This document shows, piece by piece, positions 1-64,000 of a stretch of 64,000 bases of DNA (positions are counted from its first letter, which is position 1; each line of letters starts with the position of its first letter). The stretch lies in contig OY970192.1 in NCBI GenBank assembly GCA_963708135.1, positions 2,413,465-2,477,464 on the forward strand, read 5' to 3'. Source of the stretch: an uncultured Gemmatimonadales bacterium (lineage in GTDB: Bacteria > Gemmatimonadota > Gemmatimonadetes > Longimicrobiales > RSA9). Both the position numbers and the translations under genes were made by a program. The notes under the pieces were generated by a model that did not search any database, had not been told where the DNA came from, and saw only the letters and a program-made list of their open reading frames with translations.

Positions 1-665
1 CGTTCAAGCTGTCGAACGATCCGCGCTTCGAGGAGAAGTTCTGGGACGTGATCGGGCTGTATCTCGATCCGCCCGAGAGGGCGCTGGTCCTGTGTTGTGA
101 CGAGAAGAGCCAGTGCCAGGCCTTGGAGCGCACCCAACCGGGCTTACCCCTCGGCGTCGGGGAGATTCGCACCAAGACCCACGACTACACCCGCCACGGC
201 ACCATCACGCTGTTTGCTGCACTGAACTACCTCGACGGCAAATTGATCGCGCGCACGGAAGAGCGTCACACGCACGTCGAGTGGCTTCGCTTCCTCAAGC
301 AGATCGATCGGGAGACGCCCAAGGATCTCGATCTACACCTCGTCGTGGACAATTACTGCACGCACAAGCAAGAGAGCGTAACCCAGTGGCTTGCGAAGCA
401 TCCGCGCTTCCACCTTCACTTCACGCCGACCAGCTCGTCCTGGTTGAATCTCGTCGAGCGCTTCTTCGGAGAGCTGACGCAGGACGTGATTCGGGAGGGC
501 AGCTTCTCCAGCGTACGCGAGCTGGTGAGTGACATCGAGAGCTACTTGGCCGAACGAAAGCTCCATCCCAAGCCGTACCGGTGGCGAGCCAAAGGCGAGG
601 ACATCTTGCGCAAGATCCAGCGTGCACGCGAGGCGCTCACCGCAGTACGCTCGGAGTCTTGTTAA
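1..665 (+). CDS. IS630-family (Tc1/mariner-like) DDE transposase, 5' end cut by window edge
   Basis: Frame starting at nt 3 reads [37 protein letters not shown]...DNYCTHK...WLNLVERFF, the typical IS630 catalytic core with DDE-region motifs; stop TAA at 663-665. Confidence 0.8.
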
Positions 666-690
666 ATCAACTCAATTGGCAGACACTACA
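1..690 (+). mobile_element. IS630-family insertion sequence, right end only; boundary not resolved
   Basis: Transposase ORF ends 25 bp from the secY stop codon (convergent); terminal inverted repeat not identifiable without the left end. Confidence 0.45.
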
Positions 691-2004
691 CTACATGTAT
701 CGCTGCCGGCCGCGGAACCGAACGCGGCCCTTCTTCATGAAGCCCTCGTAGTGGCGCAGCAGGAGGTGCTGCTGCATCTGCTGTACGGTGTCGAGGGCGA
801 CGCCGACGACGATGAGCAGCGAGGTGCCGCCGAAGAGGAAGAGCTGGGCTCCCAGCGCCTGACTGACCCAGAACGGGAGCAGCGCGATCAGGGCCAGGTA
901 GATGGAGCCGGGCAGCGTGATCCGGCTGAGCACGTAGTCGATGTACTCGACCGTGCGCGCCCCCGGCTTCACGCCGGGAATGAAGGCCCCCTGCTTCTTG
1001 AGGTTGTCCGCCAGATCGACCGGATTGAAGATGATCGCCGTGTAGAAGTAGGTGAAGAAGACGATCAGGATCGAGTAGGCGAGGTAGTAGCCGGGCGTGC
1101 CGACCTGCACGTAATCGGCGATCATCTTCAGGAACGGCACGTTGGCGAAGGTGGCGGCCGTCGTCGGCACGATGATGATCGACTGCGCGAAGATGATCGG
1201 CATCACGCCGGCCGAGTTGATGCGCAGCGGGATGAAGCTCTTCTGGCCCTCGCGGATCCGGCCTCGTCCCATGACCTTGCGCGGGATCTGGACGGGGATC
1301 TTGCGGGCGGCCATGGTCATGGCGACCACACCGGCCACCACCCCGATCATGAGCAGGACGATCATTACCAGGGCCGGAATGCTGATGACGCTGGTGGTCA
1401 CCGCCTCCCAGGTACGGGCGAGGGCGGAGGGGAAGCGGTCGATGATGTTGAAGAAGATCAGCAGCGACATGCCGTTGCCGATCCCCCGCTCGGTAATCAT
1501 CTCCCCGAGCCACATGACGAAGACCGCGCCGCTGGTCATGATCAGCGCAGTGCTGATCATGAAGCTGAAGCCGGGGTAGCGCACCGCCCCCTGCATGCTC
1601 TGCAGGAACACCGCGTAGCCCCACGCCTGAAGGAAGGAGAGGGCGACGGTGGCGTAGCGGGTCCACTGCGTGAGCTTCTTCCGCCCGTCCTCGCCCTCCT
1701 TCTGCATCTTCTCGACCGTCGGGAAGACGGCCGCCAGCAGCTGGAACATGATGCTGGCGGAGATATACGGCATGATGCCGAGGGAGAAGATGGTCGCCCG
1801 CTGCAGGGCGCCGCCGACGAAGAGGTCGTAGAGGCCGAGCACGGTGCCCTGGAGCTGGCCGAACTGCTGCTGCAGCACGCCCACGTCGAGGCCCGGCGCG
1901 GTGATGTGGGCGCCGATGCGGTAGACGAAGAGCGCCAGGAGGGTGAAGAGGATCTTCTCCTTCAGCTCCGGGATCTTCCAGAGGTTGGGAATCGGGTTGG
2001 CCAT
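691..2004 (-). CDS. secY: preprotein translocase subunit SecY
   Basis: 437 aa; MANPIPNLWKIPELKEKILFTLLALFVYRIGAHITAPG... with 10 TM-like segments; last gene of the spc operon. Confidence 0.95.
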   Translation of the reverse strand: MANPIPNLWKIPELKEKILFTLLALFVYRIGAHITAPGLDVGVLQQQFGQLQGTVLGLYDLFVGGALQRATIFSLGIMPYISASIMFQLLAAVFPTVEKMQKEGEDGRKKLTQWTRYATVALSFLQAWGYAVFLQSMQGAVRYPGFSFMISTALIMTSGAVFVMWLGEMITERGIGNGMSLLIFFNIIDRFPSALARTWEAVTTSVISIPALVMIVLLMIGVVAGVVAMTMAARKIPVQIPRKVMGRGRIREGQKSFIPLRINSAGVMPIIFAQSIIIVPTTAATFANVPFLKMIADYVQVGTPGYYLAYSILIVFFTYFYTAIIFNPVDLADNLKKQGAFIPGVKPGARTVEYIDYVLSRITLPGSIYLALIALLPFWVSQALGAQLFLFGGTSLLIVVGVALDTVQQMQQHLLLRHYEGFMKKGRVRFRGRQRYM

Positions 2005-2008
2005 GCGC

Positions 2009-2461
2009 TCAGCTCTCCAGCAGCTCGACCGCGCCGCCCGCGGCCTCGATCTTGGCGCGGGCGCTCGCGCTCACGGCGTGGGTCCGAACGGTGAGCTTGC
2101 GGTCGATGTCGCCATCTCCAAGAAGCTTGATGGGCAGCTTCGAGCCCCTGCTGACGAGGCCGCTCGCGCCGAGGGTCTCGGGCGTGACCTCGTCGCCGTC
2201 GATGCGGCCGAGGTCGCGCAGGTTGACGACCGCGTACTCCGTGCGGAACCGATTCGTGAAGCCGCGCTTCGGGACGCGCCGCTGGAGCGGCATCTGTCCC
2301 CCCTCGAACCAGGAGGGCATGCCGTGATGGCCGGTGCGGGCCTTCTGGCCCTTGTGACCCTTGCCGGCGGTCTTGCCCTTCCCCGAGCCGGGGCCGCGGC
2401 CGATGCGCTTGCGGCGGCGGTTGGCGCCGTCCGGGCTGCGCAGATTGCTGAGGTCCGTCAT
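2009..2461 (-). CDS. rplO: 50S ribosomal protein L15
   Basis: 150 aa, [27 protein letters not shown] motif; position between rpmD and secY. Confidence 0.9.
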
Positions 2462-2685
2462 TTCTGCTCCTCGCCTGCCTCGACCTCCTGGACGGCCACC
2501 AGGTGCTGGACCTGGAAGAGCATGCCCCGGATCGCGGGCGTATCCGTCTGAATGACCGACTGCTGATGCCGCCGCAGCCCGAGCGCACGCAGCGTCGCCC
2601 GATGCTTGCCCGGGCGACCGTTCCCGCTCCTGACCTGCGTGATCCTCAGCTTCCGCGGCGCGTCGGCCTCTTTCTTCCTAGCCAC
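2458..2685 (-). CDS. rpmD: 50S ribosomal protein L30
   Basis: 75 aa, [28 protein letters not shown]...DTPAIRGM; 4-nt overlap with rplO. Confidence 0.85.
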
Positions 2686-3211
2686 GGCGTACCCCCAGCT
2701 CCTGGACGGTGATCCCTCGCTCCGCGGCCACCTGCTCGGCCGTCACCAGCTCCGTCAGACCGTTGAACGTGGCGCGGGCGACATTGATCGGGTTGTCCGA
2801 GCCGAGGCTCTTCGTGAGCACGTCGCTGATGCCGACGGCCTCCAGCACGGCGCGCACGGGACCGCCCGCGATCACGCCCGTTCCGGCGCCGGCCGGCTTC
2901 AGCAGCACCCGGGCCGAGCCCTGCCTGCCGATGATCTCGTGCGGTATGGTTCCGGACTGCACCGGCACCTCGACCATGCCGCGCCGCGCCTGCTCGAGCC
3001 CCTTCCGGATCGCCTCCGCGACCTCGTTCGCCTTGCCGAGCGCGAGGCCGACCTTGCCCTTCTTGTCCCCCACCGCCACCAGCGCGGTGAAAGAGAAGCG
3101 CCGGCCGCCTTTCACGACCTTTGCGACGCGATTGACGAACACGACGTTCTCGACGAGGTCCGACTGCTCCCGCCCCCGCCGGCCGCCCCCGCCTCTCTGG
3201 TCTCTAGCCAT
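2678..3211 (-). CDS. rpsE: 30S ribosomal protein S5
   Basis: 177 aa, [18 protein letters not shown]...[15 protein letters not shown]. Confidence 0.9.
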
Positions 3212-3247
3212 TCCGCTGCCTCTCCATTCGCGATGCGGGCACAGCCC

Positions 3248-3634
3248 TCAGAACTCCAGGCCGCCCTCGCGGGCGCCTTCCGCGAAAGCGGCGATGCGCC
3301 CGTGGTACAGGTAGCCGCCGCGATCGAACACGACGCCCGTGATCCCGGCCGCCTTCGCGCGCTCCGCCAGCAGGCGGCCGGCAGCGCGGCTTGCGGCGGT
3401 CTTGCTCAGCTCCTCCTCCTCGCCCTGCCGCTCGCGCAGCTCCGGCGCGAGGGTGGAAACGCCGAGGAGCATCTTGCCGCTGACGTCGTCCGTCAGGTGG
3501 CCCTGCATGTTTTTCAGCGAGCGGTGCACGACGAGGCGCGGCCGGTCCGCCGTGCCCTCGACCTTGCGGCGGACGCGGCGGTGCCTGCGCAGCCGCTGCT
3601 GCTCGCGATCTCTCGACTTCTGTCTGAATGCCAT
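3248..3634 (-). CDS. rplR: 50S ribosomal protein L18
   Basis: Start set at [24 protein letters not shown] (cat at 3632-3634), 128 aa; the ORF-track ORF extends further upstream in frame. Confidence 0.85.
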
Positions 3635-3650
3635 GGTCCGTGTCCCCGGG

Positions 3651-4190
3651 CTACTTGGCGCCCGCCTTGCCGGCCTTGCGCCGGACTTGCTCACCCTGAT
3701 AGCGGATCCCCTTGCCCTTGTAGGGCTCCGGCGGCCGAACCGCCCGGATCTCCGCCGCGACCTGTCCAACCTTTTCCTTGTCGATCCCCTCGACCAGCAC
3801 CGTTGTCGGGGTGGGCGCCGTGAGCGAGATCCCCGCCGGCTCCGGGTATACGACGGTATGCGAGTAGCCCACGCTCAGGACCAGCGTGCCACCCTTCTTC
3901 TCCGCCCGGTAGCCGACGCCGATGATCTCGAGCGCGCGCCGGAAGCCGGCGGAGACGCCCTGCACCATGTTGGCGAGGAGCGCCCGCGTGAGGCCGTGCA
4001 GGGCGCGGTGCATCGTCTCGTCCGACGGCCGCTCGACGAGGACCTGCCCGTCCTCGATCCGGATCGTCATCTCGGAGCGGAAGGTGCGCTCGAGCTCGCC
4101 CTTTGGCCCCTTCACCCGGACCGTCGCGCCGTCCACGCTCACCGTGACACCGCTCGGGATCGGGATCGGCTTCTTGCCAATGCGTGACAT
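3651..4190 (-). CDS. rplF: 50S ribosomal protein L6
   Basis: Start set at [17 protein letters not shown]..., ~179 aa. Confidence 0.85.
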
Positions 4191-4206
4191 CAGTTCGTCT
4201 CTCCGC

Positions 4207-4599
4207 TCACCAGACCAGCGCCATGACTTCGCCACCCACGTTGCGGGCGCGCGCCTCCTTGTCCGACATGAGACCCTGCGGCGTGGAGACGATCGCGATG
4301 CCCAGGCCGCCGCGGACGCGCGGCAGCGCCGAGGCGCCGGAATAGGCGCGCCTGCCCGGGCGCGAGATGCGCTGCAGGTTCCGGATCACGGGCCGGTCCT
4401 CGTAGTACTTGAGGTAAAGGCGGAGCACGCCGTGACGCCCGTCATCCAGCAGCTTGTAGTCGTGGATGAAGTGGTGCTCCTTGAGGACGCGCGCGATCTC
4501 GGTCTTGAGCTTGGAGGGAGGCACATCCACGCGGCGGTGCCGCGCCCCCCCTGCGTTGCGGATGCGCGTGAGCATGTCCGCGACAGGGTCCGTCATCAT
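4207..4599 (-). CDS. rpsH: 30S ribosomal protein S8
   Basis: 130 aa, [16 protein letters not shown]... Confidence 0.9.
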
Positions 4600-4663
4600 G
4601 TCGGTGATCTCTCCTATAGTATCCGGTCGCTGCCGGACTTGTAGGAACTGGGGAATCCAGCTC

Positions 4664-4849
4664 TTACCAGCTCGCCTTGCGAACGCCCGGGATCTCGCCG
4701 CGCAGCGACATCTCGCGGAAGCAGATACGGCACAGCCCGAACTTGCGGATGAAGGCCCGCGGCCGGCCGCAACGGGTGCAGCGGTTGCGGGTGCGGACGC
4801 CGAACTTCGGCTTGCGCCGCGACTTCTCGATGAGCGCCTTTCTGGCCAT
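4664..4849 (-). CDS. rpsN: 30S ribosomal protein S14 type Z (zinc-binding)
   Basis: 61 aa with CTRCGRP...CRICFRE Cys4 motif. Confidence 0.9.
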
Positions 4850-4878
4850 GTTCCTCTCGTCTCGGTGTGGCGGCGCGC

Positions 4879-5469
4879 TCAGACGGCCGCGCCGCTCAGC
4901 TCTTCGCCGGACACGATGACGGGCGTGCCGCCCCGGAACGGCATTCCCAGCTCGCGCAGCAGGGCGAACGCCTCGTCGTCCTTGTCGGTCGTGCTGACCA
5001 TGACGATGTCCATCCCGTGCACCTGCGCGACCTTGTCGTACTCGATCTCGGGGAAGATGAGCTGCTCCTTGACCCCGAGGTTGTAGTTGCCGCGGCCGTC
5101 GAAGGAGCGCGTCGGCAGGCCGCGGAAATCACGGATCCGCGGTATGGCCACGTTGATGAGCCGGTCCAGGAACTCATACATCCTGGGGCCACGCAGCGTG
5201 ACCATGGCACCAATGGGCATTCCCTGCCGGATGCCGAAGTTGGAGATCGCCTTCCGCGCCCGCGTCACGACCGGCTTCTGGCCGGTGATCATTCCCAGCT
5301 CCTCGAGCACCGACTCGAGCAGCTTCGGGTTCTTCGGCGCCTCGCCGACGCCAACGTTCAGAACCACCTTCTCGATGCGCGGGACCCGCAGCGGGTTGTC
5401 GAAGCCGAATTCCTCCATGAGCTTCGGCTGGATCCGCTCCTCATAGTACTTCTGCAGTCTGGGCTTCAT
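4879..5469 (-). CDS. rplE: 50S ribosomal protein L5
   Basis: 196 aa, [44 protein letters not shown]. Confidence 0.95.
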
Positions 5470-5482
5470 CTGCTCCCGTTCC

Positions 5483-5866
5483 TTAGCCCTGCGGCTTCGG
5501 GATGGCGTTGCCGCTCTTGGCCGCGATCCGCTCCTTGGTGCCGCCCTCGTCGATGTGCGCGCGTGTCCGGGTCGGATCGCCGCTCTTCGGGTCGAGCAGC
5601 ATCACGTTGGAGGCATGGATCGGCGCCTCGAAGGTGATGATGCCGCCCTCCGGGTTGGCATCGCTGGGCCGGGTGTGCCGCTTGCGCAGGTTCACGCCCT
5701 CCACGACCACCCGATTCTCCTTGGCCAGGACGCGCAGGATCGTGCCCTCCATGCCGGCGTGGTTGCCTCGCGTCACGCGCACATGATCGCCGCGGCGCAC
5801 GTGCATCTTCTGGCGCTTCTTCTGACTGTGGCGGGCGGTGCCCATGCCCATGACCATGCGGGTCAT
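5483..5866 (-). CDS. rplX: 50S ribosomal protein L24 (true start may be internal, near KMHVRRGD)
   Basis: [27 protein letters not shown]...EGVNLRKRH; N-terminal ~20 aa may be extension. Confidence 0.8.
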
Positions 5867-6234
5867 CAGATCACCTCCGGCGCGAGCGAGACGATCTTCA
5901 TGAACCGCTTCTCGCGCAGCTCGCGGCCGACGGGGCCGAAAATGCGCGTGGCGCGCGGCTCGCCGGCGTCGTTGATGAGCACGGCCGCGTTGTCGTCGAA
6001 CCGGATGTAGGAGCCATCCTTGCGGCGAGCCTCCTTCGCGGTGCGGACGACGACCGCCCGGGCGACCTCGCCCTTCTTGACGGTGCCGTGCGGGATGGCG
6101 TCCTTGATGGCGACGATGATGATGTCGCCCACACGCGCGTAGCGGCGGCCGGAGCCACCGAGGACGCGAATGCAGAGCGCCTCCTTGGCACCCGAGTTGT
6201 CCGCGATCTTGAGCCTGGTCTCCTGCTGGATCAT
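5866..6234 (-). CDS. rplN: 50S ribosomal protein L14
   Basis: 122 aa, [28 protein letters not shown]. Confidence 0.95.
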
Positions 6235-6244
6235 TGTCCGCGCC

Positions 6245-6520
6245 TCACTTCGCCCGCTCGACGATCTCGACGACCCGCCAGCGCTTCAGCTTGGACAGAG
6301 GCCGGGTCTCCATGATGCGGACCCTGTCGCCCGCGTGCGCCTGCCGCTCCTCATCGTGCGCGTAGTACCTCTTGGTGCGCGCGACCTTCTTGCCGTAGAG
6401 CCGGTGCGAGACTTGGCGCCCGACCGCGACGACGACCGTCTTGTCCATGCGGTCGCTCACCACGGTTCCCACGCGCGTCTTGCGGCTCCCTCTCGTCTCG
6501 TCAGCCATATCCGGACTCAT
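6245..6520 (-). CDS. rpsQ: 30S ribosomal protein S17
   Basis: 91 aa, [34 protein letters not shown]. Confidence 0.9.
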
Positions 6521-6723
6521 TGCTGGGCCTGCTCAGCGAGCTCGCGCTCGCGCAGGATCGTCTTCATGCGCGCCAGGTCACGGCGCAGCGTCTTGAGCAG
6601 CGCCGTATTTTCGAGCTGCTGGGTGGCGCCGCGGAACCGGAGCCGGAACAGCTCCTCGTGGATCTCGCCGATGCGGTCGGCGATCTCGCTCTCCGTCAGG
6701 TCCCTGATCTCGGCGGCCTTCAC
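6517..6723 (-). CDS. rpmC: 50S ribosomal protein L29 (GTG start)
   Basis: [30 protein letters not shown]..., 68 aa; GTG at 6721-6723 overlaps rplP stop; longer ORF-track ORF is an upstream read-through. Confidence 0.8.
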
Positions 6724-7151
6724 GCGTTGCCTCCCTCCGCACCGCGCTCGCGCACGATGAACTTCGTCTTGACGGGCAGCTTGGCGGCGGCCAGAGCGAA
6801 GGCGCGGCGGGCGATGTCTTCGGGCACGCCCTCGAGCTCGAACATCATGCGTCCCGGCTTGACCACCGCGACCCACATCTCCGGGCTGCCCTTGCCCTTC
6901 CCCATCCGCGTCTCCGCGGGCTTCTTCGTGACCGGCTTGTCCGGGAAGATGCGAATCCAGACCTTGCCGCCACGCTTGATGTGACGCGTCATGGCGACAC
7001 GGGCGGCCTCGATCTGCCGGTTGGTGATCCAGCCCGGCTCCATCGTCTGCAAGCCGTAATCGCCAAAGGAAACGGCGTTGCCCCGCGTGGCCATGCCGCG
7101 CGTGCGACCCTTCTGCTGCTTGCGGTACTTGACTCTCTTCGGCGCCAGCAT
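6720..7151 (-). CDS. rplP: 50S ribosomal protein L16
   Basis: Start [19 protein letters not shown] (cat 7149-7151), 143 aa; the 351-aa ORF-track entry is an in-frame upstream artefact. Confidence 0.9.
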
Positions 7152-7165
7152 GGCTCCTGCCCCTA

Positions 7166-7825
<660 letters not shown>

Positions 7826-7826
7826 G

Positions 7827-8177
7827 TTACTCCTTACGATCCACGACGATCACGACATGGCTGGTCGGCCGCCGGATCGGCGCCGCACGGCCCATGGCGG
7901 CGGCGCGCCAGCGCTTGAGGCGCGGGCCTTCGTTGACGAAGGCTTCCCTGACGACGAGGTCGTCAACGTCCACGAACTCGCCCGCGTCCTCCGCCTTGGC
8001 CCGCGCGTTGGCGACGGCCGAGCGCAGCGTCTTGTCGATCTGCACCGCAGCCCGCTTCTTCGAGAACTGGAGCAGCGCGTACGCCTCGCCCACGCCGCGA
8101 CCCCGGATGAGGTCCGCGACGAGCCGCATCTTGCGCGGGCTCTGCCGGATATGCCTGGACTCTGCCCGAGCTTTCAT
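7827..8177 (-). CDS. rplV: 50S ribosomal protein L22
   Basis: 116 aa, [27 protein letters not shown]. Confidence 0.9.
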
Positions 8178-8178
8178 C

Positions 8179-8466
8179 TCACCTCGCCCTGGATCGCTTG
8201 TCCGCCAGCTTGCCGCCGTGCCCGCGGAAGAGCCGCGTGGGCGAGAACTCGCCCAGCTTGTGGCCGACCATGTTCTCCGTGACGTAGACGGGAATGAACT
8301 TGTTCCCGTTGTGCACGGCGAGGGTGTGGCCGACGAAGTCCGGGGAGATCATCGACGCCCTCGACCAGGTCTTCACGACCCGCCTCTCGTTCCTCGAGTT
8401 CATCTGCTGGATCTTGCCCAGCAGCTTCGGCTCGATGTGCGGCCCCTTCTTGATCGATCTCGACAT
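8179..8466 (-). CDS. rpsS: 30S ribosomal protein S19
   Basis: 95 aa, [19 protein letters not shown]...[23 protein letters not shown]. Confidence 0.95.
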
Positions 8467-8482
8467 GGCTCGGTCGTATCCC

Positions 8483-9322
8483 TCAGCTCGTGGCCTTGCC
8501 GCGCTTACGGCCGCGGACGATGTGCTGGTTCGACTTCTTCTTGTGGTCGCGCGTCTTCCTGCCCTCGGGCTTGCCCCAGGGCGAGACGGGCGGCCGGCCG
8601 CCCGACGTCCGACCCTCGCCGCCGCCCAGCGGGTGGTCCACGGGATTCATGGCGACGCCGCGCACCTTGGGCCGGCGGCCGCGCCAGCGGCTCGCGCCCG
8701 CCTTGCCGATGGTCTGCAGGTTGTGATCGCCGTTGCCGACCTGGCCGATCGTGGCGAAGCAGGTCCGGTGGATCATGCGGACCTCCGTCGAGGGCATCCG
8801 CAGCGTCACGTAGTCGCCCTCCTTGGCCATCACCTGGGCGCCGGCGCCGGCGGTGCGGACGAGCTGTGCCCCCTTGCCGCGCTTCATCTCCAGGTTGTGG
8901 ACCACCGTGCCCAGGGGGATCTCCGCCAGGGGCAGGGCGTTGCCCACCCGGATGTCGGAGCCGGGCCCGCTCACCACCGTTTCCCCCGGGGCGAGCCCCT
9001 TGGGGTGCAGGATGTAGCGCTTGTCGCCGTCCGCGTAGTGGACGAGCGCGATGTTGGCGCTGCGGTTCGGGTCGTACTCGATCTCGGCGATCCTGCCCGG
9101 CACGCCGATCTTGTCGCGCTTGAAGTCGATCTTGCGGTAAACGCGCTTCGCGCCACCGCCGCGCCGGCGCGAGGTGATCCGGCCGTGGTGATTGCGGCCG
9201 CCGGACTTCTTGAGCGGCTCGGTCAGCGACTTCTCCGGTCCCCGTCGCGTCACGACGTCGTGCTCGACGACGGCCCGGAAGCGGCTGGACGCGGTGACAG
9301 GCTTGAACTTCTTGATCGGCAT
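8483..9322 (-). CDS. rplB: 50S ribosomal protein L2
   Basis: 279 aa, [15 protein letters not shown]...[16 protein letters not shown]...[18 protein letters not shown]. Confidence 0.95.
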
Positions 9323-9326
9323 CGGA

Positions 9327-9617
9327 CTAGATCCCCTCGTAGACGTCGATGCGCTCGCCCGGGGCGAGCTTGACGATCGCCTTCTTGTAGCCGGGCCGGC
9401 GGCCGATGCTGCGGCCGACGCGGCGCAGCTTGCCGCGGTAGTTCATGGTCCGCACGTCGGCGACGCGCACGGCGAACAGCCGCTCGACGGCGTTACGGAT
9501 CTCGATCTTGTTGGACTCGGGCGCGACGATGAAGGCGTACGCGCCCTCATTCTCGCCCATGTCCGTGGACCGCTCCGTGACGACGGGGCGGATCAGGACC
9601 TCGCGCGGGCTACGCAT
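9327..9617 (-). CDS. rplW: 50S ribosomal protein L23
   Basis: Start set at [17 protein letters not shown], ~96 aa. Confidence 0.85.
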
Positions 9618-10242
9618 GGGCCACCTCCCCGGCGCGCTCGAGCGCGGGCTCCTCGATGATGAGCGTGTCGGCCCAGAGCACGTCATACGCGGACTCGGTG
9701 CCGAAGGCCTGCACCTGGACGCCCGAAAGGTTACGGGCGGAGCGGTAGACGAGCGGCTTGTGGCCGTCGGTCAGGATCAGCACGTTGCCGCTCGTGCCGG
9801 CGGCGGCCAGGAGCTGCGTGATGCGGCGCGTCTTCGGCGCATCGAAGTCGAGGGCATCCACAACCAGCACCGCTCCGTCCTGGGCCCGCGCGTTGTAGGC
9901 GGAGCGCCGCGCGAGCCAGCGCACCTTCCGCGGCACGGCCTCGTGGAAGTTCCGGTTCGCCCGCGGGCCGAAGACGTTACCGCCTCCGCGCCAGTGCGGC
10001 GCACGCGTGGAGCCCACGCGCGCCCGGCCGGTGCCCTTCTGGCGCCATGGCTTGCTGTTGCCGCCGGACACGTAGCGGCGGGTCTTCGTGGCCGCCGTCG
10101 CCTGGCGCTGGTTGGCCAGGTAGGCCTTCACGGTCTGCCACATGGCGGCCTCGTGGATCGTGCCGTCGAAGAGCGTGTCCGGAAGCTCCGTCTCGGCCGA
10201 CTTCTTCTCGCCCTCGGCCGTAAAGGCGGCTGCCTTGAACAT
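9610..10242 (-). CDS. rplD: 50S ribosomal protein L4
   Basis: Start set at [14 protein letters not shown]...; [25 protein letters not shown] motif. Confidence 0.85.
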
Positions 10243-10268
10243 CGTCGAATCTCCCGCGCCCGCCACGA

Positions 10269-10889
10269 TTATACCTTCCTCAGGAACACGAGGCTGTTGC
10301 GCGCCCCCGGGACCGCGCCACGGACGAAGATCAGGTTGCGCCCGGCGTCCACACGCTCCACGCGCACGTTGCGCAGCGTGTGCTGCTGTCCGCCCATCTG
10401 CCCCGGCATCTTCTTGCCCTTGATCACGCGTGACGGGTTCGTGCCAGGACCGAGAGAGCCGACGTTGCGCGCCTTCGGGTGCCCATGGGAGCCGGGGCGT
10501 CCGCGGAAGCCGTGGCGCTTCATGGCGCCCTGGAAGCCGCGGCCCTTCGTCGTGCCGACCACCTTGATTCGCTGGCCGGCCTCGAACTGCTCGACCGTCA
10601 GCTGCTGGCCCGGCTCGAAGCCCTCGGGCTCGGCGACGCGGAACTCGTGCAGCGTACGCGGCGCGTACTCCAGCCCGGCACGGGCGGCGTGGCCGCGCTC
10701 GGCGCGCGTGCTGCGGCGCTCCTTGCGGGCGCCCCAGCCGAGCTGGATGGCCGTATAGCCGTCCGTCTCCGCGGTCTTGACCTGCGTCACGGGGCAGGGG
10801 CCGGCCTCGATCACGGTGACCGGCACGGCGCTGCCATCCTCTTTGAAGATCTGGGTCATCCCCAGCTTGCGTCCGATGAGTGCCGACAT
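10269..10889 (-). CDS. rplC: 50S ribosomal protein L3
   Basis: Start set at MSALIGRKLGMTQIF, ~206 aa. Confidence 0.9.
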   Translation of the reverse strand: MSALIGRKLGMTQIFKEDGSAVPVTVIEAGPCPVTQVKTAETDGYTAIQLGWGARKERRSTRAERGHAARAGLEYAPRTLHEFRVAEPEGFEPGQQLTVEQFEAGQRIKVVGTTKGRGFQGAMKRHGFRGRPGSHGHPKARNVGSLGPGTNPSRVIKGKKMPGQMGGQQHTLRNVRVERVDAGRNLIFVRGAVPGARNSLVFLRKV

Positions 10890-10893
10890 CGCC

Positions 10894-11202
10894 CTAGTCC
10901 ACCTTGATCTCGACGTCCACACCGGCCGGCAGATCCAGCTTGGTGAGCGCGTCGATCGTCTGGGGCCGCGAGTCGATGATGTCGATGACCCGCTTATGGG
11001 TCTTCAGCTCGAACTGCTCGCGGCTCTTCTTGTCCACGTGGGGCGAGCGCAGCACGGTCCAACGCTGGATCCGCGTCGGTAGCGGGATCGGGCCGCTGAC
11101 GCGCGCACCGCTCTTCTCCGCCGTGCGGACGATGTCCGAGGCGGTCTGGTCGATGACGGCGTGGTCGAACGCCTTGAGCCGGATCCTGATCTTGCCAGCC
11201 AT
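10894..11202 (-). CDS. rpsJ: 30S ribosomal protein S10
   Basis: 102 aa, [19 protein letters not shown]. Confidence 0.95.
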
Positions 11203-11229
11203 AGTCTCTTTTCTCTCGCGCGTGCCGCG

Positions 11230-12423
<1,194 letters not shown>

Positions 12424-12435
12424 GATCTCTTCTCC

Positions 12436-14533
<2,098 letters not shown>

Positions 14534-14550
14534 ACCCGAACTCTATTCCC

Positions 14551-15021
14551 CTACCACCGGTAGTGAGCGAAGGCCTTGTTGGCCTCGGCCATGCGGTGGG
14601 TGTCTTCCTTGCGCTTGATGGCGCTGCCCTCGTTGCGGCTGGCGGCCATGAGCTCCGCGGCCAGACGCTCGGCCATGGACTTCTCCCCACGCCCGCGCGA
14701 AAAGCTGACGAGCCACTTCATGGCCAGCGCGTTGCGCCGCTCCGGCCGCACCTCGACCGGCACCTGGTAGGTCGCACCGCCGACGCGGCGGCTCTTGACC
14801 TCGAGCACGGGCTTGACGTTGTTCACCGCCTGCTTGAACACGTTCATCGCCGGCTGCCCGGTCTTCTCCTCGATGATGCGCATGGCCTCGTAGAAGATTC
14901 CCTCAGCCGTCGACTTCTTGCCGGCCAGCATCAGGTTGTTGACGAACTTGCTCACCGTCGTGGACCCGTACTGCGGGTCCGGCGGGACCTCGCGCTTGAC
15001 CGCTCGCTGGCGTCTGCTCAT
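14551..15021 (-). CDS. rpsG: 30S ribosomal protein S7
   Basis: Start [12 protein letters not shown] (cat 15019-15021), 156 aa. Confidence 0.9.
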
Positions 15022-15023
15022 GG

Positions 15024-15395
<372 letters not shown>

Positions 15396-15434
15396 GCGTC
15401 CTAGAGCCTCTCGGATCTGCGTGTTGCCGGGCGA

Positions 15435-15460
15435 AAAAACGCGGGGACTCAGGCCCCCGC
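15435..15460 (-). terminator. Hairpin plus U6 tract in the rpsL leader (intrinsic terminator or attenuator)
   Basis: Minus strand reads gcgggg-gcctgagt-ccccgc followed by tttttt; adjacent 14-nt perfect palindrome gcagcggccgctgc (15459-15472) preceded by ttttt. Confidence 0.4.
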
Positions 15461-15496
15461 AGCGGCCGCTGCAAAAAGTGGCCGGACAGACTTGGA

Positions 15497-15525
15497 AATG
15501 TAAAGGCCGCCCCTCGAAGTGTCAA
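15497..15525 (-). promoter_or_regulatory. sigma70-like promoter candidate for the str operon (TTGACA-17-TACATT)
   Basis: Minus strand has a perfect -35 TTGACA (15520-15525), a 17-nt spacer, then TACATT (15497-15502); about 100 nt upstream of the rpsL ATG. Confidence 0.3.
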
Positions 15526-15612
15526 GGAGCGGCGCTTCACGATTCGGGTGGGCCCGCGGCGCCGTAGGCGCCTGCAGGAGCAGGCGGATGCGGGCGCCGG
15601 GGCGGGCGCGGG

Positions 15613-19963
<4,351 letters not shown>

Positions 19964-19972
19964 ATTGGTGTC

Positions 19973-24149
<4,177 letters not shown>

Positions 24150-24424
24150 GGTGGCTCTCCCTCCTCAGGCCCTCGGGGCGGCAAAGAGTGCGCGGCGCGC
24201 CGTGGCGGCGCCGCACGAAGCGGCGCGCATGCGGCCCGTTCGGGTCAACAAGCGCACAAACCCCCCGAACCGCCGACGGGGGCGGGGGGATCGGTGCGCA
24301 CCGGATCTCGTGAAATTTGGTCTCGCTCGCGCGGAGCATGGGCACCCTTCGTCAGCTGTTTCACTCGGCCAGCGGGACGTCCGTCCCGGCCGGCGGCCGG
24401 GACGGAACGCGCACGCGGGGCGAG

Positions 24425-24793
24425 CTACTTCAGCTCGACGTCGGCGCCCTGCTCCTCGAGCTTGGCCTTGACCTGCTCGGCCTCATCCTTGGAAACGGCC
24501 TCCTTGACGGCCCTGGGCGGGTTGTCCACCAGGTCCTTGGCCTCCTTGAGGCCGAGGCTGGTGACCTCGCGGACGACCTTGATGACCTGGATCTTCTTGG
24601 GTCCAGCGCCCTTGAGGATGACGTCGAACTCCGTCTGCTCCTCGACGGCCGGCGCGGCGGCCGGCGCGGCGGGGGCGGCGGCGGCGACGGCGGCCGTGAC
24701 GTTGAACTTCTCCTTGAAGGCCTCGACGAAGTCCGCCAGCTCGAGGACGGTCATGTTGCCGATGGCGTCGAGCAGCTCTTCCTTGTTAGCCAT
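24425..24793 (-). CDS. rplL: 50S ribosomal protein L7/L12
   Basis: Start set at [30 protein letters not shown]; Ala/Pro hinge; C-terminal KEAKDLVDN. Confidence 0.9.
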
Positions 24794-24827
24794 GTCGCGT
24801 CTTCCTGTGATACGGATGAAGGTGGAT

Positions 24828-25349
24828 TCAGCCTTGCTCTCGCTCGGCACGCAGCGCCTCGAGCAGACCGGAGAACTCGCTCAGCTTCCCCTGCAGGACG
24901 AAGAGCATCTGGGCCAGCGGCGCCTGGAGGGCGCCGGCCAGCTGGGCCAGGAGCTGCTCGCGGGGCGGCAGCTTGGCCAGACGCCCGATCTCCTCGGGCG
25001 TAACCGCGCGGTGCTCGACGACGCCGGCCTTGAAGGCGGGGCGGTTGTCGTGCGCCCGGGCGAACTCGTCCAGGACCTTCGCGGCGGCGACGGGATCGGC
25101 GGTAAAGGCAACCGCCGTGGGCCCGACGAAGAACTCCGCGACGTCGGGCAGCTCGAGCTGCGTGAGCGCCCGCTTGACGAGGGTGTTCTTGACCACGAGG
25201 TACTCGACGCCGGCGTTGCGCAGCCGGGCGCGCAGCTCGGTGGCGTTCTTGACGTTGAGGCCCGTGAAGTCGGTGAGGTAGAACGCCTCGGCGCCCTTCA
25301 GCTTGGACGCCAGCCCATCGACGACGGCCTGCTTCTCCTGAACGTTCAT
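24828..25349 (-). CDS. rplJ: 50S ribosomal protein L10
   Basis: 173 aa, [33 protein letters not shown]. Confidence 0.9.
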
Positions 25350-26056
25350 CGGGCGGCCACCCGGCGGTAGAGGTTCGGATCGATCCGCACGCCCGGCCCC
25401 ATGGTGCTGGAGACGGTGACGCTGCGGATATAGGTGCCCTTGGCCGCGGACGGCTTGGCCCGGACGACGTTGTCCATGAAGGCGTCGAGGTTCTCCGCGA
25501 GGTCCTCGACGGAGAACGAGACGCGGCCGATCGGCGCGTGCAGGTTGCCGGTCTTGTCCACGCGGAACTCGATCTTTCCGGCCTTGATCTCGGTGATGGC
25601 GCGGCCGACGTCGAAGGTGACGGTGCCGGCCTTGGGCGACGGCATGAGGCCGCGCGGACCGAGGATACGACCGAGCTGGCCGAACTGCCCCATGACATCG
25701 GGGGTCGCGACGGCGACGTCGAAGTCGATCCAGCCGTCCTTGATCTTCTGGATGTACTCCATGCCGACGAAGTCGGCGCCGGCCTCCTCGGCCTCGCGGA
25801 CCTTCTCGCCCTGGGCCACGACGAGGACGCGGACGGCCTTGCCGGTGCCGTGGGGCAGCACGACGGTGCCGCGCACGATCTGGTCGGCGTGGCGCGGATC
25901 GACGCCGAGGCGGACGGCGACCTCGACGGTCTCATCGAACTTCGCGAACGAGGTCTCCTTGACCAGGCGGAGCGCCTCCACCGGCTGGTCGAGCGGATTC
26001 TCGCGCGCCGGGACGGCCGTCGCGGCCTTGCGGAACTTCTTCCCGTGCGCCGGCAT
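25346..26056 (-). CDS. rplA: 50S ribosomal protein L1
   Basis: 236 aa, [10 protein letters not shown]...[13 protein letters not shown]. Confidence 0.95.
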
Positions 26057-26481
26057 CAGTCCACCACCGTGTAGCCCATGGAGCGGGCGGTGCCCTCGAC
26101 CATGCGCATGGCGGACTCGACGCTGCCGGCGTTCAGGTCCGGCATCTTGAGCTGGGCGATCTCGCGCACCTGCTGGCGCGTCACCGAGGCGACCTTGTCC
26201 CGGTTGGGCGCCGCGGAGCCCTTGTCCTTGCCGGCGGCCTTCTTGAGCAGGACGGCGGCCGGCGGTGTCTTCGTGATGAAGGTGAAGGAGCGGTCCGCGA
26301 ACACGGTGATCTCGACGGGGATGATCATCCCCGGCTGACCCTGCGTGCGCGCGTTGAACTGCTTGCAGAACTCCATGATGTTGACGCCGTGCTGACCGAG
26401 CGCCGGCCCCACGGGGGGGGCGGGGTTGGCCGCGCCGGCGGGCACCTGGAGCTTGATGAACCCGACGACCTTCTTCGCCAT
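26056..26481 (-). CDS. rplK: 50S ribosomal protein L11
   Basis: 141 aa, [43 protein letters not shown]. Confidence 0.95.
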
Positions 26482-26607
26482 GGAACCTTTCTCATCTACG
26501 GTCGGGGCGGCGGCGCGCCGGCTCGACCGCGCGGTTTCAGCGGCCCGGGCGGAGGCGGTTCAGGCGGCGCGGCACGCGTCGCCGTCCTGCCTCCCCGAAG
26601 CCTCCCG

Positions 26608-27159
26608 CTAGTATCCCTTGAGCTGGGTATAGTCCAGCTCGACGGAGGTGGGGCGGCCGAACAGGCTGACCTCCACCTTCACCTTCCCCTTGTCGTGGTA
26701 GACTTCCTGGACCGTTCCGGTGAAGTCGCTGAACGGCCCTTCGGTGACCTCGACGACCTGACCGGCGCGGAACGGGATCTCCTCCCGCGGCTCGAGCTCC
26801 TCCTCGACCGGGGCGAGGCCGAGGATCTTGTTGATCTCGTCCTCGCGCAGCGGCTGGGGCTCCTTGCCGGCGCCCACGAACTTGATGACACCCTGGATGT
26901 TGTTGATCACGTGCATGGTGCGCTGATTCGCGATCATCTTCACCAGGACGTATCCGGGGTAGAGCCGGCGGGTCACGGTGACCCGCTTACCGTTCTTGAT
27001 CTCCACGACGTCCTGCGTGGGGACCATGACCTCCTGGATGCCCTTCTCCTCGGGCGTCTCGCCGGCCTCCTCCGCGATCCGGTGCTCGATGAGCTTCTTG
27101 ACCTTGTTCTCGTGGCCGGAGTAGGTCTGGATCGCGTACCAGCGGGCGTCTTCCACCAT
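26608..27159 (-). CDS. nusG: transcription termination/antitermination factor NusG
   Basis: 183 aa, WYAIQTYSGHENKV (NGN domain) and C-terminal KOW (GQVVEVTEGPFSDFTGTV). Confidence 0.9.
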   Translation of the reverse strand: MVEDARWYAIQTYSGHENKVKKLIEHRIAEEAGETPEEKGIQEVMVPTQDVVEIKNGKRVTVTRRLYPGYVLVKMIANQRTMHVINNIQGVIKFVGAGKEPQPLREDEINKILGLAPVEEELEPREEIPFRAGQVVEVTEGPFSDFTGTVQEVYHDKGKVKVEVSLFGRPTSVELDYTQLKGY

Positions 27160-27162
27160 ACC

Positions 27163-27369
27163 TCAGCGCGTGAACAGGGTAATGACCCCGCCGAGCACGT
27201 TGCGGACAGTGACATCCATGAGCCAGATCACGAGCGAGACGACGAGCGAGAAGAAGATGATGACCGCCGTCACGTTCTTGAGCTGGGGCCAGTCGGGCCA
27301 CGTGACCTTCTTGACCTCCTCCACCGTCTCCTGGGTGAAGGACCGTACGCGGGCGAGGGAATTCGCCAT
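27163..27369 (-). CDS. secE: preprotein translocase subunit SecE
   Basis: Start set at [25 protein letters not shown], 68 aa with a single TM; position between rpmG and nusG. Confidence 0.8.
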   Translation of the reverse strand: MANSLARVRSFTQETVEEVKKVTWPDWPQLKNVTAVIIFFSLVVSLVIWLMDVTVRNVLGGVITLFTR

Positions 27370-27521
27370 TACTTCGTTTCCTTGTGCAGCGTGTGCACAT
27401 TGCAGCGCGGGCAGTGCTTCTTCCACTCGACGCGCTCGGGATGCTTGCGCTTGTTCTTGGTCGTGAAATAGTTGCGCTCCTGGCACTGGGTGCACGCCAG
27501 GATGACCTTGTCACGGGGCAC
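27369..27521 (-). CDS. rpmG: 50S ribosomal protein L33 (GTG start; not in ORF track)
   Basis: Hand-translated: [50 protein letters not shown], 50 aa, two CxxC pairs; RBS ggaggtgag; TAATG stop/start overlap with secE. Confidence 0.8.
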
Positions 27522-27769
27522 GTCTCACCTCCGGGCCGGGAGCCGAACGAATCCGGTGCAGCCTTTATGATATCCCGAAGCGCCGTGCCGGTTCCGCCGG
27601 CGCCCGGTGCCGGCGCGCTCCACGCAGGGTGGAGCCGACCGGCGGGTCGAGTCGATCGAGGTGTCGATCAATGGTTTCGGGGACGACGCGCGCGCCGGCA
27701 GTAGCGCCGGGGGTGTCCCGCACGCGCGGCTCCCGAGTACAAGGCGCGCGCGTGCGACTGCGTGCCGCG

Positions 27770-28963
<1,194 letters not shown>

Positions 28964-29000
28964 GATTCCCCTCGAGAGTGATCGCCGGTCCAGGTTCAGG

Positions 29001-29072
<72 letters not shown>

Positions 29073-29283
29073 CATCGTAGCGCGGCGCGGCCGAAGGAGG
29101 CATCCTCCGCCCGCGCCGCGACAGTTCATCTCGGAGCGACGGGGACCGCGGCGGGCGCTACGGCCGGCGGGGCCCCCGGGGTCCCGGGCGGGCGCGAGGG
29201 CCGGCTCCGAGACAGACCGCAATGATATAGGAGGAGAGGGAGGGAGTCAAGGGCTGGGACGGCCCGGGACGGCGGGACCGCGG

Positions 29284-29402
29284 GTCAGGGTGGGGGTGGG
29301 GGTGCGGGAAACGGTGGGGGTGGGGGTGGGGGTGAGGCGGCGGACGGGAGGGGTGGGAGGGACAGGGGGAGTGGGTTACATTGGCGGGCGGGGCGGGCGG
29401 GG
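29284..29402 (+). repeat. G-rich microsatellite tract, (GGTGGG)n hexamers; G-quadruplex-forming potential
   Basis: gggtgggggtgggggtgcggg...ggtgggggtgggggtgggggtgagg then further GGG runs to 29402; lies on the coding strand just upstream of the 29438 ORF. Confidence 0.6.
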
Positions 29403-29437
29403 GAGCGCCCCAGGGAAACTTCAACGCGGAGTGAAGA

Positions 29438-29620
29438 ATGCTGGAGTTCAAGGAGAATCAGTGGGGGACGGGGTACACGGTGCTGAAGGACGGGGAGCGG
29501 GTGGCGTCGGTGATCCCGCAGGGGGACAAGGTGGGGTACACGGTGTTCAACACGCCGGACATGGGGACGAAGGGGTCGATCGAGGACGTGAAGTCGCACC
29601 TGGAGAAGGTGCTCGGCTGA
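29438..29620 (+). CDS. small hypothetical protein (60 aa) with internal GYTV duplication
   Basis: MLEFKENQWGTGYTVLKDGERVASVIPQGDKVGYTVFNTPDMGTKGSIEDVKSHLEKVLG; GC3 near 95% with consistent G-ending codons; RBS ggag 7 nt upstream; two hairpins after the stop (29621-29690). Confidence 0.6.
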   Translation: MLEFKENQWGTGYTVLKDGERVASVIPQGDKVGYTVFNTPDMGTKGSIEDVKSHLEKVLG

Positions 29621-29840
29621 GGCTCCGGCGGAGCCGAACGGAACGCGCCCGGCCGCGAGAGAACGCGGTGCGGGCGCGTTCCGCATTCGGGGGGCCGGCT
29701 CCGGGTCCGCGCGGGGTGCTTCCGGCCGCATCCGGGGGATCCCCGGTCCCCGGAGCCTGCGCCGGGAGATCCCGAGCAGTGGGGGCCGCACGGATCGGCC
29801 GGCCCGCGTGGGGCGGGGCGGCCGATCGGGGGTGGGGGAG

Positions 29841-29913
29841 AGCGGGCGACCGGGCTCGAACCGGCGACCCCGAACTTGGAAGGCTCGTGCTCTACCAACT
29901 GAGCTACGCCCGC
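29841..29913 (-). tRNA. tRNA-Gly (anticodon TCC)
   Basis: Acceptor GCGGGCG/CGCCCGC, D-arm GCTC-AGTTGGTA-GAGC, anticodon loop CTTCCAA, T-arm GCCGG-TTCGAGC-CCGGT. Confidence 0.85.
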
Positions 29914-30218
29914 GAAAGCGGCCGGAGCGGGCCGGCCGGGGAGGAAAGATAGCGCTGGAGGCGCTGGGTCTCAAGTCGGAGCGGGGCAGGCCGGGCGGCG
30001 CTCGGGGGGTGCCGGCGGGGTCCGGGGCATCGAGCGGGGAGGGGGGTCGGATCGGGGGCCGGCGCGAGCTGGGCGAGGGGGGTGGGTGGGCTCGGGGTGG
30101 CGGGGTCGAGGGTGGCACGACTCGTGCGCCCCGGGGCGACGACTCAAAGTACTCCAACCGGTTGTCCAGGCGGGTGTTACAGACGCCGGTCGGATTCTCG
30201 AACTGGAGGTTTGCTGCC

Positions 30219-31184
30219 ATGGGCCGGACACTGACCACGATCGCGCTGCTGGCGGTCACGAGTGCCTCGCTGCTGGCGGGCTGCGGCGATCAGAACAACG
30301 CTGTGACGACGGGCGGAACGGGGCGGATCTCGATCATGCTGACGGACGCGCCCTCGGCGACGGTGCAGTCGGCGGTGGTGACGATCTCGAAGGTGTACCT
30401 GGTGGGGAGCGCGGCGGACACGGCGGACGCTTCGGCGCAGGTGCAGCTGCTGCCGGCGCCGGTGACGACGGACCTGCTGACGCTGTCGAACGACCTGGCG
30501 ACGCTCGTGGACACGATGACCGTGAAGGCGGGCACCTACCAGCAGCTGCGGTTCGTGATCGACGGGGCGTACATCCAGACGGTGGACGAGAACGGCGCGA
30601 CGCACGCGTACGCGACGGCTGGGTATGCCAACGCGCCGGGCCCGGTAGAGGGGACGCTGAAGTGCCCGAGCTGCGCGCAGAGCGGGATCAAGGTGAACCT
30701 GCCGGACGGGGGCCTCACAGTGGCAGAGGATGAGACGACGGGGCTGCTGGTCAACTTCAACGTGGCGGACACGTTCGGCCACCAGGCGGGGAACTCCGGG
30801 ATGTGGGTCATGCACCCGACACTGAACGCCACGGAGGCGACGCTGGCGGGGAAGGTGCACGTCACGCTGGCGCTTCCGGACTCGGTCACGCTGCCGATGA
30901 TCGACACGGTGACGACGACGCTGGGCAGCTTCTCGGCTGAGTTGAAGCCGGCGGGTGCGGATTCGACCGCAACGGGCACGATCGTTCAGTTCACGAACAG
31001 CAACGGCACGTACGTGGCCGACTACAGCTACCTGGTGCCCGGAACCTACACGCTGGACATCGTGGGCCCGTCGGGTCTCACGTTCACGACCTCGCCGGTC
31101 ACGCAGACGGTGACGGTCGAGGGTGGCGGCACGGCGAACGCGGACTTCACGATCACGTCAGCGGTGCTTGCCGCCGGCGGCTAA
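30219..31184 (+). CDS. DUF4382-family lipoprotein
   Basis: Start at MGRTLTTIALLAVTSASLLAGC (lipobox LLAGC; RBS ggaggt 8 nt upstream); ISIMLTDAPSATVQSAVVTISKVYLV is a DUF4382-like N-terminal motif; ORF-track ORF starts further upstream in frame. Confidence 0.75.
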   Translation: MGRTLTTIALLAVTSASLLAGCGDQNNAVTTGGTGRISIMLTDAPSATVQSAVVTISKVYLVGSAADTADASAQVQLLPAPVTTDLLTLSNDLATLVDTMTVKAGTYQQLRFVIDGAYIQTVDENGATHAYATAGYANAPGPVEGTLKCPSCAQSGIKVNLPDGGLTVAEDETTGLLVNFNVADTFGHQAGNSGMWVMHPTLNATEATLAGKVHVTLALPDSVTLPMIDTVTTTLGSFSAELKPAGADSTATGTIVQFTNSNGTYVADYSYLVPGTYTLDIVGPSGLTFTTSPVTQTVTVEGGGTANADFTITSAVLAAGG

Positions 31185-31261
31185 GCCGGGCGTCGGGCGC
31201 GACCCGGTCGAGGGGACTGGCCCTCCCCGGCAGGACGCGCCGAGGAGGGAGAGAAGGCGGA

Positions 31262-31300
31262 GAGGAGCGGCGGTCCGGGGGGCTGCCGCTCCTCTTCGTT
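31262..31300. terminator. Hairpin between convergent genes (DUF4382 and flotillin); bidirectional terminator candidate
   Basis: gaggagcggc-(13 nt)-gccgctcctc, perfect 10-bp stem, followed by ttcgttcg. Confidence 0.35.
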
Positions 31301-31331
31301 CGCTGCCGAGCGGGTCTGGTTGGAGGGCTCG

Positions 31332-32669
31332 CTACTTCGGCGCGCTCCGGACCGCAGCGGCGTCGGGATCCGGGATGGGCGTCGCGACGATGGCGGCGCC
31401 GTCGGTCGCGCGACGGCCACGCGCGCTGAGCAGCGCCTCGACGTCCACGCCGAACGCCGTGGAGAGCTGCTCGACGAGGGCGAGGGCGCCGCGGAAGCGC
31501 TGGTTGGCGACGTTGGCGATGCCGTCGCCATCGCCGCCGTCCACGACGACCATGCGGTCGACGTCGATGCCCTCGACGGCCCTGGACGCGACCTCCATCA
31601 GGCCCGGCAGCTTCTCGGCCATGAAGACCTGGAAGCCGCGTTCGCCGCCCCCGCGGATGGTGGAGAAGAGCAGCTCGAGGACCTGGGCCTGCGCCCGGCC
31701 CGTCTCGAGAATGGGCGCCGCGGTGGCCTTCGCCCGGGACTCGGCGGCCGTGCGCTCCGCTTCGGCCGGCGTGATGACATCGGCGTTGAGGCGCTCCCGC
31801 TCCGTCTCCGTGCGCCGCTGCTGCAGCTCGCGCTGCGCCTCGACCTCGGCGCGCTCGGCGGCGACGCGGGCGATCTTGTCCGCGGTTTCCGACTCCTGCC
31901 GGAGCTGGGCCTGGCGCACCTTCAGCTGCGTCTGCGCCTCCGAGATCTGGATCTGGGCGTGCGCCTCCGCCACGGCCGCAGTCTGGTCCGCGGCGGCTTT
32001 CTTCTGCCGCGTCTCCGACTGGTTCTCCGCCTCGGCCACCTCGGCCTCCTTGATCACCTGCGCCGTCTTCTTCCGCCCCATGGCGTCCAGGTAGCCGACC
32101 TCGTCGCTCACGTTCTGGATCTTCAGCACGTCCAGCGAGAAGCCCAGCTTCTTGAGATCGTTCTCCGCCTCCTCCGCCAGGTTCTGCGCGAACATGAGGC
32201 GGTCCTCGTTGACCTGCTCCGGCGTGAGCGTCGCCAGCACGCCCCGCAGGTTGCCCGTCAGCGTCTCCTTCGCCAGCCCCTCGATCTCGTCGGGCAGCTT
32301 CCCGAGCAGTCGCTCCACGGCGTTGTTGAAGTCGGTCTCCGGCTCGGAGGCGATCTTCACGTTCGCGATGGCCTGCACGCTCAGCGGGATGTTCCCCTTC
32401 GAGAAGGCGTTGGCGACCGTGATCTCCAGCGGGATCGTCGCCAGCGACAGGTACTGCGCGCTCTCCAGGATCGGGATCCGGATCGTCCGGCCCCCGATGA
32501 CGGCCCGGTAGCCGACGCGCTGCCCGTCGTTCAGCGTGCGACGCCGGCCGGTGATCACCGCCGCCCGGTTCGGCGGTACGATGATGATGAGGCTGCTGAT
32601 CGTCCAGATGACGACGAGCACGGCCGCGAACACGACCAGTCCCGCCACCACGCCGAAGCTCTCCAGCAT
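31332..32669 (-). CDS. flotillin-like SPFH/band-7 protein (YqiK/FloT family)
   Basis: 445 aa; N-terminal TM, SPFH domain, then a long Ala/Glu/Gln coiled coil (AEVAEAENQSETRQKKAAADQTAAVAEAHAQIQISEAQTQLKVRQAQLRQE). Confidence 0.85.
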   Translation of the reverse strand: MLESFGVVAGLVVFAAVLVVIWTISSLIIIVPPNRAAVITGRRRTLNDGQRVGYRAVIGGRTIRIPILESAQYLSLATIPLEITVANAFSKGNIPLSVQAIANVKIASEPETDFNNAVERLLGKLPDEIEGLAKETLTGNLRGVLATLTPEQVNEDRLMFAQNLAEEAENDLKKLGFSLDVLKIQNVSDEVGYLDAMGRKKTAQVIKEAEVAEAENQSETRQKKAAADQTAAVAEAHAQIQISEAQTQLKVRQAQLRQESETADKIARVAAERAEVEAQRELQQRRTETERERLNADVITPAEAERTAAESRAKATAAPILETGRAQAQVLELLFSTIRGGGERGFQVFMAEKLPGLMEVASRAVEGIDVDRMVVVDGGDGDGIANVANQRFRGALALVEQLSTAFGVDVEALLSARGRRATDGAAIVATPIPDPDAAAVRSAPK

Positions 32670-32678
32670 CCGATCCTC

Positions 32679-33356
32679 CTACTCCGAGGGTGCATCGAAG
32701 GGGGCGACGAGGGCCGTGCCCTCGCGCATCTCCACGATCACGACGTCTCTGCCGACGTCGGTCGCTATGGGGTCGCGTCCGAACGGCCGCGCCCGCAGCT
32801 CGTACTCGCGCGCACCACGCCGGACCAGGATCCGGCCGGAGCGCTGCGCGTCGACGGGCAGCACCACCGTGGCGGCCAGCCCGACGAAGCTGCTCTCGCC
32901 CTGCCGCTCGCCGGCCTCCGTCGAGCGGACCCATCCGAACACGGCGACGCTCACGCCCGCCGCCAGCACCCCGCAGAGCCCGCTGCCGGCCGCGACCAGC
33001 AGCGGGCTCGCGGCCGGTGCCAGGCGCGCGAGCAGCACGCCGGTCGCCCCGAAGCCGAACAGAAAGTAGGTGACGGTGCGCAGCGAGAGGATGCGGACCG
33101 CCTGCACGTCGTGGCCGCCGGACGCCGCGGCGCCGGACGCGTCCGTCAGGGCGTGGGCGCCGATGGCGACGTCGCCTTCCGCACCCTCCGTTGACAGCTC
33201 GACCTCGTGGCCGCCGCCGGCAAAGTCGACGTCGTGCCCCCCGAAGCCGATGTCCGCATCGTGTCCGCCAAGCACGTCGCCGAACAGATCGCCGAGCAGC
33301 GACACGAGGAGCATCCCGCCGCCGACGATGAGGGAGAACCAGTAGAGGGACTGCAT
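32679..33356 (-). CDS. NfeD-like (YqiJ family) membrane protein, flotillin partner
   Basis: 225 aa; N-terminal TM helices and His/Asp-rich spacer, C-terminal beta-rich NfeD-like domain (GRILVRRGAREYELRARPF...VVIVEMREGTALVAP); sits directly upstream of flotillin. Confidence 0.7.
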   Translation of the reverse strand: MQSLYWFSLIVGGGMLLVSLLGDLFGDVLGGHDADIGFGGHDVDFAGGGHEVELSTEGAEGDVAIGAHALTDASGAAASGGHDVQAVRILSLRTVTYFLFGFGATGVLLARLAPAASPLLVAAGSGLCGVLAAGVSVAVFGWVRSTEAGERQGESSFVGLAATVVLPVDAQRSGRILVRRGAREYELRARPFGRDPIATDVGRDVVIVEMREGTALVAPFDAPSE

Positions 33357-33504
33357 CAGAGGGACTGCATTCTGTATCCGAGCGGGCCAGGGGGCCGGAC
33401 GATCCTGTCAGGGATGAAGTTTGCGCGCCCGTCCCGGCCTGGCAAGAGGACGTGCCGCCGTCTCCCCTCGGTTCGAGCAGTGGTGGGAAATTCTTTCCCG
33501 CAAG

Positions 33505-33577
33505 AGCTGACGGTGGGACTCGAACCCACGACCTGCCGCTTACAAGGCGGCTGCTCTACCAGCTGAGCTACGTCAGC
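33505..33577 (-). tRNA. tRNA-Thr (anticodon TGT)
   Basis: Acceptor GCTGACG/CGTCAGC, D-arm GCTC-AGCTGGTA-GAGC, anticodon loop CTTGTAA, T-arm GTGGG-TTCGAGT-CCCAC. Confidence 0.85.
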
Positions 33578-33652
33578 ACGCCAAGACCTTACCCGTCCCC
33601 GCCCTCAGAGGTCAACGCAGGGAGCCCCGAGCCCGGCATCCCGCATCCCGCG

Positions 33653-35101
33653 TCACCCCCTCCTCCACCTCGCCCCCTGCGCCGTATCCTCGACGACCAC
33701 GCCCGCGGCAGTCAGCTCCTCGCGGATCGCGTCGGCGGCGGCGAAATCGCGGGCCTTGCGCGCCGCCTGGCGCGCGGACAGCCGCTCCTCGACCCAGGCG
33801 GCGAAGTCCTCGTCGACGCCGGGCGCGTGGGCGTGGGCGAGCGAGATCACGCCGAGCACCTCGTCGGCGCGGCGCAGCGCGGCGAGTGCCGTGTCGCGCT
33901 CGGCCGCCGCCACGCTGCCGGAGGCATCGAGCGCGGCGTTGCCCTGGCGCACGAACGTGAAGAGGGCGGCGAGCGCGGCGGGGGTGTTCAGGTCCTCGTC
34001 GAGCGCGGCCTCGAAGTCCCGGAGCAGGGTCTCGGCGAGCGCGGGCAGCGGCGAGGGGGGCGCGTCGGGCGAGGTCGTCGCCTTCTCGAGGCGGGTCTCG
34101 AACTCCACGAGCCGGCGGACCGCCGCCGCGGCGTCATCCAGCCCGTCCTCGCTGAAGTTGAGCTCCTTGCGGTAGTGGGCGGAGAGGAGCAGGTAGCGGA
34201 TGGCGGCGGGGCTGCGGCCGTCCTCGAGCAGCGCGCGCAGGGTGACGAAGTTGCCGAGCGACTTCGACATCTTCTCGGCGTTGATCGTCAGGTGCTTCAC
34301 GTGCAGCCAGGTGCGCACGAAGGGCTCGCCGGTGGCGGCCTCGGACTGCGCGATCTCGTCCTCGTGGTGCGGGAAGATGAGGTCCTCGCCGCCCACGTGG
34401 ATGTCGAAGGTGTCGCCGAGCTCGGCCATGCTCATGGCGGAGCACTCGATGTGCCAGCCGGGGCGGCCCTCGCCCCACGGCGTCGGCCAGACCGCGCCGA
34501 CCCGGCGGTCGGCATCGCGGGAGGCCTTCCACAGCGCGAAGTCGCGCGCATCCTCCTTGAAGTCGTCCGCGTCCGCGACCCGCGCCCGCTGCTCGAGCCC
34601 CGCGCCGGAGCGGATCTCGCGAGTGTCCAGCCTGGACAGGCGGCCGTAGGCGGGGAACGAGGAGATGTCGAAGTACACGGAGCCGCCGGCCTCGTAGGCG
34701 TGCCCGCGCTCGAGGAGGCGGCCGATCAGCTCGACCATCTGCTCGATGTGGTGCGTGGCCCGGGGGTAGACGTCGGCGGGGCGCACGCCCAGCGTCTCGA
34801 GGTCCTCGAAGAAGCCGCGGGCGACGCTCTCCGTGAACGCGTCCAGCGCGATGTCCGCCTCCGCCGCGCCATTGATGGTGCGGTCGTCCACGTCCGTCAG
34901 GTTCATGACGAAGCGGACGTCGAGCCCCTTCCACTCGAGGGTGCGGTGCACCAGGTCCGAGAAGAGGAACGTGCGGTAGTTGCCGATGTGCGGCAGCTTG
35001 TAGACCGTGGGGCCGCACGCGTACATGCCGATGCGGCCCGGCTCGAGCGGCTCGAGCGGCTCGAGCGCGCGGCTGAGCGTGTTGTAGAGCTTGAGCGCCA
35101 T
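33653..35101 (-). CDS. cysS: cysteine--tRNA ligase
   Basis: Start set at MALKLYNTLS; class I motifs HIGNYRT and KMSKS; N-terminus carries a LEPLEPLEP triplicated 9-nt repeat. Confidence 0.95.
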   Translation of the reverse strand: MALKLYNTLSRALEPLEPLEPGRIGMYACGPTVYKLPHIGNYRTFLFSDLVHRTLEWKGLDVRFVMNLTDVDDRTINGAAEADIALDAFTESVARGFFEDLETLGVRPADVYPRATHHIEQMVELIGRLLERGHAYEAGGSVYFDISSFPAYGRLSRLDTREIRSGAGLEQRARVADADDFKEDARDFALWKASRDADRRVGAVWPTPWGEGRPGWHIECSAMSMAELGDTFDIHVGGEDLIFPHHEDEIAQSEAATGEPFVRTWLHVKHLTINAEKMSKSLGNFVTLRALLEDGRSPAAIRYLLLSAHYRKELNFSEDGLDDAAAAVRRLVEFETRLEKATTSPDAPPSPLPALAETLLRDFEAALDEDLNTPAALAALFTFVRQGNAALDASGSVAAAERDTALAALRRADEVLGVISLAHAHAPGVDEDFAAWVEERLSARQAARKARDFAAADAIREELTAAGVVVEDTAQGARWRRG

Positions 35102-35111
35102 CGTCCGCTCC

Positions 35112-36083
35112 CTACCTCCCCGGCTCGGCCGCGCCCCGCCCCGCGAGCGCGCCATCGCCCGCGGGCTCCGGCCGCTGGCCGTCCCCCCAGTAGAACGTCA
35201 TGTGCGGGAACGGGATCTCGATCCCCTCCGCGTCGAAGCGGTTCTTCACCCGCCGGCGCAGCTCGCGTGCAATGTCCCACTGCTTGAGCGGCAGCGTCTT
35301 GGCCATGACGCGCACGACCACCGCCGAGTCGCCAAATTCCTGCACGCCCGGCACGACCGGCTCCTCCAGCAGCAGCGGCGCCCACTCGGTGTCGCCGTAC
35401 AGCTGCTCGCACAGCTCGCGCAGCACCGCGATCACCCGGTCCACGTCCTCCTTGTACGCCACCCCGATGTCCAGCACGGCGCGCGACCACGACTTGGTCA
35501 GGTTGCTGACCATGGTGACCTCGCCGTTCGGGATGATGTGGACCACGCCCTCGACGTCGCGCAGCACGGTCGTGCGCAGGGTGATCTTCTCGACCGTGCC
35601 GGCCGTGCCGCCGATGCGGACCACGTCGCCGATGCCGAACTGCCCCTCCATCAGCATGAACGTGCCGTTGATGATGTCCTTCACGAGCGACTGCGCGCCG
35701 AAGGAGAAGGCCAGCCCGACGATGCCGACGGACGCGAGCAGCGGCGCGATGTCGATGTACTGCTTCAGGACCATCAGGGCCGCGATGGTCGCGATGCTGA
35801 ACACCGCCACGTTGTTCAGCAGGCTGGCGATCGTCTGGACGCGCTGCTCGCGCACCCGCTTCACCAGCGGGTCCTCCTCCTCGATCTGGTGCATCACGAG
35901 GCGGTGCGTGAACAGCTTGGTCAGCCGGTAGGCAACGAAGGCGACGACCACGATGATGACGGTCGCGATGAGGTCGGCGACGAGCCGCTCCGCGTTGAAT
36001 CCGGGCAGCAGGCGCAGCCCCCCCGTGTCCGCTCCGGCCGCCGCCGCCCGGCCCGCCAGCACCCGTGCGGCCTGGAGCATCAC
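35112..36083 (-). CDS. mechanosensitive ion channel, MscS family
   Basis: 323 aa; TM helices then the conserved MscS beta domain (FGIGDVVRIGGTAGTVEKITLRTTVLRDVEGVVHIIPNGEV). Confidence 0.85.
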   Translation of the reverse strand: MMLQAARVLAGRAAAAGADTGGLRLLPGFNAERLVADLIATVIIVVVAFVAYRLTKLFTHRLVMHQIEEEDPLVKRVREQRVQTIASLLNNVAVFSIATIAALMVLKQYIDIAPLLASVGIVGLAFSFGAQSLVKDIINGTFMLMEGQFGIGDVVRIGGTAGTVEKITLRTTVLRDVEGVVHIIPNGEVTMVSNLTKSWSRAVLDIGVAYKEDVDRVIAVLRELCEQLYGDTEWAPLLLEEPVVPGVQEFGDSAVVVRVMAKTLPLKQWDIARELRRRVKNRFDAEGIEIPFPHMTFYWGDGQRPEPAGDGALAGRGAAEPGR

Positions 36084-36508
36084 GGCAGCAGCCGGATCTG
36101 GGTGATCCGCCAGCCGTCCGACTCCCGGACGAGCGCCAGGAACACCGTCGCGTGCTCGGGGATCGTGGTGCCGCGCGTGCGCGTGAACCAGGCCAGCTCG
36201 CCGAACGCGCGCGGCGGCGCGCCACCCACGATCTGCGCCAGCCCCGCGCGCAGCGTGACCGTCTCCCGGTCGTCGAAGATCCGCCGCAGCATGGCCGCCG
36301 CCTGGCGCGCGCCGAGCGGGCCGACCGGGCCGCCGTTCACGTCGATCGACAGCCCCGAGCGGGACGCCAACGCCGCCACGCCGGCCGCATCACCGTGCGC
36401 CCACGCGTTGGCGAAGCGGTCGAGCGCGCGCTCCAGCTCCTGGGCATGCAGGGGGCCGGCCACCGCCAGGAGGAGCGCGACGGCGAGCAGCAGCGGGCGC
36501 CGCATCAT
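36080..36508 (-). CDS. secreted NTF2-like (SnoaL/DUF4440-like) protein
   Basis: 142 aa, signal peptide MMRRPLLLAVALLLAVAGPLHAQ; 4-nt overlaps with pyrF and mscS. Confidence 0.5.
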   Translation of the reverse strand: MMRRPLLLAVALLLAVAGPLHAQELERALDRFANAWAHGDAAGVAALASRSGLSIDVNGGPVGPLGARQAAAMLRRIFDDRETVTLRAGLAQIVGGAPPRAFGELAWFTRTRGTTIPEHATVFLALVRESDGWRITQIRLLP

Positions 36509-37212
36509 TCACCGGCCTCCACCATGCCGGCGATCTCCTCGTTGATGCGCTCCGCGACGGCCACGGGATCCTCCGCGCCGGTGATCGGCCGCCCGATCAC
36601 GAGGTAGTCGGCGCCGGCACGCACCGCCTCCGCCGGCGTGGCGATGCGGGCCTGGTCGCCCTGCAGCTCGCCCGCGGGCCGGATCCCCGGCGTCACCACC
36701 AGGAAGTCCGCGCCGTAGCGGCGCTTCATGACCTCGGCCTCGAGCGCGGAGGTGACGATGCCGTGGAGCCCCGCGTCCGCGGCCAGCCCGGCAAGGCGCG
36801 CCACCTCCTCGCGCATTGACAGCAGCTCCTTGCCCCAGACCTCCTCGACGTCTCCCGGCGTGAACGACGTGAGCAGCGTCACGCCGAGCAGCCGTGGCCC
36901 ATCGTCTCCGGCCGCCTCCCGTGCCGCCCGCAGCATGGCCGTGCCGCCGGACGCGTGCAGCGTGAGCATCTCGACCTCGAGCTCCGCGGCCGCCCGCACA
37001 GCCTGCGCGACGGTGTTCGGGATGTCATGGAACTTCAGATCGAGGAAGACGCGGCGGCCGCGCTCGCGCAGCGCGTGCACGATCTCCGGACCGCCGCGCG
37101 TGAAGAGGGACGGGCCGATCTTGTAGAAGTCGACGGTGTCGCCGAGGCGGTTCACGAGCTGGAGCGCCCGGGCGACCTCCGGCAGGTCGAGCGCGACGAT
37201 GATCTCAGGCAT
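36505..37212 (-). CDS. pyrF: orotidine 5'-phosphate decarboxylase
   Basis: Start set at MPEIIVALDLPEVARA (cat 37210-37212); DLKFHDIPNTV motif; upstream in-frame part of the ORF-track ORF is an artefact. Confidence 0.9.
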   Translation of the reverse strand: MPEIIVALDLPEVARALQLVNRLGDTVDFYKIGPSLFTRGGPEIVHALRERGRRVFLDLKFHDIPNTVAQAVRAAAELEVEMLTLHASGGTAMLRAAREAAGDDGPRLLGVTLLTSFTPGDVEEVWGKELLSMREEVARLAGLAADAGLHGIVTSALEAEVMKRRYGADFLVVTPGIRPAGELQGDQARIATPAEAVRAGADYLVIGRPITGAEDPVAVAERINEEIAGMVEAGE

Positions 37213-38158
37213 GCGCGGCCTTGTGCGGGGAAGGCGCGCGCCCGCCGGCGTGCGCCGCTCCGACCAGCTCGCGGACGTCGGCCACCCGCTGCCGCCGGCC
37301 GAGCCGTTCGAGTCCAGACAATACACGCGCGGCCGCGCGAGGGTCCGCGAAACTGGCCGTCCCGACCTGCACCAGCGAGGCTCCCGCGAGCAGGTACTGC
37401 ATGGCATCTTCCGCCGTGCGGATCCCGCCCACGCCCAGGATCGGCACGTCCACACGCCGCCTCGCCTGCCACACCGCGTGCACCCCGATCGGCAGGAGCG
37501 CCGGCCCGCTCACCCCACCCGGCCCCTGCCCCAGCACCGGCCGCCGCGTCTCCAGGTCGAAGAGCAGCCCCGGATGCGTGTTCACCAGCGTGAGCCCGTC
37601 CGCCCCCTCGCCCACCACCACCTCCGCCATGCGGCCGATGTCGGGGACGTTCGGCGCGAGCTTGACCACCAGCGGCCGGCTCGTGGCCGCGCGGCAGGCG
37701 CGCACCACCGCCGCGAGCAGGTCCTCGCGCGCGGAGAAGAGCGCGCCGCCCTCCTTCACGTTCGGGCAGGAGACGTTCAGCTCGAAGGCGTGGAAGCCGG
37801 CCTCGCCGTCCAGCGCGGCCACCAGCCGCGCGAACTCCTCGACCGTCGCGCCGGCCACGTTCACCAGCACCCGCGCCCGCCTCAGGCGCTGCGCCAGCCA
37901 CGGCAGCTTCTCCGCGCGGAACGCGTCGAGCCCGACGTTCGCGAGCCCCACGGAGTTCAGCATCCCGGCGCCGAACTCCGCCACCCGCGGCGCGGGGTTG
38001 CCCGCGCGCGGCTCCAGCGTGAGCCCCTTGGTCACGAGCCCGCCGAGCGCATCGAGCTCGATCAGCTCCGAGAGCTCCTCGCCGTAGCCGCACGTGCCGC
38101 TGGCCAGCAGCACGGGGTTCTGGAAGGTCGTCCCGAACAGCTCCTGCGCGAGCTCCAA
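37205..38158 (-). CDS. pyrD: dihydroorotate dehydrogenase (class 1 catalytic subunit); probable TTG start
   Basis: LELAQELFGTTFQNPVLLASGTCGYG...NVSCPNV...; RBS gggagga then ttg at 38156-38158, just after the upstream gene's TGA; the 1049-aa ORF-track ORF fuses this with the upstream gene by read-through. Confidence 0.85.
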   Translation of the reverse strand: MELAQELFGTTFQNPVLLASGTCGYGEELSELIELDALGGLVTKGLTLEPRAGNPAPRVAEFGAGMLNSVGLANVGLDAFRAEKLPWLAQRLRRARVLVNVAGATVEEFARLVAALDGEAGFHAFELNVSCPNVKEGGALFSAREDLLAAVVRACRAATSRPLVVKLAPNVPDIGRMAEVVVGEGADGLTLVNTHPGLLFDLETRRPVLGQGPGGVSGPALLPIGVHAVWQARRRVDVPILGVGGIRTAEDAMQYLLAGASLVQVGTASFADPRAAARVLSGLERLGRRQRVADVRELVGAAHAGGRAPSPHKAAHA

Positions 38159-38169
38159 GCGTCCTCCCG

Positions 38170-39854
38170 TCAGTGCCCGAGGGTGTCCCGGTCCCGGCTG
38201 CGCGCTCTCAGGCGGCCCACGGCCGTCGTGTCCACGAAGGCGAGGGTGTCGGCCCGGAGGAAGAACGCCAGCTTCACGCTGTCCTGCCGCAGGCACGCGC
38301 CGCGTACGCTGTCCGCCCGGATCCCCTTGAGCGCCAGGCTGTCCATGAGGCTGCCGCACGCCAGAATGCACGCTGTCCGCCTCCGCCGCCTTCTTCACGC
38401 TGTCCAGCGCCGCCACCGCCTGCGCCACGCCGGCATCGCGCCCTTCCGCCTCGTGCTCGGCGTTCGTCCGCAACGCCGAGAGCGCCGCCGACAGCCGCTC
38501 CTCCGCGTCCGAGAACGCGCCCGGCTCCGCCGCCGTACCCCGCACCGCCGCCAGGTAGACGTTCCCGTCATAGCCTTCCAGGCGACGTCGCAGCGAATCC
38601 CTCGCCGCGCCCGCAGGCGCCACCGCCGCCGCCGCGAGCAGCGCCTTGGCCGCCCACGGCGAACGCGGCACCAGGTCCGCGTAGGACGTGAAGAAGCGGC
38701 GCGCGAGCACCGGCGCCGCCAGCACGTCGCGGGCGAGCTCCGCCGCCTCGAAGAGCGCCAGCGGCTGTCCGGACGCCGCGAGCCCCGCCAGCACCTCCAC
38801 TGTCTTCAGGCCGTGCAGCAGCGCCTGCGCCTCGGCGTCGGCCACGGCCGGCAGCAGGGTGGCGCGGACCGACGCGAGCCCCGGCAGGTCGCTCACCCGG
38901 GCCAGCTCCCAGCGGGCGAGGCGCACCCGGGCACGCGCCGCCGTGCGCGCGTCCGCGGCCTGCGCCAGATCGTGCGCCTCCCGCCGCGCGGATGCGGTGT
39001 CGCCCGCCTCCTCCGCGAGCTGCGCCCGCTCGAGCAGCAGCGTCGAGCGCGGCCGCGCCGTCCAGAGCGCCTTGCCGACGGGCTCCAGCAGCGACCTTGC
39101 CGTATCCGCCCCCCACCGCTCCGCCGCCGCCCGCGCCAGCGCCGCGATGCTGTCGGCGGCGCCGTCGGCATCCGGATCCCTGAACAGCGCGCCCAGCGCG
39201 GCCGCCGCCCGCGCCCGCCCGCCGCCCACCACGGCGCGGCGCACGGCCTCCAGCCGGGCGTCCCGGCCGAGCGTGCCGGGCGCGCCGGCCGCCGCCTCCA
39301 GGTCGCGCCAGGCGCCCGCGGAATCGTCCGCCGCGAAGCGGGCCCGCGCGCGCCACAGGTGCGCGAACGCCGTCGCCTGCTGCCCCGGCTCGAGCACGGC
39401 GAGGGCGGAGTCGAGCTGGACGAGCCCGGCCGCCGCATCGTCGATCCGCACCTCCGAGGCGCCCAGGTAGGCGTGCGCCTCGGCGCGCATGCGGCGGTCA
39501 CCCGCGAGCGGCAGCAGCCGCGTAAAGCTGACGCGCGCGGAGTCGTACTGCGCGAGCGCGAACTGCGAGCGGCCGATCAGGTAGAGCGCGTCATCCGACC
39601 AGCGGCCGTGGGGCGCGCGCTTGAGGCTCTTGCGCGCCTTCTCCACCGCCTGCCCGTAGTCGGTCCGCGCGGTGGCGCGGTCGCCCTTGGACTCCGCGCG
39701 TTGCGCCTGGCCGTACAGCCGGCGCGCGTTGTAGAGCGAGTTGAAGTACGCGCAGGCCGGGAGGCTGAGCGCCACGAGCGCCGCCGCGAGGATGCCGCGC
39801 AGCCGCGCGCCTCCCGGCGAGCGGCCGGCCGGGGCCGCGCTTCGCCGCGCGCTC
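38170..39854 (-). CDS. TPR-repeat lipoprotein; C-terminal region changes frame near 38368-38378 (apparent 1-nt indel)
   Basis: Start MSARRS...LRGILAAALVALSLPAC (lipobox) in ATGA overlap with amidase stop; GC3 supports the ORF-track frame to ...AEADSV, then the +1 frame (ILACGSLMDSLALKGIRADSVRGACLRQDSVKLAFFLRADTLAFVDTTAVGRLRARSRDRDTLGH*) ending at TGA 38170-38172. Confidence 0.6.
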
Positions 39855-40663
39855 ATCCGCCACCCCCCGCGTGCACCAGACGCGGGTGCGACAGGAAGAA
39901 GGCGTCCACCGCATCCGCCAGCGCGTGCGCGATCCTGTCCTGGAATGCCGAGCCCGCGAGCAGCCGCTCCTCCTTCCGGTCCGAGATGAAGGCCGTCTCC
40001 ACCAGCACGGCCGGCATGAACGCGCCCACGAGCACGCGGAACCCCGCCTGCTTCACGCCGCGGTTCGGCCCCGGCTCGAAGGCCGCCAGCCGCCGCTGGA
40101 CGATCTCCGCCAGGTCGTCGGAGGCGTGGATGTAGTAGTCGTTGCGCAGGTTGTTCAGGATCCTGTCCACGTCCGACCCCGTGGTCGCGCCCGCGTCCTC
40201 GTAGCGAGTCGCCTCGTTCTCCATCTCCGCCACCCGCCGCTCGTCCTCCGTCCGCGCGTCCGAGAGGAAGTACGTCTCGAAGCCGCGCGAGCCGGGGACC
40301 CCGGCGTTGCAGTGGATCGACACGAACAGGGAAGCCGCCCGCCCCGCCTTCCATTCGTTCGCCCGGCGCGGCCGGTCCGCCAGCGAGATCAGCGTGTCCC
40401 GCGCCCGCGTCAGGTGCACCTCGTAGCCCCGCTGCCGCAGCACCGCGCCGAGCTGCTTCGACAGCGCCAGCGTGACGTCCTTCTCGCGCACGCCGTCCGG
40501 CCCGATCCGCCCGGCATCCCGGCCGCCGTGCCCGGCATCGATCACCACGACCCGCCCCGCGCCCATGGTCGGGTGCGCGGAGGCGGTCCGTGCCGTCTGC
40601 GCCACGGCGGACAGGGAGAGGGGCAGCAGCAGCGCCAGCAGGAGGAGGGCTCGCATCATCGTC
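39853..40663 (-). CDS. N-acetylmuramoyl-L-alanine amidase (Amidase_3 family)
   Basis: Start set at MMRALLLLALLLPLSLSAVAQ (signal peptide); VVIDAGHGGRDAG and IHCNA motifs. Confidence 0.85.
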
Positions 40664-41126
40664 CCGCGCGGAAGGCGCGCTCGACCTCCCGCTCGGCCGC
40701 GCGCTTCTTCAGGTCCTCGCGCTTGTCGTAGAGCTTCTTGCCCCGCCCGAGGGCGAGGGTCACCTTGATGTGGCCGTGGCTGAGGTAGAGGTCGAGCGGC
40801 ACGAGCGTGAGCCCCTTCTCCTGCACGGCACCGATCAGCCGCCGGATCTCGGAGCGGTGCAGCAGCAGCTTGCGCGGCCGGACCGGGTCCGTGTTCCAGC
40901 GGCTCGCGGGGTCGTACGGGCTCACGTGCATGTCGTGCAGCCAGACCTCGCCGCGGTCCACGCGGCCAAAGGCCTCGGCCAGGCTCGCCCTCCCCGCCCG
41001 CACCGACTTGACCTCGGGCCCGGTCAGCACGATCCCCGCCTCCCACGTGTCCAGCACGTGGTAGTCGTGGCGCGCCTTCTTGTTCCGGGCAAGGAATTTC
41101 CTCGTGTCCGTGCTGGGCTTGGCCAT
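40656..41126 (-). CDS. smpB: SsrA-binding protein
   Basis: 156 aa, NKKARHDYHVLDTWEAGIVLTGPEVKSVR...GHIKVTLALGRGKK. Confidence 0.95.
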   Translation of the reverse strand: MAKPSTDTRKFLARNKKARHDYHVLDTWEAGIVLTGPEVKSVRAGRASLAEAFGRVDRGEVWLHDMHVSPYDPASRWNTDPVRPRKLLLHRSEIRRLIGAVQEKGLTLVPLDLYLSHGHIKVTLALGRGKKLYDKREDLKKRAAEREVERAFRAGR

Positions 41127-41175
41127 GTGCGATCAATCTATCCGGCGGCGGCGGGCCGCGGAAGTCGTGGCGGGC

Positions 41176-41814
41176 TCAGTAGATGAGGACCGGCGTCCCC
41201 ACGTCCACCAGGTAGTACAGCTCGCGCGCGTCCTCGTTCGTGAAGCGGATGCAGCCGTGCGAGACGCGCCGCTCCGCGGGGTCCGGCCGGAGCACCAGGT
41301 CGGGGTGATCCGTGCCGTGCATCGCCAGCTCGTAGCCGATGTAGAGGGCCGTCGTGCCCAGCGTCCCCGGCTGCCGGCGGTCCGGCGCATCCGCCGACGG
41401 CACCGGCTGCCCCTCCTCAATGTAGGCCCAGTCCGGCTTCACCCACACCGGGTCCTTCTCCTTGCGCTCGACCCGGAACACCCCCCGCGGCGTGCCGAAC
41501 TTCCACGCCCGCTGGCTGTGCTCCAGCCGGAACCCCGTCCCCGTGGCTACGGGCGCGCTCCACAGCACCCGCCGCCCCTCGAGGACGTAGGCCCGGTTCT
41601 CCGCCAGGTGGATCACTACGTAGCGGCCCGGCGCCTCGAGCGCCGCCCGGTCGAGCACGGTCCCGGCGGCGGCGGCGGCGCCCACCTCCGGCGCAGCGGC
41701 GCCGAAGCGCAGCGCAATGCCGTCCGTGCCGTCCTGCGCGCCCGCGCCCCGGGGCGCGAGCGCCAGCAGCGCGAGGCCGAGCGCCTGCCCGGCCCGCGCC
41801 CACGTCCGCCTCAT
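41176..41814 (-). CDS. L,D-transpeptidase (YkuD domain) with signal peptide
   Basis: Start set at MRRTWARAGQALGLALLALAP; catalytic HGCIRFTNEDARELY near the C-terminus. Confidence 0.8.
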   Translation of the reverse strand: MRRTWARAGQALGLALLALAPRGAGAQDGTDGIALRFGAAAPEVGAAAAAGTVLDRAALEAPGRYVVIHLAENRAYVLEGRRVLWSAPVATGTGFRLEHSQRAWKFGTPRGVFRVERKEKDPVWVKPDWAYIEEGQPVPSADAPDRRQPGTLGTTALYIGYELAMHGTDHPDLVLRPDPAERRVSHGCIRFTNEDARELYYLVDVGTPVLIY

Positions 41815-42665
41815 CCCAGCCGCTCCTTCTGCCGTCTGCGGATCCGCTTCATCGCGAAGATCTGCGCCACCTCGCCGCCGAGGATGAACACCACGGCGGA
41901 GTAATAGATCCAGAGCACGAGTACCACCAGCGTGGCCAGGTTGCCGTACATCGAGGTGTAGTCCGCCAGGCTGGTGACGTACCAGGAGAAGCCCTGCTTG
42001 AGCAGCTCGAAGAGGACCGCCGTGAAGGTGGCCGCCACAATGGAGGTGCGCCATTGGGTGCGGCGCGCCGGCAGGTAGCGGTAGACGAGCACGAACATGA
42101 CCCAGATGGAGAGGAACGCCACCGCCTCGACGTAGACCTGGTGCGGGCCCGGCTGGTCGAGCTGGAACCCGAACACGCGCAGCCCGAAGCCCGCGATCAC
42201 GTCCACCGCCACCGTCAGGCCGACGTTCAGCGTGAACAGCGCGCCCGCCGCGAAGACCATCTTCACGTCGAAGATCTTGCCGGCAATGATGCCGCGGTCC
42301 TGGGCCAGGTCGAACACCTGCTTGAGCGTCGAGCGGAGCGTGCCGATCAGGCGGGTGGCGAACCAGATCAGCCCGACCATGCCGATGCTCAGCAAGCCCG
42401 TCGAACTGGTCCACCAGTCCGTGCAGCAGCTGCGCGATCCACTGCTCGAACTGCGGGCTCACGGGGGGAATGCTGCGCAGGACGATGTCGAGCAGCTTGC
42501 CGGTGGGATTGCCCTCCTGCTGGCGCAGGATGAAGCCGGCCATCCCCAGCACGGCCAGGATCAATGGGACGAAGGCGACGAGCACGTTGAACGCGATCGC
42601 CGCCGCCATGAAGAAGATGTCGTCCGCGCCCGCCTTGTCCCAGATCCGGCGGATGAAGTCCTGCC
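41811..42665 (-). CDS. YihY/BrkB-family membrane protein, frame broken by a 1-nt insertion near 42404-42406; start unresolved
   Basis: N-terminal part (IWDKAGADDIFFMAAAIAFNVLVAFVPLILAV...LLHGLVDQ) and C-terminal part (TGLLSIGMVGLIWFATRLIGTLRST...) are in different frames; deleting one base in cagtTcgacg joins them as LVDQSTGLLSIG; a G7 run at ~42650 may hide a second indel. Confidence 0.7.
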
Positions 42666-42697
42666 CCCCGCGCCACCCGCGCCCCGCGGCGGACCCC

Positions 42698-43138
42698 TCA
42701 GTCGCGGGCTTCGTCGTCCTCCTCCAGCTCGACCTCGATCTCGAGATCGGACTGCCCCTCCGCCGTGTACGCCCGGCGCGCTTCGTCGAAGGTCTCGCGC
42801 GTCTCGCGGATGCGACGCTCCATGTCCGCCCGCGTCTCGCGCGCCGCCGTCCGGCCCGTGTCGAGGGCATCGCGCGCCGCGTCCATCGTGCCGCCCACCT
42901 GGCGCCGCACGCTCTCCACCGTGTCGCCGACCGCGTCCTGCACCTGCCGCACCGCGTCCTCCGCCCGGTCGCGGACGCGGCGGGCGCCATCCCGCAGCCC
43001 CTCGCGCGTCTCCCGCCCCGAGCGCGGCGCGAGCAGCAGCGCCGCCCCCGCCCCGAGCATCAGTCCCCAAACGAACGCCCGGAAGCCGCCTGTCTCCCGC
43101 TCCACCACGATGTAGGGTAGCTCCTCGTAGTCGCTCAT
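42698..43138 (-). CDS. YtxH-like (DUF948) protein
   Basis: Start set at MSDYEELPYIVVERETGGFRAFVWGLMLGAGAALLLAP; single TM, then an Arg/Asp/Glu-rich helical region. Confidence 0.6.
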   Translation of the reverse strand: MSDYEELPYIVVERETGGFRAFVWGLMLGAGAALLLAPRSGRETREGLRDGARRVRDRAEDAVRQVQDAVGDTVESVRRQVGGTMDAARDALDTGRTAARETRADMERRIRETRETFDEARRAYTAEGQSDLEIEVELEEDDEARD

Positions 43139-43187
43139 GTCGCAATCGCTCCTGTCGGGACGCACGCTCCGGCGCGTGCGGCGGGGT

Positions 43188-44549
43188 TCACGTCGCCGCG
43201 ACCTTCTCTTTCGTGTACGTCGTCAGCTTCGACTTCAGGTCCTTCTGCGTCATGCCCAGAATCTTGGCCGTCTTCCTGTGGTCCCCGCCCGTGAAGGCGA
43301 ACGTCTTCAGGATCAGCAGCCGCTCCGCGTCGCCGAGCGAGCTGCCGACCGGCACGTAGACCTCCCGCTCCTCCATGCTCGCGTTGCGCGGCTGCAGGTC
43401 CGCGGCCTCGATCCGCTCGCCGCGCGCCAGGATCACGGCCCGCTCGATCGCGTTCTTCAGCTCCCGCACGTTGCCCGGCCAGCGATACGTCTCGATGTAC
43501 TCGATCGCCCCCTCGCCGAGCCCCTCCAGCTTCTTGCCGTGGTGTTCGCCGAAGCGCCCCAGGAACTCCTCCGCCAGCAGCAGCACGTCCCCGCCCCGCT
43601 CCCTGAGCGGCGGCAGGAACATCGGGATCACCGCCAGCCGGTGGTAGAGGTCCTCGCGCAGATCGCCGTCCTTCAGTGCGTCGTCGATGTTCTTGTTCGT
43701 GGCGGCCACCACCCGGATGTCCACCTGGATCTCCTTCTTCCCGCCCAGCCGCCGGAACGAGCGCTGCTCGAGCGCGCGCAGGAACTTCACCTGTACGTCC
43801 GGCTCCATCTCGGCCACCTCGTCCAGGAACAGCGTGCCGCCGTCCGCCAGCTCGAACGCGCCGGGCTTCTCGGCGATCGCCCCCGTGAACGCTCCCTTCT
43901 CGTGGCCGAACAGCTCGTTCTCCAGGATCTCGCGCGGGAACGCGCCGCAGTTCAGCGCGATGAACGGCCCCTTCGCGCGCGTCAACTTCTGGTGGAGCGC
44001 CCGGGCGACGAGCTCCTTCCCCGTCCCGCTCTCGCCCACGATGAGCACGCTCGCATCCGACGGAGCGACCGCCTCGATCACCGTGTAGATCTCCCGCATC
44101 TCCTCCGACTGCCCCAGCATCTCGCCGAAGCGCGTCAGGCTCTCCAGCCGCTTCTGCAGCTGCTTGTTGGCCGTCCGCACCTGGTACTTCTCCAGCGCCC
44201 GCGGGATCAGCGCCTTCAGCCGCTCCAGGTCGAGCGGCTTCGGCAGGTAGTCGTACGCGCCGTTGCGCATCGCCTCCACCGCGTCCGCCACCGTCCCCTT
44301 GCCCGTGATGAAGATCACCTCGCTGTCGATCTTCTCCTCGCGCATTTTCGCGAACAGCTCCAGCCCGTCGATGCGCGGCATCTTCAGGTCGGCCAGCACC
44401 AGACCGTACTCCACCGCCTGCACCTTCTCCAGCGCCTCCCTCCCGTCCGCGGCCGTGTCAGCCTCGTAGCCCTCCTCCTGGAGGAGCATCTGGAGACCTT
44501 CGGCAATGTGCCGTTCGTCGTCCGCGATCAGCAGCTTGGGTTGGCTCAT
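43188..44549 (-). CDS. sigma-54-dependent response regulator (NtrC family)
   Basis: 453 aa; receiver domain (LIADDE...LVLADLKMP), AAA+ domain with GESGTGKE and the GAFTGA sigma54-contact motif, C-terminal HTH. Confidence 0.9.
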   Translation of the reverse strand: MSQPKLLIADDERHIAEGLQMLLQEEGYEADTAADGREALEKVQAVEYGLVLADLKMPRIDGLELFAKMREEKIDSEVIFITGKGTVADAVEAMRNGAYDYLPKPLDLERLKALIPRALEKYQVRTANKQLQKRLESLTRFGEMLGQSEEMREIYTVIEAVAPSDASVLIVGESGTGKELVARALHQKLTRAKGPFIALNCGAFPREILENELFGHEKGAFTGAIAEKPGAFELADGGTLFLDEVAEMEPDVQVKFLRALEQRSFRRLGGKKEIQVDIRVVAATNKNIDDALKDGDLREDLYHRLAVIPMFLPPLRERGGDVLLLAEEFLGRFGEHHGKKLEGLGEGAIEYIETYRWPGNVRELKNAIERAVILARGERIEAADLQPRNASMEEREVYVPVGSSLGDAERLLILKTFAFTGGDHRKTAKILGMTQKDLKSKLTTYTKEKVAAT

Positions 44550-44609
44550 ACGCTCCGCATGCAGATTCCGTGGGTACCGCCTGAAAGTTGACCGCCGCCG
44601 ACGACCCGG

Positions 44610-45401
44610 TCAAGCACGCCCGGCAAGCGGCACCGACAGCGTGAACGCGACGCCCCGCCCCTCCAGCCCCGGCGCCTCCTCCAGCAGCACCGTCCCGCCC
44701 GCCGCCGCCGCCAGGTGGCACGCCACCGCCAGTCCCAGTCCGCGCCGGCCCGGCCGCGAGGAGACCCCCGGCTCGCCCAGCCGCTGCCGCAGCGACGCCT
44801 CGATCCCCGGCCCGTCATCGGCCACCCGCACGCGCGCCACCCCGCTCCCCACCACCACCGCCACGGACACGCGCCCACCCCCACTCGCGGCATCCAGCCC
44901 GTTCAGCACCAGGTTCAGCACCACGTGGCGCAACGCGTGCTTCGCCATCGCGACGCGCGGGCCCAGCCCCGGCGAGGTGTATTCCACGTCAACGCGGGCG
45001 AGCTTGCCGAGCACCTCCACGAGCGGAACGATCTCCTCGAGCGCGGCCGCCAGGTCGCTCTCCGCCTCCTCGTCGCGGGGCGGCCGGATCACGCGCAGCA
45101 GCTGCTCGACGAGGGCGTTCACCCGCCGCATCTCGGTCTCCAGGATGCCGACGCGCTCGAGCGCGTCGGCGCCGCGGTCCGCCTCCACACGACGCCGCAG
45201 CAACTCGAGGTTGATCACCATGGCGTGCAGCGGGTTCTTGATCTCGTGCGCGAGGTCGTCCGCCAGCCGGCTGACCAGATCCAGCCGGTTGGCCTGCACC
45301 TCCAGGACACTCACCTGCGTCGCCTGGCCGATCACGGTCTCGGAGTCGGGGTCTGGGTCATGGGTCGATGGCGAGGATGCTGCACGATCCGTTCCCCCCA
45401 C
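44610..45401 (-). CDS. soluble sensor histidine kinase core (HisKA plus HATPase), no TM or sensor domain
   Basis: 263 aa; H-box LAHEIKNPLHAM; N, G1 and G2 boxes (LNGLDAASGGG, DDGPGI, GLGLAV); directly upstream of the NtrC-like regulator. Confidence 0.8.
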   Translation of the reverse strand: MGGTDRAASSPSTHDPDPDSETVIGQATQVSVLEVQANRLDLVSRLADDLAHEIKNPLHAMVINLELLRRRVEADRGADALERVGILETEMRRVNALVEQLLRVIRPPRDEEAESDLAAALEEIVPLVEVLGKLARVDVEYTSPGLGPRVAMAKHALRHVVLNLVLNGLDAASGGGRVSVAVVVGSGVARVRVADDGPGIEASLRQRLGEPGVSSRPGRRGLGLAVACHLAAAAGGTVLLEEAPGLEGRGVAFTLSVPLAGRA

Positions 45402-45407
45402 CGCGCC

Positions 45408-46262
45408 TCAGGAAGGCACGCGCGAATCCCGCTCCGCCGCCGCCTCGCGCGCCACCTGCGCCCAGTAGGGGCCCGCGAGCGACGTGGCCGCGTGCCGCGC
45501 CTCCGCCGGGAACACCCGGCCGTCCAGCGAGCGGAACGGCACGATGCCGAGCGAGGACATGGTGGCGAACGCCTCCTCCGCGCCGTCCAGCGCGCCGCGC
45601 GGGAAGCTCCCCTCCTCGACGCTGAGCCCGAGGCCGGGCGCCAGCTCGAGCAGCGCCGCGCGCGTCACGCCTTCGAGCAGCCCCAGCGCCGCGGCCGGCG
45701 TGTAGAGCACATCGCCGCGTCGCCAGAACACGTTCCAGCTCGGCCCCTCGGCCACGGCCCCCTCCTCGCAGAGGAGCAGCGCGTCCTCGGCGCCGGCGCG
45801 GCGCGCCTCCAGCCGTGCCAGCAGCCCGTGCAGCCGTCCGAGCGTCTTCAGACGCGAGAGCGGGCCGGGCGGCGGGTGCCGGACCGCCGCCGTCGCGATC
45901 GTCCAGCCGGCCGCGGCGCGCTCGCGCCAGTCCGCCGGCAGCGGCGCGAGGGTTCCGAGCACGGTGGGCCCGGCGCCGGGCCGTCCGCGCGTGATCGTGA
46001 GGCGGAGCCCCGCCTCCTCGATGGCGTTACGCTCCGCCAGCCCGACGGCGATGGTGCGCAGCGTATCGGCCGGCGGCAGTGGGATCTCGAGCGCGGCCGC
46101 GCCGGCGGCGAGGCGTTCGAGGTGGCGCCCGAGTCGGAAGTAGCCGCCGCGGTGCAGCCGGGCGGTCTCGAAGAGGGCGTCGCCGTGGAGGAACCCGCGG
46201 TCGTCGATCGGGATACACGCGTCCGCCGCGTCCAGCCAGCGGCCGTCGAGATGGACGATCAC
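45408..46262 (-). CDS. class IV aminotransferase (branched-chain or 4-amino-4-deoxychorismate lyase-like)
   Basis: 284 aa; DRGFLHGDALFETARL N-terminal fold-type IV signature. Confidence 0.75.
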   Translation of the reverse strand: MIVHLDGRWLDAADACIPIDDRGFLHGDALFETARLHRGGYFRLGRHLERLAAGAAALEIPLPPADTLRTIAVGLAERNAIEEAGLRLTITRGRPGAGPTVLGTLAPLPADWRERAAAGWTIATAAVRHPPPGPLSRLKTLGRLHGLLARLEARRAGAEDALLLCEEGAVAEGPSWNVFWRRGDVLYTPAAALGLLEGVTRAALLELAPGLGLSVEEGSFPRGALDGAEEAFATMSSLGIVPFRSLDGRVFPAEARHAATSLAGPYWAQVAREAAAERDSRVPS

Positions 46263-46284
46263 GCGCCGATCGCGGGGGGCCGCG

Positions 46285-47700
<1,416 letters not shown>

Positions 47701-47704
47701 GACG

Positions 47705-48484
47705 CTAGATCTCGACGGCGAGGCCGTCGTAGGCGGGCTCCACCCCGGCGGGCAGGCGCGCGGCCAGCTCGGCGTGCACCAGACGGTGCGTCAGGTGGGT
47801 CAGATAGGTACGCTCCGCGCCGACGGCCGCCGCCGCCGCCAGCGCTTCCTCGATGTTGAGGTGGGTGGGGTGCGGGCGCCCGAACCAGAGCGCGTTCAGC
47901 ACCAGCACGCGCACACCCGCGAGCGCCTCCAGCGTGCGCGGCGGCAGCGACTTGGCATCCGTGACGTAGCCGAGCGCTCCGGCCCGGAAGCCGTACGCCT
48001 CCATGTCGCCGTGCGGCACGGGGAGCGGCGTCATCTCGAGCCCCGCCACCCGAAGCGGGACGTAGGGCTGGTAGCTCTGCAGCCGGATCTCCGGCCGCGT
48101 GGTGCCCTCCGGCGGGCGGTAGTCGCGGTCGAAGATGTAGCCGAACTTCTCGCGCAGAACCCGCGCGCACTCGGGGTCGGCGTACGCGGGCAGCGCCGCC
48201 GTCCCGCGCACGGAGAAGACGCGCAGGTCGTCGATGCCGTGGATGTGGTCCGCGTGGCAGTGCGTGTAGTAGACGGCGTCCACGCGGTCCACTCCCGCGG
48301 CCAGCAGCTGGAGCCTCAGCTCCGGCGGCGTGTCGACGAGGACGGCCGCGCCGTCGTCCGTCTCGAGCAGCGCGCCGTGCCGCGAGCGGCGGTCGTGCGG
48401 GTCGGCCGAGGTGCACGCCGCGCAGCGGCAGCCAACCACCGGGATCCCGAAGGAGGTCCCGGTGCCGAGGAAGGTGAGCCTCAC
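47705..48484 (-). CDS. MBL-fold metallo-hydrolase (PhnP/GPP family-like), GTG start
   Basis: VRLTFLGTGTSFGIPVVGCRCAAC...YYTHCHADHIHG (HxHxDH); GTGA overlap with pyk stop at 48481-48484. Confidence 0.75.
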   Translation of the reverse strand: MRLTFLGTGTSFGIPVVGCRCAACTSADPHDRRSRHGALLETDDGAAVLVDTPPELRLQLLAAGVDRVDAVYYTHCHADHIHGIDDLRVFSVRGTAALPAYADPECARVLREKFGYIFDRDYRPPEGTTRPEIRLQSYQPYVPLRVAGLEMTPLPVPHGDMEAYGFRAGALGYVTDAKSLPPRTLEALAGVRVLVLNALWFGRPHPTHLNIEEALAAAAAVGAERTYLTHLTHRLVHAELAARLPAGVEPAYDGLAVEI

Positions 48485-49893
48485 AGCTCCTCGACCTTCA
48501 GCATGTTGGTCGTCCCCGGCACGTGGAAGGGGACTCCGGCCGTGACCACGATCCGCTGCCCCTCGTGCGCCAGGCCGCTCTCGAGCAGCCGCTCGCGCGC
48601 GCACGCCAGCATGTTGTCGTACGTCACCTCTCCGTGGCAGAGCACCGGCGTCACGCCCCACACCAGCGCCAGCTGGCGGTAGGTCCGCTCCTGGTCGCTC
48701 ACGCCCAGGATCGGGACCGGCGGCCGGTAGCTCGAGACCAGCCGCGCCGAGAAGCCCGTGCGCGTGAACGTCACGATCGCCGGCGCGCCCAGCAGGCTCG
48801 CCGCTTCCACCGTAGCCGCCGAGATGGCGTGCTCGGTGGGCGTGGCGCCCGCGCGCAGGTGGTCCAGCACCGGTACGTCGTATTTCGGCCCTTCGCCGTA
48901 CGCCTGCGTGCGCTCGATCTCGCCGGCGATCCGCACCATTGCCTCGACCGCGAGCAGCGGGTAGCGCCCCATGGCGGTCTCCCCGGACAGCATCACCGCG
49001 TCCGTACCGTCGAAGAGGGCGTTCGCGACGTCGCTCGTCTCCGCCCGCGTCGGACGCGGGTTCTCGATCATCGACTCCAGCATCTGCGTGGCCGTGATCA
49101 CGGGGCGGCCGTACAGGTTGGCGTACTGCACGATGCGCTTCTGCGCGATCGGCACCTGCTCGAAGGGCAGCTCCACGCCCAGGTCGCCGCGGGCGACCAT
49201 CACCGCGTCCGTCTCCGCGAGGATCGACTCGAGGTTCTCCAGCGCCGTGTCCTTCTCGATCTTGGCCACGATCAGCATGCCCTTCGGGATCCGGCCGCGC
49301 AGGTCCACCACGTCCTCCGCCCGCTGCACGAAGCTCAGCCCTATGTAGTCCACCCCGTGCTCGACCGCGAACGCCAGGTCCGTCAGGTCCTTGGGCGTCA
49401 GCGCGGGCGCGCTCACGCGCACGCCCGGCAGGTTCATCCCCTTGTGCTCCTTCAGCAGCCCCCCGCGGATCACGCGCGCGAGCACCCGCGGCGGCCGCAC
49501 CTCCTCGACCCGCAGCTCCATGAGCCCGTCGTCCAGGAGCACGCGGTCTCCCGGCGCCACGTCCCCCGCGAGCCCCGCGTACGTCGTCGGCAGCTCGTCG
49601 CCCGAGGCCTGCTCCTCCGGCGCCAGCGTGACGTGCTGCTGCTCGCGCAGCTCGAGCGGCGCCGGCAGCGCGCCGATCCGGATCTTCGGCCCACCCAGGT
49701 CCGCCAGCACCGCCATCGGCTTGCCCATCACCCGCGACGCCTCCCGCACCCACTCCACCACCTGCGCGTGCGTCTCGTGCGCGCCGTGCGCGAAGTTCAC
49801 CCGCACGACGTCCACGCCCAGCTCCGCCAGCGCGTGGATCCGGTCCCGCTCGGCCGTGGCCGGCCCTATGGTCGCAACGATCTTGGTTCGCAC
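48481..49893 (-). CDS. pyk: pyruvate kinase
   Basis: 470 aa; MRTKIVATIGPA..., MVARGDLGVE, TATQMLESM motifs. Confidence 0.95.
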   Translation of the reverse strand: MRTKIVATIGPATAERDRIHALAELGVDVVRVNFAHGAHETHAQVVEWVREASRVMGKPMAVLADLGGPKIRIGALPAPLELREQQHVTLAPEEQASGDELPTTYAGLAGDVAPGDRVLLDDGLMELRVEEVRPPRVLARVIRGGLLKEHKGMNLPGVRVSAPALTPKDLTDLAFAVEHGVDYIGLSFVQRAEDVVDLRGRIPKGMLIVAKIEKDTALENLESILAETDAVMVARGDLGVELPFEQVPIAQKRIVQYANLYGRPVITATQMLESMIENPRPTRAETSDVANALFDGTDAVMLSGETAMGRYPLLAVEAMVRIAGEIERTQAYGEGPKYDVPVLDHLRAGATPTEHAISAATVEAASLLGAPAIVTFTRTGFSARLVSSYRPPVPILGVSDQERTYRQLALVWGVTPVLCHGEVTYDNMLACARERLLESGLAHEGQRIVVTAGVPFHVPGTTNMLKVEEL

Positions 49894-49934
49894 CCCGACT
49901 CCCGTCCCACTTCACCGGTCCATGTCCCGCGGCG

Positions 49935-51593
49935 TCAGCCGCGCTCGTTCCACACCACCACCCCGCCCACCACCGCCGCCACGCAGCGGAGCGACAGCAG
50001 CTCCGCCCCCGCCGCCTCGAGCGGGTCGCGGTCCCACGCGGCGAAGTCCGCATCGGCGCCGGCGGCGAGGTGGCCCCGCGTCACCTGGAGCCCGGCGGCC
50101 CGCGCCGCGCCCCGGGTGTAGCCGGCCAGCGTCTCGGCCATCCCGATCCGCTCCTCCGGGTGCCAGCCCCCCGCCGGCCCGCCCTCCGCATCCTGCCGCG
50201 CGGTGGCGCCCAGGAACCCGAGCCGCGGATCCACCGGCTCGACCGGCGCATCCGAGCCGAAGGCCAGCGTCGCGCCCGCCCGCGCGAGCGAGCCGAACGC
50301 GTACGCGCCGCGGCAGCGCGCCTCGCCCCAGTGCCGGTCCGCGGCCCGCCAGTCCGTGCACAGGTGGGCCGGCTGCATCGAGCAGACGATCCCCGCCCGC
50401 GCCGCGTCGCCGAAGCGCTCCGGCGGGCAGAGCTGCACGTGCTCGATCCGGTGCGGCAGCGCGAGCCCGCTCCCGCCCACGCGAGCCAGCACGTCCAGGG
50501 CCAGCTCGACGGCCGCGTCCCCGATCGCGTGCACCGTGGTGGCCAGCCCGCCCGCCACGGCGCGCGCCACCGCCGCCTCGAACTCCTCTGGCGCGAGGAC
50601 GCGGATCCCGCGCTCCGACGCCGTACCCTCGTACGGCTCGCGCAGCCACGCCGTGCGCGAGCCGAGCGCGCCGTCCAGAAACATCTTCACCCCGCCCACG
50701 CGCAGCCACTCGCCGCCGAAGCCGCTCCGGAGGCCCAGCCGGAGCGCGTCGTCGAGCCGCTCGAGCGGAAGCTGCTGGAGCACCCGGAGCCGCAGCAGGT
50801 CCTCCGCCCGCAGCGCCTCGAGCAGCGCCAGCGGCTCGGGGCCCGTCAGGTGGATGTTCGGGAACGAGTGGACACCCGTGATCCCCAGCCGGTGCAGCGC
50901 CGCCTGCGCGTCGAGAACGAGCGAGCGAGCCTCCGCCGGCGCGGGCGCCGGCACCGTCCGCGTTACGAGCTGCGCGGCCGCCTCGAGCAGCACGCCCGTC
51001 GGCGCGCCGCGCGCGTCGCGCACGATCCGGCCGCCCTCGGGATCGGGCGTGTCCGCTCCGATCCCGCACGCTTCGAGCGCCCGGGTGTTGACCCACAGCG
51101 CGTGCATGTCGTGGCTCTGGAGCGCGACCGGCCGGTCGGCCACCGCCGCGTCCAGCACGAGGCGGTCCGGGTAGCCCCCACCCCAGTGGTGCGGATTCCA
51201 CCCCCGTCCGAGGAGCCAGCCGCCGGGGAAACCGCGGCCGGCCGCGGGTCGATCGCCGGCGCCGGCCGCGTCGCCGACGCCGCCCGCCCCCGCGCCGCCG
51301 CTGCCTGCGCGGCGGCCGGCGAGCGCGTCCGCGCACGCCTCGGGTGTGCGGGCCCGGGCGAGGTCCACCTCGCGGCGGGAGACCGCCCACTCGAGCAGGT
51401 GCAGGTGGGAGTCCGTCAGGCCGGGAGTGAGGGTGGTGCCGCGCAGGTCGAGCACCGCGGCGCCGGGCGCCTCGCGCCGCAGCGCGTCCCGGCTGCCGCC
51501 GGCGATGATGCGGCCGCGCCGCACGAGCAGCGCCTGCGCGGGCGCGGAGGCGCGATCCAGCGTGTGGACCCGGTCGGCGAGGACGAGCAGCAC
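49935..51593 (-). CDS. amidohydrolase-family metal-dependent hydrolase (Amidohydro_3/YtcJ-like)
   Basis: 552 aa; HLHLLEW (HxH), VKMFLDGALGS, AFGSDAPVEP metal-binding motifs. Confidence 0.8.
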   Translation of the reverse strand: MLLVLADRVHTLDRASAPAQALLVRRGRIIAGGSRDALRREAPGAAVLDLRGTTLTPGLTDSHLHLLEWAVSRREVDLARARTPEACADALAGRRAGSGGAGAGGVGDAAGAGDRPAAGRGFPGGWLLGRGWNPHHWGGGYPDRLVLDAAVADRPVALQSHDMHALWVNTRALEACGIGADTPDPEGGRIVRDARGAPTGVLLEAAAQLVTRTVPAPAPAEARSLVLDAQAALHRLGITGVHSFPNIHLTGPEPLALLEALRAEDLLRLRVLQQLPLERLDDALRLGLRSGFGGEWLRVGGVKMFLDGALGSRTAWLREPYEGTASERGIRVLAPEEFEAAVARAVAGGLATTVHAIGDAAVELALDVLARVGGSGLALPHRIEHVQLCPPERFGDAARAGIVCSMQPAHLCTDWRAADRHWGEARCRGAYAFGSLARAGATLAFGSDAPVEPVDPRLGFLGATARQDAEGGPAGGWHPEERIGMAETLAGYTRGAARAAGLQVTRGHLAAGADADFAAWDRDPLEAAGAELLSLRCVAAVVGGVVVWNERG

Positions 51594-51614
51594 GGTGGCC
51601 TCCGGGCTCCGCCC

Positions 51615-52541
51615 TCAGCGCTCCGCCGCGGCCGTGCCCTCGACGCCCTCGTAGACGATGCGCGAGAGGTCACCGATGAGCACGGCGGCGTCGTTGTCGA
51701 GGCGCCAGCTCCGGTCCTGGTTCTCCTTCGTCAGCACCGCCAGCACATAGTCGCGCGACTTGGCGTACACGATGGCGACGTCGTTGCGCGTCGCGTCCGT
51801 CTCGCCGGTCTTGTGCGCGACCGTCGCATCCGGGGGCAGGTAGCGCGGAATCTCGATCTGCCCGGCCATCTGCTTCTTCAGCATGTCAACCATCTGCGTG
51901 GAGGCGTCGGGGGAGACGGCCGTGCCGTCGTAGATCACGGCCATGAGCTTCGCGATCTCGAGCGGCGTGGTCGAGCCGAGGCCGTACTTCGCCGACGAGT
52001 CCGGGTTGATGGTCGTGCGCGCGCGCTCGAAGACCTTGGCCCACAGGCGCGTATGCCCGAGCCCGAGCGAGTCCATGCGCGCGTTCACCGCGCGGATCCC
52101 GAGCTTGCTCACGAGCAGATTGGTGGCCGTGTTGTCGCTCACGGCGATCATCAGCGTGGCCGCGTCCTTCACGGTCAGCTCGTGCGGCGCGTGCAGGAAC
52201 TGCAGCACTCCCGAGCCGGGCTCCCGATCGCCCGCCAGCATGAGCAGCGGATCGTCGAGATGGATGCTGCCGAGGCGCACACGGTGGAAAAGCTCGGTCA
52301 GAACCCCTAGCTTGATCACGCTCGCGGTCGGGAACGTCTCGTCGCCGCGGATGGCCAGGGTCTCGCCGGTCTTCGGATCGATGAGCGCGAGGCCGACCAC
52401 GCCGTGGTGCTGGGCGATCCTCGCCTCGAGCGCCGGTCGCAGCGCCGAGAACGGCTGCTGCGCGCCGGCCTCGCGGGGCCCCGCCAGGAGCGCCACGACG
52501 GCGACGGCGGCGGGCATGCGGAGCGCGAGGGGCACGCGCAT
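51615..52541 (-). CDS. class A beta-lactamase-family serine hydrolase (secreted)
   Basis: Start MRVPLALRMPAAVAVVALLAG (RBS gggaggag); SVIK (SxxK), SDN and KTG motifs at class-A spacing; omega-loop ExxLN not canonical. Confidence 0.75.
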   Translation of the reverse strand: MRVPLALRMPAAVAVVALLAGPREAGAQQPFSALRPALEARIAQHHGVVGLALIDPKTGETLAIRGDETFPTASVIKLGVLTELFHRVRLGSIHLDDPLLMLAGDREPGSGVLQFLHAPHELTVKDAATLMIAVSDNTATNLLVSKLGIRAVNARMDSLGLGHTRLWAKVFERARTTINPDSSAKYGLGSTTPLEIAKLMAVIYDGTAVSPDASTQMVDMLKKQMAGQIEIPRYLPPDATVAHKTGETDATRNDVAIVYAKSRDYVLAVLTKENQDRSWRLDNDAAVLIGDLSRIVYEGVEGTAAAER

Positions 52542-52686
52542 CGGGAACTCCTCCCTGCCTCGTGAGCGGTGCGGTGCTTCGGGTGCCGCGGCGCCGGCCG
52601 GACGCGGCATTCGAGCGGCGCCGGAACACTAGTCGCGCCACGCACGCGGCGCAAACGGGCAGACTCCTTGCACGCGCCGGGGGCGC

Positions 52687-53808
52687 ATGGACACCGTTCA
52701 CACCGAAGAACAGGTCTCGGCGCTGGCCGGGCGCCTGGCCAACGAGCCGCTCGTCGCCGCCGACACCGAGGCGGCCGGCTACCACAGGTACCACGACAGG
52801 ATCTGCCTGCTGCAGCTCTCGACGCGGCGCGAGACCTTCCTCGTGGACACCCTCGCGCTCGGCGACCTAGACCCGCTCGCCCCCCTCTTCGAGCGTTTCG
52901 CCACCGAGGTCGTCTTCCACGACGCCGACTACGACCTGCGCCTCCTCTCGCGCGACTTCGGCATCGAGGTGCACGCCCTCTTCGACACCAAGATCGCCGC
53001 CCAGATGCTCGGCGAGCCCGCCTTCGGCCTGGCCAACCTGCTGGAGAAGCACCTGGGCCTGCGGCTCGAGAAGAAGCACCAGCGCGCCGACTGGGCGCAG
53101 CGGCCGCTGCCCCGAGACATGCTCGAGTACGCCGCCGAGGACACGCGCTCACTACCCGCGCTGCGCGACCGGCTGAAGGAGCTCCTGGAGGAGAGGGGCC
53201 GGTTGGGCTGGGCCGAGGAGGAGTTCAGGGTGCAGGAAACCGTGCGCTGGACCACCGCGCCCGACGATCCCGACGCGTTCCTGCGCCTCAAGGGCACGCG
53301 CGAGCTCAAGCCCCGCCAGCTCGCCGCGCTGCGCGAGCTCTACGCCTGGCGCGAGGAGGAGGCCTCCGCCCGCGACCGCGCGAGCTTCCGCGTCATGGGC
53401 AACGACGCGCTGCTCGCCGTCGCCCGCGAGATGCCGGCCGCGCGCGGCGCGCTCGAGGACGTGAAGGGCCTGCCCCGCTCCTACGTCGAGCGCTTCGGCC
53501 CCGAGCTGCTCTCCGCCGTCCGCCGCGCGCGCGCCCTGCCGGACACCGAGCTGCCGGTCCGCCGCCGCGGCCCCTCTCGCCCGCCGCCCGACCCCGAGCT
53601 CGACGCCCTGCTCGATCGCCTGAAGGGTGCCCGCGACCGAGCCGCCGAGGAGCTCGGCCTCGACCGCGGCTTCCTCATGCCCCGCTCCCAGCTCGAGGAG
53701 CTCGCCCGCGCCCACCCCTCCTCCCGGGAGCAGATGGCCGCCCTCCCCGGCTTCCGCCACTGGCAGGTCGAGGCCGCCGGCACGCTGCTCATGAAGGTGC
53801 TGGGCTGA
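52687..53808 (+). CDS. rnd: ribonuclease D
   Basis: 373 aa; DEDDy 3'-5' exonuclease motifs (VAADTEAAGYH, FHDADYDL, YAAEDT) plus HRDC region. Confidence 0.85.
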   Translation: MDTVHTEEQVSALAGRLANEPLVAADTEAAGYHRYHDRICLLQLSTRRETFLVDTLALGDLDPLAPLFERFATEVVFHDADYDLRLLSRDFGIEVHALFDTKIAAQMLGEPAFGLANLLEKHLGLRLEKKHQRADWAQRPLPRDMLEYAAEDTRSLPALRDRLKELLEERGRLGWAEEEFRVQETVRWTTAPDDPDAFLRLKGTRELKPRQLAALRELYAWREEEASARDRASFRVMGNDALLAVAREMPAARGALEDVKGLPRSYVERFGPELLSAVRRARALPDTELPVRRRGPSRPPPDPELDALLDRLKGARDRAAEELGLDRGFLMPRSQLEELARAHPSSREQMAALPGFRHWQVEAAGTLLMKVLG

Positions 53809-53832
53809 ATCTCCGTCCCCGCCTCCACTCCA

Positions 53833-54055
53833 GAGTGGGAGAGTGGGAGAGTGGGAGACCGGGCGACGCTCGCCGCCGCCGACCGCGCCCGGGCCGCTCC
53901 TGCCCTCCGGCGGTTCCACGCTCGCCCCTCTCACCCCCCTGCCTCCCTGCCGCTGCCCCTGCCCCCTCCACCTCCACCTCCACCTGAACCTGCCCCTGCC
54001 TTCCGTTTCTGCCTTCTGCCCCTCCACCTCCACGTACCCCTACCCCTACCCCTCC
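53833..54055 (+). repeat. Simple-sequence repeat locus: (GAGTGGGA)3, a C-rich tract, (CCACCT)3-4, (CCCCTA)3
   Basis: gagtgggagagtgggagagtgggagacc at 53833-53860; cctccacctccacctccacct ~53960; tacccctacccctacccct ~54035; ~190 nt pyrimidine-only run on the plus strand between convergent genes. Confidence 0.6.
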
Positions 54056-54061
54056 GCGGGC

Positions 54062-54289
54062 CTACTGGTCGAGGTACCAGACGCTCAGGATGATCTCCCT
54101 GTCCCCCGCGCCGCCGCTCCCGGGAATCACCGACTGCCGGACCTCCACGATCTCGCGCTGCGGCCGCGCGCCCAGCCACGCGTTCACCGACTTCTCCAGC
54201 GCCTCCAGCCCTCGCTCGTTGAAGAACTTCACCTGCATCGCGCGCCCGGCGCCGGAATGCGACGGGACCGACGGGATCTCGAACGTCAT
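54062..54289 (-). CDS. small hypothetical protein (75 aa), DUF4177-like pattern (tentative)
   Basis: MTFEIPSVPSHSGAGRAMQVKFFNERGLEALEKSVNAWLGARPQREIVEVRQSVIPGSGGAGDREIILSVWYLDQ; RBS gaggagg; the 553-aa ORF-track entry is an upstream in-frame artefact. Confidence 0.5.
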   Translation of the reverse strand: MTFEIPSVPSHSGAGRAMQVKFFNERGLEALEKSVNAWLGARPQREIVEVRQSVIPGSGGAGDREIILSVWYLDQ

Positions 54290-54339
54290 GCGCTCCTCCT
54301 CGCGTTCGTGCCTGCCCGGCCGCGCCGGGCGGCCGCGGC

Positions 54340-57309
54340 TCAGGGCCGCAGCACCATGATCTTGCGCGTGACCGCGCCGTCCGGCAGCTCCACGACGAGC
54401 AGGTAGAGCCCGTTGGCGACGGCGCTGCCGCGCTCGTTCTCGAGCGTCCACGCCACGCTGCCCTCGCCGAGCGCCGAGCCGGCCGCTCCCCAGACGCGGC
54501 GGCCGGAGAGGGTGTAGATGCCGACCGAGCGCGGCGTGACGCCGTAGTTGATGATGAGCCGCTGCCCGCGCACCGGGTTCTCCGAGAGCGCCACCCGCTC
54601 CCCGGGCTCGAGCAGGGAGGCGGCGCGGTCCGCGGAGGCCACCGGCCCCGCCGCGCCCGTGCGCCGGTTCTGGGCGCCCGAGAGCGTCCCCTCCGAGCGG
54701 GTCTCCTCGGGCAGGTAGCGCGCGGCGAAGTGCGTCGCGTTCGGGGAGGCACCGCTGAGGCGCAGCGTCAGCAGCTCGTCGCGGGCCTCCCCCGCCGGCA
54801 CCACCACCGCGGGCGCGAAGGTCACGCGGCCCACGCCCGCCAGACGCGCGGCCACCTCGGCGTCCACGGGCTCGTCCGGCCCCGGCACGCCGTCGCCGTT
54901 CAGGTCCCGCACGAGCAGCGCCACGGCGGCGCTGTCGCGGCCGGTCACGTCGAAGCCCAGGCGTGTCACGGCCTGCGCCTCCGCAGAGTCGGCCACCAGG
55001 TGAACGGCGAGGAGCGGGACGAGCGTGCCGGCCCGCGTGCTGGTGGCGGGCGGGGCGGCGAGCGCCGCCACGTCCATCGCCAGCGACCCCGGGGGCGGCC
55101 CGAGCGCGTGCACGGCGGCCGCCACGTCCAGCTTGCCGTACCCCCACTGCGCGTTGGGCGTGCCCTCCGGCTCGCCCGTGTAGGGGTGGCGCGTGAAGGC
55201 ATCCTCCGCCGCGGCGCCGGTCAGCAGCGTGCGCGCCGCCTCGGGCGTGAGCGCGGGCCGCAGCTCGAGCAGCAGCGCCACCGCCCCGGTCACGAACGGC
55301 GCCGCCATGCTGGTGCCGAAGAGCACGGCGTGGCGGCCGTCCGCCTCGACGAAGTTCGGCAGCTTGGCCCAGAGGGTGGCATCCCGACTCATGGAGGACA
55401 CCACGACCTTGCCGGGCGCGGCGATCTCCGGCTTGAGCACGCCGTCGCGGCGTGGCCCGGGATCGCTGAAGAAGCCGATGTCGCCGAGCGGCTCCCGGTA
55501 CGGGAACGTCTGCGGCCCGGCCGCGGCCGTCCACGTCTCGCGCGAGGCGAAGGCCGCGACCGTGATCGCGCGCGTGGCGGAGCCGGGAGAGGAGACGAGG
55601 GTGCGGTTGTCGGAGGGGTCGAGCGAGGTGAGCTCCGTCGCCGTGGCGAGCGTGCTGCCCACGAGCCACATGTGCCAGGCACCGCCGTCCGCGATGTGCG
55701 CGCCGTCGAGGGTGATGGACCACGCACCGGGCACCGGCGGCTGCGCGGCGTCCTCGTCGAACACGGTGATGAGCGCCTCGCGGTCGCCATCGTTCGGGTC
55801 CCGGCCGCCCGAGGCGTTGTCGATCGCGATCGCGCCGTCCGGCGTGGCCACGATGGCGGTGTCGCCCATGGCGACGGCGACGCTGTAGCCGGCCGGCGTG
55901 GTCACGCGGATCGTCACCGAGTCCGCGCCGCCGTACCAGAGGTCGAGGACCGCGCCATCATCCACGGCGCCGGAGCCCGGCGTGTAGCTGGGCACCACCA
56001 GGTGGGTGGTGGCGCTTCCGCCGGGCGCGAGGGCGCCCGCCGCGTGCACCGGCGCACGCACGAAGGCCGGCGATTCGTTACCGTTGACCGCCTGGTTCCC
56101 CGCCACGGTGACGACGATGCGGCCCGCCCCCACGAGCTGGTCGATCGCCTGCTCGAAGAGCGTGGTGCCGTCGTGCGGGCCGAGCTGCGTGCCGAGCGAG
56201 AGGTTCACGACCGCCGGCTCCCCCAGCGCCGCCGCGCGGTCGAAGATGTAGGCCAGGCCGTCCAGCAGCCGGTCCGTCGTGAACGCGCCGTCGCCGCCCT
56301 TCACCACGATCAGGTCCGCGGCCGGGGCCACGCCCGCGAAGCGGTACGCCGGCTCGCCGTTGCCGGTGGCCGCCCCGTCGCCTGCCGCGATCCCGGCCAC
56401 GTGGGTGCCGTGCCCCACCCGGTCCACGAGCGCGCATCCGCCCGCGTCGATCAGCGCCGAGGAGCACTCCTCGCCGTAGTCGAAGACATCGCCGCCGACC
56501 GCGCCCGGCGCCGCGCCGCTCCCCGTCTGGTCCCACGCGTAGAGCACGCGTGTGGCGCCGGCGCCGTCCCGGAAGTCCTCGTGGGCGAGGTCCACCCCGC
56601 TGTCGTAGATGCCGACGACGACACCCTGCCCGGCGAGCCCCAGGAACCGGCTGCCCTCCCGCTGCCGCAGCGCGTCGGCATCCACGTCGCCCACCCCGAC
56701 CTCGTCCGTCCCGACGACGTCCCCCGTCACCAGCGCGGCGCGCGCCGGGGCCGCCGGGCCGGGCGGCCCACCGGGGGCGCCGGCGGCGACGGGCCGACTC
56801 GGCCCCGGCGCCACTCGCTCGCCGCCGCGCGCCGCCGCGGACAGTCCCGCCGCCGTGGCCGGCGCCGCGGGCGCGAGCCGGGCCGCCGCCTCCATGAAGC
56901 GGATCCCCGGCGTCCGGCCGAGCGCGCCGAGCGCGTCCACCGGGACGAGCGCGCTGACGATGTCGCCCACGCGCGCCCCCATGCGCGCCCCCGCGGCGCG
57001 CAGCACGGCCACCCCGCCGGCCTCCACCCGCACGAGCGCGTGAACGTACGCGCGGCCGCCCGGGCCGGCGGTCTCGACGGCGGCGGCGGCGAGGAAGGGC
57101 GGCACCGCGGCGGCAGCCGCGCCGGGGGAGGCGGCACCCGGCCGCGCGCCCTCCGCGCGCGAGGCGGGGCCCGGCTCCGCGGCGAGCGGGGCGGCCGCGC
57201 GCGAGGCCAGGAAGCGGAGCGGCGCGTCCATGCGCGCCTGCGCCTGCCCCGCGGCCGGCGCGGCGCTCAGCAGCAGGACCAGTCCGGCGGCGGTCAGCAG
57301 TCTATGCAT
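54340..57309 (-). CDS. S8-family (subtilisin-like) serine peptidase with T9SS-type C-terminal sorting domain
   Basis: Start MHRLLTAAGLVLLLSAAPAAGQAQA (signal peptide); catalytic D (IYDSGVD), H (HGTHVAGIAAG), S (GTSMAAPFVTGA); C-terminal ~90 aa beta-rich tail (LIINYGVTPRSVGIYTLSGRRVW...GLYLLVVELPDGAVTRKIMVLRP) resembles Por_Secre_tail. Confidence 0.85.
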   Translation of the reverse strand: MHRLLTAAGLVLLLSAAPAAGQAQARMDAPLRFLASRAAAPLAAEPGPASRAEGARPGAASPGAAAAAVPPFLAAAAVETAGPGGRAYVHALVRVEAGGVAVLRAAGARMGARVGDIVSALVPVDALGALGRTPGIRFMEAAARLAPAAPATAAGLSAAARGGERVAPGPSRPVAAGAPGGPPGPAAPARAALVTGDVVGTDEVGVGDVDADALRQREGSRFLGLAGQGVVVGIYDSGVDLAHEDFRDGAGATRVLYAWDQTGSGAAPGAVGGDVFDYGEECSSALIDAGGCALVDRVGHGTHVAGIAAGDGAATGNGEPAYRFAGVAPAADLIVVKGGDGAFTTDRLLDGLAYIFDRAAALGEPAVVNLSLGTQLGPHDGTTLFEQAIDQLVGAGRIVVTVAGNQAVNGNESPAFVRAPVHAAGALAPGGSATTHLVVPSYTPGSGAVDDGAVLDLWYGGADSVTIRVTTPAGYSVAVAMGDTAIVATPDGAIAIDNASGGRDPNDGDREALITVFDEDAAQPPVPGAWSITLDGAHIADGGAWHMWLVGSTLATATELTSLDPSDNRTLVSSPGSATRAITVAAFASRETWTAAAGPQTFPYREPLGDIGFFSDPGPRRDGVLKPEIAAPGKVVVSSMSRDATLWAKLPNFVEADGRHAVLFGTSMAAPFVTGAVALLLELRPALTPEAARTLLTGAAAEDAFTRHPYTGEPEGTPNAQWGYGKLDVAAAVHALGPPPGSLAMDVAALAAPPATSTRAGTLVPLLAVHLVADSAEAQAVTRLGFDVTGRDSAAVALLVRDLNGDGVPGPDEPVDAEVAARLAGVGRVTFAPAVVVPAGEARDELLTLRLSGASPNATHFAARYLPEETRSEGTLSGAQNRRTGAAGPVASADRAASLLEPGERVALSENPVRGQRLIINYGVTPRSVGIYTLSGRRVWGAAGSALGEGSVAWTLENERGSAVANGLYLLVVELPDGAVTRKIMVLRP

Positions 57310-57435
57310 GAAGATGATGCTGGGGCAGCGGGAATCCGGCATGGAAGTTAGGCGGCCGCGGGAGCCTCCACAAGCGACGGCGCCAGTGCCCGGGCGCACC
57401 ATCGCCGAAGCCTGTGTCCTGTCACGACACCAGTG

Positions 57436-57492
57436 GACCGTATCTGAAGTTCGGTGAGCACCGAATGCCATCGCTACTTCGGATACGGTCCG
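57436..57492 (-). other. Nested stem-loop RNA structure (terminator or leader element) between the DUF1707 gene and the peptidase
   Basis: ggaccgtatc...gatacggtcc perfect 10-bp outer stem enclosing ttcggtg-agc-caccgaa inner hairpin; lower GC than surroundings; starts at the DUF1707 stop. Confidence 0.3.
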
Positions 57493-58158
57493 CTAGCCGC
57501 CGGGCAAGGCGGCGGCGGGCGGCCGCCCGCCGCCGCGCGCGACGTAGCATTCGGCGTAGCCCAGCGTGGCCCGGCCCGTGAGGCGGACCACCGGTACGTC
57601 CTCCGCCTCGGCCCCGCCGCGCCCGCCCCTCACCGAGAAATACCCGGCGAACGCGTGGCCCTCGCTCTCGACACGCACGCCCGCGGGCAGCCGGATCTCG
57701 ACGTACCCCATGAACGCGTGCACCTCGATCTCCGTCGTTCCCGGCTCGAAGCGCGCGTGCGTGAGGTCGAGCTCCACGTAACCGAGCCGGGCGTGCAGGC
57801 GCAGGTGCCGCGGCGCGACGCCCGTGATCCGCACCTCCTGCCCCGACAGGAAAGCCCCCACTTCGCGCGGCGCCGGCGCCGGAACACCGGCGCCGGCGTT
57901 GCTGGGACCACCAGCGGCCTGCTCGGCCGCGAGCCCGGCGAGCACCGCCTCGAGCTCGGCGGGCGTCCTCGCGCGGTAGACCCGGTCGAGGAGCGACTCC
58001 AGCTCGGCCTCGCCGAGCTCGTCGGCCGCGTACCGGCGCGTCAGCATCGCGACCGCCCGCTCCCGCGCCGCCGGCGCAGGCGCGGGGGCAGGCGCCGGCG
58101 TGGGCGCGAATGGCTCGGGTCGCTCGGGGTCGGTCGGCGCGGGCATCGCATCCTCCAT
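57493..58158 (-). CDS. DUF1707 (SHOCT-like) plus LiaF-like C-terminal domain protein
   Basis: Start set at MEDAMPAPTDPERPEPF; Pro/Ala-rich linker, DUF1707-like helix pair (RERAVAMLTRRYAADELGEAELESLLDRVYRART), C-terminal repeated Gly/Tyr beta strands (FMGYVEIRLPAGVRVESEGHAFAGYFSVRG) as in the LiaF family; upstream in-frame extension unclear. Confidence 0.6.
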   Translation of the reverse strand: MEDAMPAPTDPERPEPFAPTPAPAPAPAPAARERAVAMLTRRYAADELGEAELESLLDRVYRARTPAELEAVLAGLAAEQAAGGPSNAGAGVPAPAPREVGAFLSGQEVRITGVAPRHLRLHARLGYVELDLTHARFEPGTTEIEVHAFMGYVEIRLPAGVRVESEGHAFAGYFSVRGGRGGAEAEDVPVVRLTGRATLGYAECYVARGGGRPPAAALPGG

Positions 58159-58390
58159 CGGAGACAGCACCACGGTAGGCTCCCGCCGGCCCCCGGTCAA
58201 CGCGCCGGCCGGCACCGGAGCCCACCCGTGTAGCGGCGCCGGGCAGGCGATCGGCCCCGACGCAGAGCGCCCGGCGAGCCGATCGACCGCCGACGCGGAC
58301 GCGCTCGGCGGCGCGACCACCCGCGGGCGCGGAACCGCCGGCCGCCCGATCACCCCGGCAGTCCTCGGCCGCCCCGACCGTCTCCCACTC

Positions 58391-58409
58391 TCCCACTCCC
58401 GGGGGGCGG
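58391..58409 (-). repeat. (GAGTGGGA)2 octamer array, inverted copy of the 53833 array
   Basis: Plus strand gtc-tcccactc-tcccactc-ccgggg is the reverse complement of gagtgggagagtgggagac; 19-nt exact match with 53841-53859. Confidence 0.5.
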
Positions 58410-58486
58410 GCACGATGGCGCTGCCCGGCTGGCCCCGTCACCACCACCCGCCTACCTTCCAGAATCCCCTCGCCCGGAGGAGTCCC

Positions 58487-59647
58487 ATGCACGGGAGCAC
58501 CATGCGCGCCGCGGCCGCCCAGCTCACGCTCCTGCTGGCGCTCGGGCCCGCCGCGCGTGCCCAGACACCGGCCGCGGGCGGGTTCGTGGCCACGATCGGG
58601 ACGGGCACCCTCGACACCGTGGCCGTCGAGCACTACACCCGCACGCCCACCCGCCTCATCGGCAGCAGCGCCGTGGCGAATCCGCGCGCGCAGATCCGGA
58701 CGTACGACGTGTCCTTCTCGCCCGCCGGGCGCGTCGAGCGCATCCATCTGACCGCCGGCGCACCCGGGACCCCGCCCGACCTCACTGCCGACTACGTCTA
58801 CTCCGGCGACAGCGTGACGGTCACTATGCACCGCGACACCGCCAGCCGGCGCTACGCCGTGGCCACCCACGGCGAGCGGCCGCTTCCCTTCTTCGAGGAC
58901 CTGTTCGGCTTCTGGGAGGTGGCCATCGGCCAGGCCGCCGCCGGGCAGGCCGATAGCGCGACGTTGGAAGCCCTGGCCGGGCGACAGGTCCTGCCGATCA
59001 CCGTGGTTCGCCGCGGCCCGGGCCGCGTGGACTTCGGCTTTCCGGACTGGGGCACCGTCCACGCCACGCTGGACGCCGGCCACCGCTTCCGCCGCCTCGA
59101 CATGACGGAGACCACCAACAAGTACACTGTGCTGCCGGCCTCCGCCGTGGACGTGGAGCACGTCGCGGCCACCTGGGCCGCCCGCCCGCAGCCGGGGCAG
59201 CTCTCTCCCCGCGATACCGCGGAGGCCGCTGTCGGCGCCGCCCACATCGTCGTGGACTACGGCCGCCCATCCATGCGCGGGCGGAAGGTTTTCGGGGGCA
59301 TCGTGCCGTGGAACGCAGTATGGCGGACGGGGGCGAACGCGGCCACGCAGCTCATCACGGACCGCGACCTCGAGATCGGCGGCACGCTCGTGCCCGCCGG
59401 CACCTATTCGCTCTTCAGCCTCCCGACCGAGAGCGGCTGGACCCTGATCATCAACAGCCAGCACGGCCAGTGGGGCACCGAGTACCACCCCGAGCAGGAT
59501 CTCGCCCGCATCCCCCTGACCGTGACGCGGCTCGCCGATCCCGTCGAGCGGTTCACGATCGCGGTCACGCCCGCGGACGCGGGTGCCGGCACGCTGGACC
59601 TGGCGTGGGAGCGGACGAAGGGGAGCGTCGCCGTCCGGGTGAAGTAG
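58487..59647 (+). CDS. DUF2911-domain secreted protein
   Basis: Start MHGSTMRAAAAQLTLLLALGPAARAQ (RBS ggaggag); C-terminal half (GGIVPWNAVWRTGANAATQL...GTYSLFSLPTESGWTLIINSQHGQWGTEYHPEQD) matches the DUF2911 pattern. Confidence 0.7.
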   Translation: MHGSTMRAAAAQLTLLLALGPAARAQTPAAGGFVATIGTGTLDTVAVEHYTRTPTRLIGSSAVANPRAQIRTYDVSFSPAGRVERIHLTAGAPGTPPDLTADYVYSGDSVTVTMHRDTASRRYAVATHGERPLPFFEDLFGFWEVAIGQAAAGQADSATLEALAGRQVLPITVVRRGPGRVDFGFPDWGTVHATLDAGHRFRRLDMTETTNKYTVLPASAVDVEHVAATWAARPQPGQLSPRDTAEAAVGAAHIVVDYGRPSMRGRKVFGGIVPWNAVWRTGANAATQLITDRDLEIGGTLVPAGTYSLFSLPTESGWTLIINSQHGQWGTEYHPEQDLARIPLTVTRLADPVERFTIAVTPADAGAGTLDLAWERTKGSVAVRVK

Positions 59648-59729
59648 GAGCGCCGGCCGGCGACGGCGCGGCAGCCGCGGGTCGAGAACGCGCGCCGGAC
59701 GCGGGCGGCGGGCGCGTCGCCTTCGGCGC

Positions 59730-60206
59730 TCAGGTCCCCCAGGGGTCGAAGCCGAGCATGATGTAGTCGCCGGAGCGGCCCTCGAGCGCGGCGGCGCCGC
59801 TGTCGATCGCCTCGAGCGACTCCTCCGCCTCACCGACCGCCGCGGCGGCCTCGCGGATCGCCTGGAGCACGCCCCTCACCTGCGCGAGCTGGAGCAGGAC
59901 GTACGCCTTGGGCGCGGCATCGGAGCCGCGCGGCTCGACGACCAGGTCCACGAGGTCCGTCTCCTGGGAGATCTTCCACACATCGCCCGTCTTCTTCAGC
60001 AGCTTGTCCGCCGCCTTCACGTCCGCGTGCAGCGTGCGCACCATCTTCTGCACCTCGCGGTCGCTGTTCCCGCGCTGGCGCGAGAAGCGCTGGGCCAGTC
60101 CCGCGGCGTCGCCCTCCTCCCGGCGCTGCGCCGTGCGGGCGAGCAGCTCGCCCACATAGGCGTAGATGCCGACAACGATGGGGATCGGATCGAGTGCGAC
60201 GCGCAT
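59730..60206 (-). CDS. hypothetical protein (158 aa)
   Basis: Start MRVALDPIPIVVGIYAYVGELLARTAQ (cat 60204-60206; RBS gaggag); no family recognised by eye. Confidence 0.5.
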   Translation of the reverse strand: MRVALDPIPIVVGIYAYVGELLARTAQRREEGDAAGLAQRFSRQRGNSDREVQKMVRTLHADVKAADKLLKKTGDVWKISQETDLVDLVVEPRGSDAAPKAYVLLQLAQVRGVLQAIREAAAAVGEAEESLEAIDSGAAALEGRSGDYIMLGFDPWGT

Positions 60207-60335
60207 GGAGCTCCTCTCTCTGGGCTGCCGGCCGGCCCTGCTCCGTCCGCCGGGGGGCCGCGGGGGCAGAAGGATGCGCGCCGCGGCGGGCGGCGTCAAC
60301 CGGGGCGAGGCGGGCTCGCGCGAAGCCGGCCGGCG

Positions 60336-60344
60336 TGATAGAAT
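60336..60344 (+). promoter_or_regulatory. Extended -10 promoter candidate (TGATAGAAT) for the 60379 lipoprotein gene
   Basis: tgatagaat at 60336-60344, ~35 nt upstream of the ATG in a divergent intergenic region; -35 is weak. Confidence 0.3.
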
Positions 60345-60378
60345 GGCGCGTCGCCCGAACCGAACCACCGGAGGATGC

Positions 60379-60759
60379 ATGCGCAGGATCGTCCGCGTCG
60401 CCCTGCTCGCCGCCGCCGCGGCCGGCATGTCCGCCTGCAAGGACCTGGGACTGCGCCACGCAAGGGACCTGCCGTACGACCAGGCCGAGAACGCGCCCAC
60501 GCCGCAGTGGGCCTACCAGGCAGCGGATCCGAAGAACCCGAAGCCGTACGAAGCCCACACCGACAAGCGCTTCAGCTACGCCGGCCGCACGTGGGTGGTG
60601 GCGTTCCCGCGCTACGCGCTGCCGGCCGGCTCCATGCGCAGCGTCGGCACCGTGGACGGCCTGCAGGTCAGCGCCCTCGCCTGGGACGACGCGCCCTACG
60701 ACCAGCTGTTCGTGCCGGCGGGCGGCGGAAGCTGGCAGGCGGCGGAGCCGGTGTACTAG
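60379..60759 (+). CDS. hypothetical lipoprotein (126 aa)
   Basis: MRRIVRVALLAAAAAGMSAC lipobox-type signal; RBS ggagg. Confidence 0.6.
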   Translation: MRRIVRVALLAAAAAGMSACKDLGLRHARDLPYDQAENAPTPQWAYQAADPKNPKPYEAHTDKRFSYAGRTWVVAFPRYALPAGSMRSVGTVDGLQVSALAWDDAPYDQLFVPAGGGSWQAAEPVY

Positions 60760-60816
60760 GGATTCGGGATTCGGGATGCGGAGGCGGGCCCGCTCGGCGA
60801 GCGGGCCCGCGGTGCA

Positions 60817-61236
60817 TCAGCCGGGGGCGTCGGGCTCCGGCGGCGGCGCCTGCTTCGCGGTATCCGCCTGCTTGGCGGCGGGCGTGACGTCCCCGGCGGG
60901 CGGCCGGTCCTGCGGGGGCGCTTCGCGCGTGGAATCGGCGGGCGGCGTGATCGGGCCGGGCTCGCTCGGCGGCGGCGAGCGTCGCCCACCCACCGACTTT
61001 CCCACTCCCCCACCCGGGGCGGAGGGCGGCGGCGGGGCCGCCGGTGGCGCATCGTCGCGGGCCAGCACGCGCCAGATGCCGATGCCGCCGAGAAGCGCGC
61101 CGGCGAGCACGAGGGCGGGGAGGAGCGGGTTGCCGGCGCCGCTCAGCAGCCTGCTGACGGCGGCCAGCACGAAGACGACGGTGAAGACCGTCCAGACGAT
61201 CGCGCCTATGCGGGGGCGCCACGCCGTTCCACTCAT
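60817..61236 (-). CDS. small membrane protein with Pro-rich C-terminal tail
   Basis: Start set at MSGTAWRPRIGAIVWTVFTVVFVLAAV, two predicted TM helices, then PPAAPPPPSAPGG... Confidence 0.5.
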   Translation of the reverse strand: MSGTAWRPRIGAIVWTVFTVVFVLAAVSRLLSGAGNPLLPALVLAGALLGGIGIWRVLARDDAPPAAPPPPSAPGGGVGKSVGGRRSPPPSEPGPITPPADSTREAPPQDRPPAGDVTPAAKQADTAKQAPPPEPDAPG

Positions 61237-61240
61237 CCGC

Positions 61241-62365
61241 TCAGTCCGTTTCCTTCCCCTGGAGCAGCGGCTCGCACGGCTCGAGGCGCGCGCCGCTCTC
61301 GTCGGCCACGGCATAGCGCTGGCCCGGGTACATGGCCACGCCGGCGTGCTCGCCGGCCCTGGTCAGGATATAGAAGTTGAGCCCGAAGTTCGGCAGCCCG
61401 CGCGCGTTCAGCAGCCGCTTCTCGACGGTGTTGCGCTGGACCCGCCGCAGCGCATCGAGCCCGGCGTCCTTGGGGTGCATCCCGCGGCGGAGGTTTTCGA
61501 CGATGAGGAACGAGCACAGGTTGTAGAGGTTCGCCTCGCCCCGCCCCGTGGAGCCGGCCGCGCCCACGTCGTTGTCGACGTAGAGGCCGGCGCCGAGGAT
61601 CGGCGAGTCGCCCACGCGGCCCGGGATCTTGAAGGCCAGCCCGCTCGTCGTGGTGACGCCGCACACGTCGCCTGTGGCGTTCACGCCGTCGCAGTTGATG
61701 GTGCCGTAGTAGTGGTCGGCGTCGATCAGCCCCTCGCGGATCATCTCGAGCCCGACCCGCCGGCCGGCCTCCTCGCGCTCCTTCGGGTTTGGGTAGCTGT
61801 CCGGGTTCGTACGCCGCTTCCACTCGAGCCAGAGCCGGCGCGAGAGGTCGGTATTCAGGTCGTCCTCGATGGTGTAGCCCATCATGCGCGCGAAGTGCTG
61901 CGCCCCGGCGCCCGCGAGCAGCAGGTTGTCGGTCTCGTTCATGACGTCGCGCGCCACGTGCGAGGGGGTGCGCACGCCCTCCAGCGCGGCCACGCCGCCC
62001 GCCCGCCTCCTCGGCCCGTGCATGCAGCAGGCGTCCAGCTGCACCACGCCGTCCGCGTTCGGCAGCCCGCCGTAGCCGACGTAGGGGTCCGCCGGGTCCA
62101 GCTCCACGATGCTCACGCCCGCGATGAGAGCGTCCAGCACATCCGCCCCGCCCGAGATCATCGCAAACGCCTTCTCCACGCACGTGTGCCCATCGGCATC
62201 CTTCGAATCCATGCCGTTCGCCGCGGCAATCACCACCGGCCGCGACGCCGACCGACGGTGGACCGTCGGCGCGGGAAACGCCAGGGCCGCCCCCGGCGCG
62301 GCGGCGGCGAGGCCGGCGACGGCGCCGGCCGCCACGAACTCGCGGCGGTTCATCCTCCGTTCCAT
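61241..62365 (-). CDS. Ntn-hydrolase asparaginase-2 family (glycosylasparaginase or isoaspartyl peptidase) with Tat signal
   Basis: MNRREFVAAGAVAGLAAAAPGAALA twin-arginine motif; autoproteolytic nucleophile region DHYYGTINCD...GRVGDSPILGAGLYVDNDVGAAGSTGRGE. Confidence 0.8.
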   Translation of the reverse strand: MERRMNRREFVAAGAVAGLAAAAPGAALAFPAPTVHRRSASRPVVIAAANGMDSKDADGHTCVEKAFAMISGGADVLDALIAGVSIVELDPADPYVGYGGLPNADGVVQLDACCMHGPRRRAGGVAALEGVRTPSHVARDVMNETDNLLLAGAGAQHFARMMGYTIEDDLNTDLSRRLWLEWKRRTNPDSYPNPKEREEAGRRVGLEMIREGLIDADHYYGTINCDGVNATGDVCGVTTTSGLAFKIPGRVGDSPILGAGLYVDNDVGAAGSTGRGEANLYNLCSFLIVENLRRGMHPKDAGLDALRRVQRNTVEKRLLNARGLPNFGLNFYILTRAGEHAGVAMYPGQRYAVADESGARLEPCEPLLQGKETD

Positions 62366-62596
62366 GCTTCCTCCCGGACGTGGCGGGCTACGGCTGGAGA
62401 GGGAATGCGACGGGGTCCATTTTCCCCTCTCCCGCCCCGCCCGTCAAGCCGCCGCGCTGCGCCGACGATCTGCTTGACCACCCAGCCCGCAGCGACTACC
62501 ATCCCGTCTTTCGGAATCCGGGCGGACCGTAACGGCGCGACGCACCCGCGGGTGCGCGCGCCTTGTGTCTTGTATCACCCACGCCCCAGGGAGCGA

Positions 62597-64000
62597 ATGA
62601 CCCTGCCCCGCAGCGACGGCTCCGGCTCCCTCGAGGTGACCGACCCCGGTGCCGGCGCGATGCCCCGGTCCCGGCCGGGAGCCGGCGCTGCGATGGTGCC
62701 GCCCCGCCCCTCCACCCGGCCCCGGCTCGCCGCAGGCATACGGCGCGTCGCGCGCGAGGGCGCCAGCACGACCCTGGCCCGGTACGCCGTCGCGGTGCTC
62801 GCCACGGCCCTCGCCGCCGGCGTGAGCTGGCTGGGGCGCGGGGCGCTCGCGCCCACGCCGTTCCTGCTTCTCTTCCCGGCCGTGACCGTGGCCGCGTGGG
62901 CCGGCGGCGTCGGGCCGGGGCTGCTCGCGGCGCTCCTCTGCGTGCTCTCGGCGGACTACCTCTTCCTCCCCCCGATCGGCGCCTTCGAGCTCCACTGGCT
63001 GGATGACGCCCTGCGGCTCGCCGTCTTCCTCGCCGTGGCCATGCTCGTGGGCGCCCTGACCGGCTCGGCGTCGCGCGCGCGCCGGGAGGCCGAGGCCCGC
63101 GAGGAGGACGCCCGCCGCTACGCGGCGGAGCTCGAGCAGCAAGGCGCGGAGCTGGAGCAGCAGATGGAGGAGTCGCAGACCCTGCTCGAGGAGGTCGAGG
63201 AGCAGCGGACGCTGCTCGAGGCGGCGAACGCGGTGGCCGAGGCCGAGCGGGAGCGCATGCTCTTCATGCTCCAGGCGAGCCGCACGCTCGCCGGCTCTCT
63301 CGACTACGCCGCCACCCTGGCCGCCGTCGCCGCCGCGGCGGTGCCCGGCTTCGCCGACTGGTGCGCCGTGGACGTGCTTCCCGACCCCGAATCGGCCGAA
63401 TGGCCGCCGCGCCTCGAGCGCCTGGCCGTCGCCCACAGGGATCCGGCGAAGGAGCAGGTCGCGGAGTCGCTCAGGCGCCACAGCGCCACCGACTGGGACG
63501 CGCCGACCGGACTGTCGCACGTGCTGCGGACGGGCGAGGCCGAGTACTGGCCCGAGGTCACGGACAGCGTGCTCCGCTCCGTCGCGAGCGACGAGGCGCA
63601 CCTCGAGCTTCTGCGCGAGATCGGCTTCGCGTCCGTGATCATCGCGCCGCTCAGCGCGCGCGGCGTGACCCTCGGCGCCCTCACGCTCGTCATGGCCGAG
63701 TCCGAGCGGCGCTTCGACCGGGACGACCTCGCCCTCGCGCAGGAGCTCGCCGCCCGCGCCGCCACGGCCATCGACAACGCCCGCCTCTTCGCCCGCGCCC
63801 GCGAAGCCCGCGCCGCGGCCGAGCAGCTGGCCGAGCGCCACTCGCACCTGCACCGCATCGCGGCCGCGCTCTCCAGCGCCACCACCCCCGCCCGCGTGGC
63901 GCAGCTGGTCATCGAGGAGGGCATGGAGGCCAAGGGCGCCGCGGCCGCCACCGTCCTCGTCGTGGACGCCGCGCGGACGGCGTTCAGTCCCCTGGCCCGC
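62597..64000 (+). CDS. DUF4118-type membrane sensor with GAF domain(s), 3' end cut by window edge; not in ORF track because no stop is reached
   Basis: Hand-translated from atg 62597: MTLPRSDGSGS..., TM block LARYAVAVLATALAAG...LLFPAVTVAAWAGGVGPGLLAALLCVLSADYLFLPP (KdpD-like DUF4118), coiled coil EELEQQ, then GAF-like LFMLQASRTLAGSLDY...GFASVIIAPLSARGVTLGALTLV; GC3 >90%. Confidence 0.75.
   Translation, partial: MTLPRSDGSGSLEVTDPGAGAMPRSRPGAGAAMVPPRPSTRPRLAAGIRRVAREGASTTLARYAVAVLATALAAGVSWLGRGALAPTPFLLLFPAVTVAAWAGGVGPGLLAALLCVLSADYLFLPPIGAFELHWLDDALRLAVFLAVAMLVGALTGSASRARREAEAREEDARRYAAELEQQGAELEQQMEESQTLLEEVEEQRTLLEAANAVAEAERERMLFMLQASRTLAGSLDYAATLAAVAAAAVPGFADWCAVDVLPDPESAEWPPRLERLAVAHRDPAKEQVAESLRRHSATDWDAPTGLSHVLRTGEAEYWPEVTDSVLRSVASDEAHLELLREIGFASVIIAPLSARGVTLGALTLVMAESERRFDRDDLALAQELAARAATAIDNARLFARAREARAAAEQLAERHSHLHRIAAALSSATTPARVAQLVIEEGMEAKGAAAATVLVVDAARTAFSPLAR

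Follow-up and report, generated by a model that had tools for sequence, protein, structure and literature searches.

A probable single-base sequencing error in a conserved Gemmatimonadota lipoprotein gene creates a false fusion with pyrD

Gene content and order at the locus

We investigated three adjacent genes on the minus strand of the window, by which we mean the whole 64-kb stretch of DNA that was analysed. These are, from upstream to downstream, a gene for an N-acetylmuramoyl-L-alanine amidase (Amidase_3, 268 aa; 39853..40659, PF01520 at 3.3e-45); a gene for a lipoprotein with a TPR-like solenoid, which is conserved in the Gemmatimonadota and here carries a one-base insertion (38170..39856); and pyrD (37205..38158), which has a TTG start codon and encodes a class 1 dihydroorotate dehydrogenase of 317 aa, as identified by NCBIfam and Pfam models and by its orthologues. 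The amidase stop codon overlaps the lipoprotein ATG by 4 nt (ATGA), and the identical overlap was found in all five orthologous loci (L001 and L004 to L007), which suggests that the two genes may be translationally coupled and that the lipoprotein may have a role in the cell envelope.

The order Amidase_3, lipoprotein, DHO_dh is conserved in the five loci, followed by OMPdecase in the four of them with a longer contig, and the window lipoprotein gene occupies the same position, between the amidase gene and a separate pyrD. In each locus DHO_dh is a gene of its own that directly follows a lipoprotein gene of 543-553 aa, across a short gap or a slight overlap; it is complete in four loci (305-308 aa) and truncated in L004, where the contig ends.

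In the window, the TTG of pyrD (38158) sits 11 nt past the TGA of the lipoprotein gene, and direct reading of the sequence places a ribosome-binding site, GGGAGGA, at 38161..38167 of the minus strand, 2 nt upstream of the TTG. The product started at this codon scores above the curated cutoffs for class 1 dihydroorotate dehydrogenases (NF005574, 346 bits against 269; TIGR01037, 318 against 270) and matches PF01180 at 8.8e-75. The models match from residues 2-4 onwards, with residues 2-303 falling on profile positions 4-303 of 304, so that the match is full-length from the gene's own start codon, and the protein is 74% identical to the PyrD of L001 from residue 1. As judged from these matches and from the five loci, pyrD is a separate gene, in agreement with a preliminary description of this DNA that had separated it from the TPR gene.

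The coding frame is handed over at a single point

We measured GC3 in 20-codon windows, in both frames, along the lipoprotein gene and pyrD. GC3 in the TPR frame is 0.90-1.00 down to approximately 38390 and then 0.45-0.65 down to approximately 38210, whereas the frame displaced by one base has a GC3 of 0.90-1.00 over 38389-38209 and closes at the TGA 38172-38170. From 38158 on, that is in pyrD, GC3 in the original frame is again 1.0. Thus the switch to the +1 frame after an ADSV peptide, proposed in the preliminary description, stands, although the abandoned frame is about half G/C at its third positions afterwards and not mostly T/A as had been stated. The placement of the +1 frame's end at this TGA, ahead of the GGGAGGA site and the TTG, agrees with both GC3 and the sequence itself.

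A 561-aa protein was reconstructed from the 496 codons of the TPR frame between the ATG at 39856 and position 38369, continued by the 65 codons and the stop of the displaced frame (38367 to 38170). A profile of the orthologue C-terminus is matched by the TPR frame over its positions 19-55 (E = 4e-13) and by the displaced frame over positions 52-119 (E = 4e-21); the two matches meet at positions 52-55, indicating that the frame is handed over at a single point. In a 37-sequence alignment, the reconstructed protein is gap-free against its orthologues from LDSV to approximately residue 540, and the near-terminal RDT also aligns, whereas in a single-frame reading all similarity is gone right after ADSV. 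The invariant residues C500, G511, D515, S516, A520 and C521 are all encoded by the displaced frame. The TGA at 38170..38172 (minus strand) is likewise placed as in the orthologues, which end 2-10 residues past RDT.

At the nucleotide level, alignment of the DNA with locus L001 gave one gap only, of 1 nt, at GTGCATTCTGG. The preliminary description had held that the gene carries an indel, and had named as evidence against this a set of orthologues with a single-frame C-terminus and an equal nucleotide count. More than 35 Gemmatimonadota orthologues do read through the C-terminus in one frame, but with one nucleotide fewer: the copies of a recurrent codon motif, described below, are spaced at 27/33/30/30 nt in all five loci against 27/34/30/30 nt in the window, where the motif moves from frame 0 to frame 1, and the window gene measures 1687 nt from ATG to TGA, or 3n+1.

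The gap to L001, the profile hand-over and the residue count of the orthologues together place the extra nucleotide at 38365..38368 of the minus strand, in the CATT inside GTG-C-A-T-T-CTG. In every orthologue, DS[VLM] and [AGV]C are separated by two residues; the window has seven bases there (C-ATT-CTG), so that the extra base is C38368, A38367, T38366 or T38365. Deleting one T gives ...ADSV-H-L-ACGSL..., and a V-H-L-A-C reading would best fit the K/R-rich column of the orthologues. On the combined sequence comparisons, there is exactly one surplus nucleotide in the lipoprotein gene, and it lies in the CATT at 38368-38365.

The surplus base could in principle be bypassed, with the full-length lipoprotein restored by a programmed +1 ribosomal frameshift or by some other recoding, and two features of the site might be called on here: the consecutive rare T-ending codons CAT and TCT (T occupies only 3% of third positions), and a GGAGG 11 nt upstream. 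The two codons are, however, simply what the out-of-frame reading yields, and the shift is needed by none of the at least 35 orthologues and is thus not conserved. The likeness to frameshifting of the prfB (RF2) type is that one nucleotide would need to be skipped for a full-length protein. The prfB shift needs a Shine-Dalgarno-type spacing of about 3 nt, and the 11-nt spacing found here is wrong for stimulation. Neither candidate P-site codon can re-pair after the shift (CAU to AUU; GUG to UGC), and GUG CAU UCU G contains no in-frame stop, so that the site has no slippery P-site codon beside a stop or hungry codon. The four frameshift sites of the window (see below) also lack a common motif, and we consider programmed frameshifting highly improbable.

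A periodic 9-mer reflects a conserved peptide motif

GGACAGC[G/C]T occurs five times on the minus strand between 38276 and 38405, and as had been reported the copies recur every 27-34 nt, at start-to-start distances of 27, 34, 30 and 30 nt. Four copies read GGACAGCGT (38405-38397, 38378-38370, 38314-38306 and 38284-38276) and one reads GGACAGCCT (38344-38336). GGACAGCST is matched six times in the whole window, compared with an expectation of 1.49 from dinucleotide-preserving shuffles; none of 100 shuffles reached six, and five of the six matches are clustered inside 130 nt.

The five copies encode, in order, LDSV, ADSV, MDSL, ADSV and QDSV. Copies 1 and 2 give DSV in the TPR frame, and the displaced frame takes over for copies 3 to 5, which give DSL, DSV and DSV; the change of coding frame falls between copies 2 and 3, where GC3 also switches (approximately 38390-38360). 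DSV-type peptides were originally said to arise in either frame. They do occur in each, but never in both frames at one copy: the frame that reads DSV changes along the run. Three further copies of the motif, with threonine, follow in the displaced frame (38187..38255, minus strand), namely ADTL (GAC at 38250), VDTT (GAC at 38232) and RDTL (GAC at 38187), and nearly every orthologue retains an RDT[IL] close to its C-terminus.

We identified the same D-[ST] codon motif, all in one frame, in all five orthologous loci. At the protein level it is a D-[ST]-[VLM] motif with a period of 9-11 residues, located in the C-terminal helices of the family. The serine codon of the motif differs among species (AGC, AGT, TCC, TCG and TCA), indicating that the motif is held at the level of the protein. 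On this comparison, the 9-mer is what a conserved D-[ST]-[VLM], or D-[ST]-[VLMA], peptide motif looks like when written in codons (xxG GAC AGC GTx).

At the DNA level, the periodic 9-mer does not form a tandem repeat. Tandem Repeats Finder returned no rows at a minimum score of 30, and in a direct-repeat search only the 9-mer core was common to all five units, with some pairs of units extending outside it to only 14-22 nt at 71-87% identity.

Codon bias alone was considered as the source of the exact 9-mer and rejected, as AGC makes up only 29% of the serine codons here and five AGC in succession exceed what that bias predicts. The closest orthologue, L004, likewise favours AGC; serine and threonine alternate at these positions across the family, and AGC to ACC is one step. 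These comparisons point to a codon choice that would have been inherited and not recently duplicated. We also considered a nucleotide-level constraint, prompted by a very rare GTA in ADSVR that is common to the window and L001, and rejected it, given that L004 to L007 use GTG, ATG, GTG and GTC.

The preliminary description had further offered recombination between repeat units as a source of the frame change, and recombination or slipped-strand mispairing between the 9-mers or their approximately 30-nt units would be in keeping with a shift that falls within the run of 9-mers. Unit number and spacings are, however, equal to those of the five orthologous loci bar one base, and that base lies in the non-repeated spacer CATTCTG. 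The units have little sequence in common beyond the 9-mer, and an exchange of 30-nt units would alter the length by approximately 30 nt and not by 1. Contingency loci and phase variation offer a likeness in the form of a short periodic sequence near a frame shift in a gene for a surface protein. The resemblance goes no further: the units are not arranged head to tail as DNA repeats, the length differs from that of the orthologues by 1 nt, the indel lies outside the 9-mer, and the periodicity is protein-level and conserved across the phylum with codons that vary by species. This part of the earlier account is not upheld; such a mechanism is very unlikely, and there is no causal link between the 9-mers and the frame shift.

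The long open reading frames are fusion artefacts

Two long reading frames run across the boundary between the lipoprotein gene and pyrD. The first is an ORF of 1049 aa (37205..40354) that begins out of frame inside the amidase gene and continues through the lipoprotein gene and pyrD. The second is a protein of 883 aa with PF01180 (P0001), on record at NCBI and ENA from a contig of 5.45 Mb, which is the window's own product and was the best match of the 561-aa query. The window has a G+C content of 70.8%, and at approximately 71% G+C wrong frames often stay open.

Taken at face value, these frames would mean that the organism makes a real lipoprotein-PyrD fusion, and the frame is indeed open without a break from 39856 to 37205, with a protein on record to match. 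Against this, GC3 is just 0.45-0.65 over the supposed linker of 70 residues, which has no similarity to any orthologue, while the other frame matches the orthologues at 4e-21. The two genes are separate in five relatives, open wrong frames are common at this base composition, and an exported lipoprotein joined to a cytoplasmic flavoenzyme would probably be topologically incoherent. We regard the probability of a real fusion as close to nil. Since pyrD is separate in the five loci and the PyrD models match from the TTG, the sequence evidence is that both the 1049-aa ORF, already suspected as a fusion artefact, and the 883-aa record are artefactual, and the lipoprotein-PyrD "fusion" is not to be read as a new domain architecture.

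Further single-base insertions in the window

We scanned the whole window by GC3 phase for junctions at which the frame changes with no stop codon in the upstream frame. The scan identified three single-base insertions besides that in the lipoprotein gene, in fusA, in rpoB and in a BrkB-family gene. Two other flagged positions proved to be no more than the ordinary boundaries between pyrD and pyrF (37205-37212) and between smpB and ykuD (41176).

In fusA, an extra G lies at 12784/12783 (AGC-G-GAG-ATG); nonsense follows the junction, the true continuation is one base out of phase, and the reconstruction is gap-free against solved EF-G. In rpoB, seven bases (GTCTGTC, 20837-20831) stand where two codons belong, so that the uncorrected frame reads ...ILETHLGWV and then approximately 300 nonsense residues, and here too the reconstruction is gap-free over the junction, against solved RpoB. 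The BrkB/YihY-family gene has an extra T at 42405/42404 (CAG-T-TCG), with LHGLVDQ in one frame and STGLLSIG in the other, where the orthologue reads DQSTGLLSIG; this insertion yields another false ORF, of 604 aa (41176..42990).

All four defects in the window consist of one extra base each. Long homopolymers are absent from all four sites, a doubled base (TT, TT and GG) could account for three of them, and no motif common to the four sites was found. Judged by this window, the source assembly appears to contain an insertion error about every 16 kb.

A sequencing or assembly error as the most likely cause

The lipoprotein insertion thus has three single-base counterparts in the window, two of them in essential genes, indicating that it is probably a sequencing error and not a feature of the strain. 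EF-G and RpoB are essential, and could not lose the approximately 110 and 285 C-terminal residues, respectively, that the insertions would cost them. Like insertions in both of these genes make error far likelier than biology. The defect recurs one base at a time in neighbouring genes, essential genes included, as expected of a sequencing or assembly indel error. We therefore consider it most likely that the cause is a sequencing error, and not a mutation in the organism. Our preferred reading, to which we give a probability of roughly 0.83, is that the lipoprotein gene contains one surplus base, left as an uncorrected sequencing or assembly insertion, which falsely fuses the ORFs of the lipoprotein and of pyrD.

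The steps of such an error would be as follows. Upstream of 38368-38365, the true frame is the one that the ORF finder follows. An extra base would have entered at this point as an uncorrected sequencing or assembly insertion, and downstream of it the true frame is displaced by one base, encodes the conserved last 65 residues and stops 11 nt before the pyrD TTG. The wrong frame, meeting no stop at 71% G+C, runs on into pyrD, which is in the same phase, and gives rise to the 1049-aa ORF and the 883-aa record.

A genuine mutation in the organism is an unlikely origin of the extra base. The lipoprotein would then have lost its C-terminal 65 residues in favour of a nonsense tail running into PyrD, and PyrD would still be made from its own ribosome-binding site and TTG. 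The base does stand in the deposited sequence, with the 883-aa protein on record at both databases; the lipoprotein is probably not essential, so that the change might be tolerable; and pyrD retains its own ribosome-binding site and start codon. The like defects in fusA and rpoB, within the same 64 kb, would however be intolerable. The displaced frame also shows no decay, with a GC3 of 0.9-1.0 and every invariant residue in place, which only means that a mutation would have to be very recent.

It is extremely improbable that all four insertions are real and that the organism restores the frame after transcription or in translation, for example through site-specific RNA editing or an unusually efficient +1 frameshifting at sites free of any known motif; were this so, recoding would operate throughout the genome, with the lipoprotein site at 38365-38368 as a single example. 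An exact 43-mer scan of public genome and metagenome contig collections found no identical sequence and no second strain, and a search for related loci among the genome contigs confirmed no relative.

An uncorrected error in assembly, the preferred reading, has ready parallels. Two reports (PMC12007338; PMC8812927) describe leftover indels, with broken or fused genes as the result, as a recognised feature of assemblies from long reads. As there, single-base insertions in the window break a conserved gene and merge ORFs, four times in 64 kb. The principle of the reference-based correction tools (PMC12007338; PMC8812927) is comparison with orthologues, which restores the broken genes of the window too. 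The window departs from the classic nanopore error pattern, as its four defects are insertions without exception and long homopolymers are not involved at any of them.

What the locus shows is an ordinary frameshift of a single base, most probably an error in the sequence, and its importance is chiefly one of annotation hygiene: other odd long ORFs or split genes of the source assembly deserve equal suspicion.

A lipoprotein family of the Gemmatimonadota

A minor positive result is the lipoprotein family itself, which combines a TPR-like solenoid with a D-[ST]-periodic helical tail containing two invariant cysteines. The reconstructed 561-aa protein is 42-55% identical, end to end, to at least 35 orthologues of 530-582 aa (mostly 530-558 aa), and all of those with a source name are from Gemmatimonadota (Gemmatimonadetes or Longimicrobiales MAGs). 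The lipobox Cys35 and the AYFN motif that follows it, as part of AYFNxLYNA, are invariant, with C35, Y37, N39, Y42, N43 and A44 identical in 35 sequences including the window protein. At the other end, the family shares a C-terminal block, LDS..(9)..DS...C....DSL...G.R.DS.R.AC.R.D[ST] ... RDT, which the window protein contains only after the frame switch at 38368-38365; it is then gap-free and has the invariant D485, S486, D494, C500, G511, D515, S516, A520 and C521.

No Pfam domain was found in the approximately 35 orthologues, and in Pfam and NCBIfam the lipoprotein itself had no matches beyond sub-threshold ones to TPR, YbgF, BamD and PorW models. The NCBIfam matches are weak and confined to residues 22-191, where the BamD model TIGR03302 (21.5 bits against a cutoff of 81.4), the YbgF/CpoB model TIGR02795 (24.9 against 90.1) and the PorW/SprE model NF052312 (21.4 against 250) match only the first TPR-like repeats. 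The C-terminal D-[ST]-periodic helices, with the two invariant cysteines, matched nothing in Pfam or NCBIfam. Foldseek against the PDB recovered generic TPR superhelices only, with a top query TM-score of 0.48 for SprE (8gl8_I); LbcA (7rqf) was also recovered. The protein thus resembles periplasmic TPR lipoproteins (BamD/YfiO, YbgF/CpoB, PorW/SprE and LbcA) in having an N-terminal lipobox cysteine ahead of a TPR-like alpha-solenoid, but it scores far below the cutoffs of the BamD/YfiO, YbgF/CpoB and PorW/SprE families and its D-[ST] tail matches no model. As far as these sequence searches go, it is a member of an unnamed and unannotated family, so far seen only in the Gemmatimonadota.

Finally, an AlphaFold2 model of the reconstruction, built on a 35-sequence alignment, is all-helical with a mean pLDDT of 90.4. 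Residues 40-440 form the TPR-like solenoid, and a 61-residue helix (447-507) runs unbroken over the junction at 496/497, to be followed by helices at 512-522 and 526-537. In this model, a period of approximately 10-11 residues equals three helical turns and would line up the D-S pairs on a single helical face, and C500 and C521, both invariant, may be joined by a disulfide that bridges the helical hairpin.

Single-base insertions in other genes of the window

In the fusA gene for EF-G, on the minus strand, we identified a frameshift caused by an extra G at 12783-12784 (AGC-G-GAG-ATG; ORFs 12650..14533 and 12436..12780). The terminal ~45 residues of the 627-aa fusA ORF are nonsense, and the genuine final 114 residues of EF-G are encoded in the next frame. 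When the frame is restored, the sequence reads [17 protein letters not shown], and its alignment with solved EF-G contains no gaps.

Similarly, rpoB (minus strand; ORFs 19938..24149 and 19973..20827) contains one extra base at 20831-20837, where GTCTGTC stands in place of two expected codons. The 1403-aa ORF ends in ~300 nonsense residues that overlap the start of rpoC. The next frame encodes the genuine RpoB C-terminus ([12 protein letters not shown]...), which gives a gap-free alignment with solved RpoB.

Finally, for the BrkB/YihY-family membrane-protein gene, also on the minus strand (ORFs 41176..42990 and 41811..42395), we identified a frameshift caused by an extra T at 42404-42405 (CAG-T-TCG), at a site where an orthologue reads DQSTGLLSIG. 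The 604-aa ORF is a false fusion that first crosses the upstream gene out of frame, then takes in the BrkB N-terminus, continues out of frame once more and finally runs into the gene for the L,D-transpeptidase YkuD.

Conserved gene order and possible translational coupling of the amidase and lipoprotein genes

A tightly packed string of genes at 37205-42990 on the minus strand is retained across distant Gemmatimonadota, in the order ytxH-like, brkB, ykuD, smpB, amidase, TPR lipoprotein, pyrD, pyrF, a 144-aa gene and cysS. Envelope genes are interleaved with the housekeeping genes smpB, pyrD and pyrF. Gains and losses within the string are minor, with ykuD missing in two loci and an MscS gene inserted in one.

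The Amidase_3 gene (39853-40659, minus strand), located upstream of the lipoprotein gene, encodes 268 aa in the window, in contrast to 376-402 aa in four orthologous loci (L001, L005-L007). The window protein lacks an N-terminal domain of ~120 residues that is present in its relatives, and there is no space for this domain because smpB ends directly at the amidase start codon.

The amidase stop and lipoprotein start codons share a 4-nt ATGA overlap in the window (39853-39859) and in all five of the orthologous loci compared (4001-4004 in L001, 819-822 in L004, and 3001-3004 in L005-L007), suggesting that the two genes are translationally coupled and that the cell-wall amidase is functionally linked to the TPR lipoprotein. 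A 920-aa protein of metagenomic origin, P0035, is an amidase-lipoprotein fusion, which could be real or could be another frameshift artefact.

C-terminal region of the lipoprotein

Residues 447-537 of the reconstructed lipoprotein correspond to positions 38518-38245 of the window, on the minus strand, and are covered by no Pfam or NCBIfam model. This region is predicted to form one 61-residue helix and two short helices, with a D-[ST] motif that repeats approximately every three turns of the predicted helix, and contains two invariant cysteines, C500 and C521.

Follow-up and report, generated by a model that had tools for sequence, protein, structure and literature searches.

Octamer arrays as the G-rich heads of a three-copy, non-coding spacer repeat at a remodelled locus in a Longimicrobiales genome

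Analysing a 64-kb stretch of DNA from an uncultured member of the Longimicrobiales (the window), we found that the inverted octamer arrays previously noted around a peptidase gene make up the G-rich heads of a longer repeat of ~80-115 nt, which does not code for protein and which the preliminary description of this DNA had missed. Three copies (A on the plus, B and C on the minus strand) lie inside 7.2 kb, each composed of a C-rich leader, the G-rich octamer head and a GC-rich core (Table 1). With a probability of about one half, the best explanation is that the arrays are the microsatellite heads of a non-coding repeat, low in copy number and specific to this lineage, which was spread by local duplication and shaped by slippage; its copies probably are functionally neutral spacer or UTR DNA.

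Table 1 Repeat copies, associated sequence features and neighbouring genes, with positions as counted in the window
Feature	Position	Strand	Remarks
Copy A	53813-53924	+	Starts 5 nt past the RNase D stop codon, in a 253-nt convergent spacer
Perfect (GAGTGGGA)x3 array of copy A	53833-53856	+	Four G3 runs, G-quadruplex-type motif
G4 motifs of the copies	A 53837-53863; B 58372-58400; C 60989-61015		5-nt loops in A; loops of up to 12 nt in B and C
C-rich, G-poor tract	53897-54070	+	C 57%, G 14% (C 99, G 25); most extreme in the window
Small 76-aa ORF (54062-54292) and S8 peptidase (54340-57471)	54062-57471	-	Ancestral syntenic, bracketed by A and B; Pfam, tblastn
Lineage-specific insertion with copy B	57493-59647		DUF1707/LiaF-like 57493-58164 (-), DUF2911 58487-59647 (+)
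Tandem repeat, 32-33 nt unit, ~2-4 units	58236-58355		CGATCG palindromes; TRF scores 94 and 80
Copy B	58324-58400	-	Most diverged copy; DUF1707/LiaF-like (minus) and DUF2911 (plus) diverge from its 322-nt spacer
Perfect (GAGTGGGA)x2 array of copy B	58383-58398	-	
Homologues of the 159-aa gene (59733-60206, -) and the 122-aa gene (60394-60759, +)	59733-60759		tblastn
(GGGATTC)3, then perfect 13-bp hairpin (60784-60810)	60759-60810		Between the 122-aa gene and the ORF139 stop
Copy C	60924-61035	-	Within the tail of an orphan ORF (60817-61236)

With 76% identity over 112 nt, copies A and C form the longest inverted repeat in the window (nhmmer on copy A: E=1e-24), their Smith-Waterman score being 59 as compared to 14.0±2.3 in shuffles. 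For copy B the scores amount to 31 against A (12.5±2.1 in shuffles) and 25 against C (13.0±2.4), and an HMM built on A and C alone returned it as the best non-self match (E=0.017); across the inverted pairs, identity of the repeat arms is 55-76%. The 19-nt exact inverted match (GAGTGGGAGAGTGGGAGAC), rightly described before as very unlikely to arise by chance (the expectation in dinucleotide shuffles of the window is 0.01 for a 17-mer), is common to A and B and is their longest perfect homology, that of A and C being 22 nt. The earlier view that the match is not due to chance is supported, and the match does belong to a repeated element, the one with three copies. All of the six GAGTGGGA octamers in the window fall within A, B and C; a Chi-like site could be ruled out, since an octamer confined to three copies is not over-represented. 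Neither nhmmer nor Smith-Waterman searches found a further copy in the other 57 kb of the window.

Regarding the arrays themselves, the x3 array was found on the plus strand exactly as reported, followed in copy A by a degenerate fourth unit, GACCGGGC. The inverted x2 array also exists on the minus strand, at a position ~11 nt away from the one given earlier (58394-58409). In copy C, the octamer head is degenerate (GGGTGGGG GAGTGGGA AAGTCGGT GGGTGGGC); the related motif formerly placed at ~60985-61011 is indeed present in degenerate form, at ~60985-61015 on the minus strand, but the "coding tail" said to host it scores as non-coding. This difference in copy number between the copies, with perfect arrays in A and B and a degenerate one in C, is a signature of slippage, and three of the four perfect non-triplet SSRs in the window (periods of 8, 6 and 7 nt) cluster in these spacers. 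We infer that the copies were made when spacer DNA was duplicated, or copied ectopically, in the course of local rearrangements and that they diverged thereafter, and that replication slippage re-amplified the same seed octamer independently in A (x3) and B (x2), with the head of C decaying. Given common descent and octamer slippage, the 19-nt exact match would be a by-product of both rather than a dedicated recombination site. Neither duplication junctions nor paralogous flanking genes, the latter being sought as evidence for a segmental duplication, were found around the copies to document how the copying took place. A DGR TR/VR pair was discarded, the mismatches between A and C occurring at all bases instead of being adenine-specific, and no reverse transcriptase being present among the scanned neighbours. 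The tandem repeat with the 32-33 nt unit overlaps the 3' part of copy B.

Perfect SSRs of non-triplet period, concentrated in spacers and varying in copy number between paralogous copies, are also what one would look for in contingency loci, in which gain or loss of octamer or hexamer units switches the adjacent genes, and the preliminary description had listed this possibility. Contingency loci usually carry longer tracts, however, whereas the arrays described here comprise just 2-3 units, and none of them lies in sequence with a coding signal, in frame with such sequence or between recognisable -35/-10 elements. Copy A and the SSRs nearby, namely (CCACCT)3 at 53968-53985 and (TACCCC)3 at 54035-54053, both of which had been noted correctly, stand between convergent stop codons, where a change in length can shift neither a reading frame nor a promoter. 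Of all explanations considered, we hold this one to be the least probable.

A protein-coding repeat was rejected as well: an open state of nearly all six frames is only to be expected at 71% GC, and codon usage scores below or close to zero in every frame of the spacers of A and B and of the ORF139 tail. This tail, belonging to an orphan ORF (60817-61236) for which no homologue was found, scores 0.03 bits per codon, compared to 0.50 for the N-terminal part of the same ORF and 0.4-0.8 for the genes around it. In the 139-aa orphan protein, the Pro-rich tail probably is the spacer repeat read through as an ORF.

The locus has been remodelled in comparison to other Longimicrobiales by the insertion of DUF1707 and DUF2911 and by spacer expansion. 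In three distinct relatives of this order (the nearest RNase D is 68% identical), the genes follow each other as RNase D, S8 peptidase, 159-aa gene and 122-aa gene, in the same orientation as here, and are separated by repeat-free spacers of 39-93 nt, which contain simple hairpins or other SSRs instead. The homologues of the 159-aa and the 122-aa gene (63% and 32% identical to those of the relatives in tblastn) directly follow the S8 peptidase in the relatives, with no counterpart of DUF1707 and DUF2911 in between; homologues of DUF2911 are found elsewhere in the relatives, in unrelated contexts. Each repeat copy resides in an expanded or new spacer: A in the 3' spacer of RNase D, B in the DUF1707-DUF2911 insertion and C at the synteny break past the 122-aa gene. 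As for the T9SS label of the S8 peptidase, TIGR04183 scored 17.3 bits over residues 965-1040 (the exact C-terminus), below its cut-off of 23 for the Por_Secre_tail domain, and Pfam gave no match.

This conserved gene order bears directly on the proposal that the arrays bracket a 4.5-kb module which recombination might invert. The arrays do flank genes; the bracketed block, in turn, is no mobile or invertible cassette, because the relatives retain its order and orientation and DUF1707-DUF2911 was inserted together with copy B. Recombination between A and B (4.5 kb) or A and C (7 kb) could in principle flip the peptidase/LiaF-like segment, as the inverted orientation and the exact identities are real, A and B enclose a complete operon on the minus strand, and the presumed promoter region of this operon is close to B. 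We nevertheless consider inversion very improbable. The genes have the same orientation in all three repeat-free relatives, no recombinase or invertase was detected among the genes scanned with Pfam/NCBIfam at 51.6-62.4 kb, and the arms, with their modest overall identity, contain no perfect stretch longer than the minimum that RecA needs to recombine efficiently (about 23-27 bp in E. coli). Moreover, the invertons known so far consist of a short promoter segment between tight inverted repeats, unlike a block of genes of 4.5-7 kb.

Could the three copies represent a genome-wide family of small mobile or dispersed elements (MITE-, REP- or RPE-like), which happened to insert three times at this locus? 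The short and repeat-free host spacers in the relatives are what insertions predict, copy C extends ORF139 in the manner of Rickettsia palindromic elements, which are insertions extending ORFs, and copy B arrived with the inserted gene pair, suggesting copies elsewhere. In addition, an amidohydrolase gene of one relative contains an in-frame insertion of an octamer array. The presence of a near-identical array, (CAGTGGGA)3, at an unrelated site in a relative hints, against the reading favoured above, that the octamer unit may not be arbitrary. Against a dispersed family stand the distribution of the repeat, whose three copies share 7.2 kb while the rest of the window has no copy, and the outcome of the searches beyond the window. 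Scanning 596 Gb of genomes with a pattern for the degenerate core yielded 23 loci, and scanning JGI metagenomes for one GAGTGGGA followed by a gap of 0-24 nt and the first part of the core yielded 41, always with a single match per locus and never clustered in one genome. These loci were dismissed as chance matches, since none scored above 20.7 bits with the element HMM and each matched over the pattern alone. BLAST against plasmids and phages revealed no homology, the short and marginal GC-rich matches all being inside genes, and in viral contigs the array (AGTGGGAN)3 occurred at 6 loci as compared to 9, 12 and 5 for three permuted-octamer controls, so the motif is not special there. The literature search returned nothing relevant. 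Terminal inverted repeats or target-site duplications could not be seen by eye at the fuzzy boundaries of A and C, the only TIR-like feature being a weak 8/10 match of the octamer with a 3' TTCCACGCTC, and a palindromic hairpin is missing. In the DNA searched, no copy lies outside this 7.2-kb stretch, and we regard a dispersed family as unlikely.

The DNA behind copy A deserves separate attention. It had been portrayed as a ~190-nt homopyrimidine run with potential for H-DNA or triplex formation, a view which is not supported: pyrimidines make up 76% of the interrupted interval 53865-54055 (C 58%, G 16%), pure pyrimidine runs within 53801-54100 all stay below 12 nt, and the tract, at 76-82% pyrimidine, is devoid of a long homopurine-homopyrimidine mirror repeat. 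What is found instead is a C-rich, G-poor tract on the sense strand of RNase D, where the C-over-G skew of the window reaches its maximum (at 53962); on the minus strand it is accordingly G-rich, just 3' of the small ORF. In its composition the tract resembles a rut site, for which at least ~80 nt of unstructured, C-rich and G-poor sequence are expected on the sense strand downstream of a gene, and judged from its sequence a Rho-loading role is possible. An intrinsic hairpin terminator was not found in the 3' spacer of RNase D. At most, copy A together with this tract may have replaced an ancestral hairpin terminator, in which case the tract would load Rho and keep RNase D transcription from continuing, in antisense, into the peptidase operon. 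On the other side of the locus, the perfect hairpin at 60784-60810 probably acts as a bidirectional terminator downstream of copy C.

Such features raise the question of a cis-acting regulatory or RNA module, whose G-rich head would serve as a G-quadruplex or as a protein-binding site (GGA/GAG every 8 nt) and which, together with the C-rich tract, would act on the RNase D, DUF1707-S8 and asparaginase-ORF139 transcripts by controlling their termination, stability or translation. All three copies keep at least four G3 runs on the same strand, with loops short enough to qualify as a G-quadruplex motif, and A and C both lie sense-oriented, immediately 3' of a same-strand gene; the shared G3 runs and the shared position of A and C could reflect selection rather than neutrality. 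Copy A precedes the strongest C-over-G tract of the window, and C precedes the hairpin. G4 motifs are depleted in the window (17 versus 50.6±6.9 in shuffles), so that those retained stand out; another one is situated on the minus strand of the C-rich tract (53934-53966). The G-runs may, however, be plain inheritance from a common ancestor, and the orthologous spacers of the relatives lack the element. Fold energies of the three copies on both strands remained within those of shuffles (z -1.3 to +1.5), covariation in alifold was limited to two pairs with double-sided changes and is uninformative with three sequences, and no Rfam 15 covariance model matched any copy at the gathering threshold or at E≤1; a structured ncRNA was rejected accordingly. 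No consensus promoter or terminator was found. A promoter-like site (TTGACC-N17-TACCGT) was read by eye, with copy B probably upstream of it, which, if the site is real, places B outside the DUF1707 transcript. An ECF-type promoter was excluded too: GGAAC does occur on the C-rich strand, but only 12-13 nt separate it from the conserved GA(T/G)C, and A and C have no downstream gene. All in all, we consider a cis-acting module unlikely.

A further-reaching version of this idea would be that Longimicrobiales have a modular UTR/termination element, not described so far and represented by the three copies, in which a G4 head is combined with a C-rich Rho-loading tract or a hairpin, insulating convergent transcription units or tuning them post-transcriptionally, and which spreads by being copied into the new spacers that rearrangements leave behind. 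We rate it as improbable; if true, a G4-plus-rut UTR module would offer a simple entry point to transcription termination and insulation in Gemmatimonadota, a very GC-rich phylum for which, to our knowledge, neither characterised terminators nor small repeats are known. For the locally duplicated, slippage-prone spacer repeat which we favour, the value lies mainly in annotation: inverted arrays around a seeming "module" here mark no mobile or phase-variable cassette.

Compared to known systems, the repeat shares single traits with several of them. Like Rho-dependent terminators (rut), it has a ~170-nt C-rich, G-poor sense-strand tract directly after RNase D, a likeness of composition that concerns copy A alone. 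With invertons such as fimS or hin it has in common the inverted repeats flanking a segment beside a promoter region; those systems, however, have a dedicated recombinase and short, near-perfect repeats around a few hundred bp, whereas here arms of 55-76% identity enclose conserved genes over 4.5-7 kb, with no recombinase seen. RPE and ORF-inserting MITEs are resembled in the C-terminal ORF extension formed by copy C and by the in-frame array in the amidohydrolase gene of a relative, but neither terminal inverted repeats nor target-site duplications nor a palindromic fold were detected here, and the copy number apparently is very low. REP/BIME sequences of Proteobacteria resemble the repeat as short, GC-rich, non-coding sequences in spacers at gene 3' ends, sometimes close together and in opposite orientations. 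REPs, in contrast, occur in hundreds of copies, have an imperfectly palindromic sequence of 20-40 nt and are associated with RAYT transposases; the repeat described here was seen in three copies with no RAYT, has a microsatellite head and forms no palindrome or hairpin stabler than shuffles, and the search of 53700-54100 for inverted repeats of at least 8 nt, as a REP-type stem-loop would have, returned just a trivial 9-nt palindrome within the RNase D gene. Mycobacterial MIRU/VNTR loci also belong to a high-GC genome, are intergenic sequences of 40-100 nt in or next to operons, and show a tandem character and a copy number varying between loci. In their case, however, the MIRU itself is the tandem unit and is dispersed at about 40 loci, whereas in the repeat presented here an 8-mer tandem unit sits on a unique core of 70-80 nt and the copies are clustered locally.

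The perfect (GAGTGGGA)x3 array reported in the preliminary description is borne out by a direct check of the sequence, and its inverted x2 counterpart is real as well, but lies about 11 nt to the left of the 58394-58409 first assigned to it (coordinates of all features are listed in the table). The three sites pointed out there account for every one of the six GAGTGGGA octamers in the window. The 17-mer GAGTGGGAGAGTGGGAG occurs three times in the window, twice overlapping in the first array and once in the second, against 0.01 expected from dinucleotide shuffles of the window, so that the 19-nt inverted match between copies A and B (GAGTGGGAGAGTGGGAGAC, the longest exact inverted word) is indeed beyond chance. 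The site of a related motif, placed further downstream, is confirmed too. A repeat search paired it with the first array: no inverted repeat in the window is longer than this one (112 nt, 76% complementary), which joins copies A and C. An HMM made from these two only returned copy B as its top non-self match (E=0.017); the next-ranked matches had E ≥0.6, and no fourth element-like site was found in the 64 kb. Smith-Waterman scores were 59 for A-C (14.0±2.3 in composition-matched shuffles), 31 for A-B (12.5±2.1) and 25 for C-B (13.0±2.4); being far above the shuffles, they exclude, together with the 17-mer expectation, a chance origin of arrays and copies.

Aligned, the three sites consist of a ~20-nt C-rich leader, a G-rich head of 2-4 octamers and a GC-rich core with the common positions GACG.TCG..GC.GCCGA......CCGG...G.TC....CG.TTCC.CGC.CG. 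The head comprises three perfect units and one degenerate unit in A and two perfect units in B, and is decayed in C (GGGTGGGG GAGTGGGA AAGTCGGT GGGTGGGC). Perfect identity between inverted copies is limited to 19-22 nt; outside their 19-nt exact stretch A and B are ~55-60% identical, and a perfect match within such a pair is what independent slippage would yield if two old paralogues had started from one seed octamer. We give a probability of roughly one half to the following reading: the element would be a spacer repeat of low copy number, specific to the lineage and copied locally during rearrangement of this stretch, octamer slippage would have produced the striking exact A-B match, and the copies would be neutral or at most UTR or terminator filler. 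Three-way homology, the lack of coding signal, the absence of the element from relatives, the insertion with the synteny break and the traces of slippage are observed; the manner of copying, neutrality and a rut-like role of the C-rich tract are inferred.

Repeat copies, genes and further features (window positions)
Feature	Position	Strand	Remarks
tuf copy 1	11220-12426
tuf copy 2	27760-28966
tRNA gene	29001-29072	-
G-rich tract	29221-29409	+
60-aa ORF	29438-29620	+
tRNA gene	29841-29913	-
G-rich tract	30036-30115	+
Class-A beta-lactamase-like	51615-52610	-
RNase D	52687-53808	+
Copy A	53813-53924	+	starts 5 nt past RNase D stop, 253-nt convergent spacer
Octamer array x3	53833-53856	+
C-rich, G-poor tract	53897-54070
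(CCACCT)3	53968-53985
(TACCCC)3	54035-54053
76-aa ORF	54062-54292	-
S8 peptidase	54340-57471	-
Inserted divergent pair	57472-59732
DUF1707/LiaF-C-like	57493-58164	-
TTGACC-N17-TACCGT	58200-58172	-
Tandem repeat	58236-58355
Copy B	58324-58400	-	in 322-nt divergent spacer, DUF1707/DUF2911
Octamer array x2	58383-58398	-
DUF2911	58487-59647	+
159-aa protein	59733-60206	-
122-aa protein	60394-60759	+
(GGGATTC)3 and hairpin	60759-60810
13-bp GC hairpin	60784-60810
139-aa ORF (ORF139)	60817-61236	-	start 4 nt past asparaginase stop
Copy C	60924-61035	-	in tail of ORF139
Asparaginase-2	61241-62365	-

The gene map is based on Pfam and NCBIfam scans and on tblastn of relatives' proteins, and coding status on a codon-usage log-odds score trained on the window's 16 confident genes. 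Neighbouring genes score 0.4-0.8 bits/codon, whereas the spacers of A and B range from -0.67 to +0.05 in every frame. ORF139, which has no homologue but itself among 5.8 billion proteins, scores 0.50 in its membrane-like N-terminal part and 0.03 in its tail. The copies are open in nearly all six frames, which at 71% GC is uninformative. We conclude that the element is non-coding DNA and that ORF139 simply stays open across copy C until the first stop is reached. The N-terminal half of ORF139, with coding-like codon usage, looks like a two-helix membrane peptide, its tail being the spacer repeat. Adjoining its stop is a perfect hairpin, preceded by (GGGATTC)3, whose first base is the last one of the stop codon of the 122-aa gene; both together probably form a bidirectional terminator, common to this gene and the converging asparaginase-ORF139 unit. 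The S8 peptidase, described as T9SS-type, matches the T9SS tail below threshold (17.3 bits, cut-off 23). One ORF spans its 1043 aa in the window, while gene calling in two relatives divides it into two overlapping ORFs (L024, 11447-14754, 315+787 aa; L027, 11165-15129, 319+1002 aa). The low-complexity N-terminal region of the window's S8 (56.7-57.2 kb, 81-86% GC, many repeats) is weakly coding (0.25 bits/codon).

In the protein search, the non-self best matches of RNase D were at most 68% identical, the named ones belonging to Longimicrobiales/Gemmatimonadota. Three distinct relatives (contigs L024-L026, L027/L028 and L070) have the common order beta-lactamase(-), RNase D(+), [small ORF](-), S8(-), 159-aa(-), 122-aa(+), and a fourth (L071/L072) has the RNase D end of it. 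The segment enclosed by A and B is therefore for the most part an ancestral operon of the chromosome rather than a cassette, its order and orientation kept in relatives. There, the 159-aa gene directly follows S8, whereas the window has DUF1707, copy B and DUF2911 between the two; compared with all relatives examined, the DUF1707/LiaF-like and DUF2911 genes are an inserted divergent pair. The insertion splits the ancestral operon, so a new promoter must have been acquired. Homologues of DUF2911 (~65% identical) stand in unrelated neighbourhoods without DUF1707, and past the 122-aa gene synteny varies among all genomes compared. Nothing in the relatives' RNase D 3' spacers, which measure 39-93 nt, resembles the element; what they carry are plain hairpins or different short SSRs. 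These short spacers without the element, the insertion and the synteny break indicate that each copy sits in a spacer which this lineage has either gained or enlarged. The relatives' SSRs differ in unit, (CTCTTG)2 in L070 (~6935-6950) and, where a contig breaks off, (GCAAGA)n (L073, 6442-6467; L074, 3' end), so that 3' spacers rich in microsatellites would seem to be characteristic of the clade.

The proposal that the copies recombine and invert the peptidase/LiaF segment is very improbable. Gene orientation in the relatives is that of the window, no recombinase was found among the Pfam/NCBIfam-scanned genes of 51.6-62.4 kb, the arms are 55-76% identical, and the stretches of perfect identity are at or below the usual minimum for RecA recombination, ~23-27 bp in E. 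coli. That a MITE/REP-like family is spread through the genome, with these copies as three of its members, is quite doubtful, given three copies in 7 kb against none in the other 57 kb of the window, and empty scans of genome and metagenome collections. A degenerate 35-nt core pattern (21 fixed bases), run against 596 Gb of species-representative genomes, matched 23 loci, one apiece in 23 different organisms, at ≤20.7 bits against the element HMM and over the pattern alone; 41 loci matching a head-plus-core pattern in JGI metagenomes were equally weak, and plasmid and phage BLAST gave nothing beyond short marginal matches within genes. Arrays of (AGTGGGAN)3 occur in 6 viral contigs, and since three permuted-octamer controls gave 9, 12 and 5, the unit is not special there. 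L071 (GCA_017881445.1, JADGQX010000189.1) carries (CAGTGGGA)3 followed by (TCCCCCCA)~5 arrays at 4600-4679, an in-frame ~50-aa insertion in a loop of an amidohydrolase gene; the (CAGTGGGA) octamer is almost identical to the window's unit, yet the site is unrelated, and the remainder of the region has no homology to the element.

A genuine cis-regulatory or RNA-level module, with a G4 or protein-binding head, is an unlikely alternative. Four or more G3 runs lie on the same strand in all three copies, by sequence a motif of G4 type, and such motifs are depleted across the window (17 observed, 50.6±6.9 in block shuffles). Rfam contained no family for any copy, at gathering score or E≤1, and single-sequence folds of every copy on both strands were not stabler than dinucleotide shuffles (z -1.3 to +1.5). 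The consensus fold has a plausible outer stem (octamer versus TTCCACGC) and an inner stem, with double-sided changes in two pairs only, too few to count with three sequences. A consensus scan of 53600-61400 yielded no sigma-70-type promoter and no intrinsic terminator; the TTGACC-N17-TACCGT site, spotted by eye, could drive DUF1707, in which case copy B would lie upstream of the transcript. Also upstream of DUF1707 is a tandem repeat of 32-33 nt (TRF scores 94 and 80) in which palindromes centred on CGATCG recur; it may be an operator array.

Both SSRs described for the RNase D spacer, (CCACCT)n and a C-rich (CCCCTA)-type repeat, are present. The accompanying "~190-nt homopyrimidine run" is pyrimidine-rich (76% over 53865-54055), but no uninterrupted run reaches 12 nt. 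That the octamer arrays and these repeats are contingency SSRs is scarcely credible, as the tracts are short, fall in no frame and do not separate promoter elements. After copy A, on the RNase D sense strand, the C-rich tract (C 57%, G 14%) has the strongest C-over-G skew anywhere in the window and the composition defining a Rho-loading site, and might act in a rut-like manner; an inverted-repeat search found no hairpin in this spacer, whereas the orthologous spacer of L024 has one. The most novel interpretation, a UTR/termination module that combines a G4 with a rut site and typifies Longimicrobiales, is improbable. G-richness in the window peaks in two + strand tracts in the region of two tRNA genes; they resemble the C-rich tract with opposite polarity and contain many G4-type motifs, e.g. 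(GGGTGG)n. Directly downstream of one lies a non-repetitive 60-aa ORF with strongly atypical codons (-1.28 bits/codon) and no Pfam match, which may be a foreign gene or spurious. The two EF-Tu genes form a ~1.2-kb direct duplication (offset 16540, three mismatches), its near-identity suggesting ongoing gene conversion.

Taken together, the observations of the preliminary description are partly confirmed and its interpretation is only partly supported. Among known systems, the element is most like the small extragenic repeats of many bacteria: REP/BIME, MIRU-type intergenic repeats and RPE/MITEs. REP sequences are defined by a palindrome, which the element lacks, and invertons by a recombinase and the occurrence of both orientations, neither of which was found; RPE/MITEs can extend ORFs, and copy C here lies in the tail of ORF139. 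Rather than as a new mechanism, the element is best filed with the small extragenic repeats, as a new low-copy repeat.
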